Shown in pieces: positions 1 through 64,000 of a DNA stretch of 64,000 bases. Numbering within the stretch: the stretch's first letter is position 1; each line of letters opens with the position of its first letter. Under the pieces are notes generated by a model. That model was not told the DNA's origin and made no database searches. It worked only from the letters and a program-made list of their open reading frames with translations. Origin of the DNA: Klebsormidium nitens. Its lineage: Eukaryota; Plantae; Klebsormidiophyceae. Both the position numbers and the translations under genes were made by a program. The stretch spans positions 26,203-90,202 of the forward strand of contig DF237325.1 in the NCBI GenBank assembly GCA_000708835.1, in the 5' to 3' direction.

Positions 1-423
1 AAGTTCTCTCTCTCGGGGCAGTTGTCTCTATTTTGGGCTGTCTGATTGGAGCGATTATTTCCTCCGGTTGAGTTCCGCTGGTCCTTTTTCTTGGCTTACG
101 TCAAAGCCTTGGTTGACAGTGCTCAACGGGATAGCTGGAATGGTGGGTACTTGGAGCGTAACTTGTGCGGCTGGCATCCAGTCTCTAAAGCATAAGAGGA
201 CTCTGTAGTCGGCACTTGTCAAAGCACACGTCATCTGGGCACGGCTGGGACAAGCAGCTGCCCTCACACGCTAACAATGCCCTGAAGACCACCAACGAAG
301 TGAATCCTCTTTCTCACGTGTTGTGGACCTCATTGCTGCCGTGCCGAAAATGCTCTTGGGAATAGGGGAGAACCCTGCGCTTGCAAGCAGGTGACGTCAA
401 CATGTGTGCGTTTGCATCGCTTG

Positions 424-456
424 GGAGGGCATCGAGGTGGAGGGCGGGCACAGTTA
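424..456 (+). repeat. Degenerate upstream copy of the start of the PI4K exon (period 111 bp)
   Basis: ggagggcatcgaggtggagggcggg at 424 vs ggagggcatcgaggtagagggcggg at 535 (24/25 identical); no intact acceptor precedes the copy. Confidence 0.75.
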
Positions 457-528
457 CCCATAGAGTCCCCGAAGGGCTCTAGAAAACTTGCGTCAGGAAG
501 CTGCTGACGTCGAAGATCGTTCTCGCAG

Positions 529-2753
529 GGCTCTGGAGGGCATCGAGGTAGAGGGCGGGGACTGTTATTTGCCGACGGCCCCCGACAAGCTGGTGGTGGG
601 CATACAGCGTGACAGCGGCGTCGCGCTCCAGTCGGCCGCCAAGGCGCCCTTCCTGCTGGCTTTCGACGTGCGGGACAGGACGGGGGATCCCTCCGCGGTG
701 CACACGCAGGGCTGCATCTTCAAGGTACGGTAAAAAGGATTTACTAAGGGAAACAATGGCTGCCTGGCCAGTAGGTTTACAGATCTGGAAAAGATTGTCT
801 GCCTGGCAACGAATGAGACGGACAACGAGGTTGCTTGCCCGACGAGGGACCACACGGAACGCAAACGCACGCCCGCTCAATGTCCCTAGTACTTGGACGA
901 AAACCGCGACTGTCCGCAGTATGCACTTGGTATTCATTTGCTATCTGACACTTTCATTTCAGGGGTGCGGAAAAACTTTGTACTTCGGCCTCTCGAAACG
1001 CAGTCGAAAGTTTGTTCACGGCTGAAAGAGGAGCTTAATGACCTTCAAAAATACAGCTCGCCGTGCGTCTGCTCGTGTCACAGCATCTTTTCCTCCCTGG
1101 CACGTGCGTCTCAAGGAATCAAGAAGTTTGCATCAAATACTTTGCGGAACCTGCTACTGACCAGAACCGCGGCCGCGATGCGAGCTTCGCGAGTGTCTAA
1201 TGACGTGTCACCTTGCGTCTGCTCGCAGGAGGGCGACGACTGCCGGCAGGACGTGCTGGCTCTCCAGGTCATCTCCCTCCTGCGCGACATGTTCGCCGCA
1301 GTACACCTGGACCTCTACCTCTGCCCGTACGGCGTTCTGCCCACCGGGTACGAGCGGGGGATCATCGAAATGGTGCCTAACACGCGCAGCCGCACCCAAA
1401 TGGGCGAGGTCACGGATCACGGCCTGTTTCAAATGTACCAGCAGGACTACGGGCCGGTCGGGAGTGCCGCGTTCGAGGCGGCGCGGAATAACTTCATTGT
1501 GAGTTCGGCGGGGTATGCGGTGGCGAGCCTGCTGCTGCAGCCAAAGGACCGGCACAACGGGAACCTGCTGTACGACAACAAGGTGAGACCCGGCCTCCCG
1601 TCATTGTTTCCTGCAGTCGCGCGTTCCACCATGTAATGTGTCTTGCACCGATCTCCAATCCGCTTCCCGTACAATTGCATCTGCGGTGGGTTTGCAGTGC
1701 AGCCCAACTGCGACAAGGGCCGTTGATTGACGTTTGTTTGCAAGTGGATCTGACTTGAGGACATTCTTTGGACATTTTGCCACTCCCGAGACGCAAGAAC
1801 TTTCCAGTAGAAGGGCGTGTGGCAGGACTTGAGCTTTTGAGTCGTTTCAACCTGTTCCGCTCCTCCGACGGGCGGCAGAAGAAGCATTCTCAAAATTTCC
1901 CGCCACAGTGTTCAGCTAGCTCTCAACTCTTGGACGGCAAAGCTTAAGTGCCAGCTTGCCCTGCGTGCAGGGCCGGCTGGTGCACATCGACTTCGGGTTC
2001 ATTTTGGAGATCTCGCCGGGCGGCAACATGCGCTTCGAGAGCGCCGACTTCAAGCTGAGCCACGAGATGACGCAGCTGCTCGACCCCAGCGGGGCCATGA
2101 GGAGCGACTCCTGGGCGCGCTTCGTCAGGTCAATTAACGCAGGGGGTTCCTATGTCTGATTTAATCAAGGGGCGTTGCTTTTAATGGTCCTGACTCCAAA
2201 GCTGCTTTTCAGTTTCGGGATGCTTCTGGGACCGATATTGCGAGTGGTATTCAGACCCTGTTTCGTCACTCTTTGTATGCCTGATCGCAGCGTGCCCGAC
2301 CAAGATCTCGTCGTTTCTTTCCGGTCCTCCTCGTCGTCATTGTGTTGTCAATTCGGTACTTCAATCCTTCCACAATCCAAGGCATAGTAGCTCTAAGCCC
2401 CTGCGTACCCCTGCTTCCACGCTTCGCGGCCCTGTGCAGCGCTTCTGCCCGAGCGGTCGGCCTTTTCACACTCCTAACGCCCATCTCTGTGCAGCCTGTG
2501 TGTGAAGGGCTACTTGGCGGCGCGCGTCCACGCGGAGGCCATCATCTCGACCGTCAATCTGATGGTCGACAGCGGCCTGCCCTGCTTCAGCCGGGGGGAC
2601 CCCATGGGCAACCTTCGCAAGAGACTGCACCTAGAAATGACGGAGAGGGAAGCCGCCAACTTCATGATCGCCACGTGTGAGGACGCGTACAACAAGTGGA
2701 CGACCTCCGGCTACGACGTCATCCAATACCTCCAGCAAGATATTCAGCACTGA
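529..2753 (+). CDS. PI4KA: Phosphatidylinositol 4-kinase alpha, C-terminal catalytic part (5' exons lie outside the window); exons 529-724, 1229-1582, 1971-2128, 2495-2753
   Basis: Spliced product reads YLPTAPDKLVVGIQRDSGVALQSAAKAP...CIFK/EGDDCRQDVLALQVI...QPKDRHNGNLL...GRLVHIDFGFILEISPGGNMRFESADFKLSHEM...YNKWTTSGYDVIQYLQQDIQH*. It matches plant PI4Kalpha motifs as recalled. All introns are GT..AG with consistent phases. Confidence 0.95.
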
Positions 2754-5175
2754 AACGTGCAGACCAGAACACATATGCTCGATCACAGCCGAGTTTTTGA
2801 AGACCAGTGCGTATGCGTTGCATATGTTAAATAAGAATTTGCAACTTCCATTCTCAGGTGTGCCTTTATTCAAACAAGTCTGAGAAGTTGAGAACAATGT
2901 GTCTCTGTTCGTTTGCCACAGCCGTTTCCGTTGGCAAGCTACCCAATGCTTATGGCGTTCGGTACGTCTATGGTCTTGAAATTGGCTGGCAGCTCCGATT
3001 GCAGCTGCATGCCCGCCTTGATTCCCGTGTCGATCACAAGCAAAGCGGCTTAGGTGCTGCAGAAAGATGAGTGGCATGCTAGGACATGTTGTAAGCTCTC
3101 CGCCGCTTTGTTTGTCGATCCACTTTGTGACATTCGTTGGTACCGTCAATTGAGTCCACTCCAGCCACAGCACGCATTCGGTATTGATCTTGTTACTAAT
3201 TATGCAACCGTCCCATAACTTTGGCGCAACACAACATGTACGGAACCGATCGCAGCGTGCCCGCGCTAGCATGTGGCTGATTGATCCAAATCCATCAATG
3301 CTTTTGGAGATCCAAACTCTGAAACTCACCGGGGGCGGCTCTCCTCAGGGTAATGATTCATGCAAGTCAGTTCGACTCTCGTTGTATTGTCACAGTTATA
3401 CATCGCCACCAGGCACTGTTGGTGCCCACTGACCCAGCATCCGAGCGCCTTTAAAGCGTTCAACCTAGCGCATTCGAGTGCCTTGAGCACTCACCCAACG
3501 CGCCAGTACCATCGGCAGTTCAGAAGAAGCGGTACCGTACCAGCAGCGACAACACCAAACATGGGGGTTGGAAAACCATACGTAGAACACTAGAAGGGAT
3601 ATAAGTACGTACGAACATGACAGTAACTTGATTGGCAATTATAGCCTTTTACTTGCCTCCCTTGGGACATCATACGATTGACATGGCCCAAAAACGGAGG
3701 CATTTTCATTCGTGATATCCTATCCTTTTTATTTCGGAACCCTTACCGGGTTGACCGCGTTGAGCGACTACCCCCCCCTTAACCCCGGCAGTTTCCCTGC
3801 TTCGAACACCGGAGATTTTGAACCCCGTACTAAACCCTTCATCGCAAAACTTTCAAGGGTTCCGAGGACATTCTAGTTGAAATGATGGCGGCATGGATTC
3901 ATGGAATGATGACATGGACATTATGCACATTCTGGCCCACGCCTGGCCAGCTTTTCCGCTCAGGCAGCGCTGTCATGCACACTGCACACGCAGCATGCAC
4001 ACGTACTGCACAACGCAGTCAACAGAGTAGCCAAGTAATATTAGTGCTACCGGTATGCAGTCAAAAGTAGTAGTGCAATGCGGTCAACAGTAGTGCAATG
4101 CAGTTGACAATTACAATGGTGACGTGCAGGCTGATCAGGAACATCATATAGGTCGGTATACAGGACCCTGGCCAAAGATGCCGTGGATTTCGGGGTGAAC
4201 ACCAAAGAAGTTCTGCCACTCGAAGGGCGAGGGACCAAGGATTACACAGCAGCCGGGTCTCATGCAAGTTGCCGAGGGGTTTTGTCCAGGCCTGCATTCA
4301 CTTGTGCAGCTTCGCATGAAGCCGGGTTTTAGCTGCCACCAGACATAATGTGGTGGCAACAGCTATCAGACCTTAGCCCCTCTTCTGAGAGAATGGTCTT
4401 TCTTGGTTGTTGGTGGTGCGATGTGCAGCAGACGCGATAGGCCACAGATTCAAAGGCGCACTGACCATGGTCGTCATCTGCAGGAGGATGCAGACTCTAG
4501 TTTGACTGCAGCTATGACCTAAGGTGAGAGGTCATAGCGATTGAGGGTCAACAACGAGCAGTCTCTCCAAGCTCTCAAAGTTGCTGCATCGAGCAGTGGG
4601 AACTTGAGCGGCCATCAACAAGCAGGACCGCTCCACCATGTTTCTTGTCCCGAGGTAGAGCTTCAAACCGACTAACATGTGAGTAGGCACCTCGCTTGGA
4701 TCGTAGACTGCGCTACGGGGCGCATTACTTCAACCCTTGAGATCTGAGATTCCCAGCAGATGAAAGAGGATTCGGAGCACCTGTGTTGTGGGGTCACAAG
4801 CTACTGGTGCCGTTCCTTAAGCAATTCACAATGAGGTTACCCCAATCACTACAATATTCCCAGCTTCATTCTAAATCTATGAAGACTGCCTACTTGCTTT
4901 TGGTGACAGACTGCCAATCTGCCTTTCTACGTTCTTCTTCTCTACACTCTCGACGCACTCTGCCACAACGGACGTCTACTGCTTGTTGGACCCTGCCAAG
5001 TTGAGAGTGTAGCACAAAGAAAACAAGGCTGGCTCTTCACTTGTGGTGCCCCACTGAGATGTTGCATCAAGCTCCTTGACATGAACCTCTTACCTCAGTA
5101 GTTTGCCGAGGTTTGGAAAGGCTCCCCCAGGAAGCAAAGCATACCCCTTCTTTGCAGAGAATAGCGGGCATCAAC

Positions 5176-8100
5176 ATGACGTACCTTTGGAAAGCACGGT
5201 CGACGGGGCTCCTTGTAGCCCTGGCCCTGCTTGCGCTACCAAAGCAATGCCGCTCTGCTTCAACATTGGTTCCGCCCCCAGGTCAGTTCCCATATCAGTC
5301 ACAACATCTTCTAAACTCTTCTGACCTCTTCATCTTCTTCATGGCGGCTCGCCAGCTTGGCTTTTTGATAGTAGGCTTTGGAGGGTTCGGGAAGACTGTG
5401 CTCTGTCTTAACAGCTTGATCAGGTACCATTATGGACTTTCCTTTGCAGTTCTGCTTCGACCGGTGATTTGAAGGGCGCCGTCCAGAGGACTGGAACTTG
5501 AGCAGAGAATAATCCAAGGATTGATACTGCTGTCAGACTGGTTGATTCCTTTGTGCCTGCTCCGACAGTCAACCGCTCCTACGTAGTCCCCAGGACTTGA
5601 ACTTCTTTCACAGTTAGAATTGTTTTTTCCAGCAAATCTTGTGTCTGACCTTCCTGTTCCGTGTTGACCTGCATGAGGGGTTCAGGTTTGGCCGACATGT
5701 CATTTTGATCACATGGCAGCTTGAGGAACCCTCATCGCTATGAGCAACAAGGGCGCGGAACACAAGTCAAAATCTTCAAGCTTGTTGTTGTGCACTCTTC
5801 TGGTTTCAACTGAGGAGCGGTACTTGCCTGGTATGGGGTCGCTGGACCGATTCTGACTCTCAAGACAAAAGATCGGCCTTCTGTAAAAGCTAGCCCCCTT
5901 CTACTTTGCAGCTATCTGCCCGGACAGCGGCTTCCCAAACCAGGCAAGTTTGATCACCAGCTCTCTGATTGCAGATTACATGTCACCCCTGGTTGTGGGT
6001 GGGCCTCTTGACTTGAAAGTCGAAGGCTGCGTGCACGCATGGATTCAATGCCTTGGAGACCTCATGGGGAAAACATCAGGAGCTAGCTTTCACGCCGATG
6101 GTTGCAGGCGATCACTTTGTTTTATGGCCTGCTCACACCTTTGAGAAATGTTATGAATGACCAAGTTCGCTACATGGCATATTGACTGGGAGTTTGGCAC
6201 CGGATTGTAGCTTCTCAAACTGCTCCATGAGCTTTGGATATCCTCGGATGTGGTTATGCTGACTTTCCTTCGCCAGAGGTTCATCAGTGATCACTCTGCC
6301 TGATTCGTTACCATCTTCAGTTTGGCTCAGCTTCAAACGTCATCAATCTATTGGCGGTTCTACATCCTCAATCAACTGATCAGCTTATGGGTCATAGTCA
6401 TTAACAATGCAGTAATCAAGGATTCCGTTGAAGTAACGCGACATGTCCATTTGCTTCTGCAGTGCTTCACCGCGGATCGCAGTGACTTCGTCTGCTGCAC
6501 CGCTGAGTGCGGACCCGTAACTGATAACCAGGCCACTTGCTTGGACGAGCAAACCGGGGCAACTGCAACCTCAACTTCAAACCCGCCCCCGCCGCCTCCG
6601 AACCTGCCTGCAAACCCGCCCCCAATTCCAACTCCAACCCCATCCCTAACCACAACCCCAACCCCAACCCCAACTCCAACCGCAACCTCGACTCCGACAC
6701 CAAACCCAATCGCATCTGTCCCCAACGGCGAGCTTGTTCCCAGCTTGGGGACGCCTGCGCCAGCCACTATCAGCAGTGCCCCTGAGGGATCCCCCGACGC
6801 CCTTGCCCCCACTTCCCCCCCGGCACAAGCACTCGCACCAACAGCCCAACTGGTTACCGCTACCGCTCCGTCGCCCAGTTCCTCGACAAGTACTGCATCT
6901 TCACCTTCACCTGCTAGCGGACCTGGTAACCCGCCACCTAACCAGAGTGCAAACCCCCCTGCATCAGGTGAGCAACTGGGATTGGAGAGTAGATGGGGAG
7001 GACTTCCCCGAGGAGTCTTTTTTGGAGTTGATTGACTGTAGGAGAACGACGAAAGACTGGCAGGAAATGCAGAGATACTCATCTTCTGGCATGATACTTT
7101 CCCCGTTGCTTACGTTGGGGTGAGGGCGGTAGAGAAGCCCAGCAGATTGCGGGATTTGCGCCTTTGTTGCACGGTGAGACGGCCTTCGCAATTTTACCCG
7201 CACGGCTTGCCCTGTCGGAACTTCGTGTACTTTTTTTCTCTGCGGAGCTCCCACGGTTGGGGGCCAACGTGCTCTAACTGACATGAACGGTAGACAATTG
7301 GAAAAGCAAAGCTTGGGTGTTTCTGTGCTATGCTGTTTCCCCCATTTCTGGTCTCTCATCTGGTACGATCGTTTTTGGCAGTAAACCCCGGCCCCTCGAC
7401 GACACGTCTTCTTGACATGTTTCAAAATCCTTCCGATACGTTCAGAAACTTGCAACCAAGGGTGCATTCTTCGTGTGTGGGCTTCTTGGGTAACTGCTCG
7501 AGCCTGAGTCTTGCACCCATCGGTGGGACGCACAGGGTCCGCTTCACCTTCCCCAACTTCGCCGCACCACTCATTTCCGCGCACATAGCCGCCTTTGCCG
7601 TTTCCCCTCTCCTCATCTCACCCGCAAAGCGCACCCCCCCAAGAAGATCCATCTTCAAGCCATCACGTCACAGGCACCCCCCCACCACCCTTCCGGGGAT
7701 CCACCCCCCCGCTTGGAAACCCCACTGCGTCGCCCCCCCCCGGTACGACTCTGAGGGCCTTCACGACGGTTACCTCGGAAACCCCCCCACCGCCTCGCTC
7801 ACAACCAGCCCCCCGAACAGCCATCCACCTCCGCAGGGGGTTGCGCCCCCCCCGCCGAAGGTGTCCGCCCCGCCTCCGCCGGTCGTGAAAGCACCCCCCC
7901 CGCCACGAGGTCGCGAAATCCCCCCCGCCGCCCGAGCAGGGAGCACCCCCGCCGCCCAAGCGGGCACCTCCACCGCCCCGACAGGCGCCCCCGCCGCCAG
8001 GTGAGCAAGATTTGCGAATTGCATTTTCCGACAGTCAGCAAATCGATCGTCACTCTGAGCATGTCTTGTGGCTTTAGGCCACCGTAAAACCCAAGCAGGA

Positions 8101-9501
8101 TGTTGAAAGCATCGGCGGCGCATCTATAGATTCCGGTGGGGCTCGTTTCTTCTAAGTCTTGGTCTCTCCCATTTCTTGACCGGGAAGGCGACCCTAACCA
8201 ACGCGTGCGTCCCCTCACCTAAGTCTGTCTGCTATCAACCTGCTTTCTGGGTCCTTCCAATGCGTGAGCGGTTCCTCGCCCCGACTCAGCCGTGCTCCTC
8301 TCGCGCGCATCTAAATCCGGAAGCACACGAAGGACACTAACCTGATTGGTCAGCCTGACGAAACCCGTCTTCCCTGCCTGCAGTTCCAACCAACCGCACC
8401 TTCACCGTCCGCAACAACTGCGCCCAAACGGTCTGGGTCGCCCAGTTCAGCGTCCCGGGCTACACCCCGTTGACCACCACCTCGAACCTAACCCTAACCA
8501 CCGGCCAAACCGCCGTCTTCACAACCGACAACACCTGGATCGGTCGCATCTGGGGGCGGACCAGATGTGGGGGATCCCCTTTCCGCTGCGCCACGGGCGA
8601 CTGCAACGGCGCCACGTGTGCCAAGGGCGTGACGGGGCAACCTCCGGCCACGCTCGCGGAATTCACGCTCGCGCAGCCTCGGGGTTTGGACTTCTATGAC
8701 GTCAGCGTGGTTGACGGGTTCAACCTGCAGATACAGGTACGGAAGAGACTTTCCTTTTATCCAGATTGTTTGGAAACCTGTAATAACTAGGAGGGCCGTT
8801 ATGAAAACGAGAGCGCGATGGGGGAGATGCGTGATCTTACCTGACAATTGAGGGAAGTCGATTAACCATTTTGAATCGTTATACATCGATCTCCAACTCC
8901 TTGTTAAAGACGTCAGTTCTTGAGTTCTAATTGTTGAGCTCAGGCAGGTGGTACGACCATGGCTGACTCTCAACTATTATGATCGTCCTATAGACCCTTG
9001 CAGAGCGCAGCGACAGCTCCGTGATTTTGCAAGCCAGTGTGAAAAGCACCTACAATCCTCGGTATTTGTCCCGTCTTGGATTTGTCCGGTTTCGACCTCG
9101 TTTTGAATCCAGAATTAGTCATGCAAGCTTCGTTTCTCGCGCAGATCAAGCCGAGCAAGTCCAGCTGCCCCACGATCGGCTGCGTCGCCGACCTGGTTAA
9201 CAACGGCGCCTGCCCGGCGGTCCTCCAGAAGAAGGACGCCTCCGGAAAAGTTGTCGGGTGCTACAGCGCGTGCTCCGCTCCAGCGATGACGACCTCCCCC
9301 GACCGCCCCAAGTACTGCTGTACTGGGAACTACAGCCTCCCCGGGCCGTGCCAGGCGGTGCACCCCGACCAGTTTTCCTCCGTGCTCAAGACGGCTTGCC
9401 CCACGGCGTATAGCTATGCGTACGACGAGAACAATAACAGCCTCTCCCAGTGCCCCGGGGGCTCCGGTGACTACGATATATTCATGTGCTGGGGGGCGTG
9501 A
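5176..9501 (+). CDS. Putative secreted chimeric protein: signal peptide, small Cys-rich segment, Pro/Thr-rich extensin/AGP-like stalk, C-terminal thaumatin domain; exons between 5281 and 6463 are uncertain
   Basis: Exon 5176-5281 MTYLWKARSTGLLVALALLALPKQCRSA (signal-peptide-like, gtcagt donor). Exon 6463-6967 CFTADRSDFVCCTAEC...(PT)n. Exon 7674-8001 (S/A)PPPP repeats. Exons 8384-8736 and 9145-9501 thaumatin. Phases match from 6463 onward; the link to the 5176 exon is inferred. Confidence 0.6.
6463..8001 (+). CDS. Pro/Thr/Ser-rich hydroxyproline-rich glycoprotein-like exons (6463-6967; 7674-8001 with two compensating frameshifts)
   Basis: PTPTPTPT, SPSPAS, APPPPK, SPPPPE and APPPPR motifs. 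Acceptors ctgcag (6462) and cacag (7673); gtgagc donors at 6968 and 8002; phase 1 joins to the thaumatin exon. Confidence 0.75.
8384..9501 (+). CDS. Thaumatin-like (PR-5 family) domain; exons 8384-8736 and 9145-9501
   Basis: RTFTVRNNCAQTVW...GRIWGRTRC...CATGDC...PPATLAEFTL...DFYDVSVVDGFN / GCYSAC...YCCTG...CPTAYSYAYD: family signature, Cys pattern and acidic-cleft R/E/D residues are visible. Confidence 0.95.
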
Positions 9502-9741
9502 GGGCGATAACAGCTTGTGAGGCTGTGGGTCCTAGAAACGCCAGGATTACTTCGAGCCTGATCGAAGTACTTGTGTCGAAGTATAGCTATTCTTCGTGAG
9601 TTGTTTTCAGAGAGTCAAATAAAGGGTGCAATCGCGGAGTATAGCTCGAGATGAGAAAGCATCTCATCGGGTTGGACGCTGAATTAGAAGACCTTCAAAG
9701 CTTTCAAAAGACAGCATAAGTAGCTAGGCGTTCTGGACACA

Positions 9742-9881
9742 TTGTTCGGTCTTGCCAAAAGCAGATTGAAAGATTTGCTTTAGATCATCGAGTTGAGGTA
9801 GAAGCAGGTCACCTTATTCGTTCTTGCCAAAAAGAGATTGGAAGATTTGCTTTAGATAATCGAGTTGAGGTATGAGCAGGT
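9742..9881. repeat. Two-copy tandem repeat, about 72-bp period
   Basis: ttgttcggtcttgccaaaagcagattgaaagatttgctttagatcatcgagttgaggtagaagcaggt (9742) vs ttattcgttcttgccaaaaagagattggaagatttgctttagataatcgagttgaggtatgagcaggt (9814). Confidence 0.9.
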
Positions 9882-10371
9882 TAGACTGAAGGTTAGAGAT
9901 GTTGGGTAGGCTAATGATTGCTTAAAAAGCTATTTTGCGTTTGTTACAAACCATAGCCTTTATGGATCATGCAGACCAGTGCACAGACATAGCTAGACTT
10001 ATCGATAGCGGTGAAGCTGACCTGGAGTAGGGAAATTAATCCAGATAACTAGGGCCTTGCCTGGTTTAGTCAGTTTATTGTTGTTTTTGGTAAATACGTT
10101 ATGATGGATTGACGCTTGCAGAGAAACTGACATGCGGCTTCGTCGTACGTTGACAGTTAACCGGCAATCAGCTAGAATAAAATATCTCCTTTTGAACTCC
10201 AATCTTCCATGCATTTTGTTCGTCTTGGCGCCATGTACGCCCACGTGCAGGTGCTTCAATGTATAAAAGACGTATGAAAAGTGACCGTCTCGATTGCCGA
10301 CAACGACGACTTGGGTGGATGACATAGCCATGCAGTCGAAACACTGAGCTCAATATGCACAGGGCACTTTC

Positions 10372-10627
10372 GCAATCAACCAAGGCCCAACCAGACCGGC
10401 CTGGTTGACGGGCCTCAACCGGGGTCTGGTTGACCGTCAACCGGGCAGGGCGTGGTTGGGATCGACTTCTCCAGGACTGGTTGACGTCAACCATGACCGG
10501 TTGATCGTCAACCGGGGCGGGACTGGTTGACGGTATTCTTGACCAGAGCACGGTTGACCACCAATCAGGGCGGGCCCGGTTAATGGTCAGCCACAGAATG
10601 CTTGGCGCCTGGTTGATGATTGGTTGA
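10372..10627. repeat. Cluster of GGTTGA/TCAACC motifs forming short palindromes; possible non-autonomous DNA transposon
   Basis: 13 GGTTGA or TCAACC hexamers in about 255 bp; palindromes ggttgaccgtcaacc (10428), ggttgacgtcaacc (10479), ggttgatcgtcaacc (10499); imperfect inverted ends; no TSD found. Confidence 0.7.
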
Positions 10628-12390
10628 GCAGAAGGAGGAAACGTGTACAGTCGTTAGAAAAAACTAGCGAGATCAACCGGGCAGGTTGCACCGTCGCAAG
10701 GTACAACGACTCTTACAGGAAAAGAGGAGTCAAGCTCAAGAGAGTCGGCAAATTCTCAGAAGGCAATCGAACCAGGCAAGTCCAAGATTACCAACACACG
10801 CAGCAGCCTTCCCTGAATCAGACGAAGCGCCGAGTAAGGAAACCGTGTTACCGGAAAGCCTTGCCATTCAGCGTTTCAACCTTGGTCATGACATAGACTG
10901 CCGAGAAATGCGGATACCGTTGCAGGAGCCGCGAGGAAGCAACTTCATCCATTGTCCGACCAGGAAGTCAGAATAACGCGTGACAACGATCAGGTTGGAA
11001 CATGTACGTGCAGAACGCTTAGGCAGAATCTTTGGAAGCCTTGAAATACGAGCTCCTTCCAAGATACACAACAAGTGCCCAATACAGAAGTCTGTTTCCT
11101 TCCATTACCAAGAGCGTCTCGCTGCATCGACGACTGTCCTAGTTTATCCCTAGGCCGATGACGCCTTCTATTGTGAGTGTACGACCTGCCAAGAGAAACA
11201 AGGAGGAACACGTAAAACTCAACCCGAGCCGCTTTTATTGCAGAGGAAGGGCCCAAGCATTCACAGCAAGCTCAAGGCGGGGTGCCAATGAAGTACGAGA
11301 CGCGCTTCATTCGTGCACTCGTTGCTTCTTCGCCACGAGCGTGAGGTGCAGATTCAAACCGGAGAATTTCAATCCGATGCCCAAACGCCGACGTTCGTTT
11401 CTGACGTCTCCCTTCTCGGACCTTTCTCAAGCTTCCGCCCCGGAACATGTTGTAAGTTGGAACGGGATAAGATATGTGAGACGAAGTGCGAAAGTCCGAA
11501 GCGTCTGATGTTTCTCATAATATTCACGATCGTTCCCCATCATCCATTACGGAATTGGCCGCCACTCTAGAAAGGCAGCATCCTTACCGCAGTGTTCTGT
11601 CCCCTGATCATGAGCTTCCGTTTTTTCCGTTGGGGTCGCACGCTCTGGAGATCCAGACTTCCCGCTGACCGGTAAAGTGCACTATCCTTTGCGAGTTCTG
11701 CAGAATAGACAAGAGAAAGAGGGACTCGGGTAGGTTCATCGATGCACAACGAAAACTTTAGAGCAGTCCGTCCGCAGTTCAATCCCGGAATCCTGCCTTG
11801 TTTACAGAATGCCGTGTCGCTTAGATAACTGTGAGAAGAGTACTGTCGTAATGGTTTGCGGCAAGTAGAGGTGGGGGGGAGATCGAGTATTGTGAGATGT
11901 TTTGAAATTTCCGAAGGTTACGGGGAAGAGAAAATACTTGTTTGAGACATGTAGACGTGGCGCCCACTCGAAGGGCCGTTCTTCTGGCGGTGAGGAATTC
12001 TGGCCATCTAATTTTCTTTGCTGACGTGGCAAGCTGTGAGTGGTCAGCGACTGGCTGTCATTTCCGTCACTATTTCCTTTCGCTTCGGTTCCGTGCCAAG
12101 GATTTTCGTTCCGGTTAGTACGTCGCCCAGACGTCGTGCATTCGAAAGCAACATGTTCCCACAAAAGAAGTGAGAGCGTTCTTCACTTGGCCGGAGCGCC
12201 TCGAACCGAAAGTTGAACAGCTGCCTGGTGGGCCCTAGCGTAGCGCGGCGGGGAGGATGCTCTCCCAGAGTATGATGTGTCCGCACCAGAAGAACCGCAG
12301 CCGAACGTCCGGGACCTGCGTGAACAACCGCTCGTACACCTCGGACGTCGGCTGGAGGTGGCCGCCCTCGACTGGCGAGCGCGCGCGCAT

Positions 12391-12545
12391 CTTCAACCTA
12401 GCGGGGCCATGAGGAGCGACTCCTGGGTGCGCTTCGACGTCAGGTCAGTGCCGCAGTCGTTTGTTTCCGTCTCGGAATCCGTGCTTGTTCCCGTTGAGAG
12501 AATCTGCTTTTAGTCCCGACCCCGAAGCTGCTTCTAGCTTCGTGT
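12391..12545 (+). pseudogene. Decayed duplicate of the PI4K exon-3 end and the following intron
   Basis: agcggggccatgaggagcgactcctgggtgcgcttcgacgtcaggtca (12400) vs agcggggccatgaggagcgactcctgggcgcgcttcgtcaggtca (2088); downstream gtcccgaccccgaagctgcttctagcttcg resembles gtcctgactccaaagctgcttttcagtttcg (about 2187). Confidence 0.85.
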
Positions 12546-12789
12546 TGAACAAGGACTCGTACATTCCAAGCTCCTTTCAAAACTTAAATTGTCATTGATT
12601 GTATGCCCGTTCGTAGCGTGCTCGACCGTTGTTTCTCGTCGTCGTCTATATTCCAATCTGAGTCTTCATTTCAAGACTGCTGGTACCTTCGATTTTTCTC
12701 CAATTTATGGTAGCTCTGAGCCCCGGCATACACCTGCTTCCAAGCTTTCCTTAGGTGCTGCAAAAGAGTGAGATTGCATGTAAATTCAT

Positions 12790-12935
12790 CCCATGTTGTA
12801 AGCTTCCGCTTTGTTTGTCCGGCGCTCTTAGAGATTCGTTGAACCAACTGAGGCCGCAGCACGACTTTGTATCAATCTTGTTATTACGTTGTAACACAGA
12901 CCACATGCAACATGGCGGGCACTGCAGCATAAGCG
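12790..12935 (+). repeat. Decayed duplicate of the PI4K 3' flank (about 3085-3240)
   Basis: catgttgtaagcttccgctttgtttgtc...gattcgttg...cagcacgactttgtatcaatcttgttatta vs catgttgtaagctctccgccgctttgtttgtc...cattcgttg...cagcacgcattcggtattgatcttgttacta. Confidence 0.75.
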
Positions 12936-15457
12936 GCCCAATGCATGTATGCGTAAGACATGTGCGCTGCATACATGACATGTCGTACAGCGTATCACTG
13001 TGCAATCCGGCAAGAAAGCTGCTCAATGAGCGACAAACTTAAGACGGTCGTCGTTGAGTCGGCCATCAATCAGCTATACCGCCCACGCCAAGTTGGAAGG
13101 CTCGGTGCCGCGGAGGCCGCTTCGGCTGGCATGCCTGCCAAGCAATTTGACTGGTGCCATTGAGGGCGGGCAGTGAGGGACACCTTATACGCGCACGATA
13201 TAATACTCCTGCCAAATTTGCGAGGTACTAGTGGTGTCCAAGTCAGATGAATAGTACTTTCTAGACAAATACTGATCTTTCAATGAGCCCAGCTTAAAGT
13301 GCAAGAACAGATTTGACACAATTCAGCCCTAAATCCCCATCGTTTACCTGCTCCTTACCTGTGCCCACCCTATACTGACACCCCCTTCATTTCTTACCAA
13401 CCCGTCCAGGCAGCATGTTCTGGTTTAGTGTTTTCTTTGATGTACTACATTCCACAAACCAACTGGGCATTCAAAGCTGCGCTGCGAAGTGCCGGAAACA
13501 GCTGCGCCGCCAGCTGCAATACAGCTAGCCCTACGATGGATGTATGCTGACAGATTGAAACAAGAATCAGCTCGTAGGATACACTCAACTCTAGAATCCT
13601 CCTGTTGCAAATACATTAGTTCTTCATCTCAGGATTGAGTATACTTAGATGCATGGTTGACGGCGAACATGCACATGGAGACACAACCCCCGCGACAGCT
13701 TCCCTGCACAAAAATGGCAATAGGGGGAAAAGGGATTGTTTTTGGAAGCGGCCAGGACTGTCTTACAGACTTCGTCCCGTAGCAGGCAACGCAACCCGCG
13801 CAAGGACGCATCCTGCGGAGATCCCGGGCTCGATCAGTCGTCGTTTCGGTTGACTGCTTCGATTCTCCAAGGGTGTGGCAACTCGACCACTCCGCCAACT
13901 CAAAACGTGGAAGTGGGGGATTCCATGTAGATGTACATAGTGGTTACGTCCCCATTACGTCCCACTGCAGAGAATAGACCCGAAAAATAATTTGTGTGCA
14001 GAAATCAACTGCCTAATTTGGTCGGTTCGACGATTCATCGGTTGAGACCACCGGTTAGTGTTGTTCACGGTCTCTTGTCCAAAGAAAGACGAGGTTGCAC
14101 TCCCTGCCAGGCTTTTGTGGGGGGCCCCTGTTGGGGCGACATTCTGGAAAAAGGCGCCCGGGGAAGGGTGTGCGGTTAGTGTGTCGGTTAGGGTAGAATC
14201 AAGTGCGGAGGGCGACGGTCCCCAGCACTCCCTCAATATGATATCAGTGTGTGCAGCAACCGAATACACATTTATCGACGGCTAGGAATCTTCAGGAACT
14301 TTCATCGACGACCGTCATCGCAGATATCGCACGCCGGTCCAGCATTCTACATGCAATGCTGCTTCTGCACAGCAGATCAAAATGCACAGGTAAGAAGATT
14401 GAGTGCCCTGAGGTTCAGTAGCTGTCCTTCTGCTTGGAGCAGCTTCTAATTTTGTGCCCGCCTGTAGGTAGTTTCCTGAGTTCCTGGCCTGCTCCTGGCA
14501 GGCTACCATCGCTGCTCATTGACGGGACGCAGCTTTGAAACAGCAATCTGCACGATGGAGGAAGGCAGGGGCACTCCCAACAGTGGTTTTGATGAGGCTG
14601 TAAATGAAGACCTTGAACAGATCCAGGTCAGGGGAAAATCTTAAATTGAAACATGCTGCATGTCGCAATGGAGACTGTTGGTCTGATGGAAGAGACGGCA
14701 GCTGACTGCAACATTGTGACAAATCAAGACTGGCTTGCTGCAAATTGGTGGCTTTGGAAGTTGCGTGGAAGTCCTGTGACAATCTTGACGCGTCTTCATG
14801 GCTCAGTGAGGCTTAAGCGGATTGTAGCTCCTGCAAGGTACATACAATTGCCGGCCATATCAGACTCCAAAGGAAGCAGAGGTAATGTGTACAGGACAAA
14901 AGTTGCAGTCTTTGAATATTTGACTGATAATGCAATCTGATTTCTCATCTTTTTAAATCCTTCTGACACCTATCGTCAGTATTGGTGCTGCAGGCGATGC
15001 TGGAGGAGAGCGGAAAAGAGTGCCACATCTCATTGGTGATTAACCACATTGGGACAGTTGGGAACCTGTTCCAATCTGTTGGTCCAAATGCTCGCAGCTG
15101 CCGGTAGGGCATCCTTCTCTTTTGTGTTGTCGGCTCTGCTATCCACCATGTCACTATTGATATCCTGCTGGTATCGATGCTCTGAACACTCACCCATGCT
15201 TAGGGAAATAGAGCTTGACTGTGATTGGCTGCGTGCCGCTGACGGCTTACTCGATCTGTCAGTCCTAAGGAAATGTGCAGATGAAAGAAGGCTGAGGGCA
15301 AAATCAATTGGTGACCACTTGATCTGTGCCCCTAGCTACATCAGTCTGGTCCATCCCACAATCTTCAATCCGTTCTGTCTGCATATGCAGCACATTTCCC
15401 ACCAGAACCAGAAGCCACACATCGGGTCTGGTGTCCACGGCATCTCAGACAGAGGAT

Positions 15458-17125
15458 ATGGAAGACGACCTCAACAGTGACATGAGAGAGGCCAAGCGCG
15501 TGAAAGAGGACGGCACGGGGGATAACATTGTAAGCTACATATTCCTGTTTGGGGGACGCGACAATTGATCGTTGATCAACGCAGTCCCAAAGAGCGAGGT
15601 TTGCATGATGCTGTGTGCTCAAGTTGCCAGCCTCTGTTGCTCTGGCAGTTTAAAGACCTCTTGCCAACGATTCCAGTCCCAATAAAAGCTGCAGGAAAGT
15701 GTGCTTTGTTGCCTGGCCAGTCATGTCTTTGCTGAGCCTGCGGTGGTGGTGTCTGAGGTGCTTCAAGTCCTTCCAGGGAGCCAACTCAAACCGACGCCGC
15801 AGCTTCCATGCACCAAGCGCTAGTGCAATAATATAAACCTGTTCACTTCTAAGTGCAGAGAAGTCAAGAGACCAAGCCTAAGCTTCCAGTTGAGATATCC
15901 ATGTCACTCCCTCCTGCCAGGTGGATGCGGCGGCCAGTCAAGAGACCCCCAACCCCGCCTCGGACGGCATTGCAGCAGACAGAGGCGGCAGCGCTTGCCG
16001 TAGCAGCCCCGCCCGTCCATCCCCCGATGCGGCAGGACTGCAGACTGCTTCCAATTCTGCAGAGCAGCAGAGCGGTCAGGACAAGCCTTCAGCAAGAAAG
16101 AAGGTGCAAAGCATGATAGTGCCCGGAGCCGGTGCGGTGATCCTTTGGAAGGAGAAGCACGGTGTCAGTCGGCCGAACAGCACAGGCAGTGAGCAGACCC
16201 CGGATGGAGCGACCACTCCGTTGAGTGGCGCACCGGGCGGTTCCAATGAGAATGGTGAGGCACACGTGTTGAAGAGCGCGGTGGGGCGCAAGCGGCGCCG
16301 CAGCGAGGTGCCGGAGAAGGTGCTGAAGGAGATCGAGGGTGGCGGCAACGTGGAGCTGAAGCTGCAAGGTGTGCCAAGTGCGAAGAAGGGTGTGAAGTGT
16401 CAAAGCAAGGAACAGGTAAGCACACGCACAAGCTGGGGCTCTGATGTGCCAAGAGCTGACATTCACCTGTAAAGCACACAGTGACACACGCTGTACAGAT
16501 CTATGATGCTACATTCCACAGTGGACATTTCTCTGACTTCGTGCGTGGACACTGGTTAATAAAGCCCTGACATCAACCGATACGTCCCTCGCTCACTGTT
16601 CCTTGCTGCACGCGAGAAGTCATGACGAACTTAATAGGGACGTTCGATTCTGTTCGATTTGAAAGACCCGACACCGCGTCCCTCCGAGAGACAGCCAGCA
16701 CGAGCAGTCATTCTCCTCGTGTGTCGATGGATCTGCACATTTTTCATATTTAAGGCGTGCACAGCTTCCGTGAGCTTTCGAGCGTCGCTCATCGCTGGAT
16801 CTGACGGCAACCGTCGGTGCTTGTGCAGGTTTCGCTCATCAGCGCCGGTGCAACGGCCGCCACGCCCACTTCGCCGTCAAAATGTCCAAACATGTCCGCA
16901 GACGCCATTTCACCAAAGCCCGCCACAGCTGCCCCGCAGCCAGATCATCTGGTCCCGGGGACCGCAGCGCGCCTGTCGACTTCGGAAGCGGCGCTCAGCA
17001 GGAAGAGCGCAGCGGCGCATGTGCCTGAGAGGAAAGATCAACGAAATAGGTCTCAAAAACGAGTTGTCCAAACATCAGAGCCTCCACAATGGAAGAGATT
17101 TATCCGCGTGCTCGAAGTAACGTAG
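15458..17125 (+). CDS. Hypothetical low-complexity/disordered protein with basic NLS-like motif; exons 15458-15529, 15921-16415, 16829-17125
   Basis: MEDDLNSDMREAKRVKEDGTGDNI/VDAAASQETP...GRKRRRSEVPEK...KEQ/VSLISAG...LEVT*. Canonical gtaag donors, cag acceptors, all phase 0; no domain recognised. Confidence 0.5.
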
Positions 17126-19292
17126 CTGACTTTAGCTGCAAAGTTGACCGGCGATTGATGCTGGAGTAGGACGAAACTTCGGTAGGAAAAGTAGTGCATA
17201 AGCAACTCGGCCAGAAGTGTTGGATAGGTCGATCCCAATATGGTGGACGAGTGAACGGACTACCGTAATGATTCATCGAGAAGCGGCGACCTCAGGCAAA
17301 GAGTCTCAGGGCTTGAATCAGATTGAGCAGTTGCTTTTAGGTTGCTTGATAACCGGAAGCAGGTCTGCGTAATGCTTTTCAACCGTTTGAGAGGCTCTTT
17401 AGCTTTCCATATAATCAAACGGAACCCAATAAGTCGACCTGCCATGCTCCTAATCTTGAATTTAATGAAGATCTTGCTCGCAATTCGTGGCGTGATCTAC
17501 CTAGGTTTCATGTGCCAAAGCCGCCTTCAAGCCCGCGACTTGGCAGATCATGGGATCGTCAATTAGCAGGTGGCCCCCGGCATGATCAGCCCCTCCGTGC
17601 TGCAGTAACCATAGACTCACCGGTAGGCATATGGCGTCCTTATTCTTATTTACGATTAATCTCATCTTCAATGTATACAGAACACTACTAGCAAATCGCT
17701 GTTGACGTCAAGCTTACGCCAGCTGACATTGATTGACTTGAGCTAGCTGGGGTGGCTGTATGCAGCAATTGGGCTCGCGAGAACCCGCTGAGGTGTCTTC
17801 TTCATTCAATCGGCAGTACCCAGTTACATATGGTATACAGACGGATATCAACCCGCGCAAGTGAACCAACGTCGCTCAGTCGAGACGGTTGGTTACTCGG
17901 TTTGCGTTAGTTCTAGCGTTCAGCACAATGGCGGGGAATGTCTTTCGCCCTTATATTACTTCGGCAGCTGGCATGAGCAGACGAATTATGCCAGCTGCCA
18001 AAGCAGCACATCAAATCTGGTGGTTTCATGTTCCGTAATCGGAATCCGTGTTGATACACGAGCATCCGACTATATAGATGTTGAAGCGGAAGTCATTGCC
18101 AGATGGCCACTTTCTGACAGCGAGCACCAACCAGACACCGACCAAGCAATTTCGTTGGTCACTTACCGATTGCACATCAGAGAAACGTATCCCTACAGAA
18201 AAGTGGAACTAGTCTCGCTCAATTTCTAGGTCAGGATGCCCACACACGTTCAATCTTATGAGAACCTCAGCCTTGCGCACGTATCTATTTACATGCCAAG
18301 ATGCGTAAATAATCGCACGTTAACTGCTGTGAGAACGTGAAGAAACTTCCTGGTACTTGATAGCACATTTCCTTATGTTTGCTCGCTTCTGCTTTAGCCT
18401 GATCTTTTTGAGAATCGTCGATTTCGGCTTTTGATGCTAAAAAGACGTAGGGCAACCTCATTACCTCTTGATGTGACTTTTAAGGCGGACTCGGTATCAT
18501 ACAAAGCACTCAAGAGCTTTCAATGCCCCCCCTGTCTTGCTGCCCAGACGATGGCATCTCGGTCAATGCTTCCGGCTGACATTTTGGACCTGCAACAAAA
18601 GAAAGTCAGGGGCGAGCGTGGGCTTGGAACACTAACCTGGGAGACTTATTTTCTGCAACTGAAATTTGCTGCCCTTCAAAGGAAAGCGTGAAGTTGGGAA
18701 TCATCAATCAACCTTCTTCTATGTGTGATTGAACAAGCCAAAAACCGCTTCACTGTACTGGCAAGGGTAGTGAATCAAAGACATCGTTGTAGGCGCTGTT
18801 TACCTACATCCCAGGCAATCGTACAAGTCTTTCTGAGACAATCTTGGGACAAAGACCAGCCACTTTGTCAACCAGTACCAAAGTGAGGGAAAGGTCGTCT
18901 GACCTCGTCGTATCTCTGACCAGCAAAGATGGTGGAAACAAGTGATCAGTGGACGATTGCCATCGAACACGAAAGGCTTAGAAGCCCCGCAACGGGGCAC
19001 CGTGCGACTGGAGCTGGATATCCCAAGGTTTCAAGGTTTTCTTGTGGACAGCTTTCAAAAACGTTTACCTTACAAGTACGACACTGGAACTGGCAGTGAA
19101 AGCCAGAATGCTAATGACGAACCTAACCTCTTCGGTCCTGCCAGGAAGCTCCTCTTGAACCACTAGTCGGACCACACAATTTCTGGCTTCCATACTCACA
19201 TCTGCCTCTTCATTGTTTGCCGGTGACATCTTCCATTGAACTCCCCTGCCACTATAAGATTTTAACGTCACTAATCACTTTACATTCTTAGC

Positions 19293-19904
19293 CTACTTCA
19301 CAGCCTTCAAAGTTACAGCATTCACCAAGGAGAATCTCATCCGCTTCCTCTGGCGTTTCCTTTGAAGGGCCGCGACCGAAAAATTGTAAAGATTGGACAT
19401 CTCTCCTGATAGATCCTTGTAATCCTCTACTGCCAGTCGAATGTCGTCTGCCTCCTCCTCTGAACGGTCATGGAGGTGAGTTTGTAGATTCGGATATAGA
19501 ATCCATGTGGTCAGAGCCCTAAACACGTGAGCTTCCAATGGTTTTGTAAAGCAGACCCATGAGGAGCAAGCCCCCAGTTTCTGGCGCTCCTCTTCGGTGA
19601 AATTGATAGTATCAATGAGGGCGATGTCTTTCAGTAGACCAGAGTAGCGCATGCACTTCTCTACCAGTGATTCCTTCAACCAGATTCGCGTTTGCATCTG
19701 GTTTCCTTCAGGATTCCAGGAGGCAACGCCAATCCAGGCTCCGTGTGCTTTCCATCGAGGATCTTCAATATCAAAAGCGTGACTCCTCGCTGCATCCTCT
19801 GCTAATTTCGATGTGTTTGGCAAGTCCTCTAACTGCAATGCGTGTAATCGCGGTATCACTGGGCTCGTCACCTCCCTACCTGCCGTGGTCTGCAGCCTCT
19901 TCAT
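19293..19904 (-). CDS. Intronless 203-aa ORF, possibly a divergent BTB/POZ-like fold
   Basis: Uninterrupted ORF with protein-like composition; TRIWLKESLVEKCMRYSGLLKD...PLEAHVFRALTTWILY loosely follows the BTB pattern. Not confirmed. Confidence 0.35.
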   Translation of the reverse strand: MKRLQTTAGREVTSPVIPRLHALQLEDLPNTSKLAEDAARSHAFDIEDPRWKAHGAWIGVASWNPEGNQMQTRIWLKESLVEKCMRYSGLLKDIALIDTINFTEEERQKLGACSSWVCFTKPLEAHVFRALTTWILYPNLQTHLHDRSEEEADDIRLAVEDYKDLSGEMSNLYNFSVAALQRKRQRKRMRFSLVNAVTLKAVK

Positions 19905-22493
19905 GCGTCCCTCGACTCAATCAAGAGCTGTTTGGTTAGCTGGCTTGCTAGGATACTCTCGGAGACGAGCTGGCTAGCGTCTCAATGACGTCGACGGGAG
20001 TTGTGCCAGCGCTTTGCCCAGTCAATGCAGCGCTTTGATGTTGCCTTTGATGGGTACGGGCTTATGAGAAGAGAACATGTTGCCACAGCTTGCCAATGCA
20101 AGCTCAGAGTCAGAGTCACAGTAAACTTCACAGTTACCTCACGTGGACAGAAAGGCGCAGGCCTTCTGCCTTCTGCCTTCTGCAATCTCTGCTCATGTAC
20201 TAGCTGCTACTAGTACATTTTTCATTCATTCATTCATACTTCTTAGAAGGCCGTAGCTTTCGCCATGGACCTATTGGGGGCCCGTACAGACATGTCACGA
20301 GTTCGATCCTCGAAATCGAGAAGCTACTCTACCACTAGACTACCACAATAGGGTTCACTTTTCGCAAATCACACTTCTCTCTAGCTGCATCTCAGGGGCA
20401 CAGTGCTCACTATCTAAGGAGTAGTACAGTAGCATGCTAGGTACTCGCTAGGTCTAATCACTAAATTGATGGCTACCTAGGATGCTGCTACATACTTAGA
20501 TGGTCTTGATGCGGCCCGCGTGTGAGAGTTGCGTGTGCGCTGCAGCGTCCCGGTAGTATGGTAGAGCTTCCCTTACAGACCGATTGTAAAAGACTCATGG
20601 CACGTCATTTGTACGGAAGGGCCGAGAAGGAAACATGGAGTACATGCACCAACGGGGCAGAAAGGGGGTTGGAAGCATTCCTTGAGATATCCATTTGCAT
20701 GCTGAAATCTCACACGACCGCTGTTGCTGAGCATAGAAGATTGCATTGCCCCTATAAAAAGCCTTTCCCGGTGCGCGCCTTTTTTCCATGCTGCGCCCGA
20801 CTTTTTGGGAAAGGGAAAAAGGTGGCCTACTGTGCAATCCCTTACATGTGGCTTCACTGGTAATCATGCGAGATCCCATTATGATCAAATAGATACAGAG
20901 AGTCCATAATGGCAAAACACGCATCCCACACTCGGAGCCAATTTGGGGACCAAATTGTCGAGTGCGCGGCAAAGCCAAGAACGCGTTTTTCGGTTTGTTC
21001 AAAGAACTATGCAACAGCGTGTATCAGTCCACAAGTGCCGTGTCCATCCATACAAGACATCCAACCTGCCTGGATCTCACCAACTTGAAAAGAACCTTTT
21101 TAAAAGGCTTTGTGGATACTCTCCGAGCGAGCCTGGCTATTGGTCGTGGACAAAAGGTCAACCAGACTGCTGCCAAAGGCACTTGCAGCGGCGGATGGTG
21201 GCATGTGAGAGCTCCAATCTATGGAGATCACGTATTCCTCAGAAGGGGCCCGGCCTAAAGGTTGCGGCGTGTACGACAGACGAGCGGCGACACAAGGTCA
21301 AACCGCCGTGAGGGGGCTCAAGTTCTTGGATGCTCGGGCAATGTTGAAGCGCCATGTACAAAAGACGAACGGTGACGCAAGGTCAAACCATCGTTAAAAG
21401 GTTGGTGTGTGATGAGCTTAGAAGACCTGCAAATAGGATGCTGAGCCACCAGGCGCAACGACGACGAGGTGCAGGTCTGCCAGGGTCCAAAGTGCAGCAG
21501 CTCAGCAGATCCATAAGCTGTCCAAAAGTGTCAGCTCAGCCTTCCTCCAAAGGTGTGACAGATTGAGGGCCAGAGCAAGCAAGCAGCAATGCTAACGTCA
21601 AGCAGATTGTACTCCAGGCAAAAGTGAGCAGAGACGGGCCCGTACGGCAAACAAAAAGCAAACTTCACAAGAACGAGTAGCAAAACTTAGCTCTGAGTCT
21701 TCAGGAGCCGGGTTGGCACATTCACGAGCGGCCTTGCTACTGTTGCTAGCCCTAAATCAGTTCAGCCCAGGTGGCAAGGTGACAATGGTGGCTTTCGAGA
21801 AGAGATTCAAAGGCAACACTGTCGCTGGCGAGCTCATTGAAAGGAGGGGGCTGTAAAGACCTGGTGTTGCAGCAAGCCTCTAGGGGCTTTTGAGCTTTCC
21901 GGGTGTGGACGAGTAGAACAATCACCATTGCACTCTTACATGCTGATCTCTCTATTACCGCCACTATAAAAGCAGCACCAGAGCAATGTGTGACAAGCTA
22001 GGAGAGAGCTACAAGAGGGTGGTTTGAGCTTGAATTTTGGAGGACGGACGAGGGAGATCTCAATTTCGCTGGTGGGAAGCCATTGTCGCCAGTGCTGGAG
22101 GAAGCGCCTATTCGCACGTGCGGCGTCCGATGCTCACAGCTTCCTCCATTCCTCCATGAGCAGAGTAAATACGACATGATGAACCTTGTGAAAAACGTTC
22201 TTTGTGCCGCCCGGTGGCGTTTCTCCAGCTGGCAGAGAAAGAGTGTCTGTCGTCATGTATTTATGCCTCGACAACCGGCATCGACCGGTTTTCCTTTCTT
22301 GGAGCAGTACGCGGCTGACACACTAGATCCTACTTACAGTACTTTCAAACACCTCTCTCAAGTCCATGGCCCTGGGGGACTCTGCTTCAATTTCAGTGTT
22401 GCTGGTTTCAGACTGAGCAAGCAATGCGCATGGTGCAAGCTGGGTGCAAGCTGCGCTAGCCTGAGCGGCAGAGGTGGCAGAGAAAGTCGCAAG

Positions 22494-25400
22494 ATGTCTT
22501 CCTCTTACGCTGCTTCTCTTCGCAGTGTGCAAGCCTTTGACTTTTCGAGGGGCGCTTCCGTCAGCAGATCAGAGCAGCTCAGGAATGGGGCCGCCAGGAT
22601 TCAAGTACTGCAACAAAGACATGGCTTTTGCAGGGGCAACTTCGGAGCTCTACTCCCCGGGGGCAGCTTTCAGGCAGGCAGCATTGGTCAACAGCAGTTT
22701 GTCTGTCCTCAGCTAGAGAAGCTGCAGCGTCGCAAGCAACCTGGCAGAAGGAGACAGCCAGTAAGGCACAAAGCAGTGGCAAAGGAAGGAGCCTCCTCCC
22801 CGCCGTACAATGTGGTCATCACAGGCTCGTCAAAAGGTGAGCGCTTTGACCCCGCTTTGCACAGACTTAGGTTGCGCACCGCACTGCACATGCAGCAAGT
22901 GGTGCATAAAATTTACGGTGACATAACATGCAGAGAGACATTGTAGCATATTGTACACTGGATGCGTTCAGCAGATTTTCATGTGGAGCGCTGCACAAAT
23001 GGGCTTCTCGTGCAATCAGCCATGGGACATAGACTCCCATATGATACAGCCCATTGTTTTTTCCTCTTCTTTGGGTTAGGTCCTTTGATCGGCGCACAGC
23101 GTATGTAGCTCAACTATTAATGGAATAACACTTAGGTTCTAACAGCAATCTTGACAGCTTCCCTCTCCTTCTGGAAATTGATTCTCCTCCTGACGTGTGC
23201 GCCAAATCCAGGCATCGGCCTTGCGCTCGCAAAGCAGTTCCTGGCCGCCGGCGATCGGGTCTGTTTGTGCGCTCGGGACACTTCGCAATTGGAGGCGCAG
23301 TGTAAGGAGTTTGAGAAAGAGTACCCAGGGCAAACGCTGGCGTGGGCAACGGACGTTACAAAAGCTGCGGAAGTGGCCGATCTGGCAAACTTCGCGAAAC
23401 AAGCGATGGGACACGTGGACGTGTGGATTAACAATGCGGGTGAGGCATGCAGGAGAGAGGCTATGTGCGAATAAGGCTGGGTCAGGACAGGCAAACATGT
23501 AGAAGGGCGCTCAGAGGATAAGCGGAAGCCTCTGTTCGGCAGAAGGAGCAGTACGGCAGCTTTTTGAATAAGAGGTTTCAGAGTCAGCTCTGTCTCAGAA
23601 TTTCGAGACTAGATCTTGAGCAGAAGCGCCAGCTAAAGCTGCAGTCCAGTCAAGCGTTTAGGAAGTTCAAGCCTGCGCTCTCTACGTGTTCAAAGAGGTT
23701 GAGGCCAGGAGTAGTGGCATCTTCTTCACCGAAGAGAGGGTCTTGCCTAGGCTGTGAGCCATCACCTGTCATCCAGTTCCAGCGGTCGATGTTAAGTTTG
23801 TCCGCGCAACCTTGATTGTTGCAGGGATTGACAATTCGCATTCATGATCTGATTGTTGAGCAGATCACGTAACTTGTTAAAGTCACCACGGGCAGCTTGC
23901 AAATTTTCCTCAACGCTCTTCTCTCCCCCCTGCCAGGGACAAATGCGTACACGTACAAGCCCCTGGTAGAGAACAGCGATGAGGACATTGAACAGATTGT
24001 TGCAACTAACACACTGGGAGTGATGCTGTGCTGTCGACAAGTGAGCAATCTCTCTACTCCCGGTTCTTCTGTGGTCATGCCTTGTGATGCATGTTACTCT
24101 TCATAATCTTTGGTTAAATACAGTGTCGGATCCAGATGTCAATGAGGCTGAGACCAGCCATTTGACTTTTTGGGTTCCAAGTTGCCAGCAGTCAAAGCTT
24201 CAAAGTCTATTACTGACATGGATGCATGCGAGAAAAACTGTCAATTTGTGAGCAGTCCTTGTTTTCGGCAATTTGCAGGCCATAAAGCTGATGCAAAAGC
24301 AGGGCTCCCGAGGCCACATCTTCAACATGGACGGCGCAGGCGCGGATGGAAACCCGACCCCAAGGTGAGAAGGCTGAGACTCATAAATCCCGAGATATTC
24401 AGGTGGCCCCGTGAAACTTCTCAGCACGATCCGAGCCTGGAATCACAGTTTGAGCTTCGAGCTGATATTTCGATAGGCCATCGAACACTGTGTAGCTGGA
24501 CTTCAATGTTTGTTGCAGAACAATGTCGACAAGCAGAGGTGAAAAGCAGGCACGGAAGAGGGCCTGCAAGGGATCGTCGGGCGTGCACGGGAGGATTGCT
24601 TCAATCCTTAGTTGGGAGAATGTTAACTAATTCTTCACGTATCTCCTAAGTCTTCTCAAAATCATCTTTTTAGAAAGACGTTGCTTTCACGACGGCTACT
24701 ATTTACTTCGGGGACACTCCCAGGAATCGGAGTCCTTGTCATGGATGAAGATCAGAGCTGAAAGATTATGGCTATTCGTACTTCGCAGATTCGCCGCCTA
24801 TGGGGCGACCAAGCGGGGCCTGGCCCAGTTCACCAAGTCGCTGCAAGCCGAGTTGAAATTACTAGAGATCTCAAACGTCACAGTACATAATCTCTCCCCC
24901 GGGATGGTCACCACCGACCTGCTCATGGCTGGCGCCGACAGGTAAGAGAGCGCCCGGCCAGATTGTACAGAACGGCTAGGGATGATGTTCAAATGCGCTG
25001 AGTAACACGTCCCAACGGTTGACGAAAGAGTAAACCGTTTTGATGGAGAATCAGGCGATGTGCCTTCATTGGCAAACCTGGGCTGAGTACCGTACCTCTC
25101 CCGTTGCTTCGTTGAGGTTGAGATAAATCTGCCTGTAGCTGTCAATCCTTTCCTCTCTGGTCGACAAAGCTCCGCACTGACCCATTTCCGCTGGCAATCT
25201 CTATCCATGTCTGGTTCGCCTCCTTCAACACCCGGTTTCCAGGGGAAGTGCCATCGTTGCCCGCGCTAAGTAGCCTCTCACGGCTCAAGTGTTGATAAGC
25301 TCCCTCCGCTTGTTCTAGGCAACAAGCCCGGTTCTTCATCAACGCCCTCGCGGAGCCCCCAGACGTGGTGGCCGACTTTCTGGTCCCGCGGATACGCGCT

Positions 25401-25978
25401 ACAGTGGCGAACGCCGACGGCAAGAGCAAGTACATCCGCTTCCTCACGTCGCCCAAGGCGTACTCGCAAATTCTGGCGGTGAGTACAACTTGAACAGTTT
25501 TCACACCCAGTAAAACCTAAATGCGGATCTGGCGGCGAGAAGGAGTCACTCACTTACTGTTTTCCGACTACTACATTTGCAGAACTTGGCGGGGAGTGCC
25601 CGCTCTCTATTCAGGAAAGAAGGGAGGGCCCAAAGTGTTGAATCATCACAGACTAAAAGTTCCGACCGGCTTCCATGTGCTGGAACTAAGCAACCTAACG
25701 TAATCTGACACCTTCTCGGAAGCGGTTCCGGTTGAAGCGGCTGTAAACTGCACCTTCTTTAGGATATCTGTGTCTGCTTGTTTCGTTCTTTCCGCGGAAG
25801 GGGTCAACAGCTGCCCTCATAACCTCAGCGTATCAGGCCCTGCTCCAAACAGCTTTCCTTCAAGGCGCCCAAGGCCTTTCTCTACCCCTTTGTTCCTAAT
25901 GCATTCTTCAATTTCCTGTTGCAGAGGTTGCTCTTCAAGAGTAGAAAAGACCGCTACGTGAAAGAGTCGGACAGCTGA
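22494..25978 (+). CDS. NOL: Chlorophyll(ide) b reductase NOL (NYC1-like SDR) with transit-peptide-like N-terminus; exons 22494-22836, 23212-23439, 23937-24040, 24279-24364, 24789-24941, 25319-25478, 25925-25978
   Basis: PPYNVVITGSSKGIGLALAKQFL...DVWINNAGTNAYTYKPL...GHIFNMDGAGADGNPTPRFAAYGATKR (YxxxK)...HNLSPGMVTTDLLMAGA...ARFFINALAEP...YIRFLT...RKDRYV. Colinear with plant NOL as recalled; all phases are consistent. Confidence 0.95.
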
Positions 25979-27651
25979 CGAGCCGCTTCACTTTGAAGGA
26001 GGGGTGCCTCCAAGTGGGCATGGACCTCTGCCCAAGTATAAGCAACGCAGGCGGATGGCAGTGGGTTTTGTCAAAGTCGTCTGTGGGAGCTCACTCGACT
26101 CGAAGCACCGAGTATCAAGTGATATTGCGTGACGAGTTGGCTATGTACACCAGTTGAGATATACAAGCCCCAAACTTGCCAAAGGGCATGTACACCCATT
26201 TCGGAGTCGCACCCCAATGACTTTACGCGTTGCACCTTCTCACGCAGTGTTTGGAAGCCAGCGTTCGGCTTTTTGCGCTTTGATACATTTTTGAGAAGTT
26301 GCGGAATTGATTAACCAGGTATGAGTATCAGGGCCTGAAGCAACCCAACTGCCGGGGTTTCTCATGCAAGTTCTAACCAAGCCCGAGGGGTCTTTCAAGT
26401 TCAACGCATGTGCGTTCACTTCTTATTCAATGAACAAACACGTGCTTCTGCCATGTCGCCACAGGGGCGTGCACGTCATGGCTTTCGAATATACCGACAA
26501 TTGTGCACTGGGATTCGCGGATGCGCCGACGATATGCAAACGTGACTGCATGAGTCTTACAGTACATCATACATGAAATAGTCATTGAAGGCCGATCATG
26601 GTAAATGTTCAAATTATGCAAATGGAGCATGGGAGGTCATGATTATATGAGCATCAGTCACGCGCAAGAATCAAGACCTAGATCCGGGTGCCGTAATAGG
26701 GCCAAGCGCAGTAAGCGGAATATATTGCTCACGATCGGGCTCATGATAAGTATAGCTAGCGTCATTGCTACTTTGAAGCGGCTGCCCAATCTCCCGCAAA
26801 ACCGCGTCTTTGAACTTGTCCTTCACCATTTGTGACTGAAGGGTGCGCTCGACTCAGAGGGACCGGCTCGGGACCGGCGTCTAGCTCTCCTTGATTGCAA
26901 TATGGATGGAACAGTTCTGGTAGTCAATGGGACCGGCCTTGACTATTGAATGATCAGGAAAACTTCTGCGAGCCTTCGGCAATCTAGCAGTCACAATGGC
27001 AGGCAAGCTTGGCTGATATTCTCCCTAAGGCTGCATCAGCGATTGAGCTTTTGCAAGGAGCTAAGGAGTCTGAGGCAGTTGAAGCTGGAGAGACCGATCG
27101 TCGCGATGCAAGCAATCCTTCCTAAACCCCAGCTGCATAATGCACCTTTCAAGAATGTTCGTGAGTGCACACGTCACGGACCACGGTGGTATGATGCGGC
27201 GACGAAAGCTGGTACCAGTCGTAACCAGTGTGAACTGGATGTGGAAAAACACAGCATGCAAGATCGACGGTGCAAAGCCTCCTTCGCAAAAGCCAAACGC
27301 AGAACGGAACGGCGTCGAATCGTCGAGACTCGATAGAGAGTCGAGAGGCTCAAGTAGATGCATTATGCGCCATTAATGCCTTCTCAAAGTTCTTCGACGG
27401 CAGGCTCATGATGAGCTCTGTAGCAGGGAGAATCCCTCATGATACCGTAGCCCTAGCTGCTGGGCCACGGTCCACCACCAGCCTGGCACCAAGGCCGCCA
27501 CCAAATGTCCTCATGAAGGCTGAAAGTCTAAAGACGCACCTATCTGGCTGTGCGGCGTTCCATTTTGGCACAAAGTTTCCTGCTGGGTCTGATTTAGAGT
27601 CAGACGTCAGTCAACTTTGAAGCTGCGCAAAGTTTGGGGAAGAGTGCACTT

Positions 27652-27681
27652 CATTACTGCACATTACTGCACATTACTGCA
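27652..27681. repeat. Tandem 10-mer (CATTACTGCA)x3
   Basis: cattactgca cattactgca cattactgca, about 230 bp upstream of the ATG at 27912. Confidence 0.9.
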
Positions 27682-27911
27682 CCCTGTACATTTGCTGAGC
27701 TGGCTTCACTGGTGCTTGATGTTCCCGGCGCTTGCCTTAACCATTGTGAACAGATTGTAGAGTGCCCTCAGAAGGACTCAAGGACTCAATGAAAGCAGCG
27801 CGCAGCAGGGTCAACTGCCGGACTCTGTCCTGTACAATGCTTTACACGTCGAAGGACCCCTCTTTCCTCATTCCTGAACCTTGAGGAGTCATTGCGGAGT
27901 TCCTACCAGCA

Positions 27912-30900
27912 ATGGCGTTTCTTCTTGGAAGGTGTGGTTCATTCAAGCAAGGGACTGCAGCTGTCAAAGGCGAAGAAAAGCTCACAGCCACGCCAGCGAG
28001 TGGGAGGGCGCCTGAATTCACTGCCGGAATCTCGATTGCACCCTCGGCACTGGACTCATTACAAACGGTTGACTCAACAGGGCCAGTGCCGCAGTGGCTG
28101 ATCAAGTTCAATGCATTTGCTGAGGTTGCTGAAGACAAAGCTGAAAAGCTGCAGGCAATCACCGCGATGGTGCCTCCCAACCTGATTGAAAAGTTGGACC
28201 TCATTCCTGCTGTTGGGAACGTCGTCGAGAATCTGCTTGGGAGCGCCTGGGAGATAGGCCAGTCTCTGCCCTGGGCTGGCGTCATCTTCAAGGTGATGGA
28301 CAGCATACACAAGGGGGTGAAGGAAGTGCGCCTCAACAAAGCCAATTTTGCCAAGCTGCAATCCGTCATTGCGCAGATCCGCGACGTTCTGAAGGAGCCA
28401 GAGATGAGCAAGAGCCTCCAGGGGCTGCCACAGAGCGCTGACTCAGCGCTGCAGAGCTTGGTGCAGTCCCTGGTCGATGCACACGCGTTCATGGTGAAGT
28501 TCCAGGGGCAGGGCACCATCATGTACTTCCTCAGTTTGAGCGGGGGCACGCAGCGCTTTCAAGACCTGAGTGATGGGATCAAGGAAGCTTACGAGGCTCT
28601 GCGTGCCATGCTGGACCTTCACACGCACACGCTGCTGAAGGTGAGACCAGTGACCCCAACCCCTTTTTAGCCCGAGCCTCATCTTGGGCCAGGTGCTCAG
28701 ATTCGTGAACTCTCGGTTCTGCACTGAGTAAGGCCATAGTTGGTCAGATTCACTTCCCCTGCTCAGACGGACATAAGTCCAAACCCAAAATTGAACGCTC
28801 CGCACCATTATTTATCCTAGGCCCCTAAACCAACCCCACCCGTCCACCAGGCAAATGACCTGAGTCCACGAAGCCATAATCCACAGCAATACAATGCATG
28901 GAACCAACTTGGATAGGGCGTTTTGTACCACTTGCTAGTTAGCCTGGGCTTCTTCAATAGAGTTCACTAATTTGCTAGTCAGAAATCTCGTATAATCCTG
29001 CACTGAAGAGTTTTTAATGTTGTGATTGCCTTTGAGCTGAGCAAAAGTTGTGCAACAATGCTCAGCCACAAGATCTGTTGCCAAAGGGGCCACCTTGAAA
29101 GTCGAGAAGTCCACCACCAAGCCTCAGCATAAGCGTGAGCTCTTTTTGCCGAGACATAGGATTTTAAGAGAGAGCTCCTTATCTTTTGAGAGCAAGCACT
29201 TGGACAGACATTCCTGACCCATTGCAAGCAAAAGTTGCCAGCAACAATGCTTCATGTACAAAAGTCTCCAATTAGAAATTAGTATTAGAGCCCTTCTTAT
29301 CTGCTTTGAAGACATCAAGATAGCGAAATTGCAATCGAATTCCTCATCCTTGTTGACTCCCCATTAACCGCTTGCTTACCCAATTTCTTGCCTACTTGAG
29401 GTTTCACCTCACGGAAGCCACAAGCAGGAAGCTACATTGCCTCTCCTTTCAGGGTCTTCTTGATTCTCACAAACAAGTAGAAGGTCCTGATTTGTCTCCT
29501 CTCTCACAGAACCTGCACGTGCCAGACTACAAGGAGGACCTGGAAGAGATCAAGGCACTACAGCGGCAGCTGCTTGATGACTTCCACAGCGCGTGGGGCA
29601 TGGCCAAGCTGCGCTTCGAGCTGTCAGCCACGTGTCAGCTTGTATTGCAGCAGGGGGACATCAGCATGTGGTTCCTCGACAGGTGAGCTCCCCCGAGTGT
29701 GAGCTCGTGCCGCAGCAAGTGATGTCAGCACGTACGCAGTGGCCATCTGTTATTTCGTGCTGCAGCCCAGTGAACCAAGGCCCCAAGACTGTCCTATCCA
29801 ATACCGTGATTGACTACCACGTGTCAGCTTGTGCCAAGCGGAGGACTTCAGCCTGTGGTTCCCCTGCAGGGACACGGACGCAATCGTGAATCCCACAAAC
29901 CAGGCCATGAAACCCGGAGGTGTCGCATGCAACGGAGTAATTCATGCTGGTGCAGGAAAGGAGCTCTGGAGGTAGGCAGCTCCTCACCGCTGTCCGAAAG
30001 CTAGTTGGGAACGTTTTGAGAGTAAGTTCTTCGTGAAGGAATATGCTTTTTGAAATCAACAATAGTCCCACTTTTGACTTGTCCTGAGGGCTCAGAGATA
30101 CTTTTCATGAAGCTGGTACAAACAGAGCGGGATAAACAGCATGGTACCAGGCGTTTTCGCGAGCACAGCTGTGCATAATGTACTCAGCCAGAAGAGAAAT
30201 GTTTAAGGAAGGTTCTTGTCAATTGCCAACATCATCTGATGTCAAACCCGCAGCAGTTGGGTTCATGTAAAGATAAGTTGTAGTTCGGTTGTTTTGCAGG
30301 TACATTGAAAACAACATCCCAGTCCGCAAAGAGCACATGTTACGATACGAGTGCTGCGACGTCGAGGCACGTTCCGAGCAGCCCGCGCCAGTGAAAGCGC
30401 CCTGCCCCAGCTGTGACAAAGTCGCGGAAAGGCGGGGGAAGCTGCAAGAGGTCCGACTGGGATTTCTGCAGGCGTGCACAACCGAGGGGTTTGGCCTCTT
30501 TGCGAGGCGCATCGTGCACACAGTGGGAAATGCCTTCAACGGCATGCGGCGGGACGAGGCGGTCTCACGGATGCGGACTGTGTACGAAAATTGTCTCAAG
30601 GAGGCAAACAAAGGAGGTAAGATTCTGTTCCCTCTCGAGACGCTTTCTATGAGATGTCGAAAACTAGAGTCGCGCGTACCCGGGGGCAAACGGTTAAGTC
30701 GATTGCCCGCATGCAGTGCACGCACCAGCTTGTACACTTCATTGTGAAAAGTTTAAGCGCCCTTCCTTAAGCGAAGCTTTCAAGTGCATTCTTCTGGGTA
30801 AGCGCGCTGCTCTAAGCCAATTCTTGGAACAGGAGGGGCAGCTTACAACCAGAAGATGCTCTCTAGTTCCTGGTATTGGTACCCGAAAGGGAGTTGCACC

Positions 30901-31270
30901 ATCGTAACAACGACAACGACGCATGTGTGCAGGTTTGATTCGCTACCTCGCGTTCCCCGCGCTTTCTTGCGGCACAATTGGACTGCCCCCAAAATACGCC
31001 GCGGAGGTAGCCATTGAAGCATGCAAGAAGGAAGCGGGCAATCTCAAAGAAATCCACTTTGTGCTGCAAGACAAGCGGGCATGGGTCGCTTGGAGCACCG
31101 TCGCTGCTAACTACAAGCCAGGAACCGATTCCGGGGACGCATTCGGAGGCGCCATTCAGGTGAACAACTTTGGTAACCTCGCTACTAACCACAAGCCAGG
31201 AACTCATTCCACGGACGTCGACCCATTCGAAGGCACCATTCATGCGAAAAAATTTGACAACCTCCCCTAG
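27912..31270 (+). CDS. MLKL-NTD/RPW8/MCAfunc-like helical domain fused to a MacroD-type macrodomain (about 552 aa); exons 27912-28640, 29510-29682, 29870-29971, 30300-30616, 30933-31270
   Basis: Exon 1: SLPWAGVIFKVMDSIHKGVKEVRLNKANFAKLQSVIAQI...ALQSLVQSLVDAHAFMVKF...RFQDLSDGIKEAYEAL (four-helix executor-like pattern). Exons 2-5: RFELSATCQLVLQQGDISMW / DAIVNPTN...GVIHAGAG / GFGLFARRIVHTVG...VYENCLKEA / RYLAFPALSCG...EIHFVLQD (macrodomain motifs). GT-AG introns with phases 0, 2, 2, 1; 1659 nt in total, open frame. Confidence 0.85.
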
Positions 31271-33138
31271 GCTGCCGAGCAGATGGAGGTCCGCAAGATG
31301 CGGCGGCTGGTCACGAGACGTCCGTCAAATACGGCCTGCCCCATTCCTGCATGACTAGCTACTAGTGTGTCTTTTGGAGCAGAGCTCGGTTGTGGAGAGA
31401 GTTGTCGTGGGTACCCTTCTGACGTTTCTGTCCAGAAGAGTCGACAGGAGGAAATGACATCTTATTGAGAATCATTATTAACGCGTTCCATGTTAGAACA
31501 TCGACAACTACGCACACAGAACCAGTCTATGAAAGGTCGGAGGCAGAACTCTTTCGATTGTACTCGATCGATCCTTTGTATACTTGTTTTTCGTCGCTTA
31601 TATCCAGAGCCGTGCGTGTACGCGGCCCAATGAATGACATCCATTCTGCTTCGATAAAACCCTATCGAAGTATTAATACCTGAGTTTAAATTTGAGCGCT
31701 TACACTCAGCACATTTGTCTTCCTGAACCGCATCTGCGCTGGCTAAATGACGCGGCTCCCCTATGACTATGTGGATATACGAAGTCTTAGAGATGCATGA
31801 TCAACTGGCAAGTGTTGACTAATTACTTTTTTGTCAGACGGCCGCGCGCAGCCTGCATATTGGATGAGAACTGGTTGTATTGAATTTCTTGATTTTTATC
31901 TAGTGCTTGACAAGTGGGCAAGCTGTCGGGTCAAAGCGCATCCTATTCCTGGGGATCGCCGTGTACGTCATCATTGCATTGCGCACATACCGTACCGGCC
32001 TATTTGTGTAAGCCATCTAGCTTTTTCAATGTTACATTTAGACGTCCATCAAACAATTTGAATGCATGCCAGGAGCTAGCCTGCCGGCCTTGGTCACTGA
32101 GGCGCACCGATAAAATAAGCGAGTCATGCCCGCGCGCCACTATGAACCAACGGATTCATGCAAACGCTGTTTTGGCAAGGTGCAGCGATGCGCGGCCGTC
32201 GAATTTATTCTCAATGAAGATGCACATGGCGATGCCCATCTGGGTGGAGTCCACACTGAGGCTCAACCAGCCAGTAAGTGGTTTAAATTTTTTTTAGAAA
32301 CTGTCAAGAAATCTCCAATGCAACGGTGAGAATCCGACTGGAGCCCAGATGAGTCTTTACCCCTTTCATCAAATTTGAGAATATCTGTCACGCTTCGCCC
32401 ACAAGTTAACGATGATGTGTATTCATGAGTATGATCATGGCAACGGCATGCGCCGCTTCTTGGCGTCTTGATCTATCATTGCTCTTCTCGACCGCACCGT
32501 TGGGACGCTGCCTGGCGTTGACTTCTCAGTGAATGGAGTGTGTTTACTTGCTTCCCTGGGATCAGTGCGGCGATCAATTCCTCTTCTTAAGTACAGCGGT
32601 TTTATCAGATATGACTGCTGAATAGCACGAACTTATGAGCCGATGTTGGGAAATCCTTCTCAATTATGACCAAATGATCCATGATTGGCTACGCCGATAG
32701 CTGCCAGGCTGGCGCACGGGTCGCAGAGCGGGCAAGCTATGCTTTGTCAAGGGAGTGGGTATACTGTGACTCTACTGGTATACTCATGGTGAAAATCAAG
32801 TTTGATTTTGTTTCTTGCATGAATCTTGATGCTAAGTCCGACCACTTCAATCAGGTTCTCTGCTTCAGGTGACGAACGGAGGGCCGACAACGGGACTCTA
32901 TAGGTACAGCAGGGTAGTCGAGCAATTGAGGAGAAAGGGAGATTTGTCAGGCAGTTGATCAACCTTCAAAACGCATGATACGTTTGAGCAGTGTCGAAAT
33001 ATAGAGGATCAGAGCGACTAGCGACCTGACCAGCCGCTCGACTTTGCAGAACATGCTAAACCGGGTACTTTCAGAAGGGGTCGCAGTTCACTAAGTCTTG
33101 AGACCTTCAGATTGAAAAGCGGCGCACGCGCATCCGCG

Positions 33139-34623
33139 ATGGCGAAAGAAGGAAGCGAGAGGAAGCAAGCAGAAGCAACTACTGGTTCTGGCGGCGGACA
33201 GGGAGGCAGCTTCTTCAATGATGCGTCCAGCAGCGACGTTGTGGTCAGGATTGTTGAAGGCAGCGAAGACGGAGCAATAGCGGAGCAGGGTGGGTTCTTA
33301 GAGCTGCACCTTCACCGGAGTATCCTGATTGAGAACAGCACCTTCTTTTCTGCACAGCTGTCAGATAGGTGGGAGGGTGCATGCGCTCGAGACACTCAGG
33401 GGCGCCCGCTTCTGCTCATCGCGTACTCTGGGCACTCTCAGGACTGTGCTTCTGCGCTGCAGAAGGTTTCTGAAAGGGCTCCCGGTGATCCAACCAAATT
33501 CCCGGTGCATTCGTTTGCTGGGTTCGAAGAGGCGCTCGACTGTCTAAAGCCTGCCGACCAGTTGTCTCTATTCTCCGTTTCTGCATCTGCTGTGGCGTAC
33601 TTGGAGAGCATTCCCTGATCCGGAGAGCAAAGGGAGCAGATCCTGACAAAGGTCGCGCAAGTCGGGTTCCCTTCGAAAGAGCTTCTAGCAAGATTGAAGC
33701 CGCCATCTGAATGGATTAGCACTGGGCTTCTAGATCCTGTCCTCTCAAAAGCAACGTCGATGCAGGCTCCCGACGCAAACGCACGCTCTTCTCTCCGAGA
33801 CTTTATGTCGGAGGTAAACGTGTCACTAGGCACCCACGACGAGACTGCGATGGAGACAGAGGGCTTTTTGGCGGCCGGCCTGCGAAGATGCCTTTCTCAG
33901 ATGGACAGCACCACAATCCCTTCTCTCAAGTTTGAAGCGGAATTCAAACACCACCGCTACCAGCCTAGACCGCAGTCGACCTGTAATACTCCCTTGTCCA
34001 ATCTGCTGAGCAACTTATCCTGGATTTTCCAGCTTCCAAGCTTGTGCGGGGCGAATGACGTTAGGAGGGACGTCGTGAAGACGATGCTTCAGGTTCATGC
34101 GGCTTGCAAAGCTGCAGTCTTTAAGGAGCAGATCTTTCACCGTTACATAGCGGAGCGCCTTTACCTCCCCGTCATGAAGGCTGTCGCGGAAGGAAGCCTG
34201 GTCCTGGGAGCGGAGAGGCGTGTCAGTCTGCTGGGAATGTGGGTCCCGAGACGTTTTGCTTACTACGATACGGAAGGGGCTCAGCATGTTCACTCCGAGG
34301 CGATGCAAGCAGCCTTCAACGCGGTGCTGGGAAGTGTGAGCTTCGACGACCAGGAAGAAATTCTGCGTGGGTGGATGGACGAACTCAAGGGAGAGAACCC
34401 CTGGGAGCCGTGGTTTGGAGAGTGGATGAAGATGTGCCTCCTCGCAAGGTGGAAAAAGGGTAGCGCCCGTAAGCATTCCGGTCAAATTTCTTTTCGCTTC
34501 CGACCGTCCTGTTTGTGGCCCCAATGCTCATGCTCCTCTGATTGGTTATACTTCAGTTCTTTCATCGTATGTGATGGGCAGAGCAGCAAGGTGTGGTATC
34601 AGGGGCTTGAAAGCTTGCCGTAA
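33139..34623 (+). pseudogene. Intronless BTB/POZ-domain gene (At3g50780/At1g63850-like family) interrupted by an in-frame TGA at 33616-33618
   Basis: FFNDASSSDVVVRIV...LELHLHRSILIENSTFFSAQLSDRW (BTB pattern). ORFs 33112-33618 and 33694-34623 share a frame and are separated only by YLESIP*SGEQREQI, where this family has YLEAVPW (recalled). The 3' end is uncertain. Confidence 0.7.
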
Positions 34624-36588
34624 AAAGGCTGTGAACGATCGCTTACTATCAGTCAAAGCTTTGGCTGGCCACGGTTTGTGGCACTAGGTCCAGCATCTTA
34701 TGATAAAAGATCCACTGAGTTCCTTCCATTTCGGAGCTGGCCTTAGTATACTTCTAAAGCACTTCCGAGATTTGAAGGCTGATTGCAGTCACTCGCGGCA
34801 GGCGCTTCTTTATCTGGAATGAAGCTATTCTAGTCTTAGAGCCTGTGAGGTCATTCTCCATTTATGAAGCGTTTCAGTAGGACCTTCACGTCTGAGAACC
34901 GAACCTGATTGACGAAGAGCTGCGGGTCTGACTATCCATGTCCTGGAGACAGTAGGATGATAGCTAGCAAGTTTTCGAGCCGCATGCAAGCAATCTGTCT
35001 CTCGGTTCGATAATGAACCGTCCGCTGCGCCCAGCTGCGCCTGAGCAGGAACAAAGAGTGTCTCTTGCACTTACGTCAGCTCTTCATTCCTGATCGTGGC
35101 AGGTACGGATTGCAGAAGCTATCTGGGGACTGAGCCCAAGATCTCCTCAGCGCAGCATGGCTAGCACTTGTACATATAGTAATTTTGAGTGGTCACAGAG
35201 CTACAAGTTCGCCTTTCTTTGGGTCTGCTTTTGCAGATTGAACACGTGAATACTGTAAGTTGGGCGAAGACTTCACAGATAGATACCCAGTCAGGAACGC
35301 GAATTTGTCAACGGTCCCCTCTTGTAGGACATGTGAAGAAGGGAATATAAGGAGACAAAAGGTTTCATATTAAGGCATGTCGTCTCTGCTACTAGCATCC
35401 AGCATAAGGCTAAAAAGCTGACGTTACGATTCGAAGACGTTCCAAACCTCTCAGAGAGAACGCGAAACAAGTTGACCTTCGACCTATGCATCAAAAACAC
35501 AATTCCCTGCTGTGGCACTGAGCTGCCTATGGATCTAGCTGGAAGGCACACCTTCTCAAATTGCCAGGCGCAGCATTTGTACAAGCCGCGAATTCCAAAA
35601 TTGACGGTTTCGTATCCCAAGAAGATACGGGCCCCCTCAGGCCACCAACCTAAACCGGTCCAATCATATTCGTTGATCTCCGGCCTATGAGATTGTCTTG
35701 TTGGGGTATACCCGCTCGGTCCCTCAGTGACAAAAGCAATGCAGCGCGCGTGCCAAGTTGGGCGACTATATACATGTTGTGCATGCGTCCACCCACTGGG
35801 CCATGTGGGCCATAAGCGAAGCTCTCCGACTTGTTTGAGCTTATATGTACGTCCATACGCTCAGTGCCTAGAGGTGCATGCCACCGGCCCGCCAACTTAT
35901 AAGCTGCACTACTTATGCTTTAATGGTGCCATAAGGAACGCACGGGGAAGATGCGCTTTGTGCCGTGGAAAATACGTGTGCGATTTGTGACCCTGAAGCT
36001 TGCCTATATCATGCACGATACCCATTGTAAGGCCGCCATGGTTTCACAGGAACCTTCCTCCAATAAGTGGATCATGGGTATAAAGTAACGGACCTTTGAT
36101 ACATGCCAAACCGAGTGCTGCGCAAAAGGAGATTCACTGCATATGACCATTCCGACAATCAAGAGTTGCTCTTTTCCGGATAAACAGCTCTTCACACGAA
36201 CCCCAATGCCATGGTGAATTATCATCATGTACGTACGGCTGCAGCATTTGGGTACCGTTATGTGACTTGTTTACCGAGCCATACGTGGTTGCGACCACAT
36301 CTGCACATCTGACCGCAGCTCAACGATAAGTTGTTGCAACAGCTAGACAGTTGCTTGCGGGACTGTTCAGACATTCGAACTTAGCTTGTCAAAGTATGGT
36401 GTTACGATCAGCAAGTTCGTCGAAAGCTGTCAAAATTTTGCAGAACCATTGCCGGCCACACAGCAATAGTGGGCTACTTCAAGTTGACGTGTCTACTTTA
36501 CCTGGCCTTCATTTCCGCGTCACTTTGTACACATGACTGCTCAAAGCATAAGCAGCGACTCTGTAGCACCGCCAGTGACGCCTTTAGC

Positions 36589-39500
36589 TCAAGACCCGTG
36601 CGACAGTAGTTTCTTGGCATGCTTTTTGAGTTGCTCTTCTCGCCGCCCGTACAATTGCAACAGCCTGAAGAAAACCCTCTCAATAAGTCATTCAGAGAAT
36701 TGGTTACAAAAGTGTCCCATGATCAGGCCGCCTCCTGCTCGACGTCACTGCTCGCTTGAGCAGCGAAGTACGCGATGCCCCGTCAAGCCTTCTCCGGTAA
36801 AGTTTTGGAACCCGTCCCTCTCAAAGGAGAGGGAAAGAACCTTGCAACCGCTTAAAGTCCCAGAGCATCATGAGTGATTGAAACCTCAATCACAGAAGCA
36901 CACATTTACGCGACTGACATCAGCAAGCAAACGACGCTGGCCCTTGATCAGGGGTTACGGAATCGACACTCCGTTCTGAAAAATCTCAGCTTTACTTCAT
37001 TTATGCCTTAAGGTTTCGTGAACAAGCAGGGTGAAAAAGACCGTTGGTAGTGACTTCCCCTGCCCCCCGTTTGTGATTGACCGGCAACTTAGATTGACAA
37101 AATGCAAACTTCGTCCCCCAACATTCATACTACTTATACTTCAGCGAGCAAAACCAAGCACTCACTGCTCCTGTTTCTCCCGCGCCGCCTCCTCCGGCGT
37201 CTGCTTCTGCACGGCCACCCCCCCGTCAGACTCCTCCGCTTCGGACCCCTCCCCTCCGTCGTCCGATTCCTCCTCTTTCCGCACCGCCTTCTGTAGCGCC
37301 TTCAGCAACCCCCCCTTCGCGTGCCCGTTCGCACCCCCCCCTCCGTAGCCTCTGCTCCGTCCCCCCCCTCCCGCGGCCGTTTCCGCCCGACGCGCGCCAT
37401 GATCCAACTGCTGTTGCCCAGCTCGTGCAGGGTTTTGGGGGTTTTGGAGTCGGTGGTTTNNNNNNNNNNNNNNNNNNNNNNNNNNNNNNNNNNNNNNNNN
37501 NNNNNNNNNNNNNNNNNNNNNNNNNNNNNNNNNNNNNNNNNNNNNNNNNNNNNNNNNNNNNNNNNNNNNNNNNNNNNNNNNNNNNNNNNNNNNNNNNNNN
37601 NNNNNNNNNNNNNNNNNNNNNNNNNNNNNNNNNNNNNNNNNNNNNNNNNNNNNNCGTCCTCCACGGACTGCTGTTGCCCAGTCTCGTGGCTAGGGATTTT
37701 GGGGGTTTTGGAGTCGGTGGTTTGTCGGCGTTCTTGCCGAAGGTTTCGGTTTCTAACCGTTGGATGACCAGGCGCAGGAACGCGTCCCGCGTGACCGGGG
37801 GGGACTTATCTAGGTGCAGCGAGAGGAGCACCTCCCAGCACTTCTTGATGTTCTTCTGCAGCGGGGGGCCACGCGGACCGCCGTCAGACTTGTGAGCAAA
37901 GGCTCGAAAACAAACGCGCTCTTCTTGGCAGCGACAGTTGGCCGTTTGCGCACACAGGGCCTCGACAGAAAGTAGAAAGCGGTTCTTGTTGGTATTGTGC
38001 TTGCTATGAAAACTCGCGCTTGACACAAGTATTGATTTGCCAAACAAACAGACTGGACTTGTCAGCATGTAAGCGCCAAGAGGGCTTGTGTCCTGGGGAG
38101 TTGCCCAGGGGTGACTTATCCTCAAACGGAGAGACACGGGGCAAATACTGAACGGATGTTGACCCCGATGGTCCAGCGGATGTGACGTAAAGCACTTACT
38201 TTCTGAATGTCTCATTCGGGCCATGTTTCGGATGGAGGAGTTCACACTCAAGCCTCACCTTATTGATTTTGAGGCTTTTCCTAAGATCTTCGAGCAGGCT
38301 TGGGCTGATGGCTAGCGGGTTCTTTTGCTTAGGCGCCTCCCCTTCAGTTGCTCCACTGGACTCCTCTGCAGCGACACTGACAATTCGTTCACACGCATGC
38401 TCGTTGCGGTGAACCGACAAGTCCTCACGTTGGGCTCCAACATGACGAAAAAGAGCTGATGAAAATCTCCAGATTTTTCTATCAGCCTGTGATAGACGCC
38501 CTCGAAGATTCAAGACATCCTAATCGAGGCAGGCATCAGCAAAAGCCCCAGTCGATTCGACAAAAGAATATGTTCTGCAAAAACCAATCGTGTAGAACAA
38601 GATGTCAAAGCACTGAGTAAGAGCGAGACCGAGTGTTCAAACAGGACTGAAGTCTTGCTCACCTTTCTGCGATGCCGCCGCTGCCAGCGCTCGTTCTACG
38701 GCTTCTTTCACCTCGGGCCGCTCCTGCAGTCGCTTCACGTCGACTTCGTCCCGGAGTTGGTTCATGTCGTCCGTCGGATCCTCCGTGGTGACGTCATAGC
38801 AGCCTCGCTCCTGAGCCAGATGGTACACCTGGCACATAAAGAAGGCATGTTATTAAGAACGATTTCCAAGCTAGATGCGACTCTGGGCGAATATTTTCCA
38901 TGAAACCAAGTCCTGAGTCGAATCCGAAGAAGCATTCAGAACGGTGCGGATTGGGGATTCCCGTCCGTTTGCAGGGATGTAGACCTGGCAATTACAATGT
39001 CTCCCGTGACCGAAGCCTTTACTACGCAGCTCGACAATACCCATGAAGGATCTGGTACGCTCTTCGAAAAGGTTCTGTAACTGTCAAACAACAGTTGGTT
39101 GACAACTGCCAATGGGCGGATGTAAGTTGTTGCCAGGCACCAAAGGCTTCAGCGCAATAGATACAGAACCAAACAAGACGGTCTGAAGAAAGATAGACTT
39201 GCGCTGCAGATTTACGACGCGTCTTCCGTTTCACTCTGCCGTTTCACTTTTGCCGTTGGCCAATCTTCAGAGTCGACAAGTACGAAATGACATCTCACCG
39301 AAAGGCAGGTTCACCCTGGTTTAGGCGTACACTAGATATCACAAATGAGGCCGATCCTTCTTTGTCAGACCATGACCACAACCTCTATCCCATGTAAAAG
39401 CGGCCCAATCAGACTCTTATAGACCTTATATCTCTAGAGTCAAGCACGTTCAAGGCCGGTTGTGAGAACGAAACGGAGACCGATTGTCCACCCTTGGCAG

Positions 39501-41525
39501 AGAGATGCACCAAACCACACGCATTTCAAAACGTTCGAAGGAGGCCAAGCAAAGCCACTCACACTTTCTATCAGCCTGGACCCATGTCCTCTCTTCTGGA
39601 AGGATGGCAGGACGACTAGCTGACTCAGCCGCAGCCTAGTGCTTTCAGGGTACGAGTAGAAGCTGCGCACGGTGCAGAAGCCTGCCACCTTTGCGCTGCC
39701 CGACCGGCCATCCCAATCCGACGGCCGCTCCAAAGCCACGAGAAGGTCCCAATCCCGTTCCTCCGTGTCGATATAGTTGCCACCTGTGACAAGTGGAGAA
39801 GCAGGGGTTTTGTGATTGCTTGATGGACGTCGACTTTTCTTGCGTCCCCACCTGGCGTGACGTTTTCTTGCTTCAATCGACCTGGAATGTGATTCTGAGA
39901 TGCCCTATGATTCAGACTTTAAGCTTTGCCGAGCTTCTTCCAAGTACGGTCTCGTCGTCTCTTTTTCAAAAGCGTTCTCATCAGCAAACTCCGTCAGATC
40001 GCGTTTTCTTGCCGGAGCTCGCTTCAGACTTCGATGTAATCTCAGCAAAGGTTTAGGGGCCAACTTTTGTACAGGGGCAAAAGGATCACACATGACGCAC
40101 TCACCGTCTATGAAGAATATGAGGAACACCTGCAAGCGATTGTGCCACTGGCGGACCGCCTCCTTGTCCAACGGAAGTTGCACAACTTCGTACAGTTCAG
40201 AGGGGTGAGAAGAACTAGTGCTGGGAGCAGAAGTTGACGCAGGCAGGGTCTGTGGCTCGAAGTCAAGGAAATTGATTGCGTTGTAGACGGGAAGGGAGCG
40301 GACGAACGCCTCGCGGTCTTCAGTGATGTCGTTCTCAAAGTAGACCTGCAATGCCAAGGCGAAGTATGACCGAAGCTTTGGACACACCAATTCCTGGCTA
40401 CTCAACCTAACGAAAGCCTAACCCAAGCTTGCTTGACTAGAATTCTGGAATAGATTGGCGAGTCTTGTTCCCGTGGGTCTACAGCCTGACTTTCGAGCAA
40501 GTGTGTCAAAAGGTGGGCTGCTATCGTGTGCAGTTAGAGCAATGACCATGCAAGTTCGCCAGGATAACTCCAAGGGGGTAGTCTTCAAAGTTGCAATATT
40601 GTCATGAGTAAAACTTCAATCGCCCTACAGTGAAGAGCCACAGATACGGCAGAGGTCGTTCAAGTGTTTACCTTAAGCTTCTCTAAAATATTGTCCGGCT
40701 GCTGCTTTCTGCTGAGCTTCTCCAGCTTCTCCTCGTACTTGATGTCGAGATAGGCGTAGAAAGTGGTTGCGTGCAGAAAGATGTCCACCTGCGAGCACAG
40801 CACTTGACCGTTTCTCATGAGAAGCTGAAGCAATCTGAGAAAATGCAACCAGAAGTCGCACATTCTCAAAGAGACGCGCACTCTTCATGGACGTGTCAAG
40901 ACATGCTCTTTCGGTTTACGTCAGATACGTTCTGCAGGCAAGTGATAAGGCTTGCTTCGACAGGGGCAGCTGGCGGGGGGCCTCGTTGGGTGCAGTAAAA
41001 AGCGGCGCTCGCAAGCTGCAGCGCTGACATTAGTCCGGCTGCCCGTAGCGGGCAGATGGGAATCCATCAAGGCTTACTTTCAGGTTCTTATAACCTTTAA
41101 TGATTTCGTCGTCTCCAAAGAGCTGGTGCGTCATCAGCGGATGGAAGCTCGCTCGAGGAGGGACTGAGGCTGGCATGGTGTCCGAAGAAAGATCAAGCTG
41201 CTCAGCAGCGTATACTGCAAAACAGGCAACTCGTCCATATAAGACAGGAAACGTTTGCCCTATCTGTGATCATCTTTGCCCAAGAAAGACTTGGACACAG
41301 CAAGGATATAACACAAATGATTGCACGAGACATCAGAATGCTGGATTCCACAACTAGCATTGCGTCTTTCAGGCATAGGAGAACAAACTGATAAAAATAG
41401 AAGTCCAAGCATCGTGATGCCCTCCGGGCTTCTTCTGTCTTACCCAAGTGGAACGTGATGGCTTCATTTGCGTTGCACTTGAATTCATTCAGTGCGGAGG
41501 GTGGCCGACCTTTCGGTGGCAGCAT
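36589..41525 (-). CDS. HAT1: Histone acetyltransferase type B catalytic subunit (HAT1/HAG2); exons 41525-41444, 41214-41078, 40788-40672, 40345-40105, 39783-39563, 38828-38663, 38365-38259, 37855-37166 (contains N gap), 36664-36589
   Basis: EFKCNANEAITFHL, FHPLMTHQLFGDDEIIKGYKNLK, WHNRLQVFLIFFIDGGNYID, FYSYPESTRLRLSQLVVLPSFQKRGHGSRL (acetyl-CoA motif), CYDVTTEDP, RKSLKINKKNIKKCWEVL. Phases are consistent except across the gap region. Confidence 0.93.
37460..37654. other. Assembly gap (195 N) flanked by two near-identical copies (37407-37459 and 37667-37723)
   Basis: N run; both sides carry actgctgttgcccag..cgtg..agg..ttttgggggttttggagtcggtggttt. Confidence 0.95.
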
Positions 41526-43940
41526 TGCTCCAAAACGCCCTGAAATAATCGCCAATGAATCACGTGCATGGTTGATTGCTTCAGAAGAGTGGTTAATTTT
41601 AGACTGAATCAGCTCTGTCCACAACAAACGAGCATTTTGTGGTCTGACAAAATCCAGATGGAATTCCGTAGAGATGTGTAAGGATGTCGGCTTTTTTGAA
41701 AAGTATATATATCACCACCTTTCACTGGTTTTCAAGAAGTGGCTTAATAAACCGCTTCACCTCAATGCACAGCAGTCTTCTAGTGGTTTACCACCACAAG
41801 TATTGAGAAACAGAGGTGTTCTTTTAGGAGGAGTTGACAACATGATGGACACAAAAACTTTTGAATTTGGAAGTGCCATGCTTGCTAAACGCAATTTGAT
41901 CAAATACATATTGATCAGACTTTGATTTAATCTTCAGCAAGACATTCGAGGCACTTGATTATAACACCTGACACCAATGAGAGAATAATCAAGACTTGAC
42001 TAATCTTACCCTCCAAGAGCTTTGCACGCTTAGCGTCAGGTTCCTCCGCCATTCTGGGGATTCCGGATGAGCAAGCTTGCCGCCTCAACAGACAACGTCG
42101 GCACTAAGTACTGTCTTTTAGAAGATCTCTGCCCTTGTCAACCCTCAACACTTTGAGAGGTATGCGCAGCCAAATGGCAATCTGGCGTGCTGCGTGTCTC
42201 TTCTTTATTGACCGCACGATGACGATCACGTGCGCCACGACAGTCTTACAGAAACCTGCAAATCCTCTCAAGCGAGCAGGTGACGGACCCAGGTGTGATA
42301 TGATATCAACAATACTTTCAGAAGCTTCGTGGACGAGCCCAAATCTCAAAGTGATAGTGGCACTCAGAAGGGCTTTAGAATTTGAGCATTTTAAGGTACC
42401 TGACCAGAGATTGTCAAAAAGCATGATGCACAGAAGGACCCACAAAAGTGGCGGGAAACTTGTGGCAGTGCAGAGCAATGATCGGACGCGTTTGATGACT
42501 CCTCGGTCCGGTCCCCCTTCAAGTTGAACTTCCAAGCAATCACAACTTGAAGTTCACCTCAAACTTCCAACTTTGGACGGGCCAGATTGCCTCACGTTGC
42601 GAGCCTGTAGTTCTTTCATATTGTCCGCATCCCTTGAACGTCCGATCGGATTTGAGTCCGATTGGGATTGGGACTCGGATGGGACGGTCCACGACTCGAC
42701 AGGGCTAAGGTTTGGGGGTTCCGATTGACAACGCGCGGCCGCCGCGGACTCACGACGGTGGGCCGTGGCCCACGCATATCTCGTGCATATGCTCCCTATA
42801 GCTCTGGTTGTGGCAGTCACTGACAGGATCATGATTCATAGCTATGGCACAGATTCAGGGTTACGTTACCCGCAGACCTTTTCAAAAGTTGATGTTTTTC
42901 GAATGCCCGGACGGAATGACACGCCAGATTGGCGGAGTGAGGCTAGTTGTCTCACAGTGGGACGATTTCCCCTGCGAGGTGAGAACACCGGACGTTGTAA
43001 AAGGTTTGAGTCCGTTCTCAGGCGACTACGGCCGCCCAGAAATGCAGTTGAAAGATTTCTGACCGCAATCACAGCTGAAGCTTTTGTCTCCCTTGATGCC
43101 TTGTCACTGCCCACTACTACACTACGTCGCCCCTATCATCTGGGGTCCTTTTGCCTACCAAGCCCTCTTTGATTCAGTGCCACGACCTCTCCCAGAAGCC
43201 CTCTTTCTTTGAGACGTTTTCATACTCCCCAGTAAGATTGACAACATCACATAAATTACATGTTTCCGAAAGGCACTCTGGCATTGAATTAGTCATAAAC
43301 GGCTTGGCCTGGCATCAATCACCAGGCAACTAAAGCGCGCGCAATTCTTAGTGAACTACCTAGGGCTACTCATGCATGGTAGACCGAGCTTGTAGCACGT
43401 ATCACCGGGTTCAACCAACAATCAACAGGCGCAACGGTGATTCGAGCACCGAACTTGGCTGCAGTGCACAACACTACCTATGTCGAGATGCCAACCACAT
43501 GTCCAATAATGCAACGTATATAGATTCATAGCAACAGGGTCTGGCGGCGGCCTCAGCAATGTTCTCTTTGAACTCTCTCGTCGGGTGTTCAAAGCGGCAA
43601 GCACTGTTCGTCTGGTGATGCTGGATGTCGAGCACCTAAGACATGGGGCTCGCACTCAGGCCTCGCCCTAGCTAGTCCTGACGGCCTTGCTTGAATGCAT
43701 GATGAACCATATCATGGGCATGAGAATAAGGCAAATGACTTGCCAAGGTACTACTTATCAGCTGAGGGACACCTTTGCATTCGATCCTTTGTCTGTGGCT
43801 CTGTATGGCATCAACCGTAGGACTGATCTAACCCTCTACCTTTCATTGACGCGCTTTTCAGCTCCGATACGGGGCACAGGTGAGTCGTTTTCCGAACCTT
43901 AATTGCAATTGAAAGCTGTCTGCAATCAGGCACGCATATC

Positions 43941-46900
43941 TCAGCCAAAGCCCTTTCCCTTTTTCTTTGCCAATCCGCTCGCAGTTTTCGCCCTTCCACT
44001 CTCTGCAAGGATGTCTTGTAACCGACGGCCTAGCTCACCAATGGCAGCGGTAAGCAATCTTTTCTTCCCTAGCCTAAACCTTATCGCCGTCTCGGTCGCT
44101 TCCGACAGGCCCCCAGCCTCTAGAAGCTCTTCGTCCTGCTTTGCCGTACTTGGGAACCTACTCAACGCAACTGCACACGCCCCTATCACCGTATGCAAAA
44201 CTTGCTTTTCATTCGACGCCCCAAGGGCGCCCTCCGGCCCCGGGTTTTGAAGTTGCACCAGGTTCTTCCCCTTCAGATCTGCAGGGGTGCGCGCATACAG
44301 GGTACGCAGAGCGGCCATGAAGCGCCCCTCGACGAACTCAGGACCGCCGATGCCCACCTATGAGACAGAAGGTGAGGTTGACGCGCTAAAGATTGAAAGA
44401 TCTTGCTCAAGAGCAAACTGCCAAGAAGCTGCCGACGTCCTAGAAGCGGCCGTCTTGGGATTCGGAGACTCTGTTTGAAGAACATCCTCAATCCGCTTCT
44501 CAGGAAGTAGGAAGACTTGCAGCAAGCGAAGGGACTCGGGCAGGTAACGAACCTCGATACAAGGACGCTTCCCGGTCACAACGCTTCAGATAGGTTCAGT
44601 CTCCCCAGTACACATAGGAACGTTCTGCATCAAAGAAAGCGATCCGCAAAACAGAGCTTGGCAAAAGGAGAGGCCACATGTGACAAATGCAAAAGCTCCG
44701 GATCGGATACACGAGTGCTTCGGCCCCCACCTGGAGCTGCGCCTGCGGCCCCGCCAGCCGCAGCTGCGTGAGCACCGTTTGCTGCCAGGGGGCCACGTTT
44801 CCCCGCTTCTGGTCCCCCCCGCCAAACTGCTCCCCGTCCACCCCCCCGACGACCCGGGCAGCTTCCAGCAGATTCAGGTCGAAGCGCAAGTCGACTCGGT
44901 CGTGCGGATTGTTCTCTATGATGAACCCGTAGTCGAGAAGCAAGAAGTCGTTCCGAAGGGGGCCGTAGTCAAGGAGAAGGGGGGAGCCGGGCTCGAGGTC
45001 CGTGAGGGCGACCACCTGGGGGCAAGAAGGAAGAACGTGTCGCCCCACGGTGTTTGGACCACACACCAAGGATTGCAGACCCTAGCAGCCGGCTGATAAT
45101 GAGATGCGGTGCTAAATGAATGCAAAAAGAGGGGAAACGGCAGAAAGTAGGCGGTTTGTATTAAGAAAATGTCACTTCTGGCAAGTCCCTGAAGATGTTT
45201 TTTGAAGGCGAGGACATATTTTACTTTCAGTCTGCTTAAATCGAAGTGCATGGATTTGTTGAGTGACCCTGCGAACTATCACGAAGTAAGTTTGCGAAAG
45301 GGATAGCGTTTGGCTTTTGCATTACGAGCACTTTTGCAAGGATATAATATCGGAGCGATAAAGTCCTGGCAAAACCAACCGCAGACGACTTTTAGAGCCT
45401 CGTCAGTCTCATCGAGTCCACTAACTGCTCTCAGCATTACTTTGTCGAACCAGTCGGTAAGCTGAAAAGATGCCATAAGCAATATAAGAAAGGCTGAGAA
45501 TACGCAAGCAGAATCGTTGTTCTGACCTCGAGCATGCCTGGCGGTGGTGCAACTCCGTCCTTCGGGGCCGCTACTTGGAGGCGGCACGTAGGCTCAAAGC
45601 TGTGGTTCGACATGTCCACCTGAAGAGGGACCACATAGAGCGTTAACATGCAGTCGTGATGGATGACACGGTCGCTGAAAATGGCGTCTCAGAACCCTGA
45701 CTTCTCGGGTCCTCGGGATGGTTACTTTCTCGGTTATTGCGGGTTTCTTTACTGGCGGCCGCGTTGAAGTACAGTGCCTGTAAAGCATAAGTCAATCCGA
45801 ACTTTAAGTGAAACCGGTACCCTTCCAGATACCGCATCAACTATCACACTGTGTAAACAACCTCAACATCGATACTTTCCTGAGAAAGGAAGAAAAATGA
45901 GTCTCAAGAATCCAGCTTCCACGGTTACCTCAAAAAGTAATCTGAGTTCCCCTACTGACGCACCAGAGGCAGAAGCGCAGCCGGCTTCGTTGGACCGTGG
46001 ACCCTGAACGCTCTGCTGGAGACAGCTGCCATTGCCCAACCCAAAGCGTTTGCATCCACTGGTTGCCCTCTGAACGGGTGGGGCAGGGTGCCATCCGCAA
46101 AGAGGGGCAGGCTCAGAAGCTCGGGAAGGTCGCGTCCGGCAAAGTTGAGCAAGAAGCGGCAGCGCATCTTGACCTGTTCGATGACGGGGGGGTACTGCAG
46201 GGCCTGGATGTCATTCCCCGCTGCAGAGAAGAGGTGCACAAAAGTCAGTTCGTTATTTGAGGTTTTTACAGCTTCTGGCTAATCGAAGAAAAGTCTCTTT
46301 GAAGTACTGTAGCTGCCGTCCTGGAAAGCCCTGTCAAATCACGTCCTCCTTTCAACAAAAAAAATGAACGAGCTGGTGGAAGAGAGACACCGATGAAAGA
46401 TCACAGCCATAAGCGATGGACCAGAAGGGGGGCAAGGAAGTTACATGCCTGCTCTCTGGTGGTGTCGGCAATGAACAGCAGTTTTAGAGAGAAAGCAGAG
46501 GTGACCTTCCAGAAACCAACAGGCTGTCCCAAATCACATAACGCTCTGGTCTGCAACAAAGAAGCCCCAACTCAGAACATGCAGAATTCAGTCATAAAGG
46601 TGGTGTACAAAAAGCGGTCCACTCACCCCAGAACATGGGGACGGAGAACTTCTGAGGCAGGTTCAGAATGTAGGGCCAGAACTCGCCCTTCACTTTTGCC
46701 CTCTCCGCCAGCAGTTTCAAACCGAGCTTGACGCCCCAAAGCTGGTCTGGGACCCGCTCAATCATCGGCAACAAAGCGGAATCTTCACCCCTGCTGCTCT
46801 CATCGTAGGTTAACTGCAGATGCTTAGGCAGACCGATCAAACGCTCCCCTTTTTGGACAGAGCGAGTGGCAACTAGACCTAAGCCCCCCGTGCTGTCGTT

Positions 46901-47389
46901 GCCGACGTCAATGTGTCCCAAGAACGCTCCATTGGATGAAAGCCAGTGTTTTAGCTTGTAAAGGTCCTCTGCGAGCGAAGATGGGTCTGGCTGGGCATCA
47001 TTGTTTGTGGTACCGTCCGAAGGACCTCCGCTTGGAGGGTCCACATTGTCTGAAGTCGCTGCCGCTGAAAATCTGCGGGACCTTGTGGAAGGATTGGAAG
47101 CGTCTGCGATGGCTAGGTGGTGCTGCCAACTGCCGCTCCTTCTGCTGTATCTAGTTACTGAGATACTGTGGCGGCCACCTATTTGAAGATTTCCATGGCG
47201 GCTTACACTGCTGTTTGATGACGATTCTCTTGATTTAGTGCTGCAGGAATGACTGATGAATCGGTTTGCAGGCAAAAGTCTGGGCAGCCGTTCCACGGCA
47301 TTTGTAATCCCACTAGTCAGAGGTCTGCATTGTGAGGCTGCTCTCAATGCGCAGTCCATCGCTCTGGCTAACGTCGTACTCAAAGTCAT
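43941..47389 (-). CDS. Plastid SET-domain protein lysine methyltransferase, Rubisco-LSMT family (resembles Arabidopsis At1g24610); exons 47389-46627, 46220-45964, 45619-45527, 45015-44731, 44357-43941
   Basis: Transit-peptide-like N-terminus; GLGLVAT...VPDQLWGVKLGLKLL...WPYILNLP; LGWAMAAVSSRAFR; LLPLVDMSNHSF; LLLDYG...NDFLLLDYGF; VGIGGPEFVEGRFMAALR; AIRFRLGKK. Confidence 0.92.
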
Positions 47390-47761
47390 AATTACAGGTG
47401 CCGCTTCATGGCCGCATTGTTTGCTGCTGTAACCATGTGGACTATGTTCAGCCCCTTTGCAAATGCTTTGGCATGGGATTATGGGACCACTTTATCGCCC
47501 TTCCACAGTGGTGTGAAAGCAACAAGATACCTGGACCCCTGACTGCGAAGCGCTTGACTATAGCCTATCTGCAAGCACTGTGCGCTCATGTCACTGTTTT
47601 GAAAATGCCAAAGTAATAGACGAGATACGAATGCTGATCAAACATAGTGCGTTTGCAGCTTGCGCCTTGTGGCCTTGATGTTGAAAACTGCCAGCTTCTC
47701 CAGCTGATGTCCAAGAAAGACGTCCTGTGGATTTATTAAGCCTCAGAAGGTAAATTTAATA

Positions 47762-48084
47762 CCCGTACTACCAAGGTATGATTCCGAATAAATAAATAAT
47801 TATTTGCATTCGGAAAGTTGGAAATTCCAAATAAGCAGTCGGAATCTGCTTTTTCGGAAAGGAAAAATAATTGTTAAATCCTGTTCGGAAAGTGATATCA
47901 AAGCCCATATGAACCCAAGGTACGTACTGGTATCGGAGAAAAGCCAGAAAAACAGGGTACCTGGGTACCTTTGAGCTCATTCGGATTTAGGGTCAGATTT
48001 CGAAAAATAATACAAGATTTGGGCTCGCATTACGTAAAATAATTGCATATTTTGAGCATTCGGAATCATACCTTGGTAGTACGG
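47762..48084. mobile_element. Tc1/mariner-type (Stowaway-like) MITE, about 323 bp
   Basis: Perfect 27-bp terminal inverted repeat ccgtactaccaaggtatgattccgaat (47763-47789) / attcggaatcataccttggtagtacgg (48058-48084); TA on both flanks (47760-61, 48085-86, with one extra C on the left end); AT-rich non-coding interior. Confidence 0.85.
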
Positions 48085-49988
48085 TACCTAGTAGGGTCAA
48101 TACTTCTGATAATAGGGGGGGGTTTACAGTTTACTTTAGGACCCAGGTGGGTTGCATTGTGCGCGAGCGCAGCTTTTAACCTACCGTAGGTACTTCGGTA
48201 CTTATTTGGATTACCGTAGTGGCCGTCCAGTCAAGCGACGGTTGTTGGCGCAGTGTTCCTTCAACTTCCACCTCGTCACTAGCTGCACCCGGTTGCTCGA
48301 TTCCGTTATTACCGGTTGCCCGAGGAAGCATTCGAGCCCTGGGTACTTCTACACAGTTCCCGGGCTAGTAGGTTAGCGACCGGGTCAGGTGGGCAATGCC
48401 CAACACTTGTACCTACTACCGGTAGCTAGACAGCCTAGAATGCCTACCCGCCTAGGTAGCAGCTACAGTAGCAGCTACTGTAGCTGGCTCCTAGCTAGCA
48501 CAGCAATAGGACTCAGCAGCACCAGGGCGGATATTAGACTATGATCTCGCGGTTGAAGCGTGCATCATGCACTGATCAGGAAGCAGCTTTTACCTGAGTG
48601 CTTGCCAGTTGATGTGTCTCCTCTCCGGCTCTCCAGCTGGCTCGAGAGGCCGGATCAAAATGATTTCACCATATGCGAAAGGTTTTCATATCGGACTTCC
48701 TCTGTCTGCTGGTACTTGTTCAAGATACGACATGGAATATGGTCGAAGTTTAGGAAAAAGACACAGAGACGTACCTAGTTCACGTGCCAAGGGTACGAGA
48801 CTAAAGTGTACTTATTGAGTACACTTGCGGCTTTATCGGATTCAACGCAGAAGCCCAGCAGAAGCTCAGCAGAAGCTTCAAGAAGAGTTGGCAATTAAAT
48901 GAGACTAAAGGTCCGATCTGCCTGAAAATATCTGAAGAGAGAGGTTGTATACAGGCAACTTGCGAGAAGCGACTGCTGTGCTGCATGTCAGTACCCTTCT
49001 TGTCGGGCTCTGTTGCTTATCGTCAAGACTAGCGTAGGGCTGACAGGATGCTGTCAGATGCGCGCAAGCCCCGACCTTGTTTCACCTTATTGTTCCCTGT
49101 GAAAAGAGAGCTTCGAGGAGAGTGCAATCAGGTGCTTTTGGTGAAATGCCAGGCAGTTCACTAGGATTCTCTGACACGTAACATTGCGCTCCGCCTGACG
49201 CCGCTGGTTTGTATCTTCTGCGGTGGCTGCATCTCAAGACATATGCACAAGTTCCTGCAGACCTTGTTGGAAGGGAGCCTTAGACTGCTGCTACTTGTTG
49301 CAGCAACAGTGTAGCGCCGCCTTGAAAGTTGAGCGGTGGACGGTTTGCATGCGCGGAGGTTGGGAGCCCGCCGTGGGACGGCTTACAAACGAAGTGATTA
49401 TCATTTCTTAATGTAAGCCCTTCCAGGCCTTCCACTCAATGCTGTCCGGTAGTAGAGCCCGTGGATTGTAAGAGTTTGGGAGTGCTGGCGAATCAGAGAA
49501 TGCACACATGCAGTCTCCAAACCCGCCAACTTCCGGGGTTGCATTTGCGGGTCCGGTGCTGAGCACAGACCCCCAAAGAAAGAAAGCCGTCCAGAATCGA
49601 GATTCAGTTGTCAGGCTATAATCGGGATCTTGGTACTTGTCCTCACCAAAGCTTGCTTAAGGGAGTCCGCATGAGGCGCTTGACGCTGGTCAGGATGGTC
49701 TGTGACCAGCAGCAGACAGTCCTGATCATGTGTGTGCTGAGCACGCTTCCAAGAAGTGATTCGTGGCTGTCTTCCGATCTGACAATCTGCCGACAAAAGC
49801 CTCCACATAACTCCGAAAATAGGGGTGGCAGAGTACCAACCAGCATTTCAAACTTGAGACGCTGTACTCAAACCTCCCTTTCCGTTTCCAGAGTTTGAGC
49901 GCGCACTGAAGCCTGCACGGCATGCCGGCGGTGCCCCGTGTATTGGCGCCCCCGCGCCCCGGGCGGCGTAGCCCCACGCTGACGTAGA

Positions 49989-52900
49989 ATGAATCTGTCC
50001 CGGGAGCATGCGGCCAGCTTCGTCTTTCCTAAGCAGCACAGCTCCGTGCACCTCATCCCTCCCCGGGGGAACCTCCCGCCCACAAATTCACCCCCCCCTC
50101 GCTGGTGGGGGAGGCTGCGCTTGTGGAGAAGAAGCCCTCCCACACAGCAGAGGGCAAAGTCGTTCATCTTCTGTCCTCGGGGGGAGGCGGGGGGAACTCC
50201 GGGCGCTGTGGAGGGGGAGAATGGCAAATTGGGGGGGAAGAAGTTCAGCCATTTGGAGGGGGTGGCGACATTATGGCGGCTCTCGTGGCTGGCGATGGTT
50301 CTGGTGTGTATGTGCTTGCTGACGGTGCAGGGGTTGATTCACTGGGCCATGAGCAGCGGAGTTGACAGGAACGCACAAGGGTTCGAACTGGTAAGCTGAC
50401 AATCTCGTTTCTCCTTTAAGACAAGAAAGGACGAGATGAAGAGCAAGAGCATGCCATTTTCGACAGCAAGACTGCTTGAAATGCTTGCTCTGTCTGGTTC
50501 AGCTCAGGTGTCCCTCTAAGCTTACACTTCGAAAGCATGACGCATGAGCTGTGCTAGTCCGCACAAAATGCTGGCAGAATCAGCAACTTGCAGTGAGGAT
50601 CCGTGAAGTTCCTCGCAGGGAACTTCGTTTGCTTGACGGGAGTTCCGCCGTTCGGATCACTGCTTTCGATACTTTGCCCAAATATGCTTTGTTCGTCTCC
50701 GCGCAGGCTGCAAACCAGATTGCCCTCACCTTCTCCCTAGAGGTGGTGGCCCTGGGCCTTGTCCTCAACTCTACAAACCCATCCGAAGGCACCAACAGCA
50801 GCGCGCAGGCCGCGCTACAAGGCCTCCAGCAAGAATGGACTTCAGGCCAGACCCGCCTCGCCACAGTTTCCTGCGGACTAACCTCCGCACAACAGAGCAC
50901 GACCCAGCGTCTTTTGGAAGCAAGCTCGGCATCGGGTGACGCTTTCTCAGCTGCGGTTGCGGGGTTTCTACAAGACAGAAGGTTGCAAGACGTGCAAAGC
51001 GCAAGCGCAGTGTATCGGGGGTCACTGGAGGCGGTGGAAAATGAGTGCGGAGCGCGACGGAGGGGGGGAGAAAGCGTGGTTCTGGGGCTGACGTGGGCGC
51101 TGACGTTGCTGGGCTTGGTGACGTCAGTGGGGCTGGTCCTTGGGACGCTGAGGTCACTCGTGAGGGCGATGACGTCACTGGAGGTCAGGCACGCGCAGGT
51201 GGTCAAGGAAATGGCAACGTAAGTGGCTGGTCCTGCTTCCGTCCAAGAAATAAACAAAGCAATGATTGTAACCCGAGCGTTTCTCTGCATTGATAGAGCT
51301 CGACAAACATCGACAAGGGGCTCGAGAACTAGTAGACAGTTCTCGAGCCCATTATCGATTCCCGAGACTGTCTCAGCGGCTTCACGACTGCTCGATCCTC
51401 GCTTGCTGTCAATTTACAGTACCGTTAGCTTCGTTGGCCTCTTGGCAAAGTCTAGGTCCCTCTCAAAGGCTTTAAGTGCTCTCACCTTTCTCGAATCATC
51501 TCCTCAATATTCACACAGGTTCGGCCCGCTTTTCAGGCCAACAAACGCGTGCTTTTTCCGTTTTTTACTCGACGTCCCCTAATGAAGCGGCCCACTAGTC
51601 ATTTCCCTTCCCCCTGAAGCTGATCTTTCGACGCGTTGGTGTAGAACCTTGTAAGCGGAGTAAAGCCCATACAGCAAGATACCGAGGTTTGGAAGTGGCG
51701 GCTTTTTCAAGGTTGCAGCAAAGAGGTAAAGACGCCCGCGAAGACGCCCCGCACTGACCTCTTTCTTCCGACCTTCTTTCCCTCCTCGACGTCCAAAAGT
51801 GACGCGCAAGCATTCACACCTTCTGACGAAACCTCGGTTTTCCCAGAGTGTTCTCTCAGCACGCATGCAAGGAAACCCAAGACCACAGAAATCAATCCTT
51901 CCGTTTGCTTTTGCAGTCAATACGCGGACGCCCGGCGCACGTCCGCGCTTCAGCTGGGGTACATCAGCCACGAGTTGCGCAACCCCCTGAATGGCGTCAT
52001 GGGTCTGATCCACCTGTGCCTTTCCTTCGTCACGCCGGCCGGCAGCCGCCGGTCCTCTCGGGCTGTATCTGCCGACCACAGCGAAGAGCCGACTCCCTAT
52101 TTGGGGGGGGAGTTTTTTAGGGGCATCGAGAGCCCCGGCCGCGACGAGCTGCTGAACTTCGGGCGCACACGGCTGTCCTCGGAAGTGGACGACTCGGCGA
52201 TGCTCAACAAATCGTGGCCCGACGCGTGGCACACGCGCAGCTCGGCTTCCAGCGGAAGCAGCCCTCTATTCGGCCCCCCGGTGAATCTACTCTCGCGCCA
52301 CGCGAAGCTGCCACGGTTGCCGTATTTAGAGTCGCCCCCACGGGGGGGGACGCACTCCGCCGGGGGGGGGTGCGAGGTGTGCCACGGGCTGGTGTACGAT
52401 AACCTATCGCTCGCGGATAAGAGCTGCGAGCTTATGAAGACCATCATGGGCGACCTGCTGGACATGCAGCGGCTGGAGGCGGGCCAGGTCGTGATGTCCA
52501 AATCCTCCGGGACGCTCCTTGACGTCATCCGCCACGTCACGCGCCTCGCGGAGACGCAGCTGCTGATGCACGCGGAGACGGCGGAGACCGTATCGCGTAT
52601 CCGGTCGCACAGCCGGCGGCTGACGTCAGGTGACTCGGGCTTCGCGGCGGTCGAACGCGCGATGCGAGGGGAGGGGGGGGGCGACATGGGCCCGGGGCCC
52701 AGGCAGTCGGACCCCCCCGGGAAGAAAGTGCGCGGGCGGTGGGAGTGGGTGCAATCGGATGGCGGGCGGATCGGGGAGGGGCGCGTGAACGGGCGCGCGA
52801 TCCTGCGGTACGTGTGCGATGCTGGCGTCAGCGGGACCAAGTACGAGATGGACCGGGCCAGGATGGAGCAGGTAAGATACGAGTAACGAAAGGGTAACAT

Positions 52901-55900
52901 ACGAGTGACGCCTGGTTCGTTTGGCTTGTTTCAATCTACTTTCACAGTTTCGAAGATCGTCATCTGTGTACCCTAAACACCGTTTCACCCTCGGCACCTC
53001 TTGACTATTTCGAGATTGACCACTTGACAGTCATTTGTGAGACACCGCAGAACGCAGGATCAACGTTACCAACACGCAGATGTATTAGGGCCCGTAGAAC
53101 CGCTGCTCGTTTGTGTGTGCGCCGTTTTGTTGCTTCCGATCATCCGATCATAAAAGTTTTGAGCTTCGAGGACCATGTCTTGCGTGCCTCGTCGACGATC
53201 AAAAGAGAGGAACGTGGGCTGCTGTCCAGTCCTCCTTGCCGTGCGAGACGACCACCACAGCTGGAGAACCCTCGAGAATGCTGTCAAGCTTTCAGCAACA
53301 TCAAATTCTCCACTCTACTCGCAGGTAATGAGCAGTCTGGTGACCAACGCGCTCCGCGCGACGCGGCAGGGTGACACGTGTCCCGTGCTGCACGCGCGCA
53401 CAATGGAGGGCGACACGGGCGTGCGCCTCGAGGTCGTCGACCGCGGCCAGGGTTTAAGCGCGGCCGCGCGCGACACCGTCTTCGAGCCGTTCCTGCACAC
53501 GTACTACCAGGAAGAGGGGCTCACGCTCGGCGTGGGGCTGAGCCTGTACATCAGCAAACTGCTGGTCACCAAACATATGGTAAACTCTCATTTCCTACCG
53601 CATTAAGATTCATGTAATTTCGTTATTAGGAGCTTCAGCTTTGGTCAGTGCACTTCCGCGAAGTCTTTTCAATCATTTCCCGCACGCTCTTCAGCCTATC
53701 TATGACCACCCACATGCATTTTACTGCCTCGTTTCTTTCAGAGCTTGCGTTGCCTTGCGTCTCTCCCGTTACTAGTAGACGTTAGCACCACTCTCCTTTT
53801 GTCGCAGCTCAACGAAATCCGTTCTACTATCAGGCCGCAAGGAAAGGCAGAACATCCACGTGGGGGGAGGATTATAAATCGATCGCACAGAGCGTGATAA
53901 GTCTTTTCTTCCTCGTTTCTCCGCAGCATGGCAGCATCGGCTTCAGCAGCGAAGAAGACTTCGGGAGCACTTTCTGGGTGGAGCTCCCCTTGTCCCGGGT
54001 CCGAACCCCGGGGCCCTCCCTCTCCTTTACCACGGCATCTTTGGCCGGTAACACCTCCCCCGGTTCTACACCGCGAGGGACTCGGCCTCCTTCCAAAACC
54101 GAAGCCACCACTTCAAAGACCCAGATGCCTTCTTCCGGGGGGTTGGCCCCGCCTGCCGCGGCTGCCCCCCGGAGCGAAAAGGAAGCGTCCTCGGCGCCCA
54201 TCCTCCGGGAGCCTCCGCAGCTCGCGCGAGCCCGGAAGAAGTCCCCGGTGAAAGCGACTTCTGAAGCGGAACCCGGTGTGAACGCGCCCAAAGACGGTGC
54301 GAATGCGCCCACAGACGGCGAGGCGCAGCCGAAAGCCGCGCGGCGCGCGAGGGAAAAGCCGGTCGGGGTAACCCTTCGGGCGGTTAGTCAGATTGAAATC
54401 GCTAACCCCCGGTCCCTTTCCAAGGGCGCGACGCTGCTCGGTTCCGCCGCCCCGACCACGGCGTCCAGCCGGAAGGAACTGTTCCGCTGGAGTTCCGTCC
54501 TGGTGCACGCCGGGGGATCCCCCGGGGCGGAAACGGAAGACGGTTTCCGGGCGGACTTTCTGCACGGTCAGCGGAGCGTGCACCCCGTGGCGGAAGAAGA
54601 GGGCGAGGGCGAGAGCGCGGCCGCGACGCCGGAGAGCGCGCTGCCGAGTCCGAAGAAAGAGGCGGGGCGAGAGGAGCGGAAGCTGCACTGCCTCGTGGTG
54701 GATGACGTGCACACGAACAGGTGAGCGGACAAAAAGCGAACGGATGCAATTATTTATTCATTATTTATTTATTACTTATTTGTTATACATTTTTATTATA
54801 CTTAAAAATAAATCCATGTGTTTATTTTTATGTCTGAATAAATAAACACATGGTTGAAGAATGAATAAACAATTCGATGATCAATACAGCGGGGTTTTTG
54901 GGGCCAAGTGTCGAGAAAGAGCAGAGACGTCATTACTTCCGTAGAACAGCGAGGAGCGCAAACGTTTGGATTGTCCTCGGAAACGAAGGTTCGAGGAAAA
55001 GCAGGGTCGAAGGAACGAAGAGATGACGAATGTGTTTTTAGTCGTCGCACGTCCATGGTGATCAATGCACGTATCCCTATTTCATCATGAAGCGGTAACC
55101 AAACAGATTGGGTTCCCGAAGGAATCATGATTTGAGCTGCGCGTGCTCAGGTTTTCGGCAAGAACGGAAACGGCTCAGACACACTCATGGAGCAATCACG
55201 TTGACTTGATCGAGCCACATGCCAACCTTCAGCTGACTCTTACCGTTTCGGTCCAGCAAACGACTCCCCACAAGACGATGGCTTGTTTTTGACAGGCAGG
55301 CTCGCAAAAAGCCGTAATCTACACAAGCCATCCCGGAAACCAACCCCTAAGTTTTCAGCTTTCTAAGCTCCGCTTGTTACGTGCGCGCAGGCTGGTTCTG
55401 CAGAAGATCCTTCACGTGCTGGGCCACACGTGTGACACGTCAGTGAACGGTCTGGAAGCCGTGGTTGCCGTCACCGGGCAAAAGCCGGCCGTCGATGGGG
55501 CGCCTGTGCCGCGGGCGGAAGGGGAAGAGTCCGTCGTGACCAAAGACTACGACCTCATTCTGATGGTGAGAATCACAACAGGAAGGAATCATTTAACCAA
55601 GCTTGGTTTGTGGTTAGGCAAGTGCCCTTCTACCCAAGGAACGTGGTTCGTTTTGTTTTCCCTCCGGTCATTCCTGCCTTGATGCCCTTCAACTAGTCGT
55701 AGTTCAGGGCAAAAGCCTTATGTAATACTGGGCGTCGAAAGTCGGGGGGAGGAGGGAGTGCTTCTTTATGGAAAGAACGGCTAGGCGGTAAAAATCATGG
55801 TGGATCTCAAGTGTCGTTTGTTGAGATTTCCTGACGCTAAATTGAATGTGTGGCGGAGAAATCTTCTAGAAGGAGAGCCGTTCTGCTTTGAAATAGACTG

Positions 55901-57004
55901 CAGCATTCTTTGAAAGAGTTCTGACTATTTTCCGAAGAGTAAACGTTTTCTCACCTTGCCTAGCTTTTTCGTTTCGCCAAACGTCCAGATACCGGTGATG
56001 GACGGGGATTGTAAGTCATATCCAGGCTTTAAGATAGTCTGTAGCACACTCTTTGGAAAACCTTCTAACCATTACTCCGAAGTATTTTTCTTTTCTCACC
56101 ATCCCTAGTTCTTTCGTTTCCCAGGACGTCCAGATGCCGGTGATGGACGGGCGGCGCGCCACGGAGCTCATCCGGCACTGGGAGCACCAGCAGCTGACGA
56201 GAGCGCGTGCGGCCGCGGCCGGCCCGTGGGATCCCTCTGAGGGGCCCAAGCACAACCTGCTGCCCATCATCTTTGTAACCGGGAACGTCATGCCGGGCGA
56301 GGAGGCGCTCATGCTCTCCAGCGGGGCCACCAAGGTGCGCGCGCGCTGCGGCCCTCGATCTTCTACTCCGTGCAAGTTTTGATCTCCTTAAGAGCTTGTA
56401 AGACCATATGATTGTTCTTCAACGTATTCTCCAGACCCTCTAAGAGCACCCCCCGTTTGATTTGGGTGGCTACCACCCCCTCCTTCCTTTTCCAAATGGA
56501 AGGTGAAACTGGGAAAGAGTCGAGATTAATCCCAGGAGGGAGGCCCTGGGGTGTCGCACGTATTCTGGTGCTGCATCTCCTTTCCTCACCTCATTCCTTT
56601 CCTTTCTCCGTCGGGAGACAGGTCCAATGACTGCAAGACTAATACTAGAGGTCGAGTTAACAGCAAATCACGAACGTATGACCTCAGCAATGCCCGCCTT
56701 GCTTGAAGAGGCGCAAGCGTTTATCAGGTTTCTCGAGCAATCAAAAAGCTAAGGCGAAGCATGTTCGCGACGGGCTAAACCTCGATTATCCCCAACGTGG
56801 TCCAGTGCTTTCGTATGATCATTTCAATGTTAGCGCTAACCCATTAGGTTACCGTTCCAGGTGATCGAGAAGCCGATGCGCATGAACGACCTGCGCGAGC
56901 TCATCCGCGTGTACGTGCACGACCGCGCGCCCCCTCACCTGCCGCCGCTCACCCTGCAGAAGGTCTTTGGCTGGGCCGACAGCCGGGGTGCGCGCGGGCA
57001 ATAG
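49989..57004 (+). CDS. Membrane-bound hybrid sensor histidine kinase (TM, helical sensor, TM, HisKA, HATPase_c, linker, REC); exons 49989-50390, 50707-51218, 51917-52871, 53325-53579, 53927-54720, 55391-55565, 56125-56334, 56861-57004
   Basis: H-box YISHELRNPLNGV; DLLDMQRLE; N-box LVTNAL; G1 VVDRGQG; F-box VFEPF; G2 GVGLSL; GSTFWVELP; receiver CLVVDD, DLILMDVQMPVMDG, FVTG, EKP; two hydrophobic segments (LSWLAMVLVCMCLLTVQGLI; VVLGLTWALTLLGLVTSVGLVL). Confidence 0.92.
54748..54874. repeat. 127-bp very AT-rich intronic insert with nested inverted repeats
   Basis: Outer IR aattatttattcatt (54748-54762) / aatgaataaacaatt (54860-54874), one mismatch; inner perfect 14-bp IR ccatgtgtttattt (54814) / aaataaacacatgg (54840). 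Confidence 0.7.
55886..56151 (+). repeat. Tandem duplication (period about 145 bp) of the intron end plus the start of the HK receiver exon
   Basis: ttctcaccttgcctagctttttcgtttcgccaaacgtccagataccggtgatggacggg (copy) vs ttctcaccatccctagttctttcgtttcccaggacgtccagatgccggtgatggacggg (functional). Confidence 0.88.
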
Positions 57005-58604
57005 CGCACGAAACGCGCTCGCAAAGGTTCTTGCGCAGCTCGGTCGTCGAAGAGAGGTCGGGGCGCGCATTGCGCGACTCCGCGCCTCAATTGCGCGCAC
57101 TGATAGATGAGATTCTTAGAAAGACTTGCCGCATAAAAGTAGGACACTCAGCAGGTTTTGGGATCGCGCCATTGGCATCTGACTGAGGACCGGGCCGGGG
57201 ACACGAAATTTACTAGCGCAGATTGGTCCAAAAACTGACAAAGCGGAGGGGAATGATGTGCAGGCTGTTTCCACATGGACTGCGACTTAGTCGTGTATGT
57301 ACTGAACAAATGGCGTTCTTCAGAACGCGATTCTTTCGAGGACGAATGTAGCATAGGAGAGAGGGTCCAGCGCTTTCCGAAAAGAGACGAGGCCCTCTAG
57401 AGGTATAAGGGTCGATCGAAACATTTGAATAAGACCGTCCATAAACAATGGGGGAATAAGGAAGCCCGCTACTGTGTAATTCGTGGATCCCTTGGCAACC
57501 ACCTCATGACTTCCATTTCTGGCACGTCAATTTAGATGAATTGAGGTTTCAGGCAGTGGAAAGTAGAACGAGTTCGACTAGGTCAAAAGCGATGTAGCGC
57601 ACCGGCCGTTTGGGGGACCGGACCCAGCTTGTTGATCAGGAGGAAGACTCTCAAGACGATTGCGGCAACGCGCTCACCGAGCGGCTGCGAGTATGAGTGC
57701 CACCATGGCTCAGTCTAGAGTATATATCGAGTATATACCCGGCCGGCAGCCTTTGAATCATACACAAGCTGGCAAAACAATTGTAGCATACATAGATCGG
57801 CCGGAAAGTTCAGCTCGGTGGTAACATGAACCACGTGACAACTTCATTGGCCGCATGCCGATAAGCGCTAGGCAAGGTGACTGATCAGGACCACTGTCCG
57901 CTAAATATACATGTACGTTGTGCCGCACCGAATTGCGCATGCAATCTTATAGTATGGGGGTTCAGGGCTAGCTGTACTATCATTCGCAATGACCTTGCAA
58001 CCTCCAAAAACCATGGTAGCGTCAAGTGTGCATGCCTCACATGGCAGCTAGACCGTTAAGTCCAATGTATGCAGCCTGCAGACCGGGTCTCCATCAGCTG
58101 TGACTGTCTCTAGACCATCCGCTCAAGATAATTCCCTGATTTGTAAAGCTAGCCATGATGCAATTGCATTCCGAAGCACTGTCCATTAGCTTTAAAAGTT
58201 TGGTCCACAGCGTTCAAGAACTATTTAAGGGGAAGTGGGATAGATAGCCTGGAAGCACGATGCGACAAGAAAGCTCGCACTGGCTCGACTGATGATTACA
58301 TGGTACTCAAATAGCAAGGACAAGTGTGTCAAATCGGGGTTCAATTTCGTTACCTACTTACTGAAAAGCATCATGGCTAAAAGTACAGACGTATTCAATG
58401 TTTATCGGGACCCGCAGAAGGGCGCTTGTTGTCGTAGCGGTCCAAGAGAAACTCCTCGAACAGTGTGGCTCACAATCCTAAACAAGCAATCACGAAGAGT
58501 GCAAAAGACTCGATAAACGATTGAAGGCACACAAGTAATCTCTACTCTCAAGCTAGGTTTGAACACTCAAACTTAACTAGGTCAGGCGAAAGATACCTAG
58601 GTGA

Positions 58605-61600
58605 TCAGTGACCGTTCACAATGCCGGAGCCATGGATGAAGCGCGCATCGTCTTCAGTGTAGACGTGAGTCTCGGCGGCAAGACTGCAACAAGAGGCGCA
58701 GCATCTCGTGTCACATTCTCGACAAGCTTTACAGTGGCCAGATCAAGAATACTAGCCAGTGCCTAGCGCCCACGGCTGAAAAAAGTAGCTGTGGAGATGC
58801 CAGCTTTCCAGCATAGGCAAAGCGCAACGCAAGCTTCTCTAACACTCACTTGACCCTTCGTTTTTAGAAGCTCACGAGATATCTACACCAATCGCCAGAA
58901 CCTTTCCGTGTTTCATGACTGGTTTGTGCACTCAACACCTTCCAGAGAACTGCAAGCTCATGAAGAGCAGAGTGTTTGTCATCTGGTGGAGAGCAGACTA
59001 TTGACAAGCATCAGACGGTCTTTCCTTTGCGCATCGCCTGTGCACTCACCCCTTCCTGACCGCCTTGCTCAGGGCCATCTCTGCCTGGAGGGTGCGGCCG
59101 TCTAGGTACCCAAGCTCCCCGTTGATCCGCTTTGCAATAGCCGCTGCAGGATTGCAAAGAGGGCAGCTTTCAGAAAGCGAGTGGAATATGCAGGGTAGTC
59201 GCACAATGTTACGACGAGCACCGGCTTCATCTTGCAAAGACAGCGCGTTGATCAGCAAGAACCGGGCACGTGGAGAAGGGGTGCCAATATCACCCAATCC
59301 GTCCTTCCGAGGTAAAGCGCAATTGGCGTGCAATGCAGCGATGAAGCAGCGCCCCAAGTGACCGCGAAGAGAAGCAAAACCAACAGTATCTGGCAAGACA
59401 TCCTTGTGAATCATGGATTATGCTCAATCAAGTTAGGGGCCCTTGGTATGAGCCGTTGAACAGACTGCCAGGCAGATGTTGGACAAAGAGACATAAACAG
59501 ACCTTAAATGCGTTCAAAGCTCTACAAAAAAGTTGGTTCAATCATTACCGTCAAGGTCCGCCACGACTGGCTCCTTCAGCGGCTCGTCCGAGGCCATGAT
59601 CCAGCCCCACTGGTCGGCGAAGGACGGCACGTGGGTCGCATACGGCAGGGTGTCTGCAGACGTGAGGGTGTTGGGACAGGTAAGAAGAAGCGACCCGTTC
59701 ATTTTGGCCAGGTAAAAAGTAAAACTGTACTCGGGCGAGACAAAAAGTGCAACGCCAAGCTTTGAAGCTCGGCTAACAAACCGTCACAGGAAGTGGCGTA
59801 ACCCTAACACACTACCCTAAACGCGGGCGCTAAGCAGGCATGTCGCTCTTACAGTCGCTGCGCATTTGTGTGCGCAATTTGTGTGCACAACTTGTGTGGC
59901 CCGTATGCTAGGACACGTTGGTGATCCAGAATACGAGTTAGCTCAACATTGACAACTCAAAGCCCTCAGTTTCGGAGAAGTCTTTCAAAAAGTCTTTCCA
60001 ACCGTGAAGACTCCGTCGTTGCAGGTCGCGGAAAAAGTCGTTGCAGGTCGCGGAAAGCGCATATCAAAGTGGGTCAACCTACAAGAAAAGTTCCTGCAAG
60101 TCAAGAGGGTTTGCATCGAAGTTGGAGCTTGGCCACCAAGCTAGTAATCACATAACTAAGGGTAAGGATCCTCACGCTTGAACACCTGGGCCAATGTGTT
60201 GTGGATTGACGAGTACACCTGCAAAGCAGGCTCACGCGATCAGACATCTGCTTGGATACCCAAACGACGATTGGGTAAAACGAAGAAAAGCGCTAAAAGC
60301 TAAAAAACAATGATCAGTTTCGATGAGCATATCTGTTCATTTTTTCTCATTTGAGTACTAATATCTGCGACACTTACTCACGAGAGTGGTTGATTTCGAC
60401 TTCTATACATGACGCCCACTCCAATTTCTGGTGTTAAGGGACCCCCCAAAGGGCGACTAGGCAGATCGATACACTGCCTCTGGACCCCTTCGCTCGGCAG
60501 GTTTGAGAACCTTCAATCTGCGATTTTGGAACTCTTTGAAAACCGGACAAGGAGAAAGAAACTATTGAGACCTTCCAGCGAGAAACCCGGTCCGAAGTCT
60601 TGCGTCGTGCTCTTACCAGCTTGTACGAGAGGATGCCGGCGGGGCCACCCTGCGTGACAATGATCCCGCCAGGGGCCAGCTTGGGCTTCAGGATCTTCTC
60701 GTAGAAGTCCTGCGAAACAAAGAGGTTCATTCACTTTCAGGCACTTCTCTTCCCTTTCCTCCTTTCCATTTTCCTCGCTCTCGCTGACTGTTGAGAGTGT
60801 CTTTTCGAAGCAATAATCGCCCGTGATGATAAAAGCTCCACTGCAGCAGCACAAACAAACATTCATACTTTGTGCTTGGTCGGAATCAATGTTGTCAGAA
60901 AGCAAAACCGTTCTACTTCGGGCCGGGAATGACCGAATTCAGGCGGGAAATAAGGCTCTACAGACGCTGTCAACTCGTAACGAGCAACTTCGAAGAAGTT
61001 GCGCCCCTACATGGAGTACTCGGAAGGCCTTCTTGCAGTCACTGCATAGCTGTGCGCCCGCCCAAGCCTGCTCTGTTGATGTTGTGATCATCTTCTCGTA
61101 CAGAGACGAACGACGTGGCGAAAGAATCATACAGAAGACCGATGAAAAGTCAATCAAGCCGAAGCAAGAGTCAAAGCGGAAAGACCAAGCTTACAAAAGG
61201 AAGTACATAAGTAGAGTCTCAACAATCACCTTGGTGTAGAGCTTGTAGCATGGGCCACCCTCTACTGGATCCGCCAGATCTCCAATGATGACGTCAAACT
61301 GCTCGGTGCTCCGCTCCAGCTCGACTCTGGGCAATGGGGAGCAACGGTCAGAGACCAGCAACGCGCGGCAGACTGGTGCTTACAGGAAATCATAAGAGTG
61401 GCAGAAGCTCGATAACATGGTAAGCAGAAGGGACAAAGGAACAAAATCGACCTAAGCTGAGAGCTTTCTGAGCCAGTCGACTCCAGTTCAGGTGCTTGCA
61501 CAAAAAGCTATGTTTCTTCTGTCAGGTTTACCAAACGGGTGTCAGAACAGAAGCCCAGCGCTTCGAGTTTTCTCCCCCTCGAGTCACGAGCAAACGCATA

Positions 61601-63576
61601 TCCAAAGGCAGAAGCCTTCATTTGTAGGCGCAACGCCCCCCATTTTTATTAAAGAAGACTTTGCGTACACTCACAGGGCATCATTGTAGAGGACCTCGAG
61701 GCGGGGGTCCTCGAAGGCCTCCTTATTCGCAGGCAGGTAGTCGCGGCAGAACTCAACGACGACCTGAAAACAGATTGAAGGAAAAAATTGAACGCCCGTT
61801 CAACTAAACTCCGCTTCACTGGTCGGCAAATACTCTAAAGTTGAAGGCTTGGCCCAACACCTCAGCCAGCTACTAATCGCCTCAAGAATGGGAGTTCCTA
61901 TCAAGGAGGCAGGAGACACCGACGACGAACACATCACCTGATGCTTGAACAATTGATGTGTCTCTCTGTGCTAGGAGACCCTCAACATGTTGATCAGCAA
62001 ACCCACGCCCATTCCTTTTTTGGGCGTTCGACCATAACAGCTTGCTCCCGCCTTGCAATCCCACGACCGCGCTTCTTCATGCGAAGCATACGCCTAGGAC
62101 AACAGAGCCCCAGCTGCCAGAAAGATCTTTGAAGAGGAGATTAGAAGTGGCGATGGGGCTCACCTGGTCGATATCAACCATCACTACCTTCTCGACGCTC
62201 TTGTGGCGCAGGGCCTGTAATCAATCGGGAGGGTCAGTCGGAGCTTTTTCAAAGTGTCCAGGCTAGAGTGCTTTGACACAACTACTCGGGAAAAAGCGCC
62301 TGCAGACATCAGTCAACGGTCTCTAACCTATTTCATGACCTATGGAGGCAGCAATCCATGCTGAGACACCTATTTGACCATCTGCCCAAGCCTTACGACA
62401 ACATTTCAGCATTGCCCACGTCTTCAATACGCCTCAAGTTTCTTGTCAGGAGGGGGCTGAATCGGCTTACCTCGCGGGCGGTTGAGCCCTCCCCTCCACC
62501 CATGATGAAGATCTTCTTGGGGCTGCAGGAATACAGGCCAGAAGATAAAAACACTGTCTTCAAAGTCCATAATGGATCATGCCACTCACGAGCTCACATC
62601 AACCTCGGCGCCGTGTTGACTACTGGCCTGCCAAAAGATAACACCGCGACCGCACTGCTCAAGGGAACCAGATTGTCGAATGACTTTTTCTCCTGGCGTG
62701 TACGTTGAACAATTCTTGCCCCCTCCGACGACCGTCAGCCAATCACTACATCTGACAGTATAACAATTATAGAGTCTGTCACTTACTTTGGGTGGGAGAG
62801 CAGGGCGGGATGAACCAGGGACTCGTGGTACACAAACTCATCTGCCTCAGCACTCTGGGCCTTGCCATCCAGCATCAATAACTGTAGAGAGGAAACCATT
62901 TTTTTTTTAAGAAATCAGAGATCAGGCAGGCTTTCATTGATCACTTTCCAAAGCTTGAATCAAGCCTGATGGAAACGAAGTCTCCCTTGGTGTAATAGAC
63001 AGATCTCATAAGAAGTAATATGAGAAGCTTCCAAAGAGGCCATAGACTCACCTTCCCGAAAGGGCCACTCTCAATGAGCTCGATGTCCTGGAACTTGCTA
63101 GCCCCCTGGTACAGAATGCTGCAAACAAGAACTCTCAAAAGTCAGGTGTGGTCAAAGAAGAACATAGCAAGCAATATGCAGTAACAGCGTGGGTAAAGTT
63201 TTGAAGCGCCCAACGAGACGCTGATCAGGTTCTCAGAGCAACCACCCAGCTGTGCAGCACTAGGGCGCAACTTGAGTCTTTTGTATGCTAACTTGGGTTT
63301 GATTTCGAAATATGCAACAATGCAGCAAAAGTGACTGCCCAAAACTTTATTGTATCTTGGACTGCATTCTTGATCGCAAGAGATTACTGATCGGTGGTAA
63401 TAAGTGGATAATGCAGCAAACTTCGACGGGCACCTTCTTGGTAATGGTGCAATCAAAGCACACAGAAGCTCGGAAACGTTGCAAGATCTCAGGAGTCATC
63501 ACCTCTTGACCTGGACAGACCATTTGAGGTCATCCTGGAGCTCCTCTTCCAACCAAAGCCTGCGCCCCTCCGACAT
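58605..63576 (-). CDS. ACL5: Thermospermine synthase, ACL5-like (312 aa); exons 63576-63503, 63118-63052, 62881-62787, 62522-62471, 62214-62164, 61763-61675, 61326-61230, 60709-60617, 60218-60176, 59653-59549, 59143-59050, 58683-58605
   Basis: [14 protein letters not shown]...[23 protein letters not shown]...[14 protein letters not shown]...[22 protein letters not shown]...[16 protein letters not shown]...[15 protein letters not shown]. The [11 protein letters not shown] and ARFIHG motifs fit ACL5 rather than spermidine synthase; 939 nt in frame. Confidence 0.93.
60015..60056. repeat. 22-bp tandem duplication in an ACL5 intron
   Basis: gtcgttgcaggtcgcggaaaaa gtcgttgcaggtcgcggaaa. Confidence 0.9.
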
Positions 63577-64000
63577 TCTGAATATCTTACTGTGGTATTA
63601 CCGTTGCACTGATTGAACAGAGGCAAACTACTTTGAAAATGATAAAAGATGTTAGATCTTAAGCAGGAAGGCAAAGCAGAGCTGGAAGTTTGACTATGTG
63701 ACCAAGCGAGTGGGCCGCCAAATCCTACATTCCGCAGGGGACGCTAAGACTGTTAGGGCGGCTTTTGACGCAGGCGGGGCCTTGTTTGACACGTCCAAAG
63801 CATGCGGCAAAGGAGCTGAAAAGGAAGCAGAACGGATCTAGCGCGACCCACAGCAAATGAAGAGGGGCTGAAGAACGAGCACTGGCAGATGAAGCTGCTC
63901 CTGACGCAATGCCAAGAATGTGAGAGGCGCCAAATTAATTTTAAGCACTTCTGTCAGTGAACGCAAGTTCTTGATCACGAACACCATGATGGGCGCCTCT

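What the first reader, a model, noticed from the sequence alone, without database searches (positions are those of the whole stretch)
27912..31270. MLKL/RPW8-like executor domain fused to an ADP-ribose macrodomain: candidate ADPR-gated cell-death/immune effector
Seen: one phase-consistent 5-exon frame joins an N-terminal amphipathic helical domain (PWAGVIFKVMDSI..VKEVRLNKANF..L...L..LV..L.DA..F..KF...RF..L...I) to a complete macrodomain (GDI, DAIVNPTN, IH.GAG, IVHTVG, AFPALSCG, EIHFVL). Established: MLKL-NTD, RPW8 and MCAfunc four-helix bundles are membrane-permeabilising executors, normally gated by a pseudokinase or NB-ARC domain. Macrodomains bind ADP-ribose, plant TIR domains generate ADPR-derived signals, and the macrodomain of bacterial type II Thoeris ThsA gates a membrane effector. 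Inference: this protein could be a eukaryotic analogue in which ADP-ribose, a TIR product or ADP-ribosylated proteins trigger the executor. I do not recall this architecture being described.
Basis: partly seen in the sequence, partly recalled or inferred. Interest (0 to 1): 0.9.

Follow-up and report, generated by a model that had tools for sequence, protein, structure and literature searches.

The report
MLKL-like helical bundle fused to macrodomain
The streptophyte alga Klebsormidium nitens makes one messenger RNA that joins a helical bundle, of the kind that breaches membranes in animal, fungal and plant cell death, to an ADP-ribose-recognising macrodomain; I found no description of this pairing, so it is a testable candidate for a signal-triggered death or defence switch, but its function is untested.

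Summary
Window 27912-31270 (+) is a five-exon gene of Klebsormidium nitens (KFL_003760080, 552 aa). RNA contigs from three independent studies each cross all four GT..AG joints at the predicted positions.

- **N-terminal domain:** residues 124-245 match Pfam MLKL_N above its curated cut-off. Language-model and predicted-structure neighbours are MLKL_N, MCAfunc, RPW8 and DUF7792 bundles.
- **Macrodomain:** a helix in the position of the MLKL brace (about 250-281) leads into a complete MacroD-type macrodomain (283-497). The ADP-ribose-contacting motifs are kept. The MacroD catalytic Asp is Asn, and the loop-2 Ile-Tyr is Thr-Ile.
- **What is absent:** there is no kinase, NB-ARC or transmembrane segment.
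- **Relatives:** exhaustive and word-based protein searches and two metagenome scans found only the protein itself. No paper in the library describes the architecture.

The functional reading, an ADP-ribose-type ligand releasing a membrane executor, fits the layout and has a verified bacterial analogue in the TM-macro ThsA of Thoeris. Nothing here tests it. The bundle fold itself could not be modelled with confidence.

I class it as a new variant of a known kind, in a single species. The scan had already flagged this same stretch in an overlapping window. It also holds unchecked notes on other bundle fusions in this genome.

The parts
27700..27911 (+). 5' UTR; transcript contigs run beyond 27700
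   Evidence: RNA contigs X1 and X5 cover it continuously with exon 1. 27912 is the first start codon after an in-frame stop.
27912..28640 (+). Exon 1, residues 1-243: N-terminal extension with little predicted structure (1-60) and short helices (61-95), amphipathic pre-helix, and the four-helix-bundle-like domain
   Evidence: phmmer finds only P0001, at 100% identity.
28200..28259 (+). Residues 97-116: amphipathic helix rich in small residues, with no Lys or Arg, just upstream of the Pfam match
   Evidence: Predicted as a helix in both AF2 runs. Hydrophobic moment 1.81 and mean hydropathy 0.91, below transmembrane level.
28281..28640 (+). Residues 124-243: match to Pfam MLKL_N (PF22215), profile positions 3-123 of 142; the match ends two residues into exon 2
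   Evidence: E = 7.7e-7, 29.2 bits against a cut-off of 27; 28.7 bits on the whole protein. Atlas neighbours are MLKL_N, MCAfunc and RPW8.
28641..29509 (+). Intron 1 (GT..AG, 869 nt)
   Evidence: Joint present in contigs of X1, X5 and X8.
29510..29682 (+). Exon 2, residues 244-301: helix in the position of the MLKL brace (about 250-281), then the first macrodomain strand with GDI (D293)
   Evidence: Helix predicted. Aligns to the start of MacroD2 and PARP14 macrodomains.
29683..29869 (+). Intron 2 (187 nt), a degenerate tandem copy of exon 2 plus the tail of intron 1
   Evidence: Joint. Global alignment score 129 against 81 +/- 7.3 for shuffles; the 3' 55 nt are about 85% identical.
29870..29971 (+). 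Exon 3, residues 301-335: macrodomain loop 1 (DAIVNPTN, GGVACNG, IHAGAG)
29972..30299 (+). Intron 3 (GT..AG, 328 nt)
30300..30616 (+). Exon 4, residues 335-441: insert of about 45 aa carrying four Cys (CC at 353-354, CxxC at 370-373), then the macrodomain core with IVHTVG
   Evidence: Pfam Macro match on this exon alone, E = 3.7e-5. Sequence. The insert is unmatched in the PDB alignments.
30617..30932 (+). Intron 4 (GT..AG, 316 nt)
30933..31102 (+). Exon 5, first part, residues 441-497: macrodomain loop 2 (FPALSCGTIGLP) and last strand (EIHFVL)
31103..31270 (+). Exon 5, C-terminal tail: two pseudo-repeats (residues 498-523 and 524-552) and the TAG stop
   Evidence: The repeats are 47% identical over 30 aa, pairwise E = 5e-8.
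31271..31683 (+). 3' UTR
   Evidence: RNA contigs end at 31594 to 31683.

Best explanation
This is an expressed, lineage-specific sensor-executor fusion. A cytosolic protein carries an MLKL_N/HeLo-type helical bundle, preceded by an amphipathic helix with no basic residues and followed by a brace-like helix. That bundle is held in check by a C-terminal MacroD-derived macrodomain. The proposed mechanism is inferred, not shown. The macrodomain pocket binds an ADP-ribose-containing ligand, either a free ADP-ribose-type nucleotide from a TIR or other NADase, or an ADP-ribosylated protein. Binding causes oligomerisation or releases the brace. The bundle then engages a membrane, causing ion flux, cell death or stress signalling. 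What is shown: the transcript, the two domain assignments, the retained ligand-contact motifs, and the absence of a kinase, NB-ARC or transmembrane segment. What is inferred: ligand identity, autoinhibition, membrane activity and any immune role.
For: One mRNA joins both domains. The protein has a Pfam MLKL_N match above the gathering score. Language-model neighbours are MLKL_N, MCAfunc and RPW8 clusters, with a top score of 0.94 and 203 of 256 shared features. For residues 60-270, 7 of the 10 best hits that carry a family share a family or clan with the best of them. ESM-model structural neighbours of residues about 113-250 are plant MCAfunc-kinases and DUF7792 proteins at TM 0.48-0.53. The predicted helix order is long, long, long, short, long, then a brace-like helix; from my own knowledge this matches the MLKL N-terminal layout. 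The macrodomain scores 54.5 bits in Pfam, with MacroD, PARP14 and macroH2A hits in the PDB and MacroD/YmdB-type NCBIfam hits. It keeps D293, N311, GGV 317-319 and H326, while MacroD2's D102 is N322 and its I189/Y190 are T455/I456. That pattern is compatible with a binder rather than an efficient hydrolase. A ligand-bound macrodomain that drives a membrane effector exists in bacteria as the Thoeris TM-macro ThsA. K. nitens is reported to have TIR-bearing NLR-like proteins, and none of the four TIR groups shared among land-plant lineages, one of which co-occurs with EDS1, includes a K. nitens sequence.
Against: There is no functional data of any kind. The bundle fold is not confidently modelled: AF2 gave pLDDT 36 and 44, and Foldseek on that model was uninformative. 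The Pfam score exceeds the threshold by only about 2 bits. The same bundle family in streptophytes is fused to Arm, U-box, PLAC8 and kinase domains whose roles are not cell death. No orthologue or paralogue was found, so nothing shows selection for the fusion. Some macrodomains that lack the MacroD Asp are still hydrolases (my own knowledge), so the sensor reading is not secure. The neighbouring genes are unrelated to immunity.
Confidence: 0.35

Rival explanations
1. It is a membrane- or scaffold-targeted ADP-ribosyl hydrolase. The macrodomain is the working part, removing mono-ADP-ribose from proteins or processing O-acetyl-ADP-ribose or signalling nucleotides. The helical bundle only localises or oligomerises it.
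For: The best family matches are MacroD/YmdB-type hydrolases. N311 and H326 are kept. The nearest structural cluster is the plant stand-alone macro protein, TM 0.76 normalised by the hit. The gene is expressed in RNA libraries of several independent studies, which shows no sign of tight repression; this is weak evidence.
Against: The MacroD catalytic Asp is Asn322, and the loop-2 aromatic residue that positions the distal ribose is Ile456. All NCBIfam scores are far below the equivalog cut-offs, 78 bits against 200. The rival also does not explain why this particular bundle, with its brace-like linker, is attached.
Confidence: 0.3
2. It is a reader of protein ADP-ribosylation with a non-lytic helical adaptor. 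The bundle acts as a protein-interaction or phosphoinositide-binding module, as presumed for the Arm and U-box proteins that carry DUF7792 or MCAfunc. It links ADP-ribosylated targets to other machinery without permeabilising membranes.
For: Structural neighbours include DUF7792-Arm proteins. Streptophyte MCAfunc domains are mostly partnered with U-box and Arm domains, and K. nitens has two such proteins. The bundle region is mildly basic, pI 9.0. Unchecked scan notes list many PARP- and WWE-type genes in this genome.
Against: The best profile match is MLKL_N itself, not MCAfunc or DUF7792. The amphipathic pre-helix and brace-like helix are features of the executor-type proteins.
Confidence: 0.2
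3. The N-terminal half is a generic helical or coiled-coil region that is not homologous to MLKL, HeLo or RPW8 bundles. The Pfam match is a borderline compositional hit, and the gene is a recent domain shuffle of little functional consequence.
For: phmmer of the N-terminal domain finds no relative among 1.84 billion representatives and nothing related in the PDB. AF2 could not fold it. The Pfam score is only about 2 bits above the cut-off. TM scores to bundle proteins are about 0.5, from a low-confidence ESM model with pLDDT 0.59.
Against: Three partly independent methods point to the same superfamily: profile HMM, language-model features, and predicted-structure search. These bundle families are well known to be undetectable by pairwise sequence search. 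The gene is well expressed and cleanly spliced.
Confidence: 0.15

Closest known systems
Vertebrate MLKL and plant MLKLs (four-helix bundle, brace, then pseudokinase or kinase-like domain)
   Same: An N-terminal MLKL_N-type bundle (Pfam PF22215 match) is followed by a linker helix and then a globular C-terminal regulatory domain. The predicted helix order resembles the MLKL N-terminal region.
   Different: There is no kinase or pseudokinase domain; a macrodomain stands in its place. An N-terminal extension of about 120 residues includes an extra amphipathic helix. No pairwise sequence similarity is detectable.
Type II Thoeris ThsA (TM-macro effector activated by His-ADPR, ADPR or IAD)
   Same: The logic is the same: a C-terminal macrodomain that binds a TIR-made ADP-ribose derivative is coupled to an N-terminal membrane-acting part, with activation by ligand-induced oligomerisation.
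   Different: The protein is eukaryotic and its gene has introns. The N-terminal part is a soluble helical bundle, not transmembrane helices; the highest hydropathy window is 1.19. No PADLOC model matches. The macrodomain is nearer to MacroD, PARP14 and macroH2A than to ThsA. No cognate TIR gene lies next to it.
RPW8/CC-R domains of the helper NLRs ADR1 and NRG1, and RPW8 proteins
   Same: RPW8 clusters are among the language-model neighbours. From my own knowledge, in seed plants these bundles act downstream of TIR-made ADP-ribose derivatives.
   Different: There is no NB-ARC or LRR domain. In seed plants the nucleotide is read by EDS1 heterodimers, not by a macrodomain on the executor itself.
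Fungal HeLo, HeLo-like and basidiomycete MLKL-like proteins (HET-S, HELLP)
   Same: The top language-model neighbours are small fungal MLKL_N proteins. There is an extra N-terminal helix, as described for basidiomycete MLKL-like and Goodbye domains. A C-terminal tail with two pseudo-repeats recalls the layout of HET-S.
   Different: The tail repeats do not fit the HET-s-related motif, because the invariant Gly at position 19 is absent from the second repeat and the repeat period is 26-29 rather than 21 residues. A macrodomain lies between the bundle and the tail, and no adjacent NLR gene is present.
MacroD-type macrodomains (human MacroD1/2, E. coli YmdB, Af1521, plant stand-alone macro proteins)
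   Same: The fold and all ADP-ribose-contact motifs are shared.
   Different: The catalytic Asp is Asn322 and the loop-2 Ile-Tyr is Thr455-Ile456. There is an insert of about 45 aa with four Cys and a long N-terminal fusion.

Membership tests
Pfam MLKL_N (PF22215) / HeLo-type four-helix-bundle superfamily | Profile match at or above the curated gathering score | tested here: met
   29.2 bits on exon 1 and 28.7 bits on the whole protein, against a cut-off of 27. E is about 1e-6, covering residues 124-245 and profile positions 3-123 of 142.
Pfam MLKL_N (PF22215) / HeLo-type four-helix-bundle superfamily | Four-helix-bundle fold | tested here: inconclusive
   AF2 without an alignment gave pLDDT 36 and 44, and Foldseek on that model had no hit below E = 0.4. 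The Atlas ESM model, with overall pLDDT 0.59, has MCAfunc-kinase and DUF7792 neighbours at TM 0.48-0.53 over 120-137 residues.
Pfam MLKL_N (PF22215) / HeLo-type four-helix-bundle superfamily | Membrane permeabilisation or cell-death activity of the isolated domain | not testable with these tools
   This needs expression, liposome or ion-flux assays.
MLKL proper (animal or plant) | C-terminal protein-kinase-like domain after the brace | tested here: not met
   Pfam finds no kinase family even at E up to 10; only Macro, MLKL_N and a weak DUF6630 match appear.
Macro domain (PF01661), MacroD-like | Profile match and macro fold | tested here: met
   Pfam 54.5 bits against a cut-off of 22. PDB hits to PARP14, MacroD2, Af1521 and macroH2A. 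The Atlas structural match covers residues 270-504 at TM 0.76, normalised by the hit.
Macro domain (PF01661), MacroD-like | ADP-ribose-contacting motifs: the Asp of GDI, the second Asn of the NxxN motif, the Gly-rich loop 1, and the SxGxxGxP loop 2 | tested here: met
   D293, N311, G317-G318-V319 and S452-x-G454-x-x-G457-x-P459 are present in the alignments and sequence.
Macro domain (PF01661), MacroD-like | MacroD catalytic set: Asp equivalent to MacroD2 D102, and a loop-2 aromatic equivalent to Y190 | tested here: not met
   The Asp position is N322, and the G-I-Y positions are G454-T455-I456. H326, equivalent to H106, is kept. NCBIfam equivalog cut-offs are not reached, 78 bits against 200.
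Thoeris type II ThsA (TM-macro) | N-terminal transmembrane helices | tested here: not met
   The highest 19-residue Kyte-Doolittle window is 1.19, and it lies inside the macrodomain.
Thoeris type II ThsA (TM-macro) | Match to defence-system profiles, and a cognate TIR gene alongside | tested here: not met
   PADLOC gives 0 families. The neighbours are adh_short, an orphan 241-aa gene and HAT1. Gene adjacency is not expected in a eukaryote.
RPW8 / CC-R helper NLR | NB-ARC domain following the bundle | tested here: not met
   There is no NB-ARC match.
HET-S-type HeLo protein with a C-terminal HET-s-related amyloid motif | Two 21-residue repeats with an invariant Gly at position 19 and hydrophobic residues at positions 5, 8, 10, 16 and 18 | tested here: not met
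   The two tail repeats are real (47% identity) but are 26 and 29 residues long. The only Gly that can be put in register (G521) is Asp549 in repeat 2. The rule is taken, and I checked it by eye on the sequence.

The most novel reading that the evidence does not exclude
In a streptophyte alga in which none of the four TIR groups shared among land-plant lineages was found, this single protein may do what seed plants do with a TIR, an EDS1 heterodimer and an RPW8-type helper NLR. Its macrodomain would directly read a TIR- or PARP-made ADP-ribose signal and release an MLKL-type bundle onto a membrane. That would make it a eukaryotic counterpart of the bacterial TM-macro ThsA, and a possible early form of nucleotide-gated cell death in the plant lineage.
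Probability: 0.22. Interest if true: 0.85.

Novelty: new variant of a known kind. Interest (0 to 1): 0.63.

Why it matters
Helical-bundle executors (MLKL, HeLo, RPW8 and CC domains) are shared by animal, fungal and plant cell death. They are known to be released by a pseudokinase, an amyloid motif or an NB-ARC switch. A macrodomain in that regulatory position would be a fourth kind of trigger, and it would tie the executor directly to ADP-ribose chemistry.

That bears on two open questions. The first is how TIR or NADase products are decoded in plant-lineage organisms without EDS1. The second is whether the bacterial Thoeris logic, a macrodomain sensor coupled to a membrane effector, has a eukaryotic counterpart.

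The protein is small, soluble by prediction and expressed. Ligand binding, hydrolase activity and N-terminal toxicity can therefore be tested with ordinary assays. If the bundle turns out to be only a localisation module, the gene is just a lineage-specific oddity.

Tried and rejected
1. **Homologue collection failed.** It was needed to test conservation of the fusion and to feed AlphaFold. All of these returned only the protein itself or nothing:
   - phmmer of exon 1 against 1.84 billion representatives;
   - three word-indexed searches, on the whole protein, on residues 270-500, and on residues 95-262 at E up to 10;
   - two metagenome scans;
   - tblastn of the protein against the window, which found no paralogue.
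2. **AlphaFold2 without an alignment failed.** The whole protein gave pLDDT 35.7 and residues 92-282 gave 43.9. Foldseek on the second model against the PDB and Swiss-Prot models gave nothing below E = 0.4. The MLKL executioner domain appeared only at rank 19, E = 1.5. I treat this as uninformative, not as evidence against the fold.
3. **phmmer of the N-terminal part against PDB sequences** gave only chance-level helical hits.
4. **Homology to the ThsA macrodomain is rejected.** There was no PADLOC hit, and ThsA was not among the PDB hits.
5. **The amyloid-motif idea is rejected.** I considered whether the two C-terminal pseudo-repeats are a HET-s- or RHIM-type amyloid signalling motif. The period is wrong and the invariant Gly is missing from repeat 2.
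6. **Genomic neighbours gave no hint.** I looked for a partner such as a TIR, NLR or PARP gene and found only adh_short, an orphan gene, HAT1 and a SET-like ORF.
7. **A second organism label could not be followed up.** 'Organism B' held 12-17% of the locus words but is not listed as a holder of exon 1.
Full report
**Observation**

Reading the sequence gives a phase-consistent five-exon model on the + strand:

| Exon | Window coordinates |
|---|---|
| 1 | 27912-28640 |
| 2 | 29510-29682 |
| 3 | 29870-29971 |
| 4 | 30300-30616 |
| 5 | 30933-31270 |

The model is 1659 nt and encodes 552 residues. I laid assembled RNA contigs of four runs from four studies on 27700-31700. Single contigs of 2411 nt (X1), 2393 nt (X5) and 1753 nt (X8) cross all four introns. 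Each intron is GT..AG, each joint is at the predicted base, and there are no mismatches. X1 and X5 also cover the start codon. The fourth run, at lower depth, shows three of the four joints. Intron depth is zero. Exon 1 alone is held at a word share of 1.00 in RNA runs of four studies and 0.91 in a fifth, and in the DNA runs that probably gave the assembly.

The exhaustive protein search returned one hit, P0001. It is 552 aa, letter for letter my model. The sources name it 'hypothetical protein KFL_003760080 [Klebsormidium nitens]' and 'Macro domain-containing protein'. It lies on the 90-kb scaffold DF237325.1.

**The C-terminal half**

Pfam Macro matches the whole protein at 54.5 bits, against a cut-off of 22. 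NCBIfam's MacroD/YmdB-type models match at up to 78 bits, E = 5e-22, but far below their equivalog cut-offs. PDB sequence hits are PARP14 macrodomains, MacroD2, bacterial MacroD, Af1521 and macroH2A1.1. The ESM Atlas model of this protein superposes over residues 270-504 on a streptophyte stand-alone macro protein, at TM 0.76 normalised by the hit.

The HMMER alignments to MacroD2 and to Oceanobacillus MacroD, with residue positions, show two things.

- **Ligand contacts are kept:** D293 (the Asp of GDI, which contacts adenine in Af1521), N311 (MacroD2 N92), G317-G318-V319, H326 (H106), and the S452-x-G-x-x-G-x-P459 phosphate loop. The roles of these residues are from my own knowledge.
- **Two MacroD catalytic features are changed:** D102 is N322, and I189-Y190 are T455-I456.

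This favours a pocket that still binds ADP-ribose but is a weaker or different hydrolase. It does not prove that, because from my own knowledge some macrodomains without this Asp are active hydrolases.

Between the IHAGAG motif and the core strand there is an insert of about 45 residues. It has four Cys, CC at 353-354 and CxxC at 370-373, and it has no counterpart in the PDB alignments.

**The N-terminal half**

Exon 1 alone matches Pfam MLKL_N (PF22215) at E = 7.7e-7 and 29.2 bits, against a cut-off of 27. The match covers residues 124-239 and profile positions 3-117. On the whole protein it scores 28.7 bits over residues 124-245.

Two further methods agree with this.

- **Language-model features.** For exon 1, the best cluster that carries a family is an MLKL_N cluster, with a score of 0.94 and 203 of 256 shared features. 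Further sets are MCAfunc, RPW8, DUF7792 and Goodbye. For residues 60-270, 7 of the 10 best hits that carry a family share a family or clan with the best of them.
- **Predicted structure.** The Atlas's own model of residues about 113-250 has plant MCAfunc-kinase proteins and DUF7792-Arm proteins as nearest neighbours, at TM 0.48-0.53 over 120-137 residues.

Other results are negative or uninformative.

- Pairwise searches see nothing. phmmer against 1.84 billion representatives found only the protein itself, and the PDB gave only chance-level helical hits.
- AlphaFold2 without an alignment failed, with pLDDT 35.7 and 43.9. Foldseek on that model is therefore meaningless.
- Secondary structure is consistent between the two AF2 runs: helices at 97-116, 120-137, 143-169, 174-196, a short one at 203-209, 212-244, and then 250-281. 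This is the order expected for an MLKL-type bundle with a short top helix and a brace, preceded by one extra helix. That reading is my own inference.
- The extra helix (97-116) is strongly amphipathic, rich in small residues and has no Lys or Arg. No window reaches transmembrane hydropathy.
- An extra N-terminal helix is described for basidiomycete MLKL-like and Goodbye domains.

I put homology to the MLKL_N/HeLo/RPW8/MCAfunc superfamily at about 0.75-0.85.

**Architecture**

From N to C terminus the protein has:

1. a segment of about 60 residues with little predicted secondary structure in the low-confidence AF2 model;
2. short helices;
3. the amphipathic pre-helix;
4. the bundle;
5. a brace-like helix, encoded by exon 2;
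6. the macrodomain, which starts in the same exon 2;
7. a 55-residue tail made of two pseudo-repeats, 47% identical.

There is no kinase, NB-ARC, TIR or transmembrane element.

**Is it found elsewhere?**

No relative with or without this architecture was recovered by any search. The Atlas has no cluster of 50 or more members that combines MLKL_N and Macro among the neighbours listed. The window has no paralogue.

Full-text searches found no paper that mentions the locus tag, and none among the listed results describes this domain pair. A study of MCAfunc partners lists only two K. nitens proteins, both of its combination type I, and the word 'macro' does not occur in its text. The domain pair is, however, visible in precomputed Pfam annotation. 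It is therefore undescribed rather than undetected.

**How it most likely works**

The layout copies that of MLKL, bundle then brace then globular regulator, with a ligand-binding macrodomain in the regulator's place. The nearest working precedent for 'macrodomain binds an ADP-ribose derivative, then a membrane effector fires' is bacterial. In the Thoeris TM-macro ThsA, His-ADPR, ADPR or IAD binding makes the macrodomains oligomerise and cluster the transmembrane parts.

K. nitens is reported to carry NLR-like proteins with TIR or CC/RPW8-like bundles. None of the four TIR groups shared among land-plant lineages, including the conserved TIR-only group that co-occurs with EDS1 in flowering plants, includes a K. 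nitens sequence. A direct reader of such nucleotides would therefore make biological sense.

I commit to the ligand-released executor model at about 0.35. The rivals are:

| Rival | Confidence |
|---|---|
| Bundle-targeted ADP-ribosyl hydrolase | 0.30 |
| Non-lytic reader or adaptor | 0.20 |
| N-terminal half is not a true bundle homologue | 0.15 |

All steps beyond domain identity are inference.

**Membership**

- It meets Pfam's criterion for MLKL_N.
- It is not an MLKL, because it has no kinase-like domain.
- It is not an RPW8-type NLR, because it has no NB-ARC domain.
- It is not a ThsA. It has no transmembrane helix and no PADLOC match, and its macrodomain is of another subtype.
- It is not a HET-S-type protein, because the tail repeats fail the HET-s-related motif rule.
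- It is a divergent MacroD-like macrodomain that fails the MacroD catalytic test.

**Context**

The neighbours are a short-chain dehydrogenase gene upstream, an orphan 241-aa gene downstream, and a HAT1-type acetyltransferase. They give no functional hint.

The scan's earlier notes include this same stretch read in an overlapping window, and notes on the altered macrodomain residues. They also list other putative bundle fusions (Sel1, NB-ARC-TPR, pseudokinase) and many PARP/WWE genes in this genome. Apart from my own stretch, I did not check any of these.

**Verdict**

This is a new variant of a known kind. It is interesting mainly because it gives a compact, directly testable candidate link between ADP-ribose signalling and an MLKL-type executor in the plant lineage. 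Two things temper that: it is a single-species orphan, and the bundle fold was not confidently modelled.

Noticed in passing
window 29683-29869 (intron 2), compared with 29494-29682: Intron 2 (187 nt) aligns along most of its length with the last 16 nt or so of intron 1 plus exon 2. The score is 129 against 81 +/- 7.3 for shuffles, and the 3' 55 nt are about 85% identical, including the ...CAG|G junction. This is the pattern expected if the intron arose by tandem duplication of an exonic segment, with the first copy supplying the donor and the second the acceptor.
   Followed up: partly
window 31103-31267 (residues 498-552): The C-terminal tail consists of two pseudo-repeats of 26 and 29 residues, 47% identical, with a shared N-x-K-P-G-T ... 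F-x-G-x-I ... F-x-N-L pattern. The layout recalls the double repeat at the end of HET-S, but the repeats do not fit the HET-s-related motif rule. Their function is unknown.
   Followed up: partly
window 30304-30465 (residues 337-390): The macrodomain carries an insert of about 45 residues with four Cys arranged CC-x15-CxxC. It is absent from the aligned PDB macrodomains. It could be a small metal-binding or redox-sensitive loop near the ligand pocket.
   Followed up: no
window 28200-28259 (residues 97-116): An amphipathic helix rich in small residues, with no basic residues, sits just before the Pfam MLKL_N match. It resembles the extra N-terminal helix reported for basidiomycete MLKL-like and Goodbye domains.
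   Followed up: partly
window 27652-27682 and 27772-27789: The 5' UTR contains perfect short tandem repeats: CATTACTGCA three times and AAGGACTC twice.
   Followed up: no
window 33805-35164 (L001 15894-17253): The downstream gene is called as a 241-aa protein with no Pfam family on record. Its long first ORF has no Pfam or PDB match. It is an orphan.
   Followed up: partly
exon 1, window 27912-28640: A plant-associated metatranscriptome run (X32) holds 14% of the exon-1 words, so this alga or a very close relative is transcriptionally present in an environmental sample. 'Organism B', which held 12-17% of the words of the whole locus, is not listed as a holder of exon 1.
   Followed up: no
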